Shown one piece after another: positions 1 through 64,000 of a stretch of DNA of 64,000 bases (its first letter is position 1; each line of letters starts with the position of its first letter). A model generated the notes under the pieces. That model made no database searches, was not told the DNA's origin, and was given only the letters and a program-made list of their open reading frames with translations. Origin of the DNA: Ginglymostoma cirratum. Taxonomy: Eukaryota. Made by a program: the position numbers and the translations under genes. Location: assembly GCA_024137785.1 (NCBI GenBank), contig JAHRHZ010000140.1, positions 27,653,010 through 27,717,009 of the forward strand, written 5' to 3'.

Positions 1-828
1 AGACAACAGCTCATTTTTACCAGCAGGGAATTCGAGTATTTCCTAAGGTCAAATGGTTTTCTGCATATAAGGACAGCCTTAGACCGTCCATCATCCAACG
101 GTCTGGCAGAAAGGGCGATCCAAACTTTGAAGGCAGGCATAAAGAAATAACCTACAACTTCACTAGATACCAAACTGCCCCAATTCCTATTTGATTATAG
201 GACCACCCCCCATGCAACTACGCAGATAACTCCAGCAGAGATCTAAATGGGGTGCAGGCTCTGCACCGGGCTAAATCTCATCTTCCCGGGTCGGGGATGG
301 GGACAGGGGCAGCTTCAGGAACACTAATGCCGACAGAAGACTCTGCTAAGTAAGACAGGCTGTTTACTACAGGGTACAACGTTTGGTGTTAGAAACACGG
401 GAATGGCCCTGCATGGGTAACACGCTTTGTCGACGAAGTGCCAGGACCAGTGACGTATAAGATTCGGGTAGGACCGACAGTCCTGAACAAGCAAGTGCAC
501 CATACGAAAGCCACAAACTCGCAAACAGCACGGAAGCAAAATGTGCCCTGCTCCTCAGAACCCGTGGGTTCCCCCTCTCTATCAAACATTAAAGAAACCT
601 CTGAATCTGAGATGAACACAGTGGATCTAACCACTTTGACGCCTTTGCTGCTGGAAGAGGAGAGAATTTCTCCTGAGACGCTTCGGGTGCAAAAGGTGAG
701 CTCCTATGTGTAACACATAGCCTCTAACTGATGCACAGTTGGAGGAACCTGACCCAGTGCTAAAACTCCCCAGCAGGCGCTACAGGAAAAATAACCAGCC
801 TATATCCTCGCACTCACAAGGGGAGGGA
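1..828 (+). mobile_element. Gypsy/Ty3 LTR retrotransposon 3' internal remnant (integrase, pseudogenised)
   Basis: Translates FTSREFEYFLRSNGFLHIRTALDRPSSNGLAERAIQTLKAGIKK*...FLFDYRTTPHATT, the integrase core ending in the catalytic E motif, with in-frame stops. A GPVTYKI motif follows, then the polypurine tract AAGGGGAGGGA (818-828). Confidence 0.9.
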
Positions 829-1050
829 TGTAGTGATTATAATGATGTCACAGCCAGGTGGTCCTCATAGAATGAGTTTGCTGATTGGCCTGGATTAACC
901 ACACCAATCAGGGAGCCCTGGCTGACAGATTAAAAATAGGAGTATGAGACATTCTGACACTCAGAGAGCTGGACCAGTATCAAGAACTTTCTACATGTAA
1001 ATATAGAGTGACTTGATGATGGGATACCAGCCTCTGTGGAGTTATTTCCA
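829..1050 (+). mobile_element. 3' LTR of the Gypsy element
   Basis: Starts TGTAGTGATT right after the PPT and ends TTATTTCCA. Homologous to the solo LTR at 18745-18966. Confidence 0.85.
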
Positions 1051-1456
1051 AATTCATTGGAGTTTAGGAGAATGAGAGGAAACCTTATTCAAACAAATAA
1101 GATTCTTCGGGGTCTTGAAAGATGCAGAAAGGTTAGTTCCTCTTTGGGAGACTGTAGGTGCAGCTTAATCTTAGAGTATGGAGTTACCCACTTAATACAG
1201 AGATAAAAAAAGAATTTCTTCTCCTATAGGTATTGGATTTGTGGAATTCTTTATCACAGAAGGAGTCAAGGCTAGGTTAAGAATATTCAACACTGAGAGG
1301 GGCAGATTTTTTACTCAGGAAGGGAATTAGAATTTATGAGAAAAAGGTAGGAAAGTGGAGCTGATGGTTATCAGGTCAGCCATGATCTCATTGAATGGTG
1401 GAGTAGACTTGATGGAATGAATGGTCTACTTTAGCTTCAACATCTTATGGCCTTAT
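1051..1456 (+). mobile_element. CR1 LINE 3' end
   Basis: gagtttaggagaatgagagg...aagaatttcttctct...gtggaattct...cagccatgatctcattgaatgg...atggtctact...tcttatggcctt; typical CR1 ORF2 end and 3'UTR. Confidence 0.8.
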
Positions 1457-1924
1457 TTCCAATTTGTTGGCAGCTACATGTACGCACTGTGTGTTTCACT
1501 GTGTTGAAGATTTAGCTAAGGAGCACAAACTGCTTGAGTAAATAATGGCTTGGTGAACCTGAAAACGTATTTCCATTTTGAGACTGAATTGTACCTGGTC
1601 GGAATGTTCGAGTTAAATGTTTTATAATTAAGGTGAAGAAAGCAGAAGAAATTTTGAGATGGGTTCAGTGCAAAGCCCAGTAAAAACTGGGGCCATTGAT
1701 CAAGTTTACTTGGATATTTCACATATCAGCAGCTGTTGACACTGATCCTGATATGAACACTTTAAAAACAGTACACACCAACATATTAATGTAAATTCTT
1801 TAAGTTTGATCTTTTACTACATGCTATTCATAAAAAAAACTGCAAATAAACCCAGAGCCAACACTGATCGCTGTTTCACACCTTCAAGTGTTGAAGTAGA
1901 AATCTCAGTGAATTTCCCAAAAAT

Positions 1925-2160
1925 CCAAATGAACTGTGGATGCTGGAAATCAGAAACAAAATCAGAAATTCGTGGAAAAACTAAGCAACTCTGGCAGCAT
2001 TTTTGGAAGAAAGCAGAGTTAACGTTTTGGGTCCAGTCTGATCAGTTCTGAAGAAGGATACCTGGACCTAAAATGACTGAACCCAAGCAGTTAACTCTGC
2101 TTTCTCTCCACAGATGCTGCCAGATCTGCTGAGCTTTGCAAGCAATTTCTGTTTTTGTCA
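1925..2160. mobile_element. Palindromic Penelope-like pseudo-LTR remnant (family B)
   Basis: Inverted arms tctggcagcat...aaagcagagttaac / gttaactctgcttt...atgctgccaga around a decayed ctgaagaagg...aaaatg core. Homologous to the copies at 28900 and 52116. Confidence 0.7.
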
Positions 2161-3004
2161 ATGAATTTCCAGCTAGGTTTCAAATCAGAAAAGATGTCAG
2201 AGTCTTGGGGGGTGGGGTAGGGTGCAGCCTCTCATAATCTAGGGCCAGAGAGAAATCATTTCTTGTTCAGAGACGGCAAGCGAAACTCTGTGAAATTCAA
2301 GGGGGGAAGTAATCCTAAATAATTTACCATGACTGTGCACGACATACACTCTGGTGGAAGACTTACTTCATGATGGGTTAGCACTGTTCATTCTCTAATG
2401 AGGTAGAGACAGGTAGGATGGGGTTATTGGGGGGACAAAAGCATCACTACAACATGTGAATTAAGTGTGTTTGTGTTATGAAATGTGGAGAGAAACATCA
2501 GGAGCCCAAAGCAAATAAAATGAACCCTCAATCCAGAATGGATATTATTGGATCCCAAAAACTACATTGCAAACACAGGACAAATCAGACACCAGTGAAC
2601 CAAATCCAGTAGAGTTCGATGCAGTGCGATTTCTCCTGTCAGGAGGTTTTCACACTGCTTGTTGACACCATCTCAATTCTGCCTGTACCAGGATGACTTA
2701 CAAAGAAGCCCAGCACTTCCCTTCATACAGCAAAGCAATGTCTTAACAACACTGTATAATTATGTAATCTATTTCCTGTAACTAATAGATGAGTAAACTC
2801 AAAGACAGGCTGAAATTCACTTTTCTTTCAGTGCAGTTCCTAAACATACTGAAGCTAGAATCTATGCAGTCAGTAAAATTTCTAACCAGAAGATATTAAA
2901 CATGAGGCTGGTCAGGCATACTGTATGTCAGGCAACTTTTTAAGTCAGCAGAAAAAGGCTTGAAATTTACCGCAACAGAGTGTGCACTGCAAGGTGCTGT
3001 TTTA

Positions 3005-3177
3005 AGCTCCACGAATGCTGGAGGAACACAACAGGTCAGGCAGAGGACACCTGATGAAGGGTCCCGATCTGAAACGTCGACTCTCCCGTTCCTCTGATGC
3101 TTCCTGACCTGCTGTACTCCTCCAGCTCCAAAATCTATTGACTCTGACTCCAGCATTTGCAGTTCTTGCTATCTCCA
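3005..3177 (+). mobile_element. Penelope-like pseudo-LTR remnant (family A) with hammerhead core
   Basis: CTGATGA-AGGGTCCCGATCT-GAAACGTC at 3051-3078, with a short inverted arm. Same sequence as the termini of the endonuclease-bearing copy at 35778-36618. Confidence 0.75.
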
Positions 3178-3507
3178 CAAATGTGCTGACTGGTGAGATG
3201 CTGGGGCTAAGACTGAGATGCAAAGACTAGATTCTCGTATGATTTTAAAATCATTCAAGTGAAAAGACAGAAAATAGGAATGTTTAGAGCATGATTTGTG
3301 TAGGTGTCCCTTGGCTGATTAGTTCAAATAACCTATTGTTTAAATTATAAATTTGATCACGATGTAGGGTACATCAAAACAAAATCATATAGTGACAGCA
3401 TCAGAGTATAGTGATAAAGCACAAGCTTAATGAATACTTCATTTCCCTTGTGGTCAGTTTCCTTGACCTAGCAAGAAGAGCAAAGCAGCTACAAGTCTAC
3501 ATTGATT

Positions 3508-3602
3508 TCTGATGAAGGGTTTAGGCCCGAAACGTCAAGTTTTCCTGCTCCTATGATGCTGCTTGACCTGCTGTGTTCATCCAGCCCCATGCTTGTTATC
3601 TC
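3508..3602 (+). mobile_element. 95-bp Penelope-like mini-insertion with 17-bp TSD
   Basis: Flanked by perfect ACAAGTCTACATTGATT (3491-3507 and 3603-3619). Begins TCTGATGAAGGGTTTAGGCCCGAAACGTC. Confidence 0.85.
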
Positions 3603-4804
3603 ACAAGTCTACATTGATTGCTGAACAGAGATATACAGAACTCTTAACCAATACAGCTCTCCCCTGAAATACAATGCTCCATCTGGTAACCTGGCAAAAC
3701 ACATCCAGCAAGGGAAGGCAAGCTTGAGCGCCATGCAAGTCCTGCAGCTATTGCACGTTTCCATTAAGACCTGTTTGTCAACAGCACTGTAAATTAAAGA
3801 ATTAATAATAAATTACTCGCCACAGGAAGAATGAAATCCACTAAAAATCACACTGGCCCAAGTCAACAAAATGCAATTTAGTTGCACTCCCAACACACTA
3901 CAGTGATCCTTTCAAACAACTTGAGCTCCCAGAAGATGAAGAGCTGGCAAGAGGAATGCAGAAACGGCAGGTTTGCAGAACATCTGCTACTGGTATCGTC
4001 TCTATCCAAACATTCAGTCACACTACATCTATGCTAATTATTTAAAAACCTGCCACTGCACATGTTATTTTCTTCATCATGCTAAACACCATTTTAACTT
4101 ATGAATGACTGTGGCAGCTGCAATCAAGTTTGGCAATGAAAATACATTGCATGAAAGAATTATTAATTTAGTAAATAAAGCATTTGTGCCATGTCAATAT
4201 TGCAGATTATATAGATCAGCAAAAATCAAATATAGCAATCTCAAATGTTATTTCTGCCTAAGACATTCTCAAAGTTAATATTTCAAACAATATCTTAAAT
4301 TGAAGGTGAAAGGCTATCTTACTAAGGAGTTATTTCTAGAGACACTGCATACTTGACTATCTTTCTTAATCACTATATTGACATTACCTCTGAATTTGCT
4401 GCTATTCTGCCAATTTGTCAAAGGTAATTTAGAAAAATCCTTGACCTTTTTTTTCTGAGTCCATTGACTGCAGTGTAAAGGATTAAATCTGGCTGTGAGA
4501 AATGCAGATGAGACAGTATACATTATCACAGGAAGTGATGCAATATCACAGGATCTTGTTCTCTCCGCTCCATGGCAAGTTCGAAGCCACAGAAAGATGT
4601 TTCTGAAATAATGTTAATGTCTTTCTGACCCAAGCAGATTCTGGAAAATATTCTTTAGAAGCATGAGACCAAGAATATTAATTGGGGGCAGCAAACAAAA
4701 GGTTAATTTGGGAAAGTCACTGCTCTTACCAGGAAGCTTTTGGTAGGTCACAGGTCCTGATCAAGCAGAGCATGGGGATGAATTGGTACCAAAGATTTAG
4801 GAGG

Positions 4805-4985
4805 CATTGCCCTGGGGGTGCAGTTTAAAATAAGGGGCCCCCATTTCAAGACAGAAACAAAGAGGAATTTCTTCTCTCAGAGGATCATTAATCTTTGGAA
4901 TTCTCTTCCTAAGACAGCAGTGGAAGCTGGGTCATTGAATGTATTCAAGACTGAGTTAGACAGATTTTCTAATCAGCAGAGGGGA
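4805..4985 (+). mobile_element. CR1 3' fragment
   Basis: gaggaatttcttctctcagagg...tctttggaattctcttcc...gtattcaagactgagttagacagattt. Confidence 0.75.
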
Positions 4986-5125
4986 TGACAAAATCTAGTA
5001 TGGCAGTTTAAACTGTCTGTATGATATTAGAGACACTATACGTTATGATAGCAAGGTGATGCAATGTCACATGATGTCTCTTGCAGCCTCATGGCAAGAT
5101 GAAGCCACTGTAAGACGTAACTTAA

Positions 5126-5443
5126 AATCACAGAATCCCTAGTGTGTGGAAGCAGGCCATTCAGTCCATCGAATCCACACCAGCCCTCTGAAAAGCATCC
5201 CCCCAGGGCCAGCCCCCGACCCTATCCCTGTAACCCCGCATTTCTCATGGGTAATCCACTTAACCTGCACATCCCGAGGCACTGTGAGCAATTTAGCATG
5301 ACTAATCCACCTAACCTGCTCATCTTTGGACCATGGGTGGAAACCCATGCAGGTACAGGGAGAATGTGCAAACTTCACACAGACAATCGCCCGAGGATGG
5401 AATCGAACCCAGATCCCTGGCACCGTGAGGCAGCAGTACTTAC
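5126..5443 (-). mobile_element. HE1-type tRNA-derived SINE
   Basis: Reverse complement of the family seen at 13163, 27825 and 41902. B box GGTTCGATTCC and CR1-like tail are present; the 5' A box is lost. Confidence 0.88.
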
Positions 5444-7379
5444 AGTCCTATGTACTTGATGTTATTTATTTCCTTACCTCAGCAGTCTCTGGAAACATTC
5501 TTTAACAGCATAGCACCAAGGATATTGTATTGACAAGTTCATTACTGCAATTATAACTAAAGTTAACTCTTGAAAACCACTTTTTAATTCTGGAAATATT
5601 TCTGTTTAATTCCTCGTTGCTAGTACAGTTCTTTCAGTGTCCCAGGCAGTGTAAGATTTTAATAGTATTAAGAGAAGTGGAGGTTAACACTATTCAGCTG
5701 GATGAGGAATGTGAGCATAGGCAGGAAGGTGTTGCCAATGCAGGATGTATGCTTTATTGGGCCAAAAAATAAACTCAGTGTTGAAATTCTTGAATCTTCA
5801 CAAACCTCTCAACATGGAAGTTTATCTGGATCTGAACTCCACTGGCATTAAAAAAGGCATACAATAATTTCAAGAACCAGTCCTTACGGAAAAGTCCTAC
5901 TGTTAGGGTTACATTTAACAGGATTGCAAAAATCAATAATAATCCAATATGACTCCTGTGTTGATATACTGGAGTTTGTCTTGCAAATGAGAAAGGGAAA
6001 CTTTGTCGCAGCTTTGATGAAAAAAAACTAAACTATTTTCCTCAGATTCTTTTCAATTTAAGACATTACTGTTTTACTTTTGGCAAAGGCTGCTGACCCC
6101 TCCAGATCAGAAAGTCCAGCCGGTGGACTTTGCCCTCATAGATGCCAATCAATAATACACATGGCAATAAGGCACTTTGTTTTCTGTTAAACAAACATAA
6201 TTCTTTCCCATTCTTTGCAGAAGCAGTTGACAGACTGTGCAAAATGCCCCATGTTTATTTGCACTGTTGTAAATAGAATGGGGTGCCAGGCACTTTACGG
6301 TTATGTGGGCTGATGCATTTTTGCTAAAAATTTACATTTCTTAGCACAAAAACCTGGTTACAGGCCATGCATCTACGCTGAGCTGAGGAACGAGAGGCTG
6401 GGAAGAGAGAGGCAGGAAGGAAAAAGCTTCAGTGTCACTAATAAACATATCAAGTATGTGCTTAGAGATGGGCTCAAGTCTCCACAAAAGCAAGCCTCAG
6501 CGGCTGCTTGTAAATCAGCCTGTCCTTATTACATATTCTGATGTGCGTGCTTTGAGAAGCTTGAGTCAAAAAGGACAATACTCATTCTACAATGAAAGTC
6601 TGTAACATTTCAGGCCCCTTTCAGATTGTGTTTTTAAAAAACAGAACCATCAGCTACTGCCAAGCTGCTCTGAAAATGTTGAGAAGTTTGTTGAGAAGAT
6701 TATGTTTGGCTTTCAGGGATACAATAAATAAGTCAGTAATGTGACGATAGGACCCCATTCCCTCCAACTGTACATCTTTAGCCACAAATGTAGTTCTTAA
6801 TTTCAGCTGTTTTACAATATTTGGGGCACAAGGCTGTATTTGATTCAGTGGAAAGCTGAGTTCCCAGTGTCTACAGTACATGGGACCCCACCTCCCCCTC
6901 TATTGAAAAGCTGAACAGCTTGTTGCATGGAGCACACTGTATAAAGTGTCTTTGTTTTACTGCTGATGCACAAAGACTGCTTGTCCTTGTTCACGTCTCT
7001 TGCTCTTTGCCACCCAGTCATATCCTATTCCAATGCCACCCCTGCCAAGTAAATTAGAGATTACTCCTCGCTAAATAGCGGCCTTTGTGTGACTGCAATG
7101 TTGCCGGTACGATCTAGCAGAAAAACAAAAGGGAAGCCATTTCTCTAATTCTCATTAATCTCCATTGCATGCACCACAACAGAGCTTAGATGGTTTAAAT
7201 GTGTTAAACTGTAGCATATGAAGTGCGCATAAGCAGACTAGTGACTCCCATCAAACACACGCACTCATACACACTCAAACGGAAGGATTAATCCACTGGT
7301 ATAAACTAAACGTTTACAGTTTGAAAAGATGGTGCACAATTATTAAACAAAGAGAAAAGAAACAAGAAGTTTTCCTTGC

Positions 7380-7401
7380 CTGGAAAATGTTGCTTCCACA
7401 T
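7380..7401 (-). CDS. CTBP2: Alternative short first coding exon of CTBP2 (MWKQHFP-G), GC donor
   Basis: Minus strand reads ATG TGG AAG CAA CAT TTT CCA G|GCAAGG. This matches my recollection of a vertebrate CtBP2 isoform starting MWRQHFPGIRPQIMNG. Phase 1 is the same as the RIBEYE exon, CAG|GCAAG is the GC-AG donor consensus, and the surrounding DNA is repeat-free. Confidence 0.78.
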
Positions 7402-7790
7402 TCTTCACATTAGTATTTTAGTAAAAATCACACATGGTACATGGTAGCATAGAAAAAAAAGGACTAATTAAAAAAAACACAAGCAGACACTCAGTGTTCA
7501 GGGTCTAGTTCGCAGCCTCCGCCAGTACAACTACAAGAGATGTCTTCGATCAAGCAGTCCCCCTGCCCACAGCTGCAACATCTCGAGACAAATGTCTCTT
7601 TGAACACAAATGGAAAGAAAAGGCTTTTGTCCTGAGCTCCGAGGAAAGGTCCAGGCTCCTCTAACACGGATAGAGTCACCTTCACACCACTGTAAACTCC
7701 TCACAGCACTCGCTCTGGGCTAGCTTTTAACTAATCACAATTTATTCCAACCCCTCGAAAAATCATGTGAGCCAGCCCTTTTCTAAAAAA
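7402..7790 (-). promoter_or_regulatory. Putative 5'UTR and internal promoter of the MWKQHFPG exon
   Basis: Unique sequence with retained CpGs. TATA-like TTAAAAG (7730-7724, minus), homeodomain TAATCA (7732-7737) and E/M-box TCATGTGA (7763-7770). The TSS is inferred near 7700. Confidence 0.5.
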
Positions 7791-8699
7791 AACACACACA
7801 CTTAGAAACCTGACATACTGAATGTTATTTTTAAAATTATTATTTTGGTTTGCAGTTTGATTTTCCTTTTACAACGCCTTCTGGTCTTCCTGCATTTGTT
7901 TATTTTTCTTCTTGTTTTCGTTTTACACCCCAGTTGATTTCAATTGAGAATCTGAGAGCTTTGATATTTCTGAGCTTTTTATTTCCATTTATCTCAATCG
8001 CCTGTCTCCTCCACCACCTCCCCCTATACCCTTTTATTTCTGACATCTAGACTTTACACGGCCTATCAGCAGGGTGGGAGGGGAGAAACAAGCCCTTCCG
8101 TATATCTTTGAAATCATGGGCAGTGCTGCCCCATGGGCAGATGGCAGGACATAGCTGTTTTCAACTCCCACAAACCCCCCACCAAACTGAGATGCTCCAC
8201 AGATACCAGCAAAACAGGAACAAATCTAACCAGATGGTGGCACGTCAAAATTTGACAATCAGACAGACATCAGCAGCAGAGTAATTTTAAAATCCTTACC
8301 CAATACATTCACTCGGCTTTGACGGGACACCTTGGGCGGTAGATGCACTTTAATCACTACCGCACTGCTACAAATGCAAAACTGTCCCAGAAAGTTTGAA
8401 AGAAACAAAGGAATCCGAACATAAATTTGGAAAGCTAAGAATAAGACAAAATCCGAGATAGCCCACTCAGGCCCAACTCCACCAAAAGGTCATCAGTTAG
8501 GATTCAAGCTCTCCATCTGTTGTTACCAGATTTGTAACAGTGTCAAATGAAGAATGGTTAGAAATTTGTCTCAGTGTCAGGAATACAAAATTAACGTTAG
8601 CGTTTCTTAGCCATTTGAATCACATTTACCTTAAAGAGTAAAGCAGTATTCTTGCTGCAGCAGTTGTGGAACAGTAGTAACATCAAAGCTTACTTACAG

Positions 8700-9435
8700 A
8701 GTTCAATTCTGAGAACAGATTGCTGAACTTAGAATTACATTCCCTTGTGTTTAGTAGCTTGATGGGTAATCAGATCAAGGTGTCTAAACTTATGGCCTTG
8801 AGATGATTCCAGAGTGGTTTCCCGGCCCCAAGGTGAAGCCCAGCACGGTCTGAAATCAAAGCCTGGTGCGAACTAGAGGCTAGGTACTGGCATAGACTGG
8901 GTTGGAAGCACTGTTATTCTGAATGTTTTATTTCGTTATTTTTCTAATTTAGTCCTATGATCTGTAATGCTGGACTACTGTGTTCATTTTTCTAACTTTT
9001 CTTTCTCTAAGGATCTGTACCTAGGTTCCTTTGGCATAAGTGGCGACTTGTAAACTTTGCACTGTACATGTGACAATAAATCTAATTCTAACTTTAAATT
9101 GATAAAGACAAACTGATAGGATAGTTTAGATAATTTATTTCCTCCGATGCAGAAATCCAGAACAAGATATCACAACCTTAAAATGAATTTGACCAATTAG
9201 CAAAGAAGTTGTGACATACTTTATCTTCACAAATGGAAATCTGGAACTCATTACCTCAAATGGCAATGAGAGCTGGGTTATTTGGAATTCCCAAGACTGA
9301 GATCAATAGATTTCATTTTAGGTCAGAGTACCAACATATATGTACCAAAATTAAATCTGAGTACAAATCAGTGATGATCAACTGGATTGGCAGAATGGAT
9401 TCAAAAGGCTGAATGATCTACTCCAATTCTTATGG
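8700..9435 (+). mobile_element. CR1 3' end interrupted (about 8790-9092) by a second retroposon ending ...tacatgtgacaataaatctaattct
   Basis: CR1 tail motifs lie on both sides. The inserted piece resembles 43560-43990 and 28255-28530. Confidence 0.6.
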
Positions 9436-10554
9436 TTTTACATTATCTATACATAATTATTTGTAACTCTTGTGTGAATTTAGTTGCCAGCTGCTACCAA
9501 GTTAATATTCTGGACTAGCAGAATACATCAACAGCACAGAAATATAGCGTGATCAATGATTGGAGAGGGGTAGAGGGTCTGAGACAGAAAGAAGGTGAAC
9601 GGCAATACAAATCAGATCTACTCAGCCAGCGTTAATCCAAAGAGTTTTGAATCTCCTATACCTTTTAGTTTCAAAGGGTTTGCATTTCTTTCTCCAGACG
9701 GAGGGTAACACCGGGGTCGCTATAATAATTAGGTGACAGGAATGCTGTTGACTTCTGTAATTCCCTCTAGCTATGTTCCTTGCTGATGGGATTTTCTTGG
9801 TTATGTTTGAAGTGGTTGTAACGAGTGCTTTCTCCTTGCCTTTATGTGTATATCTGTGCACACAGAGAAAAGTCATTCACTGGCGATTTATTCTTGTATA
9901 AGACGTCATACTAGACCAAACAGGACACTGCCTTTTTAAAAGGGAACTAAACCCCAGTGGCAAAGTCATTTCTTTTAACACGTTACCTATTGTTATAAAG
10001 GACAGGCTTCACACAGAAACTGTGAAAGCACGGTGACATTGTTTACTGAGAATTTTCAGCCGGGGAAAAAAAATACTATCACTGTAACTAAGTTAACTCA
10101 AGTACATGAGCACTGGACTGGAGCCAGAAGAACCAGCTGAAAGATATTTACAATACTTAAACCAAGAGAAATCTAATAAACTAAATTACTGTATTATTAA
10201 TATTTGCCAGCCACTGTTCAAAGAATGCAATATATGGTTCAAAATTTCTCAATTCGTTCCTCACTCAAGTAACTTTGGGCTAAAAATTAGAATGGATTGT
10301 TAGCAGGCATGGGGATTGGGATATGTAAATACTTCCTGCTCAGATGAGGTATTGTAGGATGCGTGCAAACTTTGTTCTGTTTGTTCATCTCAACCCAGCC
10401 CATCACGGAATGTGTCACTGAGTGGCTGGACACTTTGCAGGGTGTTCTGGTGTGCGTGTGCGTCTCACTTGATACACAAATATCCTGCCATTCTTAATAT
10501 GCAGGCTGCAGTAGATGATACATAAAAGGCTATGATGGAAGGAAGACCACTATT

Positions 10555-10780
10555 AATGGAGAAACAGACCAGGGCAAGTGTTTCCAGGCTCTCGGATCCC
10601 AGGAGGAAAGGGAAGAAGACAGATCACGTTTCTGCAAGGAGCCAGGAAGACCTTAGGCATACACATACCCATATGTAATGGGAGCAGGTGGCCAGGGAGG
10701 TCAATTCCAGGACCCTAGTCCCCATGACTTGGCCGCACTGTCACAAAACGTTCAATGACCTCAAAAGGTGAAGGTCAGTG
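10555..10780 (+). mobile_element. Myb/SANT-like ORF remnant, probably from a Harbinger/PIF transposon
   Basis: 10679-10768 translates WEQVAREVNSRTLVPMTWPHCHKTFNDLKR, fitting the W..VA..VN....RT..QC.KKFNDL pattern. It is preceded by RASVSRLSD (an APRFSD-like motif) and is frameshifted. Confidence 0.6.
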
Positions 10781-11244
10781 AATGCGTCCCCACATGAAAT
10801 CTATCCTGTGTAACATCAATTTCTCATAAAACTCAATGGGGACACCCCCATCACTCACGCATCAGCAATATCTAACAAGCAAAATTCATATCTCGCATTC
10901 AGATACATCACCTCACCCTTGCATTCATGTCTTTGAACAGTCTCATCTTTCTGCTGACAAAATACTGCACAACACACACGTTACTCTTTTTACACTCCTT
11001 TTGGCAAACACAGCAGTACATAATGGTCAATGGAAGGCTACACATCTGAAGCACCATAAATTGATACGAAATTCACAATCACCAACTCAAACATTGATAT
11101 CGTGTGTGCATTCACTTGAGGATAGTATAGATTTGGGATCAGCATCCACAATGTCATAGGTGTGAATGGACTGCAGCCAGGACAAGAGGAGAACTGTGTC
11201 TGAGTCTGTGTGTATGCAGACAGGTTCTGCTGCATAGAACTCAC

Positions 11245-12540
11245 TCAAGTTCCACTTTTCATTTTTTTGGCCCATAGCTCTGAATGGTATGATAATACAT
11301 GTGAAGATGTGAACAGTGCTTAAATATTGCAAGAATTTCTGACTGAACCACCTATTCAGTTACTATGTTTCAGACTCCCACAACCTTGTGTGAAAAAGAT
11401 TCCTCGACTCTCCATTTTGCCTTCTACCTCTTACATTAAATATGTGACTCCTAGTTATTGACTCCTCTACTAAAGGATAAAGTGCCTTCCTATCCACCCT
11501 ATCTATGCTCCTCATAAATGTTATACATTTCTATCAAATCCCCTTTCAACCTTCACTGGTCCAAGGTAAATTACCTCAGCTTAGCCATGCTTAGCTCAGA
11601 TAGAATCCTGGAACATCATCTCTGCATCTTCTCTAGTGCAATCACGTCCTACATAGAACGTGTTGACCAGAACTGTATGCAGCACTCCACTTGTGGCCTA
11701 ACCAGCATTTCATACCGCTCCAGTATAAACATTTCTTGTATTCAATGTCTCAGTTAAGTAAGGGAAGTATCCCATGTGCATTCTTAACCACCTCATCTAC
11801 CCAACCTGTTACCTTCAGTGATCTGTTGCTGTGCAAACTAAGGTCCCTCTGATCTTCAATATTTTCTGGAATCCTACTATTAGGTATGTGATCCCTTGCC
11901 TTGTTGCCTCACAATATGCTGGACTGAATTCCATTTACCACATCCCTGCCCACCTTACTAGTTCATTGATATCCTCCTGCAGTTTATGGCTATCCTTCCT
12001 CACTCCTTACCACTCAATTTTTGGGCCATCCATGAACTCCCTAATCATATTCTCTACATTTAAGTCCAAATCATTAATGTACACGACAAACAGCAAGGGA
12101 CCCAGCACCAAACCCTGCGGAACACCACTGGAAACAAATTTCAAGTCATCAAACATCCTTCTCCCATCTACTTTGCTTCCTGCCTTTCAGCCAATTTTAG
12201 ATCCAATATGCTACTTGCTTTGGATCCCATGTGCTCTTACTTTCTTGACTAGTCTGGCACAAGGGATCATAGTAAAAGCCTGGCTAAAGTCCATGTAGAC
12301 CACATCAAATACTTTACCCTCATCAACATTCCTGGTTATCTCCTCAAAACAAAAATGATCAAATTTGTCGACTATGACTTTCCCTCAACAAATCCATGCT
12401 GACCATCCCTGCCTAATGAGTGTTACTCCAAAAAAAGATATATTCTATCTCTCAGAATTCTCTCTAATGACTTCCCCCTACTGAGGTTAGACTAACTGGC
12501 CTGTACTTTTCTAGTCTATCCCTTTTTGCCTGGTTCCCCT
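11245..12540 (-). mobile_element. CR1 LINE ORF2 remnant, internally deleted
   Basis: Minus strand gives YRPVSLTSVG and GVPQGLVLGPLLFVVYINDLD RT motifs, then a CR1 3' end. Confidence 0.88.
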
Positions 12541-13162
12541 TCGAGTATTTATCCAATTCTCCTTTTTCAGGATTCTGGTGAATATTTTCACATCTTTCTA
12601 TCAGGTTGCACATTCCAGATTGTGACCACTCATTGTACAAAAAGAAATTCTCCACATCCCATCCTCTTGATCCATTTAAAGGGTAATAATCCCTTGTACA
12701 GCTGGACACAGAGGTGTGTTTAAAAATAGGGTGGTAACACTATGAAAGAGGTTCAAAATGGCAGCTCAATGCCAACTCAGCATTTCACATTGCATAATGT
12801 CAAGATATGTCCAACCTAAACACTTCCAGCATATACACATATGCACTTCTGTGCTTTTAAAAGCATGGCACACAGTGTGGACGATGACAGAATTGGTTGG
12901 AAACAGCATTACCACCATTTCAAGACTTGCAATTCCTGACATCAACTATGTTACAGAATCAAATTTCACAGGCTTAATTTCTTAGGAATTAATACCATGT
13001 AATAAATTCATTTTCCTCATACGCCCTGGACACCCAGTTAGATGTTCTCTCCATCCTCATGTCCTCCCACATTGTGCAACAACATGGACTTTTCCTACCT
13101 CAGCCACTCCCTAATAGCTACTCAGAGGCAAGATCAGCTGACTAATTCAACTGACTAAATAA

Positions 13163-13505
13163 GGGTGGCATGCTGGCTCAGTGGTTAGCACAGCATCAGG
13201 GAACTGTGTCCGATTCCGCTCTCGGGCATTATCTGTGTGAAGTTTGCACATTCTCCCTGTGTCTGCGTGGGTTTCCTCCGGGTGCTGTGGCTTCCTCCCA
13301 CAGTCCAAAGACGTGCAAGTTAGGTGGATTGGCGATAGCTAAATTGCCCATAGCGTCTAGGGATGTGCAGGATTAGTTGTGGGAAAAGCATGGTCGCAGG
13401 CATTGGGTAGAGAGATGTGTCTGGGTGGGATGCTCTTCGGAAGGTTGGTGAGGACTTGATGGGCCAAATGGCCTGCTTCCACACTGTAGAGGATTCTATG
13501 ATTCT
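13163..13505 (+). mobile_element. HE1-type SINE
   Basis: A box TGGCTCAGTGG, degenerate B box, body gtttgcacattctccc...cagtccaaagac, tail ggattctatgattct. Confidence 0.9.
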
Positions 13506-16500
13506 TTTACTGCAGATGTTTCCTCGTATGCTTGAGCACAGCTGCTCACCATCATTAAAGGCATTCAAAGTCAAGAACTGTCCACAAGTAAGGCCTGAAC
13601 ATTTGAGAACATTTGAGAACATAAATGTCGATACCAGTACCTCAGATCAGGGAGGAAATATCTGAGCATCAGACTTCATGATGTATCATTTTCCTACAGA
13701 GGTTAGAGGGTTAATACAACCTTGTGATAGCTAACAGTTCCTCACTAGGTGGTGATGAACTGCATATTTTTGAACTTGACTTACAATGAAATGTAGCACA
13801 TACAAACCCTGGGGCAATGAGATTAAACTTCAGCAAAGAACAACTGCGCGTATACTCTGAGGTAGCCTGCTGTTCCACGTGTGAAAACCCAAATCCTCAA
13901 GCGTGCGACAGCATGTGGTTACTGAGCTCAGGTAACACGCAGCATTGAAAACAGAGACACTCATCTACCCCACTTAAATAATTAAATTAATACCACACAA
14001 TGAGCAACGAATCGTTTCCGAGATTCCCTTCCTTAGAAAGTTGACAGCTCAAATACCCCTACCCTTTCACACGCAATTACACCGAATGCGCGATGCAGTA
14101 TTTGTTCGGCCGTAATTTAGGTGTAGCTGTTCCCGATTTTGTATCACTGCAAACAGAAGAATATGGATTTATTTGTACTTTAACTGTTAGCTACTTTGTT
14201 GCTGCAGTCAGATTTCCCTTACCTGTCCAAAGTCATGCTGAACAAATAGAGAAGTGTAGTGAACTCTTAAATTAGATAGACAATAATCCAATTGCTTCAC
14301 ACAACCTCGAGGATATCCCCAGAGGGGTCTGGGATTTGGGACTGAAATTTAAAAACCCGCAACGCAGAAGTGTTTCCCAATGTCAAGGCACATGGGTAAA
14401 TCATGCCTTTAAAGATTGGGTAACACATTTTTAATTTTGAACACATGGATTAATGGCAACCAATGATATCATTAGTTTAAGAAATATTATGCTATTTTGT
14501 TGAATTATCACGCTATCTGTAAATGCTACACAATGATATTCCTAGGTATGCATACATTTTGTTCTCCCATGTCCACTATTATTTCTGGTTCCAAAGGACC
14601 TTTCAGTTTATTATCTAAGTTGTACCAGCAGATTCTGAGATTATCTAACGTCATTCAACAATCTCCACTCATGAATTGCGCAAGGTTTAAAGAAATTGCT
14701 TGAATCATGTGAACTTTATAAATCACAACTAACAGACCAGCTCTCACTTCATAAAGCCAATTTGTGTTTCAATTTTTATGTCTCTCAAGAATCTACGTGT
14801 TGGAAACACTTTTTAGAAAAGTAAAGAGAGAAAATTCTCCTAATTATAAATTATCAGGCCATTTAAATAATTGTGACAGAACAGGCCAGGTTATTACCAC
14901 ATTCCATCCTTTCACTAATAAGAGAATTGACTGTACAACCGTATGTTTTCCATTAGTTAGACTATACTTCTTAATCATGACAGATTTTAAAAACACATCT
15001 AGCGTCAATCTCGAAGAAATGATATGAAATGACAATATTTCCGAACATGGCGTGGAGTTATCAGCAGTGCATAGCACATTAGAAAAGCACAAAAAGCTGC
15101 CTGTCACCTTATGTTGGCCCGTGAGGTTGATAAAGTATGTTCTTATAAGGAACTAAATGTACCAATTATTACCATACTAACAGTTGTTAGATAACATAAA
15201 GACAAAACTGCACTCTGCAGGTGGAGTCCACATGTGCAGCCTCAGTAGGTGGTGCTTGGAAGGATATTTGTTGTGTGTTTATAGCCAGCTGGCCTACTCA
15301 ACGTATGAAAAATACCAACATGGTTTTGGCCTCTCTCTGTGCAAAGATTGTCACGCTAGTAAAGATTTGGCTGGTACCAATATACTAACAAGGAGTCAAA
15401 TCAGTTTAATTGCACAGCGATATGTACTATAAACCTACAAAGTTTAAACATTTTTATCAGTCAATACTATTCAAATTAATAAGAAAACCATACAGTCTGT
15501 TGAATGAGTTAAGAAAAAGCCATCAACTTCTTTTCTAACAATAGTATGTATTTGTTCAGTGCAGGACCATTGTTCCAGATCACTGGCAAATTTGCGCAAG
15601 AACTGAAAGAAGTGTAGTCTTCTACCTATGACACCGAGTTAAAGCAAATAACTTGGCAGGCTGTCATTTCATTGCATATTTTCTTCATAACATTTACCTC
15701 AGGTACCTAGAAAAGCAAGTCTCTGCATTTTCTTGAGCCCATCACTCTGGTTCACTGTTATTATTGGTTGGGTATGTTAGTAAATGACTCGCTTGAGAGA
15801 AACCGGTTGTCACACTATTTAGATTTTAGTTGGCTCACATGTACAGAAATTGATTGCCTTGTCAATGGCCAGATTTGTTGTAAATGAAGTGACAAGTGGA
15901 TGAACAAACCTGAAGTGAGAACTCTCATGTTGAGGAGAGAAAATATGTCTCCCTTTCAGCCAACCATTTTAATATCTTCACACAACTGTGTTGCAGAAAT
16001 GCACAATCTGCTTCTGTGACATTAGATTTTGGCTCAACTACATTTCAGGTATGGCATAATGATAAATTATCAAATTTCCAACTCTGCTGTAGAAAACAAA
16101 ACGTGGAACTGAAACCTCGTCATCTTTAAATTCTGCCACTCAACAGACAGAGGTCTATGGAATGTGTAAGTCACAAACAATATCGTTACTTTGAAAAAAT
16201 GCTGGGATGAACTTTCCTATTTGTCAGGCAACTAAATTCCAATTTTAACCTTGCCTCCTCAGAAGATAAAATTTAAAAGTAATGTGAAAGGGAACAAGGT
16301 TGTAGTAAGTTACTGATGACCACCCTTTGAACAATATAACAAGCTAGGGCTGGGGTACACTGTTGCACAGGAAGACCTGAAGGAAGGGGGAAACATTGTT
16401 TATAAAAGAGTTCTGGTTATTCTTCAATCCACTCCAAAAGGGAAAAATCTGGAATCTCAACACAAAGAGTGCTAACTCTGCCAATGTTAAAATTACACAA

Positions 16501-17489
16501 GCGCTGGCTTTCCTGCTGTTACCAAACAAGCAAGTTCTGCACAGTGGGTGCTCCAATTGGACTGATTGATCTGATGCTGGCTTGCAGCTTTACTCACACC
16601 TCTATTGTCAGATCTGACTGATCTGTCCTATCAGCACAAGCAGCATTGTGTTCCAGGAAATATAGGAGTATCAGCCTCTGCAATTACACAGACCCTGACT
16701 AAGAGGTATTCTTGCTTTAGTAACTGAAGGTCTACTTTCAAACTGCATCACAAATTTCCTCTAAAAATTCCAACACCATGTCCACTGAGTAACAGCATTA
16801 AATTTTCCACCCATTCATAATTAACGGGCACAGAAATAAACCCAGTCATGGAGAGTGGAGGGGTAGAGGAATATGGTACAATGTGAACCAAAACCAGAAA
16901 GTTTAAAATTGACCATCTAGGTAAAGTGCTTGCAGGCAGTTAGTTGAGTGAATTCAGCACTATTGCAGGTGTGTGTAGTTTGAGTGATGATAAAAGTGTA
17001 TTTGCACAGTGTGTCATGATAAAACAAGAACTGCACACTGGCCTGGTACCAAAACCCACCACAAATCTGTCCTGTCCTTAGGTTAACAACAATCCCTTGT
17101 GGGAATGAGCTATTACAAGTGTACCAGGAGACATGTTGCTGATTGTCCTTTCACTAATGCTGCTGTAGTTAAAATGCTCTGGAACCAAATGTCCCTGGAA
17201 GGTCTTTTCCTTCTGCATAAAGTATAGTGAGAACACAGTTATGATATTGTACCAGCAACCGAGAGGTTATGAGCATCGATGGAATACAAACTCAACCGAT
17301 CTACTAATTTCGTCCAGAAAAGAAAATCTGCCATTTGTATATAGTCTGGTTTACATGTGACTACAGCATCATACTCTATGGGTGACTACTAATGCCCTCA
17401 GTATAACTTCAATTGTGTCACAAGATCGTTAAATGAGAAAAAAAAATTGATTTAATTATACCATGTTGTACCCTCCTGTAAGCTGTGCT

Positions 17490-17645
17490 TATTTAAAACC
17501 TCACTGCCTGTACCCTAACTTGCACCAAGTCTCATTCACCGATCTACACTGCTCAGCTGCCTTCCTTATGTGGCTCAGCGTCAAATTTTGTTTGAAATGC
17601 AATGAGATGTTTTAGTATGTTAAGGATGCTATTTAAATGCAAGGA
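17490..17645 (+). mobile_element. L2-like 3' tail fragment
   Basis: ttatgtggctcagcgtcaaattttgtttg...gatgctatttaaatgcaag; a second copy lies at about 21260-21400. Confidence 0.55.
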
Positions 17646-18479
17646 ATACTGTGGGATAAAATCCTATAATGGATTTTCTAAACAATAAGATTCACTGCAT
17701 GAAGGCCAAGCTGTCAGGATCAGGTATGAAAATGTAACAGCATGGCCTCAGCATCTTCTGCTGGATGTAATGAGTAGCTCAGAGTCCTGAGAGATACAAC
17801 TGAACAAGGAAATGCCAAGTTTCAGCAGCCAGTGTTGGAAACATGGGGAAAGTGCAGGGTCCAGCTATTCAAACATTTACCAGCTGCACATTTACTTGTC
17901 TAAATATTAACCACTGACACCATCTGCGGACAATGTAACTGTGCATTAGCGAACATCCCATATGTTAAAGAACAATGAAAAGTTATGAAAAGTCAACATT
18001 GGTCTAGTTGTCCAAGTTTGACTGTCTTCAATAAAACATTTGTCCTAAAGGTCTTTTTGCAATACTGATAGCTAGCTCTGAGTCAAGAAACAAAGTTAAC
18101 GAATAGATGAAGCAAAGGTTAACTTTCTGAGGCTATGGCTGTGGCACATGATCAGAATTAAGGAGATCAGTTTGGAATGAACAAATGTTAAATCAACAGA
18201 TGGTGTCAAATAGAGTGACAGCTTGTGCTCTAGTCCACTGGTTTAGTATAAGGATGTAACTAGTTCTAATGGTCAATGACAATATGAATTTAATCTTAAT
18301 GAGGGGCTCTCACTTAATATTGCTAATTAATTTTCCTTGAACAAGAGTTCAAAAGGCAGGTGCATATAGGATTTAATCTATTGGATCCTGATCATGTTTT
18401 ATAATGTATGTGTAAGTACTAAGAATATTTAAAGACAGAAACTGCTTCCGTGGCAAAAGATGGAAAATTGCTCCACAAA

Positions 18480-19290
18480 GCCTGGTCCTGAGGCCAGTGT
18501 TATTCACAATTTACATTAACAATTTGGACTGGTGTATTAGAGGAACAATTTTAAAATTTGTGAATGACACCAAACTTGCTGGGGGCGCTAGGGGGTTGTG
18601 AATAGTACAAAGTAAAAATATGACAAAATAGAGGCAAAAAACAATACTGCAGAATGACATGCAACTGAAATAAATTTCAGTATAATTACAAGATAATGCA
18701 TTTCACAGTAAGGATAAGGAGGCCACATATTGTTTGAACAGCAGTGAAATAACTCCACTGGGGCTGGTATCCCATTACTAAGTCCCCCTTTATTTACATG
18801 TAGAAAGTCCTTGACACTGATCCAGCTCCTTCAGAGTGAACAGACTCTGACACGCCTGTTTATATCTGTCAGCCAGAGCTCTCTGATTGGACCAGATTAA
18901 AAAGCCCCAATCAGGGAACTCATATTCTATGATATTCACCTGGCTGACCTCATTACAATCACTACAAGCGGGAGTCTAAATGGGGTAGTCAATCAAAGGC
19001 AAATGACTAAAAGTAGTAACAGGTTAATAAGGAAAATGTAAACAAAGCACCGAGGTTCATTTCCAGTGTTACAAATTAAGATATTAAACTTGTACAACGT
19101 TGGTCAAAGCACTGTGATAGTCTCCATATTTTACAAGGACATATAGCAAGAGTGAAGGTTTAAAGAAAAGGTTCTAAAGAACAGCTACCCGAACTAAGAA
19201 GATGTAATTATCAGGAAAAGTGAACTGGACTGGATCTTTACTTCACAAAATGAAGGCTAACGGTGGATGGAATAAACGAGGTCTTAACAT
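18480..19290 (+). mobile_element. CR1 RT remnant hosting a solo LTR
   Basis: VL.PVLFTIYINNLD and KF..DTKL motifs at 18485-18578; continues after 18971. Confidence 0.7.
18745..18966 (-). mobile_element. Solo LTR, same family as 829-1050
   Basis: Minus strand TGTAGTGATT...GGAGTTATTTCA. Flanks AGCAG (18740-18744) and AGCGG (18967-18971) form a 5-bp TSD with one mismatch. Confidence 0.88.
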
Positions 19291-19294
19291 TTTA

Positions 19295-20002
19295 AAAACG
19301 CATTGATGTGACATAGGTGTCGCTGGCTTGGCCATGAATGGTGGCCCATGAGAAGGTGATAGTGAGCCTCCTTCCTTGCAGTCCACTTGGTATACATAGA
19401 CCCACAATGCTGTTAGGAATGGAGTGTCAGGATTTTGACCCAGTAACAGTGAAGGAACGGCGATGCATTTCCAGGTCAAGATGGTGAGTGGCTTGAAACA
19501 GAACATGCAGGTGGTGGTGTTCCTGTGTATCGGCTGCTCCTCCTGCACAGAAGTGGTTTTGGGTATGGAAAGTGATGTCCAAGGAGCCTTAGTGACTTTT
19601 TGCTGCATAGCTTGTTGTGGTTATACACTGGTGCTAGTGAATAACAGTGGTGGTGGAAGTGAATGTTTGTGGATGTGATGCCAATCAAGTGGGCTGCTTT
19701 GTCCTGGAGGGTGTCAAGCTATTGAGTGCTGTTGGTGCTGCACTCATCCAGGCAAGGGGGATTTATTTCATTATATACTTCTGTCCTCTGCTTTGTAGAT
19801 AAGGGACAGGATTTGGAGTGCCTGAAAGTGAGTTACTCGCTGCAGGATTCCTAGTCTCTGACTTGCATTTGTACCCACAGTATTTACATAGCTAATGCAA
19901 TTCGGTTTCCGGTCAGTAGTAACCCTGGGATGTTGATCGAGTAGGATTCAGCAATGGTAATCCCATTGAAAGTTAAGGGGTAATGGTTAGATTCTCTCTT
20001 AT
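19295..20002 (-). mobile_element. 3' part of a second LINE family (CR1/L2 group), nested in the CR1 remnant
   Basis: Recognisable shark repeat text (gaaggtgatagtgagc...caggattttgacccagtaacagtgaaggaacggcgat). Related fragments lie at about 48140-48410 and 49420-49820. Confidence 0.7.
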
Positions 20003-22651
20003 TACAATCATAAGAAGGTAAACATAAGGAAGATATTCCCACGTGTGCGGAACTCACATCTATTTCCTGAGTCTAAACCTGCCTCCAAGGCACCCATATC
20101 CACCATTAACTGAGAGTCAAAGTCAAAAAGGTGACCAATTCAATCTAAGAAGTGGGGCTATAATAATGAAGTTATGAGTGTTAAAGTCCTTGAGCTTTTT
20201 GAAAGTTAACTGCTGTTGATTGGTTTTCCCAGGCTTCAAGGAACCCAGTAACTTCCTCAAAGTAAATGTCTTCGTGGACTTAGGAGAGGAATACTATTAC
20301 ACTTACTTCCTGGCCTGGGGAGCCTCCATGACTAGGGAGCCACTGTACTGTGATTGGGGTACCTCGGAGACATTTGAATTGCCCTACCCATGCAGCCAGC
20401 CAAACCAAATCCACCTCCTGCCCCCTTAGGCCTCAGAACACACCACCTCCACGCCTACCCCCCACCCCCCAAAAATCATGCCGTCTCCAAACTTCCACTC
20501 CCTCAATCCCTGGTCCCTGCCTGATCAATCCTCTTTCTCCATCTGGTGGGAGGTCTGGAATGTCAATCATGTTGGTATTTGAACAGTGAACAAATCCAAA
20601 GAGGTGTCATGGCATTAAAGGTCAACATCATGTAGAAAACCTGATCCTCTCAGCTCACTAAAATCTCTGCTCTACAGTCAATATCAACAGTTCTGCAAGG
20701 AAATGAATATTTCCACGTTTTCTCTCCCATTTCCATTTGAGTTAATTTCAGTTTAAACATTCTTGGTTCCCTCGAATTGTTTACTTAAGTTTTCCTTCTT
20801 CAGAGGAACAATTCCTGTCAATGAAGATTGCCAAGTCATTGCCCTCAGGCTTTTGCCAGTGCAGCTTTAGAAATAGCCCCTGGCAGCCTTCCTGCTTAGG
20901 CATCTGGGAGTTCCCATCTGATAATACAGCCTTGATCAGGGCAATTGCGAGACTGAGTCAGAATCCTATCTCGATCTAAAATTATATCTTAACATACTAA
21001 CATGGTATAGCAGGCCAGCCTCAGAAAATTATGTTCCAAGGGACATTTCAATTGATTTGCTCTGCTGATTAATGTTGTCTTTCTATAAAAAGCTAGGAAA
21101 ATCTTGTCCATTAATTACCAATAAACCCTAGCGTTAGTTCAATTCTGTTCTATGCAGTATTCCAATTCTAATTGCTCCACTTTTGAAGGATGTGCCTTCA
21201 GCTGCTGAGGTCGTGTGCACTGTAATGGCTCCCATAAGCCTTTCTTCCTGTTCATCCTTTCCTAAATGCTCCACAAAACATGGATTTTTGTTCATCTACC
21301 ATAGATAATATCATTTTATGTGGCTCAGCGTCAAAGTTTGTTTGATAGCTTCTATGAAATCCTTGGAAACTATTACATGAAGAGTGTTATATAGATGAAT
21401 CGTAGAAGACCTTGGTGATTCCTTCTCATTCCATTTGGTTCTGTTTTGTTGATTCTCTGAGACTACCACTCCTTTCCTCATCAGATCACAACACTAACTA
21501 CTAACCTGTATCAAAGCCAAAAGCTGTCTGGTTCAAATATTCCAAAACTATCAGCTATGCTTGCTGAGGAGCCAGTGTCTTTTTTTGCGACATCTGATCA
21601 GGCGGTGACTATGGGACATGACAATTCTATGCTGTTGTTGAACTGTTTTTGACCTTGAGATGTTGTCACAAAAATCTCAATTCCCTGTTTCACTGTTAAC
21701 TCCAATCATCCTTGCTTGTGCATGTGCCAGATGAAATGTTGCTATTTGCTAGGTAATTTAAAGAAATCCTCATCCTCATTCTGATGTACAGATCTTGCCT
21801 CCAAAACCAGGATTACTCCATGCCAATCGCAATATGCAGTCTCTCATCAAATGAGAAGGTCGCTTTTAGAATAGATTACATTGCATTCATTCCAAATGCA
21901 AGTCAGTTAAGAAACTGCTAAGTTCATTTTATTGTGAAGCAATGGATTAATTTTTAAATGCTGACAAATAGGCTATTTTCTTATTATTTTCTTTTAACAT
22001 ATAAATAATGTTAACATTCTGCATTATTTGAGGTGGACCTCTGCACTAAACTTTAAATAGCATCTTACCACAAGTTGAAAGATCGATCTGGGCACGTGCT
22101 ACTCACTGAAAGTTGACCAATGTCAGACTGGTGCAGATGGCAGTGAGGAGTTTCAGCATCAAAACTGCCTCATTGGTACAAATTGCCAGTAGAAATATCC
22201 AGGATTGTCATATCAATAATATTATTTGCAATTGTTGTAAAAATCAAAACGGAACACTTTTAACACTGTTCAACACACACATTAAGCAGTTATCAATCTG
22301 CATATTCAGTGCACTAAACTAGTAAGAGTATAAGACACAATTTTTCTGAGATCTATGAACATACTTGAACAAACATGAACTACTTTAATATGGATTGGAT
22401 GTCATTTCTTTATTTTTGGTGGCCTTACATTGGGGATTTAGATGATTGCTGTGGTGGAGGTAGTGGTTGGTGGCAGGTAGGGGGCTTGTAATCATGGCAC
22501 TTTATGTCATATCTTATTTAGACCATAAAGTACAGGCACAATAAATGTTCTTGTATGTCTTGATTTCCTCTTGGGCTAACAGTCAGTCTTTAAAAATGCC
22601 ACTTCTGTCCAACATGTTTTTGTAGACAACCAGATCCTGACAACAACTTTA

Positions 22652-22786
22652 AATGAGACGCCTTCAGTTATCACTGCAGCTCTGATAGGTCTCACTTTCC
22701 TGACCTCACCCGAGGTTCAGTGACCCTCAGGTTAAACTCGCTGCCAGTCATCAGTCTCTCTAATGAGACTATGGTCCTCTGAGACT
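22652..22786 (+). mobile_element. Short retroposon 3' fragment between 12-bp direct repeats
   Basis: ACAACAACTTTA at 22640-22651 and 22787-22798. The body ends tctctctaatgagactatggtcctctgagact. Confidence 0.45.
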
Positions 22787-23519
22787 ACAACAACTTTACT
22801 CAGTTTACTTTTATTTAAGGAAGCACTGCTTCTTTTGGAGAAAGTTGAAGATCTGGTAAGGCAAACACCGTCCAATGGAATTGCAGTACATCCTGTTAAT
22901 AAGTCAGAGAACAGCACTAATAGCTGCCAAGGAAAACATAATGCTATTGTTGACTCAAGTTAAGGCAGAGTATAAAATTTCAGCTTAAAAACAACAACGG
23001 TAGACTCAGTAATGAGAAATCAGCATGGGTAAAAGATCAGCTGGTGGCAACATCTGACGTTTTCTAGTGTTAACTTATCATTTACCTGATGACGAAAAAT
23101 GTCAGAAATCTCTGGATAATAGTGAGAACTACACAAATAGACATAGGACACTATCATTCTTAGAATCTCAAGTTTAATCTTTACGAGCTTGAGAGGGGAT
23201 CTGTAAACATAGTCAAATATCTAGGAAAATTGGGGCAACTATTGTATTAGCTTAAAAGCAAGTTGTGTAATTCTCTATTTGCTTATTCTATATCTCCAAG
23301 GAAACAGATTTGAGACAGGGATAAAGTGAGACTTGAGGAAAAAAAAGCAAAGAGAAAAAGAATTAGGCAAAGATCAAAAAAATAAGAAATGTGAGTTGAA
23401 AGTAGTAGCCAAATAAATAGAAAGAAAAACATTTAGAGAAGCGAAACATAAGCAAAAGTAAATCCTTGAAGCCATGCAAAGAAAATATTTGGAAGCAAAT
23501 GCCTTCACATGTTTAAGAA

Positions 23520-24130
23520 CGTAAGAAGAATGTAAGAAATAGCAGCAGGAGTAAACCATCAAGCCTACTCTGCTATTCAATACAATAATGGCTGAGCTTG
23601 GGCTTCAATTCACCTTCTCCCATATCCCCTCAACTCCGAGAGACTGAAAACCTGTTTATCTCATCCTTAGATAGAATTAACAACAGAACTTTTGTAAACC
23701 TTCCAAAGTTCCACAACCCTTTCAGTGAAGAAATGTTTCCTCATCTCCTTGCTAAATAATATGAGACTGTGCTCCTGTATTCTATTTCCCCCACTGCGGG
23801 GGAAACAGCCTGTCAAGCCCCTTCGGGATCTTATATGTTTCAACGCGATCACTTCCCTTTCATCCAAACTCTAGAGAATACAGGTCTAATTTACTCAAGT
23901 CTTTTTTCACAGGAAAATCCTTTCATCCCACTAATCAATCTGAACGGTTTCCAATGTAAGTAAATCCTTCCAACGGGACAGTAGTGCAGATGCGTTCTCA
24001 ACTATCCCTGCAATTCTATCAAGATTTCCTTACTATTACAGTCCAATCCCCTTGCACTGAAGACCAGTGTACCATCTGCCTCCTAAATTACTTGTTACAC
24101 CTGCATGCTAACTTTGTGTGTTCTTGTACA
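23520..24130 (-). mobile_element. CR1 3' end
   Basis: Minus ORF contains EMRKHFFTERVVELW; tail repeats (taagaa). Confidence 0.8.
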
Positions 24131-24204
24131 ATTAGTTTAAATGTTATAGTCAATGAAACCAGGAAGCCCTTCAGGTGTGTAGAGATTGTTGGGGGGTGGG
24201 GGGT

Positions 24205-25345
24205 GCTTTAAAACGAAATTAGAAGGGCAAAGAGGGGCAATGAAATATCTTTGGCAGATGGGATTAATGAGCACCCCGAGGCATTTTATAAATATATAAC
24301 AGCAGGAGGATTACCAGGGAAGGAAAGAGTGAGGAGGCAGAGAATGTGGGTGAGGTCTTAAATGAATATTATTCATCTATACTCACAAAGGAGAAAAACG
24401 TTGTAGCTGGAGATTTCATTTGGGATGGTGAGGTTCTACAGCATGTTAAGATTAATGAGGAGGTGTCAGATGTTTTGGAAGGCATAAAGATGCCTAAATC
24501 ACGTCGGGCCTGATGAGATGTATCCCAGGCTGCTATGGGACGCAAGGGAGCAGATTTCTGGGATCCTGGCAGAGATATTTCATAATTCACTGGCCATGGG
24601 TGAAGTGCCGGATGACTGCAGAATAGCTAATATGCTTCCTTTGGTCAAGAAAGGCAGCAAGGATAGGCCGGACAATTACAGATCAGTTAGTCAGATCAGA
24701 TATCAGTGGTAGGGATATTATTGGAAAAAAAAAATTGAGGGACAGAATTAATCAACACTTGGAAAGACAAGGATGAATCAGGGATAGTCATCACGGTACT
24801 GCAGTTGATGTGCTTTACATGGACATTAGTAAGACCTTTGACAAGATCCCACGTGAAAGCCCAGTCCAAAAGGTAAGAGCCCAAGTTGGTAAACTGAATC
24901 CAAAATTGGCTTACAAATATGAGGCAAAGAGTCTGTGACCAGCAACGTACTACAGGGCTTGGCGCTGGGACCCTTGCTGTTTGTTATATAGATTAACGAC
25001 TTGGCTGTGAATGTAGAAGGCATAATTAGTAAGTTTGCAGATGACACGAAAGTTGGTGGTGTCGTTGATAGGGAGGAGGATGGTGTCACACTACAGTCTG
25101 ATATTGATCAGCTGGTAAATTGGGCAGAGCAATGGCAGATGGATTTTTATCCTGATTAGTGTGAGGTGATGCATTTTGGGAGATCTAATAAAGGAAGGAT
25201 ATAAACAATGAGCAGGGAGTACTGAGGGAAAAAGGGACCTTAGTGTACTAATCCATAGATCCCTGAAGGTGTCAGAGGTAGACATGGTGGTGAAGAAGGC
25301 ATAGAGGAAGCTTGTTTTCATTAGCTAGGGCATAGAATATAGGAG
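24205..25345 (+). mobile_element. CR1 ORF2 remnant (RT)
   Basis: YPRLLW.AREQI...EIF..SLAMGEVPDDCRIAN..PL.KKGSKDRPDNYRSVS; GLALGPLLFVIXINDL; ISKFADDTKVGG. Confidence 0.92.
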
Positions 25346-26759
25346 CTTCACAGAGAGAAATAAAAATATTCTGCGCCTTTTCACTATAAGTTTGAGACCC
25401 TAATTTCCCCCTCACTCTGCAAATCAGGCAGCTGGTACATGAGACCATCTCCTTCCAGACTATTACCTAACAAATGATTTGCAAATGTAAGAATTTTTTT
25501 TTCAAGACAGAACAAGAGGGCTTTGTTTACAGAAAGATAGCATCTGTGAGTGTGCTGACAATGTACTTTTCCCCTATTCCCAGACTGAAATTATTACAGG
25601 AGGCCAAGTATTTAGACTTTTATTAGTCAACATGTAACTGACAAACTGATTTGTAAAATTCCAAAATCAATACACTTACACATTCAATCCGGCTACTTGA
25701 TTTCTACTTTTGTAAATACTTCTCTTCAAGTTTCCACTACTCATTTAAGCCTTTCTAAGGAATTCTTAAATAAATAATTAAATGCAAAACATAAAAATTA
25801 CTCTTCACATATAAAGCTTTAAAGCACATCAATAATACAGTCTTGTGAATACTTTTTGAATAGTTATTAGCTTGTTTATTTTAAGTGTCCGATTTCCTTT
25901 CTTAAATAACAGAAATATAACAAAGATCTATTAGATGTTCAAATGCAGCAAAATGTAATTTCCAGGCAGGAAGAATTCTCTGAGATATGCACATCTAAAT
26001 TTAGACATTTCACTCACTACTATGCATGGTCCTATTAATAATGATGTAGGGCAGAATCTGTCAGAAATTAATAAATAGGTGGATTTTGGGGCATGTTGAC
26101 GGTTTATAAAGGAACAATATACACTCCGATCGGGCAAGAGAACAAATATAATGAGCTGAACACATTAAGTGCACTGTGCAATCTTTGAAAAAAACCATAA
26201 AACCTATTTTTAATAGAGTGCCCGTAGAATTCAATAATTTAATTTTGAGCAACATTTAAAAAGGTATTAATATATTTTCAATTTCTGATACTTTAGTCAT
26301 GGTTGAAAACTACTCCTAAGTGAAACTGATAAAATGCCACGAGTGGTTTGGCACAAATTATACATCAAGGGAGGGCTGCTGCCCTGAAAGTGAGACTCCC
26401 TGGCTGAGAAATATTTCAGTTTTGTCTGTGAGATAACATTTTACATTTGGACACTTTTAAAGGAACACAGTCAATAGTTTGGGGAAAATTAGTCAAGACT
26501 CTGAGTTCCCAATTCTGCACACTACCGTTTTGCAATTTAATATTTTCTAACTGTTCAACGGTGTTAGAACAACAGCAGGAGTGGAACAAAATCCAAGATA
26601 CACTGCTAACTTTAGCCTAATGCTCTTCTTTACTTTTCAAAGACATCTCCTCTTACAGGTTTGACATGATAGGCACGTACAATTAAGGTTTCATCATGCT
26701 GACTGGGGCTATTTTCTTTAATGTTTTAATATTATTTAAGTTAACTGCAACCATCTTCT

Positions 26760-27800
26760 ATTCTGTAAACATGCCCAAGACAGCAAAAACTTTCTTTGCT
26801 TGATTACTGACAGCTAACTTGAACATGTTCACCCCAGAAAGGTCTGTCCTTTGCATCTGATACCAGGATGCACCATAAACACGTGAGATGGAAGTTATTA
26901 AGGCTTTTATTTCTCGATATATGTAAACCATCCAGGTTTTGTTGGCATACAGCAACGTGCTGAGGATACAGAGCTTGTAGCTAAGCACCTTGATCATGTC
27001 GGTTACTTATATGTTACCCATGCCCACTTTGTTAGTCCAGCAAATGTGGTGGCTACCTTTCCAACGCACAGTGGCTCCGTGGTTAGCACTGCTGCCTCAC
27101 AGTGCCAGGGATCCAGGTTCAATTCTACCCTCGAGCGACTGTCTGTGTGAAGTTTGCACATTCTCCCAGTGTCTGCGTGGGTTTCCTCTGGGTGCTTTGG
27201 CTTCTTCCCACGGTCCAAGAATGTGCAGGTTTGGTGCACTGGCCACGCTAAATTACCCATAATGTCCAGGGATGTGTAGATTAGGTGGATTAGCCATGGG
27301 AAATGTCGGATTACAGGGATCTGGGTGGAATGCTCTTTGGAGAGTCGGTGTGGACTTGTTGGGCCAAATGGCCTGTTTCTATGCTGTACGGATTCCATTC
27401 TGTTCTTTCATGCTGAGCTCTTGGTCAAGAGACAGGTTGTCTGCTGCTGTGAAGCTTAGCTAGAAGGCTTTGCAGACAGCCTCCAGGGATGGGTTACTGA
27501 ACCTGATCATGGGAGACCTACACCTTGTACAGTAACTATTGTTACTTTTAATTCTGACAGTGAGAAAGCATGTGATACATGATGGGACAGATGATCCCAG
27601 GAGCTTTCAGAACTAGTACCCTGTCTGGGAAATAATGCAGCATCATCAGCTCGGGTTCTCTGATGAGGACACACCACAATTTCATCATGGTTTTCAGTCT
27701 TGACTGGTGGCCAGTGATCATTGTCAAAAAACTTTTATGCGTGATTGTCAGATCAAGGCAGGATGGACTCTTAGCTATCCGCCCATTTGCCTCTATTAGC
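26760..27800 (-). mobile_element. RTE-clade LINE remnant interrupted by an HE1 SINE
   Basis: Minus strand shows VLIRE..ADDAAL (about 27630-27672, frameshifted) and YKLCILSTLLYANKTW, both RTE/BovB-type motifs. Confidence 0.65.
27066..27401 (+). mobile_element. HE1-type SINE
   Basis: tRNA-like head gtggctccgtggttagcactgctgcctcac...ggttcaattc, conserved body and tail. Confidence 0.9.
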
Positions 27801-27824
27801 CAGGAAACCATGTCCTTTCCTTTT

Positions 27825-28186
27825 GGGTGGCATGGTGGCTCAATGGTTAGCACTGCTGCCTCACAGCGCCAGGGACCTGGGTTCAATTCCACCCTCAGGT
27901 GACTGCATGTGTGGAGTTTGCACATTCTCCCCATGTCTGTATGGGTTTCCTCCAGGTGCTCCGATTTCCTCCCACAGTCCAAAGATGTGCAGGCTAGGTG
28001 GATTGGCCATGGCTAAATCGCCCATAGTGTTCAGGGATGTGTAGATTAGGTGGGTTATAGGGGGGGTGGGTCTTGGGGGGGGGGGGGGGGGGGGGTGGTG
28101 CTCTAATGGTCGGTGTGGACTTGTTGGGCCGAAGGGCCTGTTTTCCACACTGTAGGGATTCTGTGATGATTCAGTGATTTCTATGA
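27825..28186 (+). mobile_element. HE1-type SINE with internal poly-G
   Basis: Full head (A and B boxes), body and tail; G-run at 28060-28095. Confidence 0.9.
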
Positions 28187-28899
28187 AAGAAACAAAGGAC
28201 TGCTGACATCAGTAAAATTAAATCCCAGCAGGAAGGGAGTCAGTGTATTGGACTCTTGGCAGCAGTGTTGCCCAAACCAAGGACCCCCAGGGGACGGTAG
28301 GGCCGGAGCCTGGATTCTTGGTGGCATCGGACAGCAGCAGAGCCAGGGTCTCCTATTCCCAGAATGAGATTCCTTGAGGACTGGAACACCTTCCAGTAGC
28401 CCTGGAGCCATGCCTGAGACCCAATCTAAACCGAAGGTAATCTCTAAGTTTATTGTGCCATATTGTAGTGGCAAAACATTTTTCACTGTATCTTCAAGAT
28501 GTATGTGATAATAATATCATTCATTCATGTATTAGGGAAAATAAAAAGAAAATTATACACTCCAGATAGAAAACATCAAACTACCTAAATTACTAAATGT
28601 AAGCCATATGCCTTCAGTTAGTCTATAATCCCTCCTTTTATTACATATGATTGCTGCAACTCTGTGCCACACTTCTTTTGGTAGTATCAAGAAATATTAT
28701 TAATGGGATTTTTCTGACAGTCCTCTTTATTTCATAAAGTGCATGGGGTGGAGTACTGGTTAAATAATTTCAATAGACTTGAACCTCAAGGTTCCTTGTG
28801 ATATAACAAGTAACTTGAAACATGCTGCCTAGTAAATAAATAAAAATTACAGGTTCAAATGTGAATGGATTGTTTGACAGCTCCAAGCGAGGTTTTACA

Positions 28900-29120
28900 C
28901 TAATAAAAACAAAGTGTTGGAGAAACCCAGCAGGTCTGGCATCAACTGTGGAAAGAGAAACAGAGTTAACGTTGAGTCCTATGACTCAGGGTTCTGAAGA
29001 AGTTTCACACACAGACTCAGAATTCTGTTTCACTTTCCACAGATGCTGCCAGATCTGCTTGGTTTCTCCAGCTCTTTGTTTTTATTGCAGATTTCCAGCA
29101 CCCACAGTATTTTGCTTTCA
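28900..29120. mobile_element. Palindromic Penelope-like remnant (family B)
   Basis: Arms aataaaaacaaag..ttggagaaacccagcaggtctggca / tgccagatctgcttggtttctccagctctttgtttttatt with central ctgaagaag. Confidence 0.72.
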
Positions 29121-30366
29121 TTTACGATTTCACACTTTCCTTCAAATGCAGTTGACTATTTGATGTATATCACTGAAATCCCTAACTGCTGCAATCTTAA
29201 CACTGTCCAGAGGCATATAACTTACTACAGGAATCTTTGTGGAAAATAGCGTCTCAAAACATGGCAAAGAACGTCGCTGGAAAATAAGCAAAACATTAAA
29301 AGGATAGCTGTCGGTGAGAGAATATAGGAATCTCCCTGGCCAAAAGAAACCAGTTGGAACCAGAAAGATATCATCAGCTTCAAATGACATCTGACCTGTA
29401 TAAACAAATGCTTACAGAAACAATATGCAGTTAGGGATATCTGGTAGCACGGATACAGGAGTGGTAAGTGTACTTGCACATTTTGGGAATCTGTTGCACA
29501 TATCATTTCTGGACGAGTGGGGAAATAAGTCAGCATATTTATGGCAATTGATGCAAGTATGCAATGTGACTATTAAAACTAGAAATATGTTTCTTGTTTT
29601 TCAAATAAGTGGACCAGGAGCTCACTTAAAAAGTGGTCAAAAGATTTTGTAGAAATGCTTTATGCACATGGTCTATCTTCAAGGCCTTAATGTTGATACG
29701 TCAAGAGTGATAGTTTTTGAGTGGTTCAATTTAACAGTGGTTGCCTATGGCAGATTTATTCAACACTACAAACAGAGCAAGTCTGTGATGCTGGTGAGAG
29801 ATTCGTAGGTCACACGTACAAATTTGGGCCCCCTGCTCATCCGATAAAGAGTCCCATTCTGTGAACGGTGCTTTTGTCTGCAGTTCCAGGATTTTAAATA
29901 AAATGATTAATCAAATAAACAGCAGTATTTGATACTCTAAATTAAATATTTTTCTGGATAACTGGTGGTGCTCTTTGAAAGATAGAGGGACATCCTCCAA
30001 TTGCAGCGTCCAGTGAAGAAACCTCAGAGGCAATATACAACGTACAGGCAGAGGCTATAATATTACAATTTTTAATCCACAAGTCTAATTTCTGTACCTG
30101 CCAATAACACAAAATATGTGTTGATCAAACAGCCCAAGCCATTTGTAAACATGAAAGTGAGAAAATCTGTCAATGACGATGTGGTCACTGCTTGTTAAGT
30201 TTTAATGTTACTCAAACGCAACAGTTCTCCACTAATTCCAATGACAGTCTCTCTGGCAAGAGCCACAATTTGTTCATGTGATGCACCAACCTTACTGAAC
30301 AGGTTTAAACATGGACTTGGGAAAAGATAAGCATGTAGGGGCAACACTTGGAATGACTTTAGGGAG

Positions 30367-30583
30367 CCATGATGTGGAGGTGCATGTGTTGGACTGGGAT
30401 GGACAAGGTCAGAAGTGACATAACACCAGGTTATAGTCCAACATATTTATTTGAAATCACAAGCTTTCAAAGTGCTGCCCCTTTGTTAGGCAACCCTTCA
30501 CCTGATGAAGGGGGCAGCGCTGTGAAAGCTTGTCATTTCAAGTAAACCTGTTGAACTACAACCTGGTGTTGTATGACTTCTGC
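30367..30583. mobile_element. Palindromic Penelope-like remnant (family C) with 10-bp TSD and hammerhead-like core
   Basis: Inverted arms of about 80 bp (30410-30490 and 30501-30582). TSD CTTTAGGGAG at 30357-30366 and 30584-30593. CTGATGA at 30502 and GAAAGCTT at 30524. Confidence 0.8.
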
Positions 30584-32394
30584 CTTTAGGGAGACTAGGG
30601 GAGTGGACATGAAGTGGCAGTTTACAAATGAAAATGTTGAGAGTGAATTTTCAAGGAGGGGTAATTGTAGTTTCAAAAGAGTGGGGAGTGGTACATTATA
30701 ATATGGGAAAGCATGAGGCTAGAAAGGCAAATTGTGCAGTCATTTCACGGGAATGGGAGGTTGGTCTCATGGAGAGGATCAGCTTAGAAAGAGCACGAAG
30801 GGAATCAGAGAAAACCTACGGAAACAAAGAGGGTTAGAATAGGGTAGTCTGAGCTCAATTTAGCTTGGCATGCAAGGGAAAGAAAGACAGAACTGATTGA
30901 ATTTTTTGAATCTTCAAGACAAAGAAATCCATGAGCTCCTGGCCTTTATTGGTCTTGTCTGACCATCTAGAAGAAGATGGCCATGGAGAAAACGGCATGA
31001 TTGCTTTCTTCATTCCTGTTATGAAGATGTGCTACATTCAATAATAATCTTTGAAGTTTACCAGCTGATTTCACATATTAAACATTTTAAAAGAAACACT
31101 GCAGACTCTAAGACATCAGAACTTTTGCAACTTCAAGCTACTCGGGCCCCTGGATGTCTCAAGTGGGTTACTGATTAAACAACCCCAGAGAGACCCACAC
31201 TTGGATTATTCCAAGAACAATGCTAACATTTTCCTCTGATACTGAATCAATGCTCACTTCATATAACTGGGAAAATGCACTGATGATTGTGCCCAACAGC
31301 TGTCTCAAAATATATAAGGTCATTACAAGTAATTCATAATAAGTATAATATATTAGACAAGCAAGATGATCAATTTACCTTACTGACTGCGATCAAGACA
31401 AATGTCAATCACACCTGGTTTTGTCATTAACATAAAAGATCTCAATTTATTGTAACGCATTTAACATTAACAAACGGGAGAGAAAAGTTGACGGGGGGGG
31501 AGGTGTGGTGAAACATTACTGTGGTAGGTGGGAATGTGGAGTAATCCGATCATCCACGATATTACTAAACATCAGACCATGCTCTGGGGCCGACTACTGG
31601 TTTCGCCTAGGTTAGCTTCAGAACAATAAAAGGTAATCTGTTACTTTGTGGAAAACCCAAGAAAACCTGTCTGGCTAATCCTTTATAACCAACACAATAT
31701 AGATACTGAACTGGAAAGTCCATCTTTCAAATTTTCAGCACTCTTGTTAGACTCAAGCAAGGAGGGAAAAAAACAACACAGGAAAGCCACTCCACCCTTC
31801 CTCACCTGCACGTAACATTCTCCACGTTTCTAAGTTAAGAGAATTAACTTCTTAACAGTCGATTCACAATATGTTCCTAATTGCCTGGCTGCCCCACAGG
31901 TTTACGAATAATTTGTAATAAAAATCAGAACTGACTGAAACCAATCTAGTAATTAGTATAGTAATGATCCTTATCTTGTTAGTGATCTAGTTAGAACAGG
32001 TTCAGCACGGCAACACAAATGGCATTAGCACAATAAGTGGTTATCACAGGTTCCTCCAATGGAAAATCTTGTTCCAGGCTGGAGATCATTAATAAGTGAG
32101 GGAAACCCATAGTCCTGGTGATCCTGGTTCAAACACTGATCAATCGTAAAAAAAGGAAACAACCCACGTAACTGTCTCTCTGTTCTTAACAGGCAATTGC
32201 TAGACTTTCAGAACTTTCTTTTCGGAATGTCTCTAGACAGCCAAGCCAGGAACCATGTAAAAGAAAGTTACAGCCAAATATAGCCATTGTCTTAATCTAT
32301 GCTCAATAGTTAATAATCATTTTCACAAAAAAAGTTATAATAAGGGTACCATTCAATATTTCTTGTCTCTTATGTGCAGCATAGAAATGAGTCT

Positions 32395-32460
32395 TTGGCT
32401 TAGTGGGAGCAGTCCTGCCTTGGAGGCAGAAGATACAGAGTTCAATGCTCACTCAAGGCA
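32395..32460 (+). mobile_element. Ancient tRNA-derived SINE head fragment
   Basis: tggcttagtgggagcagtcctgcc...gagttcaatgctcactc: degenerate A and B boxes; related to 37940-38025 and 38365-38470. Confidence 0.5.
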
Positions 32461-34399
32461 GTCCTGAAAATGAAGCCTTGAACTCTTGCTCTGACTTGCA
32501 GGGAGATACACACACTAATCAATACCCTCCACGCACAACATTATGTGTAATGGGAGCAAATTAAAACTGCTCAGCTTTTTGGACCAACCAACTCATTGGT
32601 AGGTGTATAAGTTCATTATAGCCTGGAAAGGAGTGTTCACTTCTTATCAGGTCATACAACTGATTAGCCTGTACATCTTTCCACTATTTCATACTATTCT
32701 CCAAAGTAAGACTGAAGAAATGAAAACAGATACCTTCTTTATTCTTGACACCTAAACAATTAACAAGTAATAAAAGGTAATGCCACACCAACATAATTCT
32801 GGAGGATGGTATAGTCTTTAGGAGTTATTAAGTATTTGGTAATGAGTATTGCAGAAATAGTAAGTACTCTAATGCTGAAATAAAACGGTATTATTGCTAT
32901 TATTACCAATCTAAAATCATCAGTATCGTTTTCCCTTATGTTCTCAGTACTCTGGCAGTAACTGCAGAGTTCAATTTCTCCACTTGCTGCATTTAAAGTC
33001 GCTAGGCTTCACTGGCTCTCCTTAAGAACTTCTCAGTGGGAGGAAAAACCTTATAGACACTTGAAGCCCTCTGGTACTGGTCCTGCTTGGCTATTCTTCA
33101 TTGTTTGAGGTCAGGTGATTAACATCAGTTGCCTATTTGACATATATTGTTTAGACTCATGCACAAGCATCAGTCACTTAGGTGAAAACGAAGAAGTAAA
33201 GATTTTCTAAAATGCAATAATAATTATGTAAAATCTGTGAAATGATTGGAAACACCCTAGTTAGGTGAGCTACAAACTGCTACAAAAGATTGATCTATTG
33301 TTTATACATAAGTGTGTCATATAACACTGCATTCAAAAAAAATTCTGCTGCTAAATAATATAGATTATCCATTTTGCATAACTAACCAGCTGATCCAGAA
33401 GGAAGGCATGTCTATAAGCAATCTGTTCTGGTTTGGCATTACAATGTGGAAAATCCATTTTATTGCTCTGAGTGTACAATATTTTGATTTAGAAACTGCA
33501 GACAGCATTCTAGTATTTTGTAGATTAAATTTGCCTGCGGAAATGTGGCCTAAAATTTGAGCAATAATCCCTTCCTCTCATATGATATACAATGCTATAG
33601 AATAATGCTTAAATTACAAACTTTGTAAAATGTATGTAAACTTGCTGGAGAGGCATAAAATTGAGGGATTCCTTCCCAACCTGAGGTCTCAGCTTTTTTT
33701 TATTGCATACCCAACCAAATAAATGTCTCCTGTTGGCCTCACGTAACCATAGATTCATCACTGCTGCTCCTCACACTAGTGTCTGGGATAGAACATGCGC
33801 AGTTTAATCTCCAAGTGGAAAATTCATCTATGACCTTAGCAGAAAGTAATACTTAGGAACACATCGCTGTTTTCGTTTGCTCAGCATTGTTATGATTTAC
33901 ACATTTTCAGCTAAAAAGAATAATGTTCCACACACTCTGATACTGAAGATTATTGCCTGTTACTCAGCCCTCTGCCCTAACCTGTAGCAGGTCAATGTTG
34001 TCAAGCCACAATATTTGGCATGTCTTCTCCATAATGAACACCTGGTTTTCAAGTTTCACAATTATAGCTACATTCCAGCTAAATTCTAACTTTAATTGGG
34101 GAATATACCTGCGCATACAACTTCAGTGCACTGACTGCTATAGTTTAGGAAGTAGCACAAGTGATTGTATCGTCTCTATTTTCACTGTGATACAAGCAGA
34201 ACGCCACATTTTCACTCCCCATTCCCATCACAGTGAAAACCGAGAAGCCTGTACTGAGGGTGTATTTAATTGCAGACACAGAGACAGCGCACTGCTCTCT
34301 GATTTCCAATTAAATTTTAAACAACTGGAATGAAATAATAAAATGTGAATGTGCCACAGCTGGGTACTAAAGGCTACATTAAATGACTAGCTCATGGTG

Positions 34400-34720
34400 C
34401 TTCCTGATAGCTCAGTGGGCAAGAATTCTGCCTGGTATGGGATTCAAATAAGGTCAATCACTGGCCTGTGATGAATTAGCTGGAGAAATGATAGAAGTCC
34501 TGCAATTGGGAGCTGCAGGCATTGACTAATAATCTGGAGACAAGATACCTAGTTCCTTTTCCTGGTCAGTATCCAGTTACCTTATTGGAAACTTTCCTGT
34601 TATGCTGTGTGAAGGCAGAATCAGGTTAAGTTGTGATGCCATCCAACAGCCAAATCTGAGCCCAATACCCACTATCTTGGCACACTGATCGATAAAAAGC
34701 CCCATAATTGAGGTACTGAA
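34400..34720 (+). mobile_element. Ancient SINE-like element
   Basis: gatagctcagtggg...ggtcaatcactggcctgtgatgaattagctg head and a long degenerate body. Confidence 0.4.
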
Positions 34721-35777
34721 GGGCAGTCAATCTTGCAGAAAAATATTTAATGCTACGTTCAGTGCTGCAAGAATAAAGAAACAAAGTTCCTTTATAATGG
34801 TTCCTCTTCCAGAATTAATTGCTGATTTTTGGTACAATACTACTTAAGGTCCCATCGTCTGAGATATGCAATCAGAATTGTAGAACAAACCACACTGGGC
34901 TGATGTCACACTTTAGGAAATACTAAATGTTATTGGATTTTTACAAGGCTTCTTGTTAATGACCCCTTTCCCTCTCTAAGCAGCTATTTTTAAAATCCAT
35001 TGAACAATGTGCTTTAACTGTCAAGCACTCACAAATGGACCCACCCTTTCCCAAGTGCATGCTTGAATAACCTTCAACCCCTTCCATCTGGAACACTGTA
35101 GAATTTGTTCTGTTTCAGTGTGATCTGAGCAGCTGTTTTTGACTGCTTGGATGGAAAAGAATGGAAAATAAGCGAAGTTTTAACAGACGGCTATGATAAA
35201 TGCTACAATGCTATTTATAAGGATCCCCAAATAAAAACAAATTAATTTTAAACAGAACTTGCACAATTTTCAAAGAAAAACTTTGTCTTTTGTTTTTGAT
35301 GAATATAGCTGCCAAAGGGATTGAATCTGCGGAAGCTTCACAAAAAAAATTTAATACTGATCATCTTCCCTGGACTGTGAGGTAACCACAGACAATCAAT
35401 AATATTTAATAGAATAATATGCTGCCTTGCCAGCATCACTCTCCTTGGACATTTTGTGACAACACTTGTTGAAATATTTAGAAACTCCTAAAAAATTAAG
35501 GAATTTGCAGCTACTGAAAGGATCACAGGAATCTTTTTGTAACTAAAGCTTACAATTTCTCTTCCACTACCAATGGAGTATCAGACTGACGGTGAAAGAA
35601 AGGTCTTACAGTCTCTGATCAAATATCCACACCACAGCCATAGTCTTACCTTTGATCCTCTCTCTGCGCAATTCCTCCAAAGTATTCAATATCATGTTGC
35701 CATTAATACTCCTTTATACATTGTATATAGTAGACACGTTTACCTAATATACAAATATAGGCATACCTTTGATATAT

Positions 35778-36618
35778 AGATAACACTGGAGCTGGAGGAA
35801 CACAGTGGGCCAGGCAGCTTCAGAGGAGCAGGAAAGTTGGCATTTCGAGTCGGGACCCTTCTTCAGAAATGGGGAGGGAGACAGGAGCTCTGAAATAAAC
35901 AGACAGGAGGGGAGGGACTGGGGAAGGTAGGTGGGATGGTGATAGGTGAGTGCAGGTAGGGAGTGGTGGGAATTGGTCAGTGAGGTGGGAGGAACAGATA
36001 GGTGGGAGAGAAGATGGACAGGTTGTGTCAGGTTAAAGAGGCAGAAATGAGAGGGAGGGTTGGATATGGGATGAGGCTGGGGGTGGGGAGATCTTGAAAC
36101 TGGTAAAATCCACATTGAGACCATTGGGTTGTAGGATCCCAAGGTGGAATATGAGGCACTGCTCCTCCCGTTTCCGGGTGGCGTCACTGTGACACTGGAG
36201 GAGGCCCAGGCTGGACATGTCGCCCGGGAAGTGGGAGGGGAAGGTGAAATGGTTCACGACTGGAAGGTGTTGTTGTTTGTTGCGAACAGAGCACAAGTTC
36301 TCTACAAAGCGTTCTCCTTGACCTGATACAACGTGTCCATCTTCTCTCCCACCTATCTGCTCCTCCCACCTCACTGACCAATCCCCACCACTGCCTACCT
36401 GCACTCACCTATCACCATCCCACCTATCTTTACCAGTCCTACCCATCCCCTCTCTATTTATTTCGGAGCTCCCTTCTTTCCTCCCCCATTTCTGAAGAAG
36501 GGTCCCGACCTGAAACGTCAACTTTCCTGCTCCTCTGATGCTGCGTGGCCTGCTGTGTTCCTCCAGGTCCACACTATGTTGTCTATGACTCCAGCATTGG
36601 CAATTCTTACTATCTCTG
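35778..36618 (-). mobile_element. Penelope-like element: GIY-YIG endonuclease C-terminus with inverted pseudo-LTRs and 15-bp TSD
   Basis: Minus ORF RFVENLCSVRNKQQHLPVVNHF...GLLQC...RKREEQCLIFHLGILQPNGLN fits the PLE endonuclease C-terminal pattern. Inverted arms of about 260 bp at 35778-36036 and 36318-36584. TSD ATACCTTTGATATAT / ATACCTTTAATATAT. Confidence 0.88.
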
Positions 36619-37044
36619 ATACCTTTAATATATTTTGTTTTACAATTCTCCTCTCGCCAATTCGGACAGATCGAACACCAAAGACACACTGAGCTAACAA
36701 ATATCCGGTGTACTTCTCTTTCATTGTAACAGCTTTAGTTTTGTTCAGATAACCAACAAAGCATTTAAAACAGTCATACAGCACAAATGATTGACTTCAC
36801 TTTGGTTTAAATTCCAGCAAAACGTTTTACTTTCCAGGGTAGATCGCATTTTTGAAGTCAGATGGGACCCAAAAATACTTTTGGTGGCCCAAACCATGCT
36901 TCAAATATCTACTGTGGCTGAACGATGCGCCTGACACTGAAATAACCAAAGTGGCACAATGAGGTTAACTAAACCTATTTCCCAAATTTAGATCACATCT
37001 TTGTATGTGAACTTTAGGGCATGGATTGTCTAAGCGACCAAAGA

Positions 37045-37820
37045 ATCATATTGCATAGAAGGAGGCCATCTGATTATTCTTACTTCTCTACTTATTCTCC
37101 ATAGACTTGCAATTCCCCTCAATTCCCCCTTTTCAGGTATTTATTCAATTCCTTTCTCAAAGTTACTTCTGAATCTATTTTCCACACATTGGAACAGCAT
37201 GCTCCATGTCAAATAACATACTACATTAAACCAGCTTTCAACCGACCTGTGATTCGTACATCAACAAAGTGAAATCTGTAACCCCTTGTTACCATCTCTC
37301 TTGCCATGGAAGCAGTTTCTCCTCGTATATTCAAAAAATATATCACAATTTTAAATATCTCTGTCGAATCTTCTCTGAACTTACTTGGCTGCAAGGAGAA
37401 TAATCCCAGCTTCACCAGTTTCTGCACATAACTAAAGTTCCATATACCTGGTACCATTCCAATAGATCTCCTCTTCTCCCTCTAAGGACTTGATATCCTT
37501 CTTGTGGGGTGCCCAGAATTGGCCACAGTATTCCAGATGAAGCTTAACCAGTGATTCATAAAGGTTGAGCACATCTTCCTTGCCTTTGTATTGTAAGCCT
37601 GTTTAATATAGCTACAAAACTAAGGTCAAAGCTTTTTTTAAAAAAAAGCTTTCTCATGTTAACCTGACAGTTTCAAAGATTTTTGAATCTACAAACCCAT
37701 GTCAATGCTCCTGATTCCATTCAAAATTGCAACATTTACTTTATACTGCCTCTTGTTATTCTTCATTCTAAAATGTATCAATTTATTCCTCTCTGCATTG
37801 AATTTCATTTGCCACGACTG
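37045..37820 (-). mobile_element. CR1 3' end
   Basis: Minus ORF MVPG...SYVQKLVKLGLFSLQ..KFREDSTEIFKI, the CR1 ORF2 C-terminal pattern. Confidence 0.82.
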
Positions 37821-37849
37821 CAAATAACACCAGTGTCTTAGACACCAAG

Positions 37850-38025
37850 CTCTTCAGAGGGTCGGTGCATATTTGATGGGCCGAAAGGCCTCTTTCTGCA
37901 CCAGAGCGTTTCTATTATTCTTTGAACAGCTTGGGTTCTGCACTCAACTCCTGGAGAGAGACTTGAAATCACAATCTTTTGACACAGAGGCCAAAGTGCT
38001 ACCCACTGAGACTTACTGCTGACAC
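37850..38025. mobile_element. HE1/CR1 tail fragment (+, 37850-37920) and ancient SINE head (-, 37940-38025)
   Basis: tgatgggccgaaaggcctctttctgcac tail; the minus strand gives ctcagtgggtagcactttggcctctgtgtc...atttcaagtc. Confidence 0.55.
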
Positions 38026-38364
38026 TTACTTATTCTCACACGAGTACGTTTTGATAATGTTTCTGCCCAGTATTGAACCTTTTTGTGTTAGGCACGTGTG
38101 GCACTCTCTGGATTACAGGAACATTCCAGTGTTTCTTTTGAATAAACAAGAAACAAGTGAACCTATTAACTAATTAACAGTTTCTTAAAAGGGCACTGAG
38201 ACAAAAAGATACAATGTTAAACAATACATAACATTTCATTTAAAATTACTATTTTAGGAACTGTTATGTGCATGAATTACCATTTGTCAAGGTCTCCCCG
38301 TCTGAATACCCTTAACCTTAAATTTATATAATCAACCTTAAATTCTATAAGTAACATTAAAACC

Positions 38365-38470
38365 AGTGCCTCTGAATGCTAGCTGAGATTTTGTGCTCAA
38401 ATCTCTGACATGGTCTTGAACCCACAACTGCTGAGTCAGAAACAAGAATGTTACTCACCCAGCCATAGCT
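38365..38470 (-). mobile_element. Ancient SINE head (SacSINE-like)
   Basis: Minus: tggctgggtgagtaacattc...gtgggttcaagacc...gagatttgagcacaaaatct. Confidence 0.55.
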
Positions 38471-41018
38471 GATGCAGTATAATGCTGTTAGCATAGATAG
38501 CATGTCAGTGAAAGAATGAAAATTTAATGCCTGTTCAATATGAACCTCAAAAGGCCTCTTTTCTATTAAGTCATTGTTTGACAAATAATTTGTCATTGCT
38601 TGCTGTTTTATCTTAAAGGCAAATGATGGCTTTTAGCAATTTAGTCATGAAGATCATGGAATTGTTAAAGACAATAGAATTTGTTAAACTGTCTTGTTGA
38701 ATTACTCAGGTCCAAAGAAAAGGCACACAAGGCAACTGATAATCCAGTAAACTGACTGTGCTTGTGCTAAACCATTAATCATCAAGGTTCCTGGCTTTAT
38801 GAATATTCCAAATGTTGGGCAAATCCAGAATAGGTCAGCAATGTAAGAAATACCGAGAATGCAGAAAGAATGGCATAGCATTACTGAGGTGAAAACAGGC
38901 TCCAATCATCATATTCATATTTGATTTAATAATTAAAATTGATCTGGTTTTATTGATTTTAGTAACTAGCAAATGTAATTAAATCCACAGATAGGAGATT
39001 TTCTGGCATCATCCATCTGACCAAGACTAGCTTAGTTCGGTTTTATCATAGAGATACTTCATGGTCCATATCAACGGACCGGAAGTATTATTTTACTGGG
39101 CTACACTCAAATTACAATTGCTGGGTTAAGAACAAACACCATAGAGAGGGATTTGCAATAACAGCTTCACTCCAAATAGTGCATTTTAATTTGTTTAAAC
39201 TGAGCAAAATTAAGTTCCATTTTCCACTTATTTGTCACATATTTTGCTTAGAACACAAACGTTAATCCACAAATATTCTTGCTGTTATTGTCTGACTGCA
39301 GTCGTTCAAAGCATACTGCCCACTGCTTCAGCAAGGGAATCAAATAATCCATAAAACACAGTAGCAGTCATTGTGAAGAATGCAGCATTTACCTTACAAT
39401 GACTGCACTGCAGAATAGTCCAAAATGGCTTAAAGCTCCTCAGAGGAAAAGTTATTATAAAGGATTGCCATTGTATTTTTCATTGTGAGAGGAAGAACTG
39501 GGAAGCTGAGGGGATAATAACACAGGGAACACGTTTTTCAGTAATAGGCTTTTTGAAGCATAGTAAGTTTAATTATGTACAAAAAAACTAGAGGAGAAAA
39601 AATATTCAAGAAAAATAAAACTGAAAAAGATTCTCTTGTGGCTTAACTCAAAAACGTCTGTATGGGAAGCTCTATTTATTCTTTTGTATCTTGACTTGAG
39701 CTAACTTGTGAAAAGAAATGCCCTGTTAATTGGTCCGTCTTCCAGCAGAAAGAGATCCACAAAAGCATGCTGGAATAAAAAAAACCTGCCTAAGTGGCAT
39801 GTTGATATACTCTATATAATCAACACAAATACAGAAGGTATTTTTACTAAGTGATTGCATCACCTACCGAGGGAGTTAGTGAGAAAGAATTTATGTACAT
39901 CTTTCAAGATTCTTTATTGATAATATATATTCAGGATCTTGCCAGCAAGTTTGAAGTTTTAACATTGTTGATCAGATCTTGCTAACCACATGATGCCACA
40001 AAACAATCAGATCCATACACAGGTCTTAATTAAGAAAGTCATTCCCATAAGCAGCAATTAGGCTGCCGATTTATTGGCAAATTTTGCATTTATGCCAAAT
40101 GGAAGGCACTGTAGCAGTTTATCTCCCTGCCATTGATCCCTGGTTAACATCCTTATCTTCCTCACTCACTTGACTTTAATGCTCCTTGCATCAGTGCTCC
40201 GAATAGTGCTTCATCGTAACTTGAATCTTCCCAATTCACTAATTTAATGCAATTAAATTAATTTAATTAACTAAACACTTCTGATTATGCCACTGTTTCT
40301 GCCAGGGCACAATTTTCTTCTCAACCACCCCAAATACCATTCCAAGGACTCTTATTAAAAGCTACTTTTTACATTTTCAGGGTTTACTCTTTCATTCTCA
40401 CTAACTCCCTTAGTAGGTGTGGCAGTACTTAGTAAAAATACTTTGTGTTTGTGTTGATATATACAGACTATCTGGACTTGCACAGAAACAAAGTAAGTAG
40501 AATTAATCAAAAGCTTCAATAATTACCAACCCCATTTAACTTAAAGGCGTGACACACAAGGAAAACATTTATTTCCTATATACCAAAGGGTTTAAATTGG
40601 GACAAGACACCACGGAGAAGTCAAATTATTTTCCAAAATGACTGATACAAACTTGCACGCACAAAAAAAGCCATCATCCTAAACACATTTCTGCACACTG
40701 GTGAGGTCACAGCATTTCTATTTAACATTCACAAAGCTGGAATATTTTAATCAGACTTATTATTTTTACTGCATCTCAGATCTAAAGTTGATTTAAATTT
40801 AACAATCGTCTGTGTTCATTACTTCAATCACCCCCATTGAATAGCTCCTGAAAATATGCAGCCTTAAGCTAGAGATATCAAATTCCTTTGCAAGGAATTA
40901 ATTATATGAACAATTTCATATTTTTCTAGCTTCTAGTTAGCTAACTGTTCCTTTGTTGACAAGTTGAAAACTATTCCCCCTTCTTTGCAACCTCCCTTCC
41001 TATCCAGCCAGTATCCTT

Positions 41019-41182
41019 AGATAACAAAATGTGGAGCTGGAGGAACACAGCCAGCCAGGCAGCATTAGAGGAACAGGAAAGCTGACGTTTCAGATCGGGA
41101 CCCTTCTTCAGAAATTTTGTGTTCCTCCAGCTCCACACTTTGTTATCTCTGACTCCAGCATCTGCAGTTCTTGCTATCTCAT
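41019..41182. mobile_element. Palindromic Penelope-like mini-insertion (family A) with 11-bp TSD
   Basis: TSD CCAGTATCCTT at 41008-41018 and 41183-41193. Minus-strand CTGAAGA-AGGGTCCCGATCT-GAAACGTC at 41111-41084. Confidence 0.85.
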
Positions 41183-41901
41183 CCAGTATCCTTGTTGTTT
41201 CCATCTCCCCCAGCTGCTTTCCAGTCTCCCATCTGCCATTTGCAGTACCATCATCTCCTCCCAGCCTCCTTGCGACCTCTCTATCTCCTCCTTCTAGACC
41301 CATCTCCCTTCAACCCCTTTATGGCCTCTCTCACTTCTTGCAACCTCTCTGAAACCATTCTGTTCTCTCTAAACAACCCACGACCTGGTGGGAAAATTGC
41401 CACCTCAGCAAATGAAGTGTAGCTCTCCCCCTCCCTATCCCAGCATTGCCAGAAAGTCTGTTCTTGGACCCGGCTCCTCCTCCTGGTTGTGGGGAAAATC
41501 GAAACTGGCTCCCAGCCCAGCCCAGTCCTACCCTCTGGCTGCCCGTTTCTGGATCACATCTCTATGTTCCTGAATCTCAGCCTCCTTGCTCCCTCAGTGA
41601 CTCCCTCACAGCTGAAACTTACACAACTAGCCGCTTACTGCTCATCCAATCACATATCGCTTCTCTTCCAAGTTTGCTGTGAATAGGATCATTGTAAACT
41701 TATAAGCAGCAAGTATAGGAAAGAGCAGCCTGTGTTTCCAGGAACAGCTACTCAATTTCCTTTCATTCTGTCATTGGGGGATGATAATTCACCAATTGAT
41801 TATCCATATGTTTACATTTTCCCAGGCAATTGGGGGATTTCAGAGGTGGTTTTCCTCCCCAGACCTATGTATTTGGAACCTAGGTTTCTGCTTTTTATTC
41901 A

Positions 41902-42234
41902 GGGCAGCACGGTGGCTCAGTGGTTAGCACTGCTACCTCACAGCGCCAGGGACTAGAGTTCAATTCCACCCTCGGGCGACTGTCTGTGTGGAGTTTGCAC
42001 ATTCTCCCAGTGTCTGTGTGGATTTCCTCCAGGTGCTCCAGTTTCCTCCCACAGTCCAAAGATGTGTAGGGTAGGTGGATTGACCATGTTAAATTGCCTG
42101 TAGCGTCCAGGGACATTTGGGTTAGACATGGGGAAACACAGGGGAATGGGTCAGGGTGGGATGCTCTTTGAAGGGGCGGTGTGGACTTGTTGGGCTGAAT
42201 GGCCTGTTTCCACACCCTAGGGATTCTATGATCT
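41902..42234 (+). mobile_element. HE1-type SINE, full length
   Basis: gggcagcacggtggctcagtggttagcactgc...gagttcaattcc...ggattctatgat. Confidence 0.92.
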
Positions 42235-43559
42235 ACTCCATAGTTAGATTCCTGTACAATTGGGTACAGGTATGAGAATTAAATCATGGTGATTTTGAAG
42301 ATTAAGGGCTGACATGCCTAGGTTATCCAATTTTCTATAATTTTATTTTTCATACCTACAAGAAACCTGTACACAGGAGTTTAGGTTTGGGGGCATGGCT
42401 TTATGTCTGTGTAAAACTGACTACTGGTGCAAGGTATTCTCCATTCTAATCCTGAGAGGTGGCAGTGGAATAATCAAGTCTGCAGTTGTCCAACATATGG
42501 ACTGGGGCTTAATAGCAGTTGAGCTGAGGCAGGGGAGGAGTTTGACAATGTTATAGAGCTGGCATTAAGCAGTACAACACAACAGTCTGGTTCAACTGAG
42601 ACTATTCCATGCTCATCACTCTCCACCTTAACTGAAGCCAATATCCTCAATTCAACATAGACCAAGGACTAAACCTGGGATTTTTCTCTGTTGCCTGCAA
42701 CTGAACCACTCATATTATATGCTTTGCATTTGTTTTTCACAATAATATAATAGTCCAATTTTTTTGTCAGAGATAACAAATTCCACTCCAAACACAACAA
42801 CTATTCTATGTATTCACTGGAATAGTCATGGGTGATTTTTCTGCCTTCATAAAGCCATGCATTGTACATTATTTGGAAATTTTCTAGAAGGCCTAATTAT
42901 TTAAAAAGAAACAGTCATTTCTACTTTTTACTTTTATTGTTAAGGCTGGATAGATTAGTGGTCTGTTCCTTTTGTTTTTGAGAATGATTGTGTTTGTATA
43001 TCATATTACTAGTTTGACTAATAATTCTGATGATTGGTTAATGTTCTGCATGAATAACTGCATGCATCAAAAATCCAAAAGCAATTTTCTCCAGGTCCTT
43101 CCTCAACAAAACCTTTCAGCAACTAAAATGATTCTATAATCTTTCTCTGATTATGGTCAAACTCTCTTGTTACCTAGCAACACACAATTAAGGAATATGT
43201 TTTCAGATCCACTTTGCAATCAGGCCATTATCAGATAAAATTACTGGAGCAACAAATGTCAAGCTCATGCAAATGAATTTGTTACACAGATAGAATTTTT
43301 TTCACTTTAAAATACAAATAATCTAACATTAACAGAATTTATCAGACTTTTCACCTCCTCTACCTGTGAAGGACAAAACAAGGCACAATTGAGGAAAATG
43401 ATCACATTAATCAAACGAGAACAGAAGGTAAACTACGACCAGAGTGACAGAGATACAGTGGAAGTGTGCGCATGTTTGTATGTGTGTCAGCCCAGGATAG
43501 GTGTGGAAATGGGACAGGTTCTTTTTCTTTTGTTCCCCCTCCCTCTTTTCCTCTCTTTC

Positions 43560-43992
43560 GTGGTTTTCTTCTCCTCTGCCTTCCCAGACTCTTGGCTTTG
43601 GGCACCCGGCTCCAAAGCAGGGATGCCAGCGACCAGTGGCCTGGGAGCAGTGGCCCAGTACAGTGCGTGGTGGAAGGGGCCCGGTGTGGAGTGTGGCAGC
43701 AGCCAGTGATTAGGCCATGTGGAAGTTCCCTGCGCTAGTCTGTTGTGGAGAGCACTTAGAGAGAGACTGTAATGTTTGTCTTTTTAAACTTTGCATCTTG
43801 TTTTTCTGACTTATGGTTATTCTGAGTATAGTTGTAACGTAACTTATTTTTCTTCATTTCCCTATTCTGTAACTAAGGATTGTACCTGGGTACTCTGTCC
43901 CTAAGATAGTGCAGAGTGTTGGTGACATTGTTACACTGTAACTAATCTTTGGGTACTCATTTGAGTACGTGACATTAAAGCTAATTCAATTT
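43560..43992 (+). mobile_element. Unclassified retroposon, same tail family as about 8790-9092
   Basis: Shared ctaaggat..tgtacct.ggt.c...gtgaca.taaa.ctaattc ending. Confidence 0.5.
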
Positions 43993-44192
43993 GAACACAA
44001 ACGTGCCCAAGAAACTCAATATGTGATTGTGAAAGGTTTGGAGTAGAATTGGTGGAATACAGAAGATATTAGTAACGTACAAATATTCATGAACTCAATG
44101 TTCAAATAACACAGCTCATGAATAAATTATTTCTATATCTCATTCAAAAACACCTAGCCTGTGTTGCACATTTTGACAACTTAGCTGATTCT

Positions 44193-45536
44193 AGTTATGA
44201 GCCTGTTTCAAAGATTTGCAAAGATCCAAAATCCATTGGAGCAGGGCATCTCAAGAGACCTCACAGCAAGAAAAAAAAAAAGAGATCCAAATTTCTGCAG
44301 AGGTTTATTTGTATTTGTAGTACTTTTCCAGCAATTTCTGATATTCATGGGGACGTTGAAGATGTGCTATTATTTTTGTCAGGTAAAGACAGAAATGGTA
44401 TGCGCTATCCAGAAATGTGTGGTGATTTGAGATTCTCACTGAAGTTGCTAAGTTTTCACTTACGCACAAATAATGGTGTGCAATCTTGTCACTAATGGTC
44501 CAGCTAACGTTAAAAAAAAAGCAGTTTGGTTTTGACTGCCGGTCCTTGGAATATCTGGGCTAATGTATTTGAGGTGGATATTAGTGCAGTAGGCAAAGGT
44601 GGCGGCTATTTCAGGTATATGTCATACACTGCTTTTAAGTTTTGCCCTTGTAAGAACCGTCTTTAAAAAAATCTTGTGGACTACAATGAGAAAAAAATCT
44701 TTTTTTAAAAAGAAAGAAATTTACCAGGATGGCTGCATAATTTCAGAGCAAGGAATTCAATACTTATTGTAAACTTTGTCTTCGCGGCTATGGGTTCCTG
44801 CTATGTGCAGAAAATGAGATGCCAAGGAATTGTTGACAAAGAAGCCAATTGGTTCTCAAATAACTGAGCAGATTGGAACTGGAAAAAATTTACACAGACA
44901 CACAGAAAGACACAGAAGGATGTGCTATTATTCTCCCCTGCAGAAGCTACCTGTTCTCTGCAGTAAGAGACAGAGACATTTGAAGAAAATCAATTACCTT
45001 TACTGTAGCAGTTACTGTGAGCTGTCACTTTTGAATTGTTAAATCAGAGTCATTTTCCAAGTAAATCAGATGCTCTACACTTCATACAAACCAGGGGAAG
45101 CTTCTAGAGAAAGGCAACTGAATACCAAGGGTCTAGCTAACCTAAGTAGGGTAATTTCAACATCAGAATCAAGAAGCAAATACTATTGAACTGACATTCC
45201 AGAGTTTCCCTATATTTTCCATATTTGTTTGTCTGTGTCTGTCTGCGTGTGTCTGTATATACATGTATGTAGGAGGGGGTGTTATAAGAGGATTTCCTTG
45301 GTAGTGTTATATGTCAATGGTTTATATCTGTTTATTTGTAGCTGCAGTCTAATTATTTATAATAAATAATAATTCATGTTTAGCACAACAACCCCAACCC
45401 ATGTTTTCTGTCAATTCTGATCTGGAAGTCAGGTAAATTTGGGTATAGACTTTTAAAAAAAAAACGTTAACACCTGGTACGACTCCAGGAGTAGTGGGGC
45501 TCAACTTGTGGCATGGTACCCCGGTAGGTCTTAACA
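44193..45536 (+). mobile_element. Long solo LTR (about 1.34 kb)
   Basis: Termini (A)GTTATGA...TCTTAACA, flanked by a perfect 4-bp TTCT repeat (44189-44192 and 45537-45540). AATAAA at 45361. Confidence 0.6.
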
Positions 45537-48500
45537 TTCTTCAGAAGACAAACTGGTGTTTCTTTATATTTGGTCAAGAATGTCAAATTTTCATGTGCAA
45601 AAGTACAGGTATTCATTCCATTACAAACTGAAGCAACAATGTGTAATGTAATGCAGCACTGAAAGAGCATTTCAAACTAGCAAAACATGACCCTGCTGCG
45701 GATTTAATTTTGATATTCACTCCTATTATAATCTTGGCTAATGTGCACATCAGCAGTGAATATGACATGCCTGCTGTGACTGTGTTATGATGGAATACTG
45801 TGACTAAGATAGAATTGCAGTTATGCTTTCTCTTCAGCCATTCTGATCTATCTTCGGATTATTAGATGCAACTATTAAAACATTCAGAATACGGGGAGTT
45901 TGTATTTGCGACACTGGATTTGCTGTCCTCCACTCAATCTGATGTATGAGTTCTACTTTGGTGGCAAGTCCAAGTGGCTTATAAATTATTGTTTATTTGG
46001 TGGATAAATCATAACCAGTCATTACAGGATACATACCTTCTCAAGGTACCTCATTAAATAACTCAGAAATGCCAATGTAGTGATGATCACATCACTGGAC
46101 CAGCAGTAACTGTCAACTATTCTAAGAACACATGGTGCATTTTGCAACTTTAATGAATTCTAACGATACTGTATTTCTATTGTGCAACTTTAACAGTCAA
46201 GATATTATTTTGTCTATATAATTTCAAACCACTAGAAATATGATTTGGGATGTTAGACATGTTTCTTGTAAAAAGAGGCTATTTACTGATACTGCCAAAT
46301 ATCTCAAAAGTGATGAAGATGTTTTAATTCTGCTTACTTCATAGGGAGAAATACCCATCACATTTTTACCAGACTTTTCTATTTTATAACATTTGCCTGA
46401 CATCTTTTTATGTGCAGGGTTTATGCATCCAAGATAATACACACAAACGTTGAGCACGCTGGGGCATTTTTTCTGTGACAAAGAAAAAAACTTGATAGAG
46501 GCATAAAATAACAAGGAAACTGATATTTTATTCCACGATCACACTATTTCTAAAGTGGTTAAATCCAAAACGTGGGAGCAAAAGAAAACTGAATTCTGGA
46601 TATCTGAAGGATACTGAAAAACTGGAATAAAAACTGAAAATGTTAGGGAAGCAAATGGTCACACAGCAGCTCAGGAGAAAGGAATAGTCAATGTTTCAGA
46701 TCTACAACTTTTCATCACAGATAACTCTGTTTCTCTCCACAGATGCTGAACGTTGCCAAATTTTCCTCTTTTTATAGGATGATTATAAGATAGTCACTAA
46801 CAGATCAACCGCAGAACTTGGAAGGACTTATTTTTTTCTCACGCAGAAAATGACAAATATGTGGAACACGTTACTACATGCAGTGGCTGAAGCAGATACA
46901 TGGTACATTTATGGGGAGGTTTGAAATGTACATGAAGGCGATGAGGGAATAAGCAAAGAAAATAGATATTTCAAGTGCAATGAAGGTTCTGTGCAATCTA
47001 AACATAAACTACACCTGTTCCTGTTCTGTAGCTCTTATATAATTTGGCATAGTTTAATAAAATTGTTTTACATTGACCTATTAACACAAATGCCTCAAAT
47101 TCAGAAGTATATAATCTCAAATATTTTAAGGAGTGCTTAGAAACATTTTTCAATATTTTTGTGAACTTTAAATTAGGCTTTTCCATTGCTTATGCCTGAA
47201 CTATTTGCCTTGTGCTGCAATGAGAGATTATGAGATTCATGTCCATTTTATATTCACCGACGAGATCAATTTTCTGATCTCTGGATCTTATTTCACCCAA
47301 GCCTTGTGCATTTTCTTCAGCACATCTCTGTGCTTTTTATTATACTTGAGGCACTTTTATCCCCATTTCATCTTTTTGTAGCTGCAGGTCTCTCCATCAC
47401 AACAGTTTCTATTGTGCAGTTACCCTCATCAAATCTCAGCACGTTCATAAACCATGGGATGCATGAGTGCTGGAGGGGAAATATGTTCCTAGCTGTCTCT
47501 TTCAATAATATTTCTTCTATTATATCATCTGCTGTCATTTGTTTTGTTTCTTTATCCTGCTGCTTAAATAGCTTTGTTTTGTAATCATGTGGTTTTGTGT
47601 ATGGCTAATTTTCCTCACGTGCCAATCTATAATTAATAATGCAGATACGTCAGTCGGACCCATCTCTTCGAGTTGCAGAATAAATCTTGCAGGTGCAGTG
47701 TGTACTTGTTAATAGAACTGTTATTATATCATGACCATCATATATAGCTTGTCTAGTTCTTTTTTAAACTGCTTTCTGAGGATTCTTTTTCATTCATTAG
47801 TTTCAATCTTGCAGAAGTTACTTTTGCTATTTCTTCTTTCTTCTAATCCACTGGAATTTGTTGTCTGTTTCTTTGCAGTTCATCCAGATTTTCTTCTGCT
47901 GGCTTTCCATATTTCATTCTTCCCTCTATTAAAGCCATTTTTAAAAAAAAAAATCAGCCAACCATAACATGCTGCAGTGTACGTACTGTCCATCTGTTAG
48001 ACAAATACTGGGTGATTTCTCAGTGGTGGCAGTCATGTTGGGGGTTGGGGTGGTATAAAATAGTGTAACTTCAGTTTCTCTTTAGCTTCCCCGAGTCCAC
48101 AGGCTCATCCAATATTCATTACCTATCCCTTACTCCCATAACAACACGTTGATGAGATGCCTTCCTGAATCGCTACAGTCTGTTTGATAATGACTGTTCA
48201 AAAGGTAGTGAGATCAAGGATTTTGACCCAGAAATGATGAAAGAACAACAATATATTTTTAAGTCGAGGTGGTATGGGATTTGGAGGTAAGTGTGTTTCC
48301 ATGTACCTGCTGTCCTTGTCCCTGCAAGTGGTCCATGTTGTGTTTGAAAGATACTGTTGAGGAAAGGCTTGGGAAGGTGCTGTACTGGATCTTGTAAATG
48401 GTGCACAGAGGCTTCCTGAACCTTTAGTAAAGGAATTCCATGATATATACCTGATTCCTCCAAGAAACCTTTCGTGAATCTCACGTAAAGAATCCTATCA

Positions 48501-49043
48501 AGCGGGTCTGAACTATTGATGTGCAGCATTACTTTAGAGGTTGTTTCCTCCACTAGCTGTTTGTTCCTGCTATGCTGTACCAAGTTTACTATGCTCCAGC
48601 TATGATAAAAGCACCCTCATGTCCTCCCCCTTCGGTACAATAAATAGTTGCAGCTGGCACCAGCAACTATACCTCTTTTCCCATAAGGTGAGTGAGAAAG
48701 GAGGGTCTGAGGAATCTGATTGTCTTACTCAGCCAATTAGTATGGTTGTTTTGGCAGTGTTCAAAACAGTCAATGATAACAATGCATATCCAGGTTTTGA
48801 TCCCGTCCAAAGTGAAGAAAATGAGTACAAAGGAGAGACAAACAGACATCAGAAAAACATTGGAAAAAGGTGGAAGCCACCAATCTCTTATCTAGTTTCA
48901 TAAAATTTCATTACTTTTCAACTAACTTGGGCATTTTTTTGGACATTTTGGACATTATTTATTCAGGCCTGGAGAAGTAACTTAAAAATTCCATAGGTTT
49001 TTAAAGTTTTCCATGACCCACAGAAACCCCACACATGCTTTGG

Positions 49044-49395
49044 AGACAGTAAGGACTGCAGCTGCTGGAAGCCAGAGTCAATAAACGTGGAGCTGGACAG
49101 GCACTGCAGGTCAGACAGCATCAGAGGAGCAGGAAAGTCAACATTTCAGGCCAAAACCCTTTGTCAGGACTGGGGAGGAGGAGGAGAGACGCTGTCATTA
49201 TAACCCCTTTACCTCCATCCATCTATCACCATCCCATCAACCTTTCCCCCAGTCTCACCTCCTTCCCTCTGTTTATTTCTGGGCTCCCTGCCCCCTTCCC
49301 AGTCCTGATGAAGAGTTTCAACCTGAAACATTGTCTTTCCTGCTCCTCTAAGGCTGCCTGATCTGCAGTGTTTGTCCAGCTCCATGCTGATTGAC
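49044..49395. mobile_element. Palindromic Penelope-like remnant (family A, older)
   Basis: Inverted arms gtcaat..acgtggagctggaca / tgtccagctccatg..attgac. CTGATGA at 49305 and GAAAC at 49325. Confidence 0.75.
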
Positions 49396-49999
49396 CCGTA
49401 CATACCAAAGCATGTTATGTCAATAGTGCAGAGAGTGAATATTTAACATAATGGATGGAGTTCTGATCAACCAGATTGCTTTGGTCCTCGATGGTATTAC
49501 TTCTTGAATATTGTTGAAACTGAACTCAGTCCAGTAAGTGGAGAGTATTCCATTACACTCCTTTCAGTGCCTTTTAGGTGGAAAATTAGTTTTGAGCTAC
49601 ATGCCACAGAATACCTTTGTTAAAACTTGCTTTAGTAGTCACAGTACTTATGTGCCTAGTGTAGTTAAGTTTTTGGTAAATGGAGATCCTCTTGTTATGT
49701 CAAGGATGGGGTATTCAGTAATGGTAATGCAGTTGATTATCAAGTGGAGGCGGTTACACACTGCTGTTTAAAATAGTCATCGCTTGGGGCTTGTATGGTG
49801 GAAATATTTCTTATCACTTTGGGGCATTTTTTCAACGATAAAGGTGCGACATAAAAGCAAGTAATCATTGCTGAGCCCATTATTAGGAAGAGAACAGACA
49901 ATTAAACATTAACATTGTCATCTCAGAGCTACATTTTAATCGACCTTTTGACAATATTGACTAAGTTAGGATTTTGTTAGGTTGTAAAAGACAGAAAAT

Positions 50000-51610
50000 A
50001 GAGATAATGAGTATGTTCCTCAACAAGAAGCAAATGATTGGTGTTCCACAAGGATCTGTAATGGGACTTCAATTGTTCATTATATTTATTAATGACATAG
50101 ATAACACACTAAGGAGTCATGTATCCAAGTCTGTCAATGGAACAAAAGTTGGTGGCATCCTATGTAGATCAGGAAGGGATGTAAAACTGGAAAGAGACAG
50201 CAATCAATTAAGTGAGTGGGCAAAACTGTGGAAGTTGTATTTTAAGTGTGAGGTAATTCGCTTTCAACAATAACAAACATAGATCATAGAATTATTTAAA
50301 TGGTGAAATGCTGGGAAGAATGCAAGTCTGAAGTGATTTAAGGGTCAGGTACAAAAATAAAAATACAAAAAGGCAGCTGGAATTTTAGCCTCTGGAATGC
50401 TACCCTCTATTTCTAGGAACTGGAATGTAAAGGGGCAGGGGGATGTTTCACTACAGCTGTTGTTATGAAGGTTCACAATATCATAATTTTGTAAATTTGG
50501 GTTCTAAAGTGCACAGAACCATGTATAGCTTTAACTTTGATTTGTACTTCCTTAATGTGCAAGCTAAGAAGGGAAGGACTTAGTTTTATTTTTGAGTTCG
50601 GTGAGTGGTATGTATCAAGCCAGGTTTCACTCTGTGATCTGAATTGTCCAGTATTACGATCAGTTGGAATCATAATGCCATGCAATTATTTAATTAAAAC
50701 ACATCTGGAGAACTGTGAATAGTTCTGGATATCTTTGAAAAGATATACTGATCTAGAAAGAACTGCAGCATAGATTCACCAGAATGTTACCAGGGCTCCA
50801 AGGGTTAGATTATAATGAGCGACTACTTGTATTCTCTGGAATATTGTAGGTTACTGAGTGATCTTGAGGTCTTCAGGACATCAAAATAAATTGGTAGTGT
50901 AGATCTGGAGATATTTATCCTGCTGGTGGAGGTAAATCTAGGGCAAGCGAATCTAACATTAAAATCAGAGCCAGGCCATTCAGGAAAGAAGTTAGAAAAC
51001 ACTTCTTCATTCAAAATATTGCAGACATGAGGAATTCTTTCCCACAAAAAAAAACAGAAGATACTAGTTCAATTCATAGTTTAAGTTGAGATTGATCAAT
51101 TTTTGTCAAAGTAAAGGATATGAGGACAGGGTGGGACAGTGGCTCAGTGGTTCACACTGCTGCCTCACAGTGCCAGAAAATTGGTTTTGACTCCACCGTC
51201 AGGTGACTGTCTGTATGGAGTTTGCACACTGTCCCCGTGTCTGTGTGGATTTCCTCCGGATGCTCCGGTTACCTCCCACAGTCCAAAGGGGTGCAGGTTA
51301 GGTGGACTGGCCATTGCTAAATTGCCCATAGTGTCCAGAGATGTGTAGGCTAGGTGGGTTAGCTATGGGAAATGCAGGATTACAGGGATAGAGTAGGGGA
51401 GTGCGTCTGGGAGGGATGCTCTTCAGAGGATTGGTGTGACTCAAATGGACCAAATGGCCTGCTTCCACATGTAGGGATTATAATAATTCTATGATTCTAT
51501 ATGGAGCCAAGGCAACTGGATGATGTTAGGATTCTGATCAATCATAACCTCGCTGAATGACAAAATAAATTCAAGAGACTTCGTATTTTACTCTTACTTC
51601 TACGTTCCCA
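50000..51610 (+). mobile_element. CR1 RT-to-3' remnant with nested insertions
   Basis: GVPQGSVMGLQLFIIFINDID...SK...TKVGG. Interrupted at about 50461-50677 and by an HE1 SINE at 51129. Confidence 0.85.
51129..51500 (+). mobile_element. HE1-type SINE
   Basis: gtggctcagtggttcacactgctgcctcacag head, conserved body, attctatgattctat tail. Confidence 0.9.
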
Positions 51611-51779
51611 GATTATGACCAGAAACAAGACTTAAGTGATAGTTTATAAACGGTTTAGAATGTTACTTTATCTTCATCTCATATGGAATGAAACAATGTA
51701 ATGGGGTTTCAACTAACGTAAGCTTCTTCAAAATATAGTCAAGGCAAAGCAATTTGCAAGTGAATCACTGACACTGACA

Positions 51780-52395
51780 ATGAACATAGACAATTAAGAG
51801 ATGATACAGTTGAGGGGTTTAAGATAAAAAATTTAATAAGGTAGATGGAGAAAATCCATTGCCTCTGGGGCAGGTATACAAAGCAGGGAGCATAAAAAAG
51901 TAAAAATACGCCATCCAAGAGTGTGTGAAAAAATGCTTCTACCAGCCTTTGACGTCAGGAAATCTGGAACTCCATCAATCAAGATGCTGCTGAGGCTAGT
52001 CAATTGAAAAGTTCAAAATAAGACAGATATTGTCAGATATTAACAGATACGGAGCAAAGACAGGCATTTAGTGCTGAGTGCAGGTCACCCATGACCTAAC
52101 TGACTGGTGGAATGAAAACTAAGTTGCTGGAAAAGCTCAGTAGGTCTGGCAGCATCTGTGAAGGAAAAAACAGAGTTAATGTTTCAGGTCTGGTAACCCT
52201 TCCTCAGAACTCGGACCCAAAATGTTAACTCTGCTTTTTTCCTTCACGGATGCTGCCAGACCTGCTGAGCTTTTCCAACAACTTTGTTTTTGTTCCTGAT
52301 TTACAGCATCCGCAGTTCTTTCTGTTTTTATTTAGTAGTTGACTAGTGGAATGAGCTTGGTGGTCTGAATGGCCTGCTCCTGTTCCTATGTTCCT
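51780..52395 (+). mobile_element. CR1 3' end hosting a palindromic insertion
   Basis: CR1 tail ending gaatggcctgctcctgttcctatgttcct. Confidence 0.75.
52116..52339. mobile_element. Palindromic Penelope-like insertion (family B) with 15-bp TSD
   Basis: TSD TGACTGGTGGAATGA (52101-52115) / TGACTAGTGGAATGA (52340-52354); inverted arms of about 75 bp. Confidence 0.82.
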
Positions 52396-55300
52396 TCCTA
52401 AGGTCTTGGGGGCAGTAATAATTACTGTATTTTTCTGGAGTTCCTCATGAAGTTGTTTGTGACTGGGAATTTCTTGCTTCTAACTGCTGTAATAAGAGGA
52501 CAAGAGAATGTGCGCAGATACCAAAATCTGGTGTCAAGTGAAAGGAAAGGATCATTCTATCAAGCTATAAATGAACAGATCAACAGGGGATGGTAGGGAG
52601 AGGAGGCAGAAGTGGAACTTTGAAACAACCTGGAAATAAGATCAAAAATACAAGCAAAATCTTCATTACAGTATGAAGTCTCTCTCATAACTAGAGCTAT
52701 GAGCTCAATCACTTCTTTGATTCAGCAGGAAGCTCAGAGAAAACACCCTTAAAACAAAGGCTTGACTTTCCTAGGAAACTCTTTATAGCTTATTATAGTA
52801 GGGACCGCCATAAATCACATAATGAAAAAGTTTCAGATAATTTCTCTAAAATGTTTTGACTCTCAATCTCCACCCTTCAGATAAGTCAACTATCTCCATC
52901 AATAGTACAATGTGCAGCAGGTAATTTCCGACCACACACAAAGGGTTTGTGTGCTGGTGGTCACTAGCAACCAGTGTGATTTATAATTTGATTAAGATCC
53001 CAAGGACGAATCATTTGAATGATGCAAACTCATGGGAACATTTGGAACTCAGAGAAGTCAAATATTGAAGAAAGTAGCTCAGGAATTAGAATATAGAGAA
53101 TTCACTATAAAAGTAAATGAGCTACTGACACACGACAATGAACTCTGACAGTGAGGAGACATGACTGTTTTCAATTGAGGCACGAGTAATTTGCCATGGA
53201 CGTCCATGGATTTAGCTTCACAATCTAAAGGAAGGTTCACATTCTAAATAAGTTAAGCCTCAGGGTAACAAGGAGGATTTTAAGGCGAACAGAGGGAGAT
53301 TTTCGTTTTGAAAGAAGCGTTGGTGTTAACTTCAGCACAAACATTCCAGCAATGGGTAAACTGGCACTTAAAACTCAATTTGGTGACTTACCTGTCACAG
53401 CCAGGCCTCCAGACACTATAACTTCAGGCCACAATATTTCCATTTGCAGTCCACTGACTGAATGTTTGTGAGACACTGCCCTTAAAGTAGGCCAGGCCTC
53501 TTGTCAAAGTTATTGGACCAGTATAGGCGAGTTGTGACCTGCCATCTTCGCCAAAGTTAATTCTTTTGACCATTATTTGATTAAATAAATCATATGGTGA
53601 TCAATGGTAAGAGACTCCTGAAAATTCTTCATACACTGTTCAAAGATCAAACACTAACAGCATCATCAACAAAGTCCATTTTTATGAATAAAGAGAGCCA
53701 GTTGTCAGCAGTAATGAATGCTTAGAAGTATATGGTCTTCACATATCATGTAATGCATGTTAGCTTTTAAACACAAATTGAGTTTTTGACCTACACCGAG
53801 ATAAGTACTGAGTGGATTTACAGATTATGAAAGGAAGTAACCCTCAAACGGATTCTTCCTACCACATCACATTGAACTGGAAGATGGGTTGGAAAGTTCT
53901 CTTATAAACATTTAAAACAAAATGGACAAACTACTTAAAACGTGCATGTTCTGCCAAAGCTGCTCTTTAAAAGTAACCTTCTTTCTTTCAGAGATAATTA
54001 TTTCTGCTCAGCTTCCATGGTCAATTTCATAGCCCTTCTTCTTTATCTTTTTCATTTGACTTATTTTCCTCTTCAGATCCAAAAGCCTCAAGAAACCCAT
54101 ATTATAATGGTACAGAAGGAGACAATATAGCTCATTGAAAACTAAAGACTCAAAATCGTGCAACAGCTAGGGGACTCAGGCCCACAACCCATAGATTACG
54201 ATACAGATTTTTAACTTTGTGGCAGGAGTCATGAGTAATGCTGTTCCCCAGCCTTGCACCCAATCTCCTGCCTGGTAGTGCCACATATGCTTTTTCCACT
54301 GTGAAGTAGAGGGGATGAGTTGAAATGGGTGCTACCACCTATGGTAGCAGACCTGAGGCAGGAATGGAGCCCGTGTATGAAAATGGTTGCAGGCTAGAAC
54401 GTCTGCCTCAGCTGTTTGCAGTAATTTATAAAATGGGGTCATTCTCCCAAAGTCCAGTTGACATCCCCAATCATACACCCAAACCGTACCCCCACACTCA
54501 CCCACAACCATCTACACCATTGGATATAATGGCCATCTTTTCAGCCTGCTTCAAAGGTTTAAAAGTATTCAGTTCTGAGCCAATGTATATACAGCTTTGG
54601 GAAGGAATCCTACTCTGAATATTTGAGTGAGCTTCAAGCCCTACTCATGTATCAGCTCTGTAGAGACTGTTCACACAGCTGTGAAGGGTGCCTTGTATAA
54701 CAGGCACTTTTACAAGCTGCTATGAGAGATATGCATCTCTGAAGTGGCTTTTTGAATTTTCTTTGATTGTTGTGACGGACTTATCAGCATTTAACAGGCT
54801 TAATTCTTTTCTTCAAAGTATGTTTGAATAGATATTTATTTTGACAGTTTTATGAGCATTTTAAAAGATTTCTCAAGTTACTTAAGAGATGATAAGTTCT
54901 GCTAAAATTGGATTCTAGAAGACTGTTCCAAAGGCTCAACAGATTTTTGGACTTTAAACTAGTGATAAGATGAAAGCAGCTGTCCATAAGGCATATTAAA
55001 TACTCATTCTCAATCCTGTTGATTGGCGAAGAGAACCCCATCTATTAGACAAAGTTCTCTAATATGAGCACTTAGGCAATGGAGGTTAAATTTCAAGGTC
55101 ACTTACATTTTAAGGACAGAGACCTATCACTGCATTAGAAACAAACTGAACTTATCATACAGCAACTACATATAACAACATATTCCAACTAGGTACCTTA
55201 CAGGCTTCAGGGCGCAACACAGAGTTTAATAATTTCATAAAGCGAACACCCTCCTTACGTTCATTTGCCTTCCCTCACATCCCTTTGCCTATTTCTTTTA

Positions 55301-55427
55301 GCTCTCTCCCTCTTTGCACTGCTTTCATGTACTCTATTCATCCACACTGACCCACACCTCATCATCAACATAAGTCACCAAATTTACACAAAACTGATTT
55401 AATTCTGAACGTTCTTGACTTCTTCTT

Positions 55428-55975
55428 AGAATAGAATCATAGCATCCATAGGGCGTGGAAGCAGGCCATTCAGTCCATCGAGTTGACACTGACCCTTTGA
55501 ACAGCGTCCCAACCAGACTCACTCCCTACCCTATCCCTGCAACCCTACATTTCCCATGGCTAATCCACCTAACTTACACAACCCTGGAAACTATGGGCAA
55601 TTTAGCATGGCCAATCCACCTAACCTCCGCATAGATCATACAATTGCTACAGTGTGGAAACCGGCCATTCGGCTCAACAAGGCCACACTGACTCTCCGAA
55701 CAGCATCCTACCCTAACACTGGAACCCTGTATTTCCCATGGCCAATCCACCTAACTTACACATCCCTGAACACTATGGGCTATTTAGCATGGCCAATCCA
55801 TCTAAGCTGCACATCTTTGGACGATCAGAGGAAACTGAAGCACTCGGAGGAAATCCATGCAGACATGGGGAGAATGTCTGTGTGAAGTCTGCACAATCGC
55901 CTGAGGCGGGAATCAAACCCGGGTCCCTGGCACTGTGAGGCAGCAGTGCTAACCACTGAACCACCGCGCCACCCT
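55428..55975 (-). mobile_element. Compound HE1 SINE (one head, two 3' halves)
   Basis: Head at 55975-55910; the tail/body unit occurs twice (55428-55632 and 55633-55812). Confidence 0.88.
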
Positions 55976-57899
55976 TCTCAATGCCAAATTACAGAAGAGT
56001 GTTATTAATGACTAGAGGAAAGGTTTAGACAAACTTTTCTACATCCCATTCAAAGTTATGGTTTGAATTTACAATGATGTATATTTAGAACTTCACTAAC
56101 AAATGACAGAATATATCTCAAAATAAGAATTCTTTCTCATTACCAGGACATACTGAAAATAATTTATTGCAAGGAATTAATGTGATGAGAGCAATCTAAT
56201 TGGTTCACTACTATGCTTCAGCCCTCAGATAGAGGAGCATGGACGTATTCACTGAATGATTCTTGGAAAGTGTTAGTTCTTTTTTAAATTGGATTCATAG
56301 CTGTCTGGAAAGTTTTTCTGACACTTATATACATGTCCCAACATTAAAACAGAACCAGCACCAAGTTTTAGCTTGGCAAACTGATAGTTGTAAAAATTTC
56401 AATTCTAATGCAACATGTAGTGCAAAACATTGGCCAATCAACCCAGAATATCAGAAGGAATTCTATTTTTACTTAATGCATTCCCCGTATCAATACAATC
56501 TTTCTGGCCATGTGTACTGGGGTGGACCTCTGCATTATAGTACTGCACGTTGACACTCCCAATATATACCTTCATTCTTTATGCCCCTCAATCCGATGCA
56601 AGAACATTAGAGATCTAGCATTCAGCAGGTATATTTCCTGACTGCTATCCCATTTAGTCCTCAACTGTTAGGTGCATTTTACACTATGGGTTAGAGTTTT
56701 GATGAAAACTCTCCAGTTATTTGAAACTACTGTTAACCACTGTCACTGCTTTATTATAAAGTTCAATATAGCTGAAATTGGGTTTATTAAAATGAAGAAA
56801 GGATCATCAAATATCCTTTAATTACATCCTTGAAATCAGATCTGGTCTCCCAGTAAAACATTTCCATTACAATAAATTCCGTAATGATGTAAATGATAAA
56901 AGTTCTGGGTTTGGGGCAACTGTCAGTATCATGACCAACTGTCAGTTCACATGAAAGGATTATACACTGCAATTCTGTCACTTCATAATTATGCAGATGT
57001 AATCTGCACTTGCTGAACAGGAAGCTGTATTAAGGAAGTAACATAAAAAACCGTGTATTTCACAGCCTTGTAAAATACCATAAGGGTGTGTCTGGAAATA
57101 CACTTAACTATGTTAATGATTATTTTGATAAACATTTGTATAGAACTAACTAGAATATTAAAAGTAATCTGAAGTTCCGAAACCTGCAATGTTATCTTGG
57201 TATAAAATAGAAGAGTGTGTCTCCCACGTATTTCCAGTATCTGCTTTATGCAGTATCATAAAGTATTCACAATTATATTGGATATAATTTCCCGATCAAA
57301 ATGTCCGATTGTCTGAGTGCTGACGGGAGGAAGCCACAACTTCGGACAGAACGATAACCAATCGCCTCTTCAGCACATCATCAACAATGGCTGGTTCTCT
57401 GCTACCTTCATAATTGCAGCTCTTTCAGAGGTGACTGACTTCCTGTTCATTGGTAACTTTCTGACAACCAAATACATAAAATGGGCTCTGCCTGCATTAT
57501 ACCAGGGTGTCTTACACTTCAATCAGCTCATCTACAATTAACACCCTGAAGTGGTACATGCATTTTTACTCATTTAACATGCTACCCTGAAATAATATAA
57601 ATTTGTTGTCCTTCAACATCTGTTGAAGATGGCTTCCAAATGATTGCAAACAAAATACTGGAATTACCACTTTTACGCAGATTAGGTTTCTCCATAAAGT
57701 ACTTCAAATTCACTACATAACACTTTGAAGTTAAATTCCTGCCTATGATGTTTTACTACATTATTAACCCCAGATTAAGAAAAGGTCAGGCAGGAATTTA
57801 ACGTGATTACACTAACCAATACATGAAAGAGCTGAGAAAGACAAGTTACTTTTCTGCAAGATGCCTCTTTCATTACTTTCCACGATATATCTTTTTTAC

Positions 57900-58361
57900 G
57901 TTGCCAGGTTTGCAGGGTTTGAGCTACAGTGAGAGGCCGAATAAGCTGGGGCTATTTTCCATGCAGCGTTGGAAGCTGAAGGGTGACCTTATAGAGGTTT
58001 GTAAGATCATGACGGGCATGGATAGGGCGAATAGACAAGGTCTTTTCCCTGGGGTGGGGGGAGTCCAAAACTACAGGCGATAGGTTTAAAGCAAGAGGGG
58101 AAAGACTTAAAAGGGACGTAAGGGGCAACATTTTCGTGCAAAGGGTGGTGTGTGTATGGAATGAGCTGCCAGAGCAGGTGGTGGAGGCTGGTATAATTAC
58201 AACATTTAAAAGGTATCTGGATGGGTATATGAATAGAAAGGGTTTAGAGGGATATGGACCAAATGCTGACAAATGGGAGTAGATTAATTTAGGATATCCG
58301 GTCAGCATGGACGAGTTGGACTGAAGGGTCTTTTTCCATGCTGTACATCTCTATGACTCTA
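57900..58361 (+). mobile_element. CR1 (HER1-like) 3' end, relatively young
   Basis: LPGLQGLSYSERPNKLGLFSMQRWKLKGDLIEVCKIMTGMDR; tail catctctatgactcta. Confidence 0.92.
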
Positions 58362-59114
58362 CTGCATTTTATTCAAATCTATCACTTATAGCATAACTTT
58401 CAATTCTCTCACATAAAAGACTTTTCCAAATTGTGACTTTATATTAGATACATTGAACAGCTGGCTTCTAATACTTCTTTTAATTATTTTATGACATTCC
58501 ACTGTACTGCAGTGTAAGGTTATGTAACTAAAAGTGAAAACCTCATGATAACAGAATACGGGAATGCTAGTGAGACAACTGGTATTCCACCATCACCCTA
58601 CCGTAAATAGTGACAGGTACCAAATGTAGAGTTCAGTCTTTAGGTAGGTTAGGGTTGTCTTATACAATATTAATCTACATTATACAGAAAACCCCCTTGT
58701 AATTATGATAATTGCTGATTCCTCCAGAGACTCAACTGTATGATACGATAATATTGTGACTAGAGATTGATACAAAATTCCTTTCTAGCTACCAGGATAC
58801 AAACAACTGTATTAACAGAAAAGTAACCAATGTAAGGCTACCATGATTTGCTTAATATTTATGATCAAGTAAATAACACCGGAGAAAACAATACAAATGA
58901 TTGAGAGTTTGAATATCACTCCACAAAGAGATTTCCAGCACATTAATACCTTTCAACAAAGTTTCTATCAAAACAAAAATAACATAAGTCCATAAAAAGT
59001 GCAAACAAGTTTAGATTTTGTTTACAATAGACAAGAAAAACTATTGCAGATATCGTAGGATCCTCAAGCACACATATCACACAAAGTTAAAATATATAAA
59101 AGAAAATGAATTAC

Positions 59115-60879
59115 TTGGTTCAGGTGAAGCCATTGTGGAGACAATAATTGGTGGTCCTGTGCGTCTGGTCACTTTCTGGTTTGCAGTAGTCGGCAACCTG
59201 TAAGCTGAGCTTGTAGGTACCAGCATAGATTCCATGTGCGCTCCTGGCTTTCGGAGAATCTGAGGACTACTGTGAGGGCTGTGTGCTGGAGAATGAGCTT
59301 GGTTGCGCTCCCTTGTCATAAGTTCAATGGGTACAGTGTAAGTAGTAGAATAGGCAGTTTTAGGACCTGGATTTGGAGTAACCTGTCCTGTATTCATTGC
59401 TATTCCAGACTGTGCACTATAGATAGGCCCCGATCGCAGATTTTGCAGCCCAACAGAATTGCTGTAGCCTGAGAAGCTTGGAAAATGATTTCCTAATCTT
59501 CCAGGCCCAGATGAACCATAGGTTGCGGTTTCCAGGAGATGTTGAGATGGGGCACTCGATGGTCGGCGGTTCAATTCAGCAAGCCTGGGTGACATTGGTT
59601 GCAATGCCATTGGTAGCTGCTGAACAGCAGAACTATCTATTGTAGGGAGCATTCCTGGTTGGACTCCATAGTCATTACGCATTAGCTCACTTCTGTGGCT
59701 GAAGCTGTTTGAACGTGTTCTTGTACGAGTACTGGAATTTTGCAGCTCTTGTCGTAACTGCATGTCCGCTTTGCAACTCTGGACAAGCCGTAACAGCAAC
59801 CGGGCCTGACCCAGATTTGGAGTCACTGACTTAATGTCATTTTCTTCTAACATAGCTAGGCAGCTTGTTGAATCAAAACCTTGTTGCAGTAAAGCAGCAA
59901 CTGTACTTTCGGAAAGCCCCTCTGAGCGCAATAGTGCTAGAAATTCAGCCTTGTTGTCCTGTCCAGGGACGTGGCCACGAGGTATCATGGTGTTGTCATA
60001 ACCATCATAAACTGGCTTTGACACCAAACTATCTCTCTGCAAGCTGAAATCAGGCATCATTCTAGTTGCCATTCCTTGTCTAGGAGTGTGATTCAATACA
60101 CTAGGAGACATCATTCTATCCAAAGAGTTCTCACATCGAGATCCAGTCGCAGGATCAACAACTAAACATGTTGGAGCGACCTGTCGGGCACCTGTGGAAT
60201 CACTGTACATCTGTTTATTAGTGAGAGATGGTGGCTCTGTTCCGTAATGAGGGAGAGGCGTTTCAGCACCATATCTAGCAGGGGAAGGATCTCGACTACG
60301 CGTTTTCTGTCCATCAAGAATCAGCTTACCGGAAGGATCATGGTACATACGATTTATCTCAGGACGAGGTGACCTCCCTTGTGAGTGGTCCCATGACATT
60401 CTTCCTCCTGACATCCCATAATTCTGCGGTGATCTGTTAAGCATATGATCCCTATAAAAACGTGCCTCTTCAGATGGCCTAACGCCCAAAGCAGGCTCTG
60501 GATAGTAATCCTGAGGAGGCACTGAACTGCGTCCAGACATAACAGGCTGCTTTTCGTAAGAATGAGAGAAATCAGGCACAGGACTTTTCCTCACAGGTCT
60601 GCGGTAATACCGATTGGGGTAAACTTGGTCAAACCCCAAGTCTGAATGCATGTAACATTCGTAGTTATGTTCATTTCCCTCTGTCAAGTTGTTGCTGTGC
60701 ACTCTGATGCTATCTGGGTCGTCAGAGACAATTTCACCGTAGTAGTTTAATGAATTTCTTCTCCTAGGATGCCTTGCGTATTCACATACACTGTCGTGTT
60801 CCCAGTTGTCTTCACAAAATCCACTAGAGTCCCAGCTCTGAGAGCGGCCAACAGTTGTATGCTTGCTAGGGACAGGCAT
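59115..60879 (-). CDS. CTBP2: RIBEYE A-domain exon (ribbon-synapse-specific first coding exon of CTBP2)
   Basis: Only long ORF in the window. It matches hallmark RIBEYE A-domain blocks: MPVPS.H..GRSQSWD, ARQVAPTCLVVDP, EFLALLRSEGL...QQGFDS...NLGQAR, RRPSSAPSQHLLET, TAYSTTYTVP, QKVTRRTGPPIIVSTMASPEPS. There is an in-frame TGA 18 nt upstream of the ATG. The exon ends CCA A|GTAATT (GT at 59114-59113), phase 1 as needed to join the shared (S)IRPQIMNG exon. Confidence 0.96.
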
Positions 60880-61510
60880 TGGAATAAAACGACTTCAGCT
60901 TAGTTAAAGAGGCGGGACCTCTGGTTACAAAAACATGAAACAAAGCAGACTGGATTCACCTGAGCCCCACTGGGACTGCAGAACTAAGCAACTGGAGGTT
61001 TTCTATTACAAAGTACTGCTTGAATTATTAATCCACAGAAACATCAGTAGAAACAAAACACAACGCACCTTGTTATCAATTCTCATTTCACAGCGACTGA
61101 ATGAAAGGTCTTCTTTGTGTGCCTGCTTGCAGATGGAAAGGGTAGCTTCCTTTAATCCATACATTTATCCTTTCTTGCTTGGGACACTGCTTTTGTGGGC
61201 AACTGGTATGGCAGGGCTCACGGATTAAGCACTAAATTAAACCAGTAAAGCCTTTGCTCTTTGTGACATCAATCGAGCTCATTCCAAGACTCTGCATCGC
61301 TCCTTTTTAATCGGACTGCCACAATTTGCTGCAAAATTATTTAAATGGATTTTTGTAATATTTAGGAAATGTATTTAAATGTGGACAGCTTCTGTGCTTT
61401 CTGGCAAAAGGGAGGAGGGGAAATGGCACAGAGAGGAAAAAAAAAACTGGAAATCCCTCACTGTCAGCACAATTCAAATCCAGCTTGACGAGATACTAAT
61501 CCAGTGAATA
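60880..61510 (-). promoter_or_regulatory. Putative RIBEYE promoter/5'UTR with CRX/OTX-type sites
   Basis: Exact TAATCC/GGATTA at 61029-61034, 61153-61158, 61222-61227 and 61497-61502, plus TAATCG at 61308-61313, in repeat-free DNA directly upstream of the ATG. Confidence 0.55.
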
Positions 61511-62249
61511 CAGCTGGAAACAAACTGCATGCAAGTGGGAATGTTGACAAAATAGAAATTTCAAACTAAATAAGCAAAGAATTAGAACTGAAAGGACTTC
61601 TTTCAATCTTGTCAGCGGAAATATTCCTGTGCCCTTTTGGTTTAGTTACGTAATCATGGTATTTATTTTATATGCAAAGTTAAATCTAGCAACCTAAATC
61701 ACACTGAGTGAAGATTCAGTGCCACATCATTACGATAAGATGAAAATCCTCTCATCATCTCACAAGGGAAAATTGCCAGAATGTAATCTGGAATTTGCAG
61801 CATTAAGAGCACAGCAGAGGTCAAAACATTCCAGGAAGGAAACAAAAGGGACAGAATTTAACTCTATGTGTGCACAAAATGGCCACGGTGAGCAATGCAC
61901 CGACTAGCTGAGTTTATGCAGACAATCACAAAACAAAGATGATACTTAAACTGGAAAGTAACTGCAAATAATCATTTAACAACAGATTTGGCTTTCTGAA
62001 AACAGTAATCAATTTTATATTTTGTTTATAACTGTTCAGAAAATATGTTGATGCTGTTATTTTGTCATTCATTGTCCATTAATGACTATTTCCAATTCAA
62101 TCTCTTATTGCTAGATGACGACGACAACTCAGAAACCCTGATTCACACATTCCTACCTCTTAGGGCAGTCTTCACTGTTGGTCAATAGATCATAGGATAT
62201 TTAGGTTTACACCCATGCTAAGTGTACAGGAGATGCTAGAAGGACTCTT

Positions 62250-62345
62250 GTGCAGATACTGTTGCGTCCCTACCTCCGGGCTAGAAACCCTGGGTTCAAG
62301 TCACATCTGCTTCAGAAGTGCATCAGAACCTGTCAGGTTGATTAA
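62250..62345 (+). mobile_element. tRNA-like SINE head fragment
   Basis: gcgtccctacctccgggctagaaaccctgggttcaagtc, with a B-box-like GGTTCAAGTC. Confidence 0.45.
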
Positions 62346-64000
62346 AAATATCTACAGCAGCTACTAAGAACTCTTCAACACAGTTCAGCATAAACTGCAG
62401 AGATTTTGGAGTCTTAACAATAACCAACATACTCCAATAGTGAAATACTTGAAACGTGCCGACAGTATTATTTGTGTGACAACACTTGCCAAGTTCCAAC
62501 TCAATGTACAGGCTGGTTATCATCAGACATATGATCTACGCAAGAGAATGGCTTAACAAAAAGTTTCTTTGTACTTGCAAAGCACAATTAAGAGAAACCA
62601 TAAAAGTTAAATCAAATGATAAGTTGACAACATTGGCATTGACCCTCGTATTTCCTGCTTGTTAATTTATGTTAAAGTAAAACACCCAAAACTATTAACA
62701 TCACTGGGTAAGGCTGCAATTCTGATTTGCTGCTGATACCAACTTAGTATTAAATATGCTTTACTCATTAGAAAAAATGTCTGTCACCATGAATGTCATT
62801 AAGATGTTAAGCTATTACATTTGCTTATAAATCTTTCACTGTTTGCAAAATCTAACATAATGCTTAAAGAATGCTATTTGTGATAGTGCACTATCTGAAA
62901 CAGCATAAAACAGATTGCTTTGGAAACAAATAACTTAGCTTTAAGGGTCCTATACCATGATAGTGCAAATTAAACTAGTAAGTAACTGTTCAAGAAGTTA
63001 TGTGCAATAATATGCAGTTAATAAAACAATTAAAGTGCCAAAGTGTTTAATCAATGTGTCATTTAAGTTCACTGCTTTTACTTTAAATAAAAACATAGGC
63101 TAACCAGTGAGTACATACTGAGATCAATATTTGCAAAAAGAATGGAAGTATAATTAATTTCAGAATTAATTAAGAAATTAATAATTAACTAAGAAACAGG
63201 ACTGCTCCAATTTCCTCAAAAAAATTACAATAATGTGAGAAGAGACCAATCCTTTTGAAACTGGGAACTGTCTTATATGGTCAAAAAGGAACAGCTGTGA
63301 ATATGCTAAATTTAAATTACTATCAATCATTTGTTATTTTGAATAATATACTTACAGTGTTGTTGAATTGAAACGTCCCTTTCCATTTCAGCCAGACTGC
63401 CAATAAAAATGGCACTGTCACTACTACTAATGTTTGATCTATAGTAGGTGACTTTGTCTAGTTTTTTATTCCCCCTGGAGTACTGCCACTGATGAAATTT
63501 GTATGATTCTCTGTTGTTGAGATTAAACTCTGTTTATGTACAATGTGCTACAGTTTGACAGCTGCATGCCCATAGAGTAGCAAGTCCAAATGAATCAATG
63601 ACGAGAATGGAAGAAAATGTAGATGTTTCTGCAGGATGTAACAATAAGCAACACAAAGCATAACTGGCACAGACCAAGTATTATTACTTTAAAAGACAAT
63701 AATAATAGCAATTTGAAGAATAGCCAGCAGCTAAGAGGTTCTGTAGTAGTTAGCTAGAGTTCCAAAAGACTGCGAACACTCAAATCTGGTAACCACCTAA
63801 AGAATAGGTAACTGTTCTCACCCAGGTCCATGAACAGGCCATTTCACATGGAACAAATTTAATGTTCAAAGTTGGTGAAGAAGCCGCAGTTCATTCGCAC
63901 ATCTTTGCAGTTGAAAGGGGAACTCGTGAGGTGAACTGCAGTAATTTATGAATGAAGTAAACATACATATTGAATGAGAATGACAACTGAGCAGCCTATC

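Follow-up and report, generated by a model that had tools for sequence, protein, structure and literature searches.

A conserved alternative exon, probably a first exon, with a GC donor in the RIBEYE intron of a shark CTBP2 gene and its predicted CtBP2 isoform

Three isoforms of CTBP2, namely CtBP2-L, CtBP2-S and RIBEYE, are in print according to the available parts of PMC12014503 and PMC3382178, and two isoforms are described in the accessible text of a study of chick and human retina (PMC8793361). The available part of a preprint on CtBP evolution (10.1101/2022.06.23.497424) treats N-termini of the RIBEYE type only. Deletion of residues 4-14 of CtBP2, which hold the protein in the nucleus, causes a partial shift to the cytoplasm; loss of residues 1-25 gives an almost complete shift according to Verger et al., and Bergman et al. 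report that N-terminally deleted CtBP2 remains mostly nuclear (all from the accessible text of PMC1592084). The NLS-less CtBP2-S reaches synapses, and the lower CtBP2 band, which is enriched in synaptosomes, has been assigned to it (PMC3382178, in part). Translation of the human CTBP2-L mRNA begins at two AUGs, with leaky scanning to Met26 (PMC2995425, in part). The current count is three CTBP2 products from two promoters, and a fourth N-terminus implies a further one. An earlier note on the DNA analysed here spoke of a third N-terminus; since L, S and RIBEYE were already in print (PMC12014503, available part) and CtBP2-S is known, the exon described below supplies a fourth, and shark models show more.

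The window, that is the whole stretch of 64,000 nucleotides that was analysed, matches positions 27653010 to 27717009 of contig C140 of the shark genome G000. All features listed in this text are on the minus strand, and those that define the exon and its gene are the following.

7380..7401, minus strand, coding end of the alternative exon: MWKQHFP and the first base of Gly, phase 1
7374..7379, minus strand, GC 5' splice donor CAG-GCAAGG, beginning a 12.4-kb GC-AG intron that leads to the shared exon
59115..60879, minus strand, RIBEYE A-domain exon of the same gene, 90.5% identical to residues 1-589 of the Hemiscyllium model P0209

This identity to a Hemiscyllium model makes the shark origin of the window sound. 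The RIBEYE exon ends in a phase-1 GT donor at 59114, and the canonical KHKVKRQ exon, phase 1 as well, lies at C140:27752600, about window position 99,600. The IRPQIMNG exon shared by the isoforms starts at C140:27648004 (L001:4995), about 5 kb below the window, and is preceded by a pyrimidine tract and AG; eight B-domain segments downstream match model P0188. The order is therefore canonical, RIBEYE, alternative and shared exon, and the RIBEYE and KHKVKRQ exons upstream of the B-domain exons identify the locus as CTBP2. The window sequence reads an ATG at 7401-7399, which begins the seven codons MWKQHFP, then one further base at 7380 and directly 3' of it GCAAGG at 7379-7374. The earlier note had described precisely this start, its 22 coding nucleotides, its GC donor and a phase equal to that of the RIBEYE exon, and all of it stands, as does its position some 52 kb into the RIBEYE intron (51,713 nt below the RIBEYE donor).

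A search of sequencing runs with positions 7330-7900 matched 21 runs, 16 guessed to be RNA and five unlabelled and genome-like; seven of the former (X1-X6 and X14) and one of the latter (X16) were examined. The RNA-type label is a guess for all runs, none being recorded as RNA, and the runs are assembled contigs, which are blind to transcript start, strand, tissue and level and drop rare forms. Contigs from four of the seven RNA-type runs, from four studies and four organisms (X3 from organism C, X4 from D, X5 from E and X6 from A), join 7380 to the shared exon, the junction that the earlier note had set as one of its two tests; the other, conservation of the peptide, likewise came out in favour of the exon (below). 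The 27 loose letters at 7379 are in all four cases exactly those of L001:4968-4994 (27/27), and because 7379 is a G, as is the base with which the shared exon begins, the joint is placed at 7380, with the frame open. These contigs are 90-99% alike to the window and hence come from relatives, not from its own species; in such relatives splicing joins the alternative exon, in frame, to the second exon that the isoforms have in common. The X2 contig is 100% identical to the window and spans only 7556-7721, X1 stops at 7379 without a loose end, and X2 and X14 give leader pieces only. None of the seven RNA-type runs covers the intron below 7379, and the genome-like X16 crosses 6902-8595 as one piece. 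No difference is listed at 7379-7412 in any of the five covering contigs (X1, X3, X4, X5, X6).

With CAG and a GC donor at one end and a pyrimidine tract and AG at the other, the intron is of the GC-AG (U2-type) class, the GC being read in the window and the junction in the relatives. Among protein-coding junctions about 0.8% are of this type, with an enrichment in first introns (PMC7242645, available part), so that the donor, though uncommon, belongs to a known class. CTBP2 does not appear in two supplement files of that paper.

Could the exon have arisen by chance, reflect noise from cryptic splicing or be a processed copy? The RIBEYE intron occupies 59 kb of the window, and in it eight short phase-1 ORFs begin with ATG and run to a donor of this kind, GC in three cases; taken alone the ATG-to-donor pattern is within chance, and eight of the nine metagenome matches to the peptide described below also have no donor. 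Against this, the identical junction occurs in four organisms from four studies, the same peptide is found in three vertebrate lineages, and a degenerate form of the peptide pattern has a single match in the 4.36-Gb genome (none for the reversed control), where only three copies of the shared exon exist. The exon is thus judged real on splicing and conservation and not on its sequence pattern; junction and peptide conservation refute the reading as chance, noise or processed copy, which we consider hardly credible. The exon region is single-copy in the genome, unlike the repeat-like ORF fragments of the intron: similar fragments recur at window positions 5121-5459, 27003-28208, 41895-42278 and 55493-55885, among others, which suggests many copies of an interspersed repeat. 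A sequence check found no CpG island at the exon region.

The N-terminus is found in other jawed vertebrates. W[KR]Q[HQ]FPG is joined to IRP in 16 of the 684 proteins that were retrieved. These come from sharks, rays, bichirs, sturgeons, paddlefish, four teleosts and the bird Tauraco. MWKQHFPG is carried by six predicted shark and ray entries (P0188, P0192, P0207, P0210, P0219, P0229), the sources being Carcharodon and Chiloscyllium (one sequence on five contigs), Scyliorhinus canicula, Hemiscyllium, Hemitrygon, Amblyraja and Mobula birostris. MWRQHFPG, named in the earlier note as the start of a vertebrate CtBP2 isoform, does exist in predicted models of Erpetoichthys, Polypterus, Acipenser/Huso, Polyodon, Lates, Characodon, Caranx and Tauraco, and a catfish model reads MWRQQFPG. 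Bony vertebrates and sharks or rays therefore differ by one K/R change. As the peptide occurs in cartilaginous fishes, in ray-finned fishes and in one bird model, an origin of the exon in the jawed-vertebrate ancestor, as proposed earlier, is the parsimonious reading, the tetrapod side consisting of that one predicted bird model. The peptide is in none of 223 proteins of the PLHPRP type, which is mammal- and snake-like, in a sample where RIBEYE and canonical forms are over-represented, nor in 258 new proteins from ten tetrapod clusters, mostly RIBEYE forms; clustering hides such isoforms, so the latter result does not amount to absence. A search of 50%-representative proteins gave no further carriers.

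A scan of a metagenome collection with the peptide pattern gave nine loci, of which eight, with no GC donor, look like chance and were rejected. The one kept, L044, matches 7373-7406 in 31 of 34 nt (E=1e-6), and the match takes in five bases ahead of the ATG as well as the GC donor, which is thus conserved together with the peptide. Its assignment to CTBP2 depends on this 34-nt match in an animal-like contig, which probably comes from a bony vertebrate because it carries the Arg variant. The three changes of L044 comprise one silent change and the Lys/Arg codon; as 63 changes are possible and seven of them are silent, at least two silent steps among three have P ~0.03. Conservation between the window and L044 is as high in the 12 non-coding nucleotides around the peptide as in the peptide itself, so that the constraint is partly on the RNA.

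The exon had been called hidden and its GC donor easy for gene predictors to miss, but NCBI models the isoform in many sharks and rays. The predicted 433-aa CTBP2 isoforms XP_041066277.1, XP_038677658.1, XP_032889613.1 and XP_028651111.1 and XP_009978381.1, of 493 aa, are the same isoform as the product of the exon, with an identical N-terminus in sharks and rays and one K/R change in bony vertebrates. These models are automated and bear generic names, and the origin, donor, leader and function of the isoform are absent from the literature searched. In that literature, with most subscription journals outside its scope, no paper contained MWRQHFPG, or QHFPG together with CtBP, and no title or abstract described an isoform from such an exon. 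As the NCBI annotation carries it, the isoform is apparently undescribed in print rather than undetected.

The shared exon occurs three times in the genome, which defines three CtBP genes, on C140, C249 and C94. They agree with the CtBP1, CtBP1-like and CtBP2 of the available text of 10.1101/2022.06.23.497424. No similar peptide exon was found within 100 kb above the shared exons of C249 and C94, although the motif search also missed the C94 exon itself and introns may be longer, and a genome-wide pattern search gave no paralogous peptide exon. The KHKVKRQ pattern matches the C140 exon and one other place, by chance, in G000; the turtle model P0166, named CTBP1 isoform X1, has a KHKVKRQ N-terminus like that of CtBP2-L. 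Further N-termini occur among the models. A 26-residue cassette (AGAWWGNQQ...) stands between the canonical and the shared exon in P0189, P0198, P0199, P0214 and related ray models, and shark and ray models with it have 468-471 aa. It was not found in the window or in the 150 kb below and so probably lies above RIBEYE. MERDILIQQRC begins models of three rays, MTG those of bichirs and MSG that of the naked mole-rat (P0206, P0215 and P0244 for the rays; P0182, P0183 and P0267 for the others); MERDILIQQRC was not found in this locus.

The exon had been taken to be 22 nt long. This is the length of its coding part, which forms its last 22 nt; the RNA-type contigs run unbroken from 7379 up to 7704 (X4, X5), 7715 (X6), 7722 (X3) and 7980 (X1), and therefore the exon measures 325-600 nt. 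Most of it is leader, in which the following features lie.

7402..7704, minus strand, core extent of the 5' leader as given by the contigs, with upstream ATGs at 7581, 7450, 7442, 7435 and 7410
7405..7410, minus strand, ATG-TGA start-stop, in frame, 3 nt above the main ATG
7418..7435, minus strand, short uORF of MCDFY and a stop, ending 17 nt before the main ATG
7523..7654, minus strand, near-invariant leader block that contains a 16-codon uORF (7581-7531)

Longer leader forms reach about 7980 and bring the upstream ATGs to 7895, 7816, 7766, 7581, 7450, 7442, 7435 and 7410. The main ATG at 7401 has A at -3. The start-stop is kept in all five covering shark-like contigs and is missing from L044, whose leader has a four-codon uORF (MCRS and a stop) ending 8 nt before the ATG; the leaders of the window and L044 give no blastn alignment. 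From the difference tables, read by hand, the five covering contigs share three substitutions at 7413-7417 that create an extra two-codon uORF, and one at 7450 by which the ATG is lost. In X1 there are no substitutions in the 132 nt of 7523-7654 and 18 in the 203 nt of 7778-7980 (Fisher p=1e-4, the segments having been picked after inspection of the data), and X3 and X4 have one substitution in the block. No stable fold was found in the block (z=+0.97) and no Rfam family matches the leader.

Further upstream a candidate promoter and a second donor are found.

7724..7730, minus strand, TATA-like TTAAAAG, candidate core promoter by its sequence
7796..7801, minus strand, second donor, of GT type, following 7802 and spliced to the shared exon as well
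7802..7982, minus strand, upstream transcribed zone in contigs of X1, X3, X4 and X14

TTAAAAG sits 26 nt above the start of the X4 and X5 contigs, is kept in X1 and is visible in the loose end of X3; as a sign of a promoter such a word is a hint only. Beyond 7722 the X3 contig has 39 diverged letters, and the loose ends at 7722 and 7893 resemble, by eye, the adjoining genomic sequence. No RNA-type run among the seven covers sequence above 7982. The joint at 7802 is seen in one contig of one run (X3 record 9, depth 5.1, with 14 loose letters matching the shared exon), and the X1 and X4 contigs read through this donor unspliced. The donor is GTGTGT in the window and, in the difference tables, nearer the consensus in X1 and X4. 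A transcript spliced there would carry no conserved ATG and would give the 420-residue CtBP2-S. The zone at 7802-7982 may be either a non-coding first exon or a long leader form, and the segment of the second donor (7796-7982) is likely a non-coding first exon for CtBP2-S. A start at 7816, reading MSG, can be set aside: X4 and X1 carry changes in its ATG or second codon, and the observed joint is at 7802.

The placement inside the RIBEYE intron would also suit an exon internal to longer transcripts, be they RIBEYE or canonical, and contigs are blind to transcript starts. Nevertheless none of the seven RNA-type runs has an upstream exon joined to the alternative exon on a contig, with the reservation that contigs drop rare forms. 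Over 7700-7402 stops occur in each of the three frames, so that a transcript including the segment would encode a truncated protein, and the peptide is internal in no retrieved RIBEYE or canonical model, P0123 being a model with an upstream extension. We consider an internal exon improbable, and the lack of a contig with an upstream exon, together with the in-frame TGA 3 nt above the ATG, favours a first exon.

We think it probable that this first exon has its own internal promoter and yields a translated, NLS-less CtBP2 isoform. Transcription would start near 7705-7760 and near 7980, and the 325-600-nt exon would be spliced through its GC donor onto the shared B-domain exon. Ribosomes would pass several short uORFs and initiate at the 7401 ATG, giving a predicted 433-residue CtBP2 that starts MWKQHFPG (here the MW form) and may be less firmly nuclear than CtBP2-L. 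Some ribosomes might scan on to Met14 and produce CtBP2-S, which the second donor at 7802 could yield as well. The region would then be a promoter dedicated to NLS-less CtBP2, and promoter choice would fix how CtBP2 is shared out between nucleus and cytoplasm, with no dependence on the canonical promoter, which lies about 92 kb upstream. As had been proposed, the N-terminus has neither the RIBEYE A domain nor the basic KVKRQR segment of nuclear retention (P0188 compared with P0187), and by analogy with the published deletions the product is likely partly, or more, cytoplasmic. Several points weigh against this reading: the five to eight upstream ATGs could suppress initiation at 7401, the junction comes from relatives of the window's species, the non-coding flanks are conserved like the peptide, Bergman et al. 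saw N-terminally deleted CtBP2 stay mostly nuclear, and the protein support for the MW form consists of predicted database entries.

These ATGs bear on a further, rather unlikely reading, in which the exon is real but serves as a regulated leader for CtBP2-S, ribosomes mostly starting at Met14 and the peptide being kept for its splicing and initiation bases. It would account for the five upstream ATGs in 7704-7402 with their in-frame start-stop, for the neighbouring 7802 donor, through which the shared exon receives a non-coding leader, and for the identity of the non-coding flanks between the window and L044, and leaky scanning is known for CTBP2 (PMC2995425, available part). However, no lineage seen departs from the frame or the phase, the coding differences are silent or conservative (K/R and one H/Q), the 7401 ATG has its A at -3, and CtBP2-S needs no in-frame ATG.

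If the exon is translated from its own promoter, this is a modest correction to a much-studied gene, with no new mechanism and with sequence already in databases. The N-terminus is nearly invariant from sharks to a bird, and a further promoter would supply NLS-less CtBP2. The predicted mass of the MW form is 47.8 kDa, between 49.2 and 46.2 kDa, the latter being that of CtBP2-S, and with a difference of 1.6 kDa C-terminal antibodies would not distinguish the two. Knockouts of the canonical or RIBEYE exon would spare it, and it offers a cheap test of the division of CtBP2 between nucleus and cytoplasm. A role of the Met-Trp tip in stability or targeting is our hypothesis; a retained Met before a hydrophobic residue is the mark of NatC / Arg-N-degron substrates, and Met-Trp is in the yeast NatC list and absent from the human one in the available text of PMC11735805. 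A bolder and rather unlikely conjecture is that MW[KR]QHFPG has been a functional module since the jawed-vertebrate ancestor, in mammals too, that acetylation of Met-Trp sets half-life or targeting to membrane or synapse, that the MW form is the CTBP2 counterpart of CtBP1-S/BARS and that part of the synaptic 'CtBP2-S' band is the MW form.

The closest described product is CtBP2-S (Verger et al. 2006, as cited in the accessible parts of PMC2995425, PMC1592084 and PMC3382178), which shares with the MW form the gene, the full B domain, the absence of KVKRQR and a size of about 46-48 kDa. CtBP2-S depends on the canonical promoter and starts at Met26, either because an exon is skipped or by leaky scanning, whereas the MW form has a separate exon below RIBEYE and is longer by 13 residues, eight of them unique. 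As this exon supplies an in-frame ATG 13 codons before the Met of IMNG, the two differ in their start site. RIBEYE, an isoform made from an internal promoter, is alike in having an alternative phase-1 first exon spliced to the same acceptor and present across jawed vertebrates (bioRxiv 10.1101/2022.06.23.497424, available part). It differs in contributing about 590 residues instead of eight and in its GT instead of GC donor; the MW form has in addition a long uORF-rich leader and is seen in several RNA-type runs. CtBP1-S/BARS50 also comes from a short ATG-bearing alternative first exon that yields an NLS-less CtBP with cytoplasmic roles (PMC3382178, available part), but it is a product of CTBP1, whereas the locus of the alternative exon carries RIBEYE and its paralogues lie on C249 and C94.
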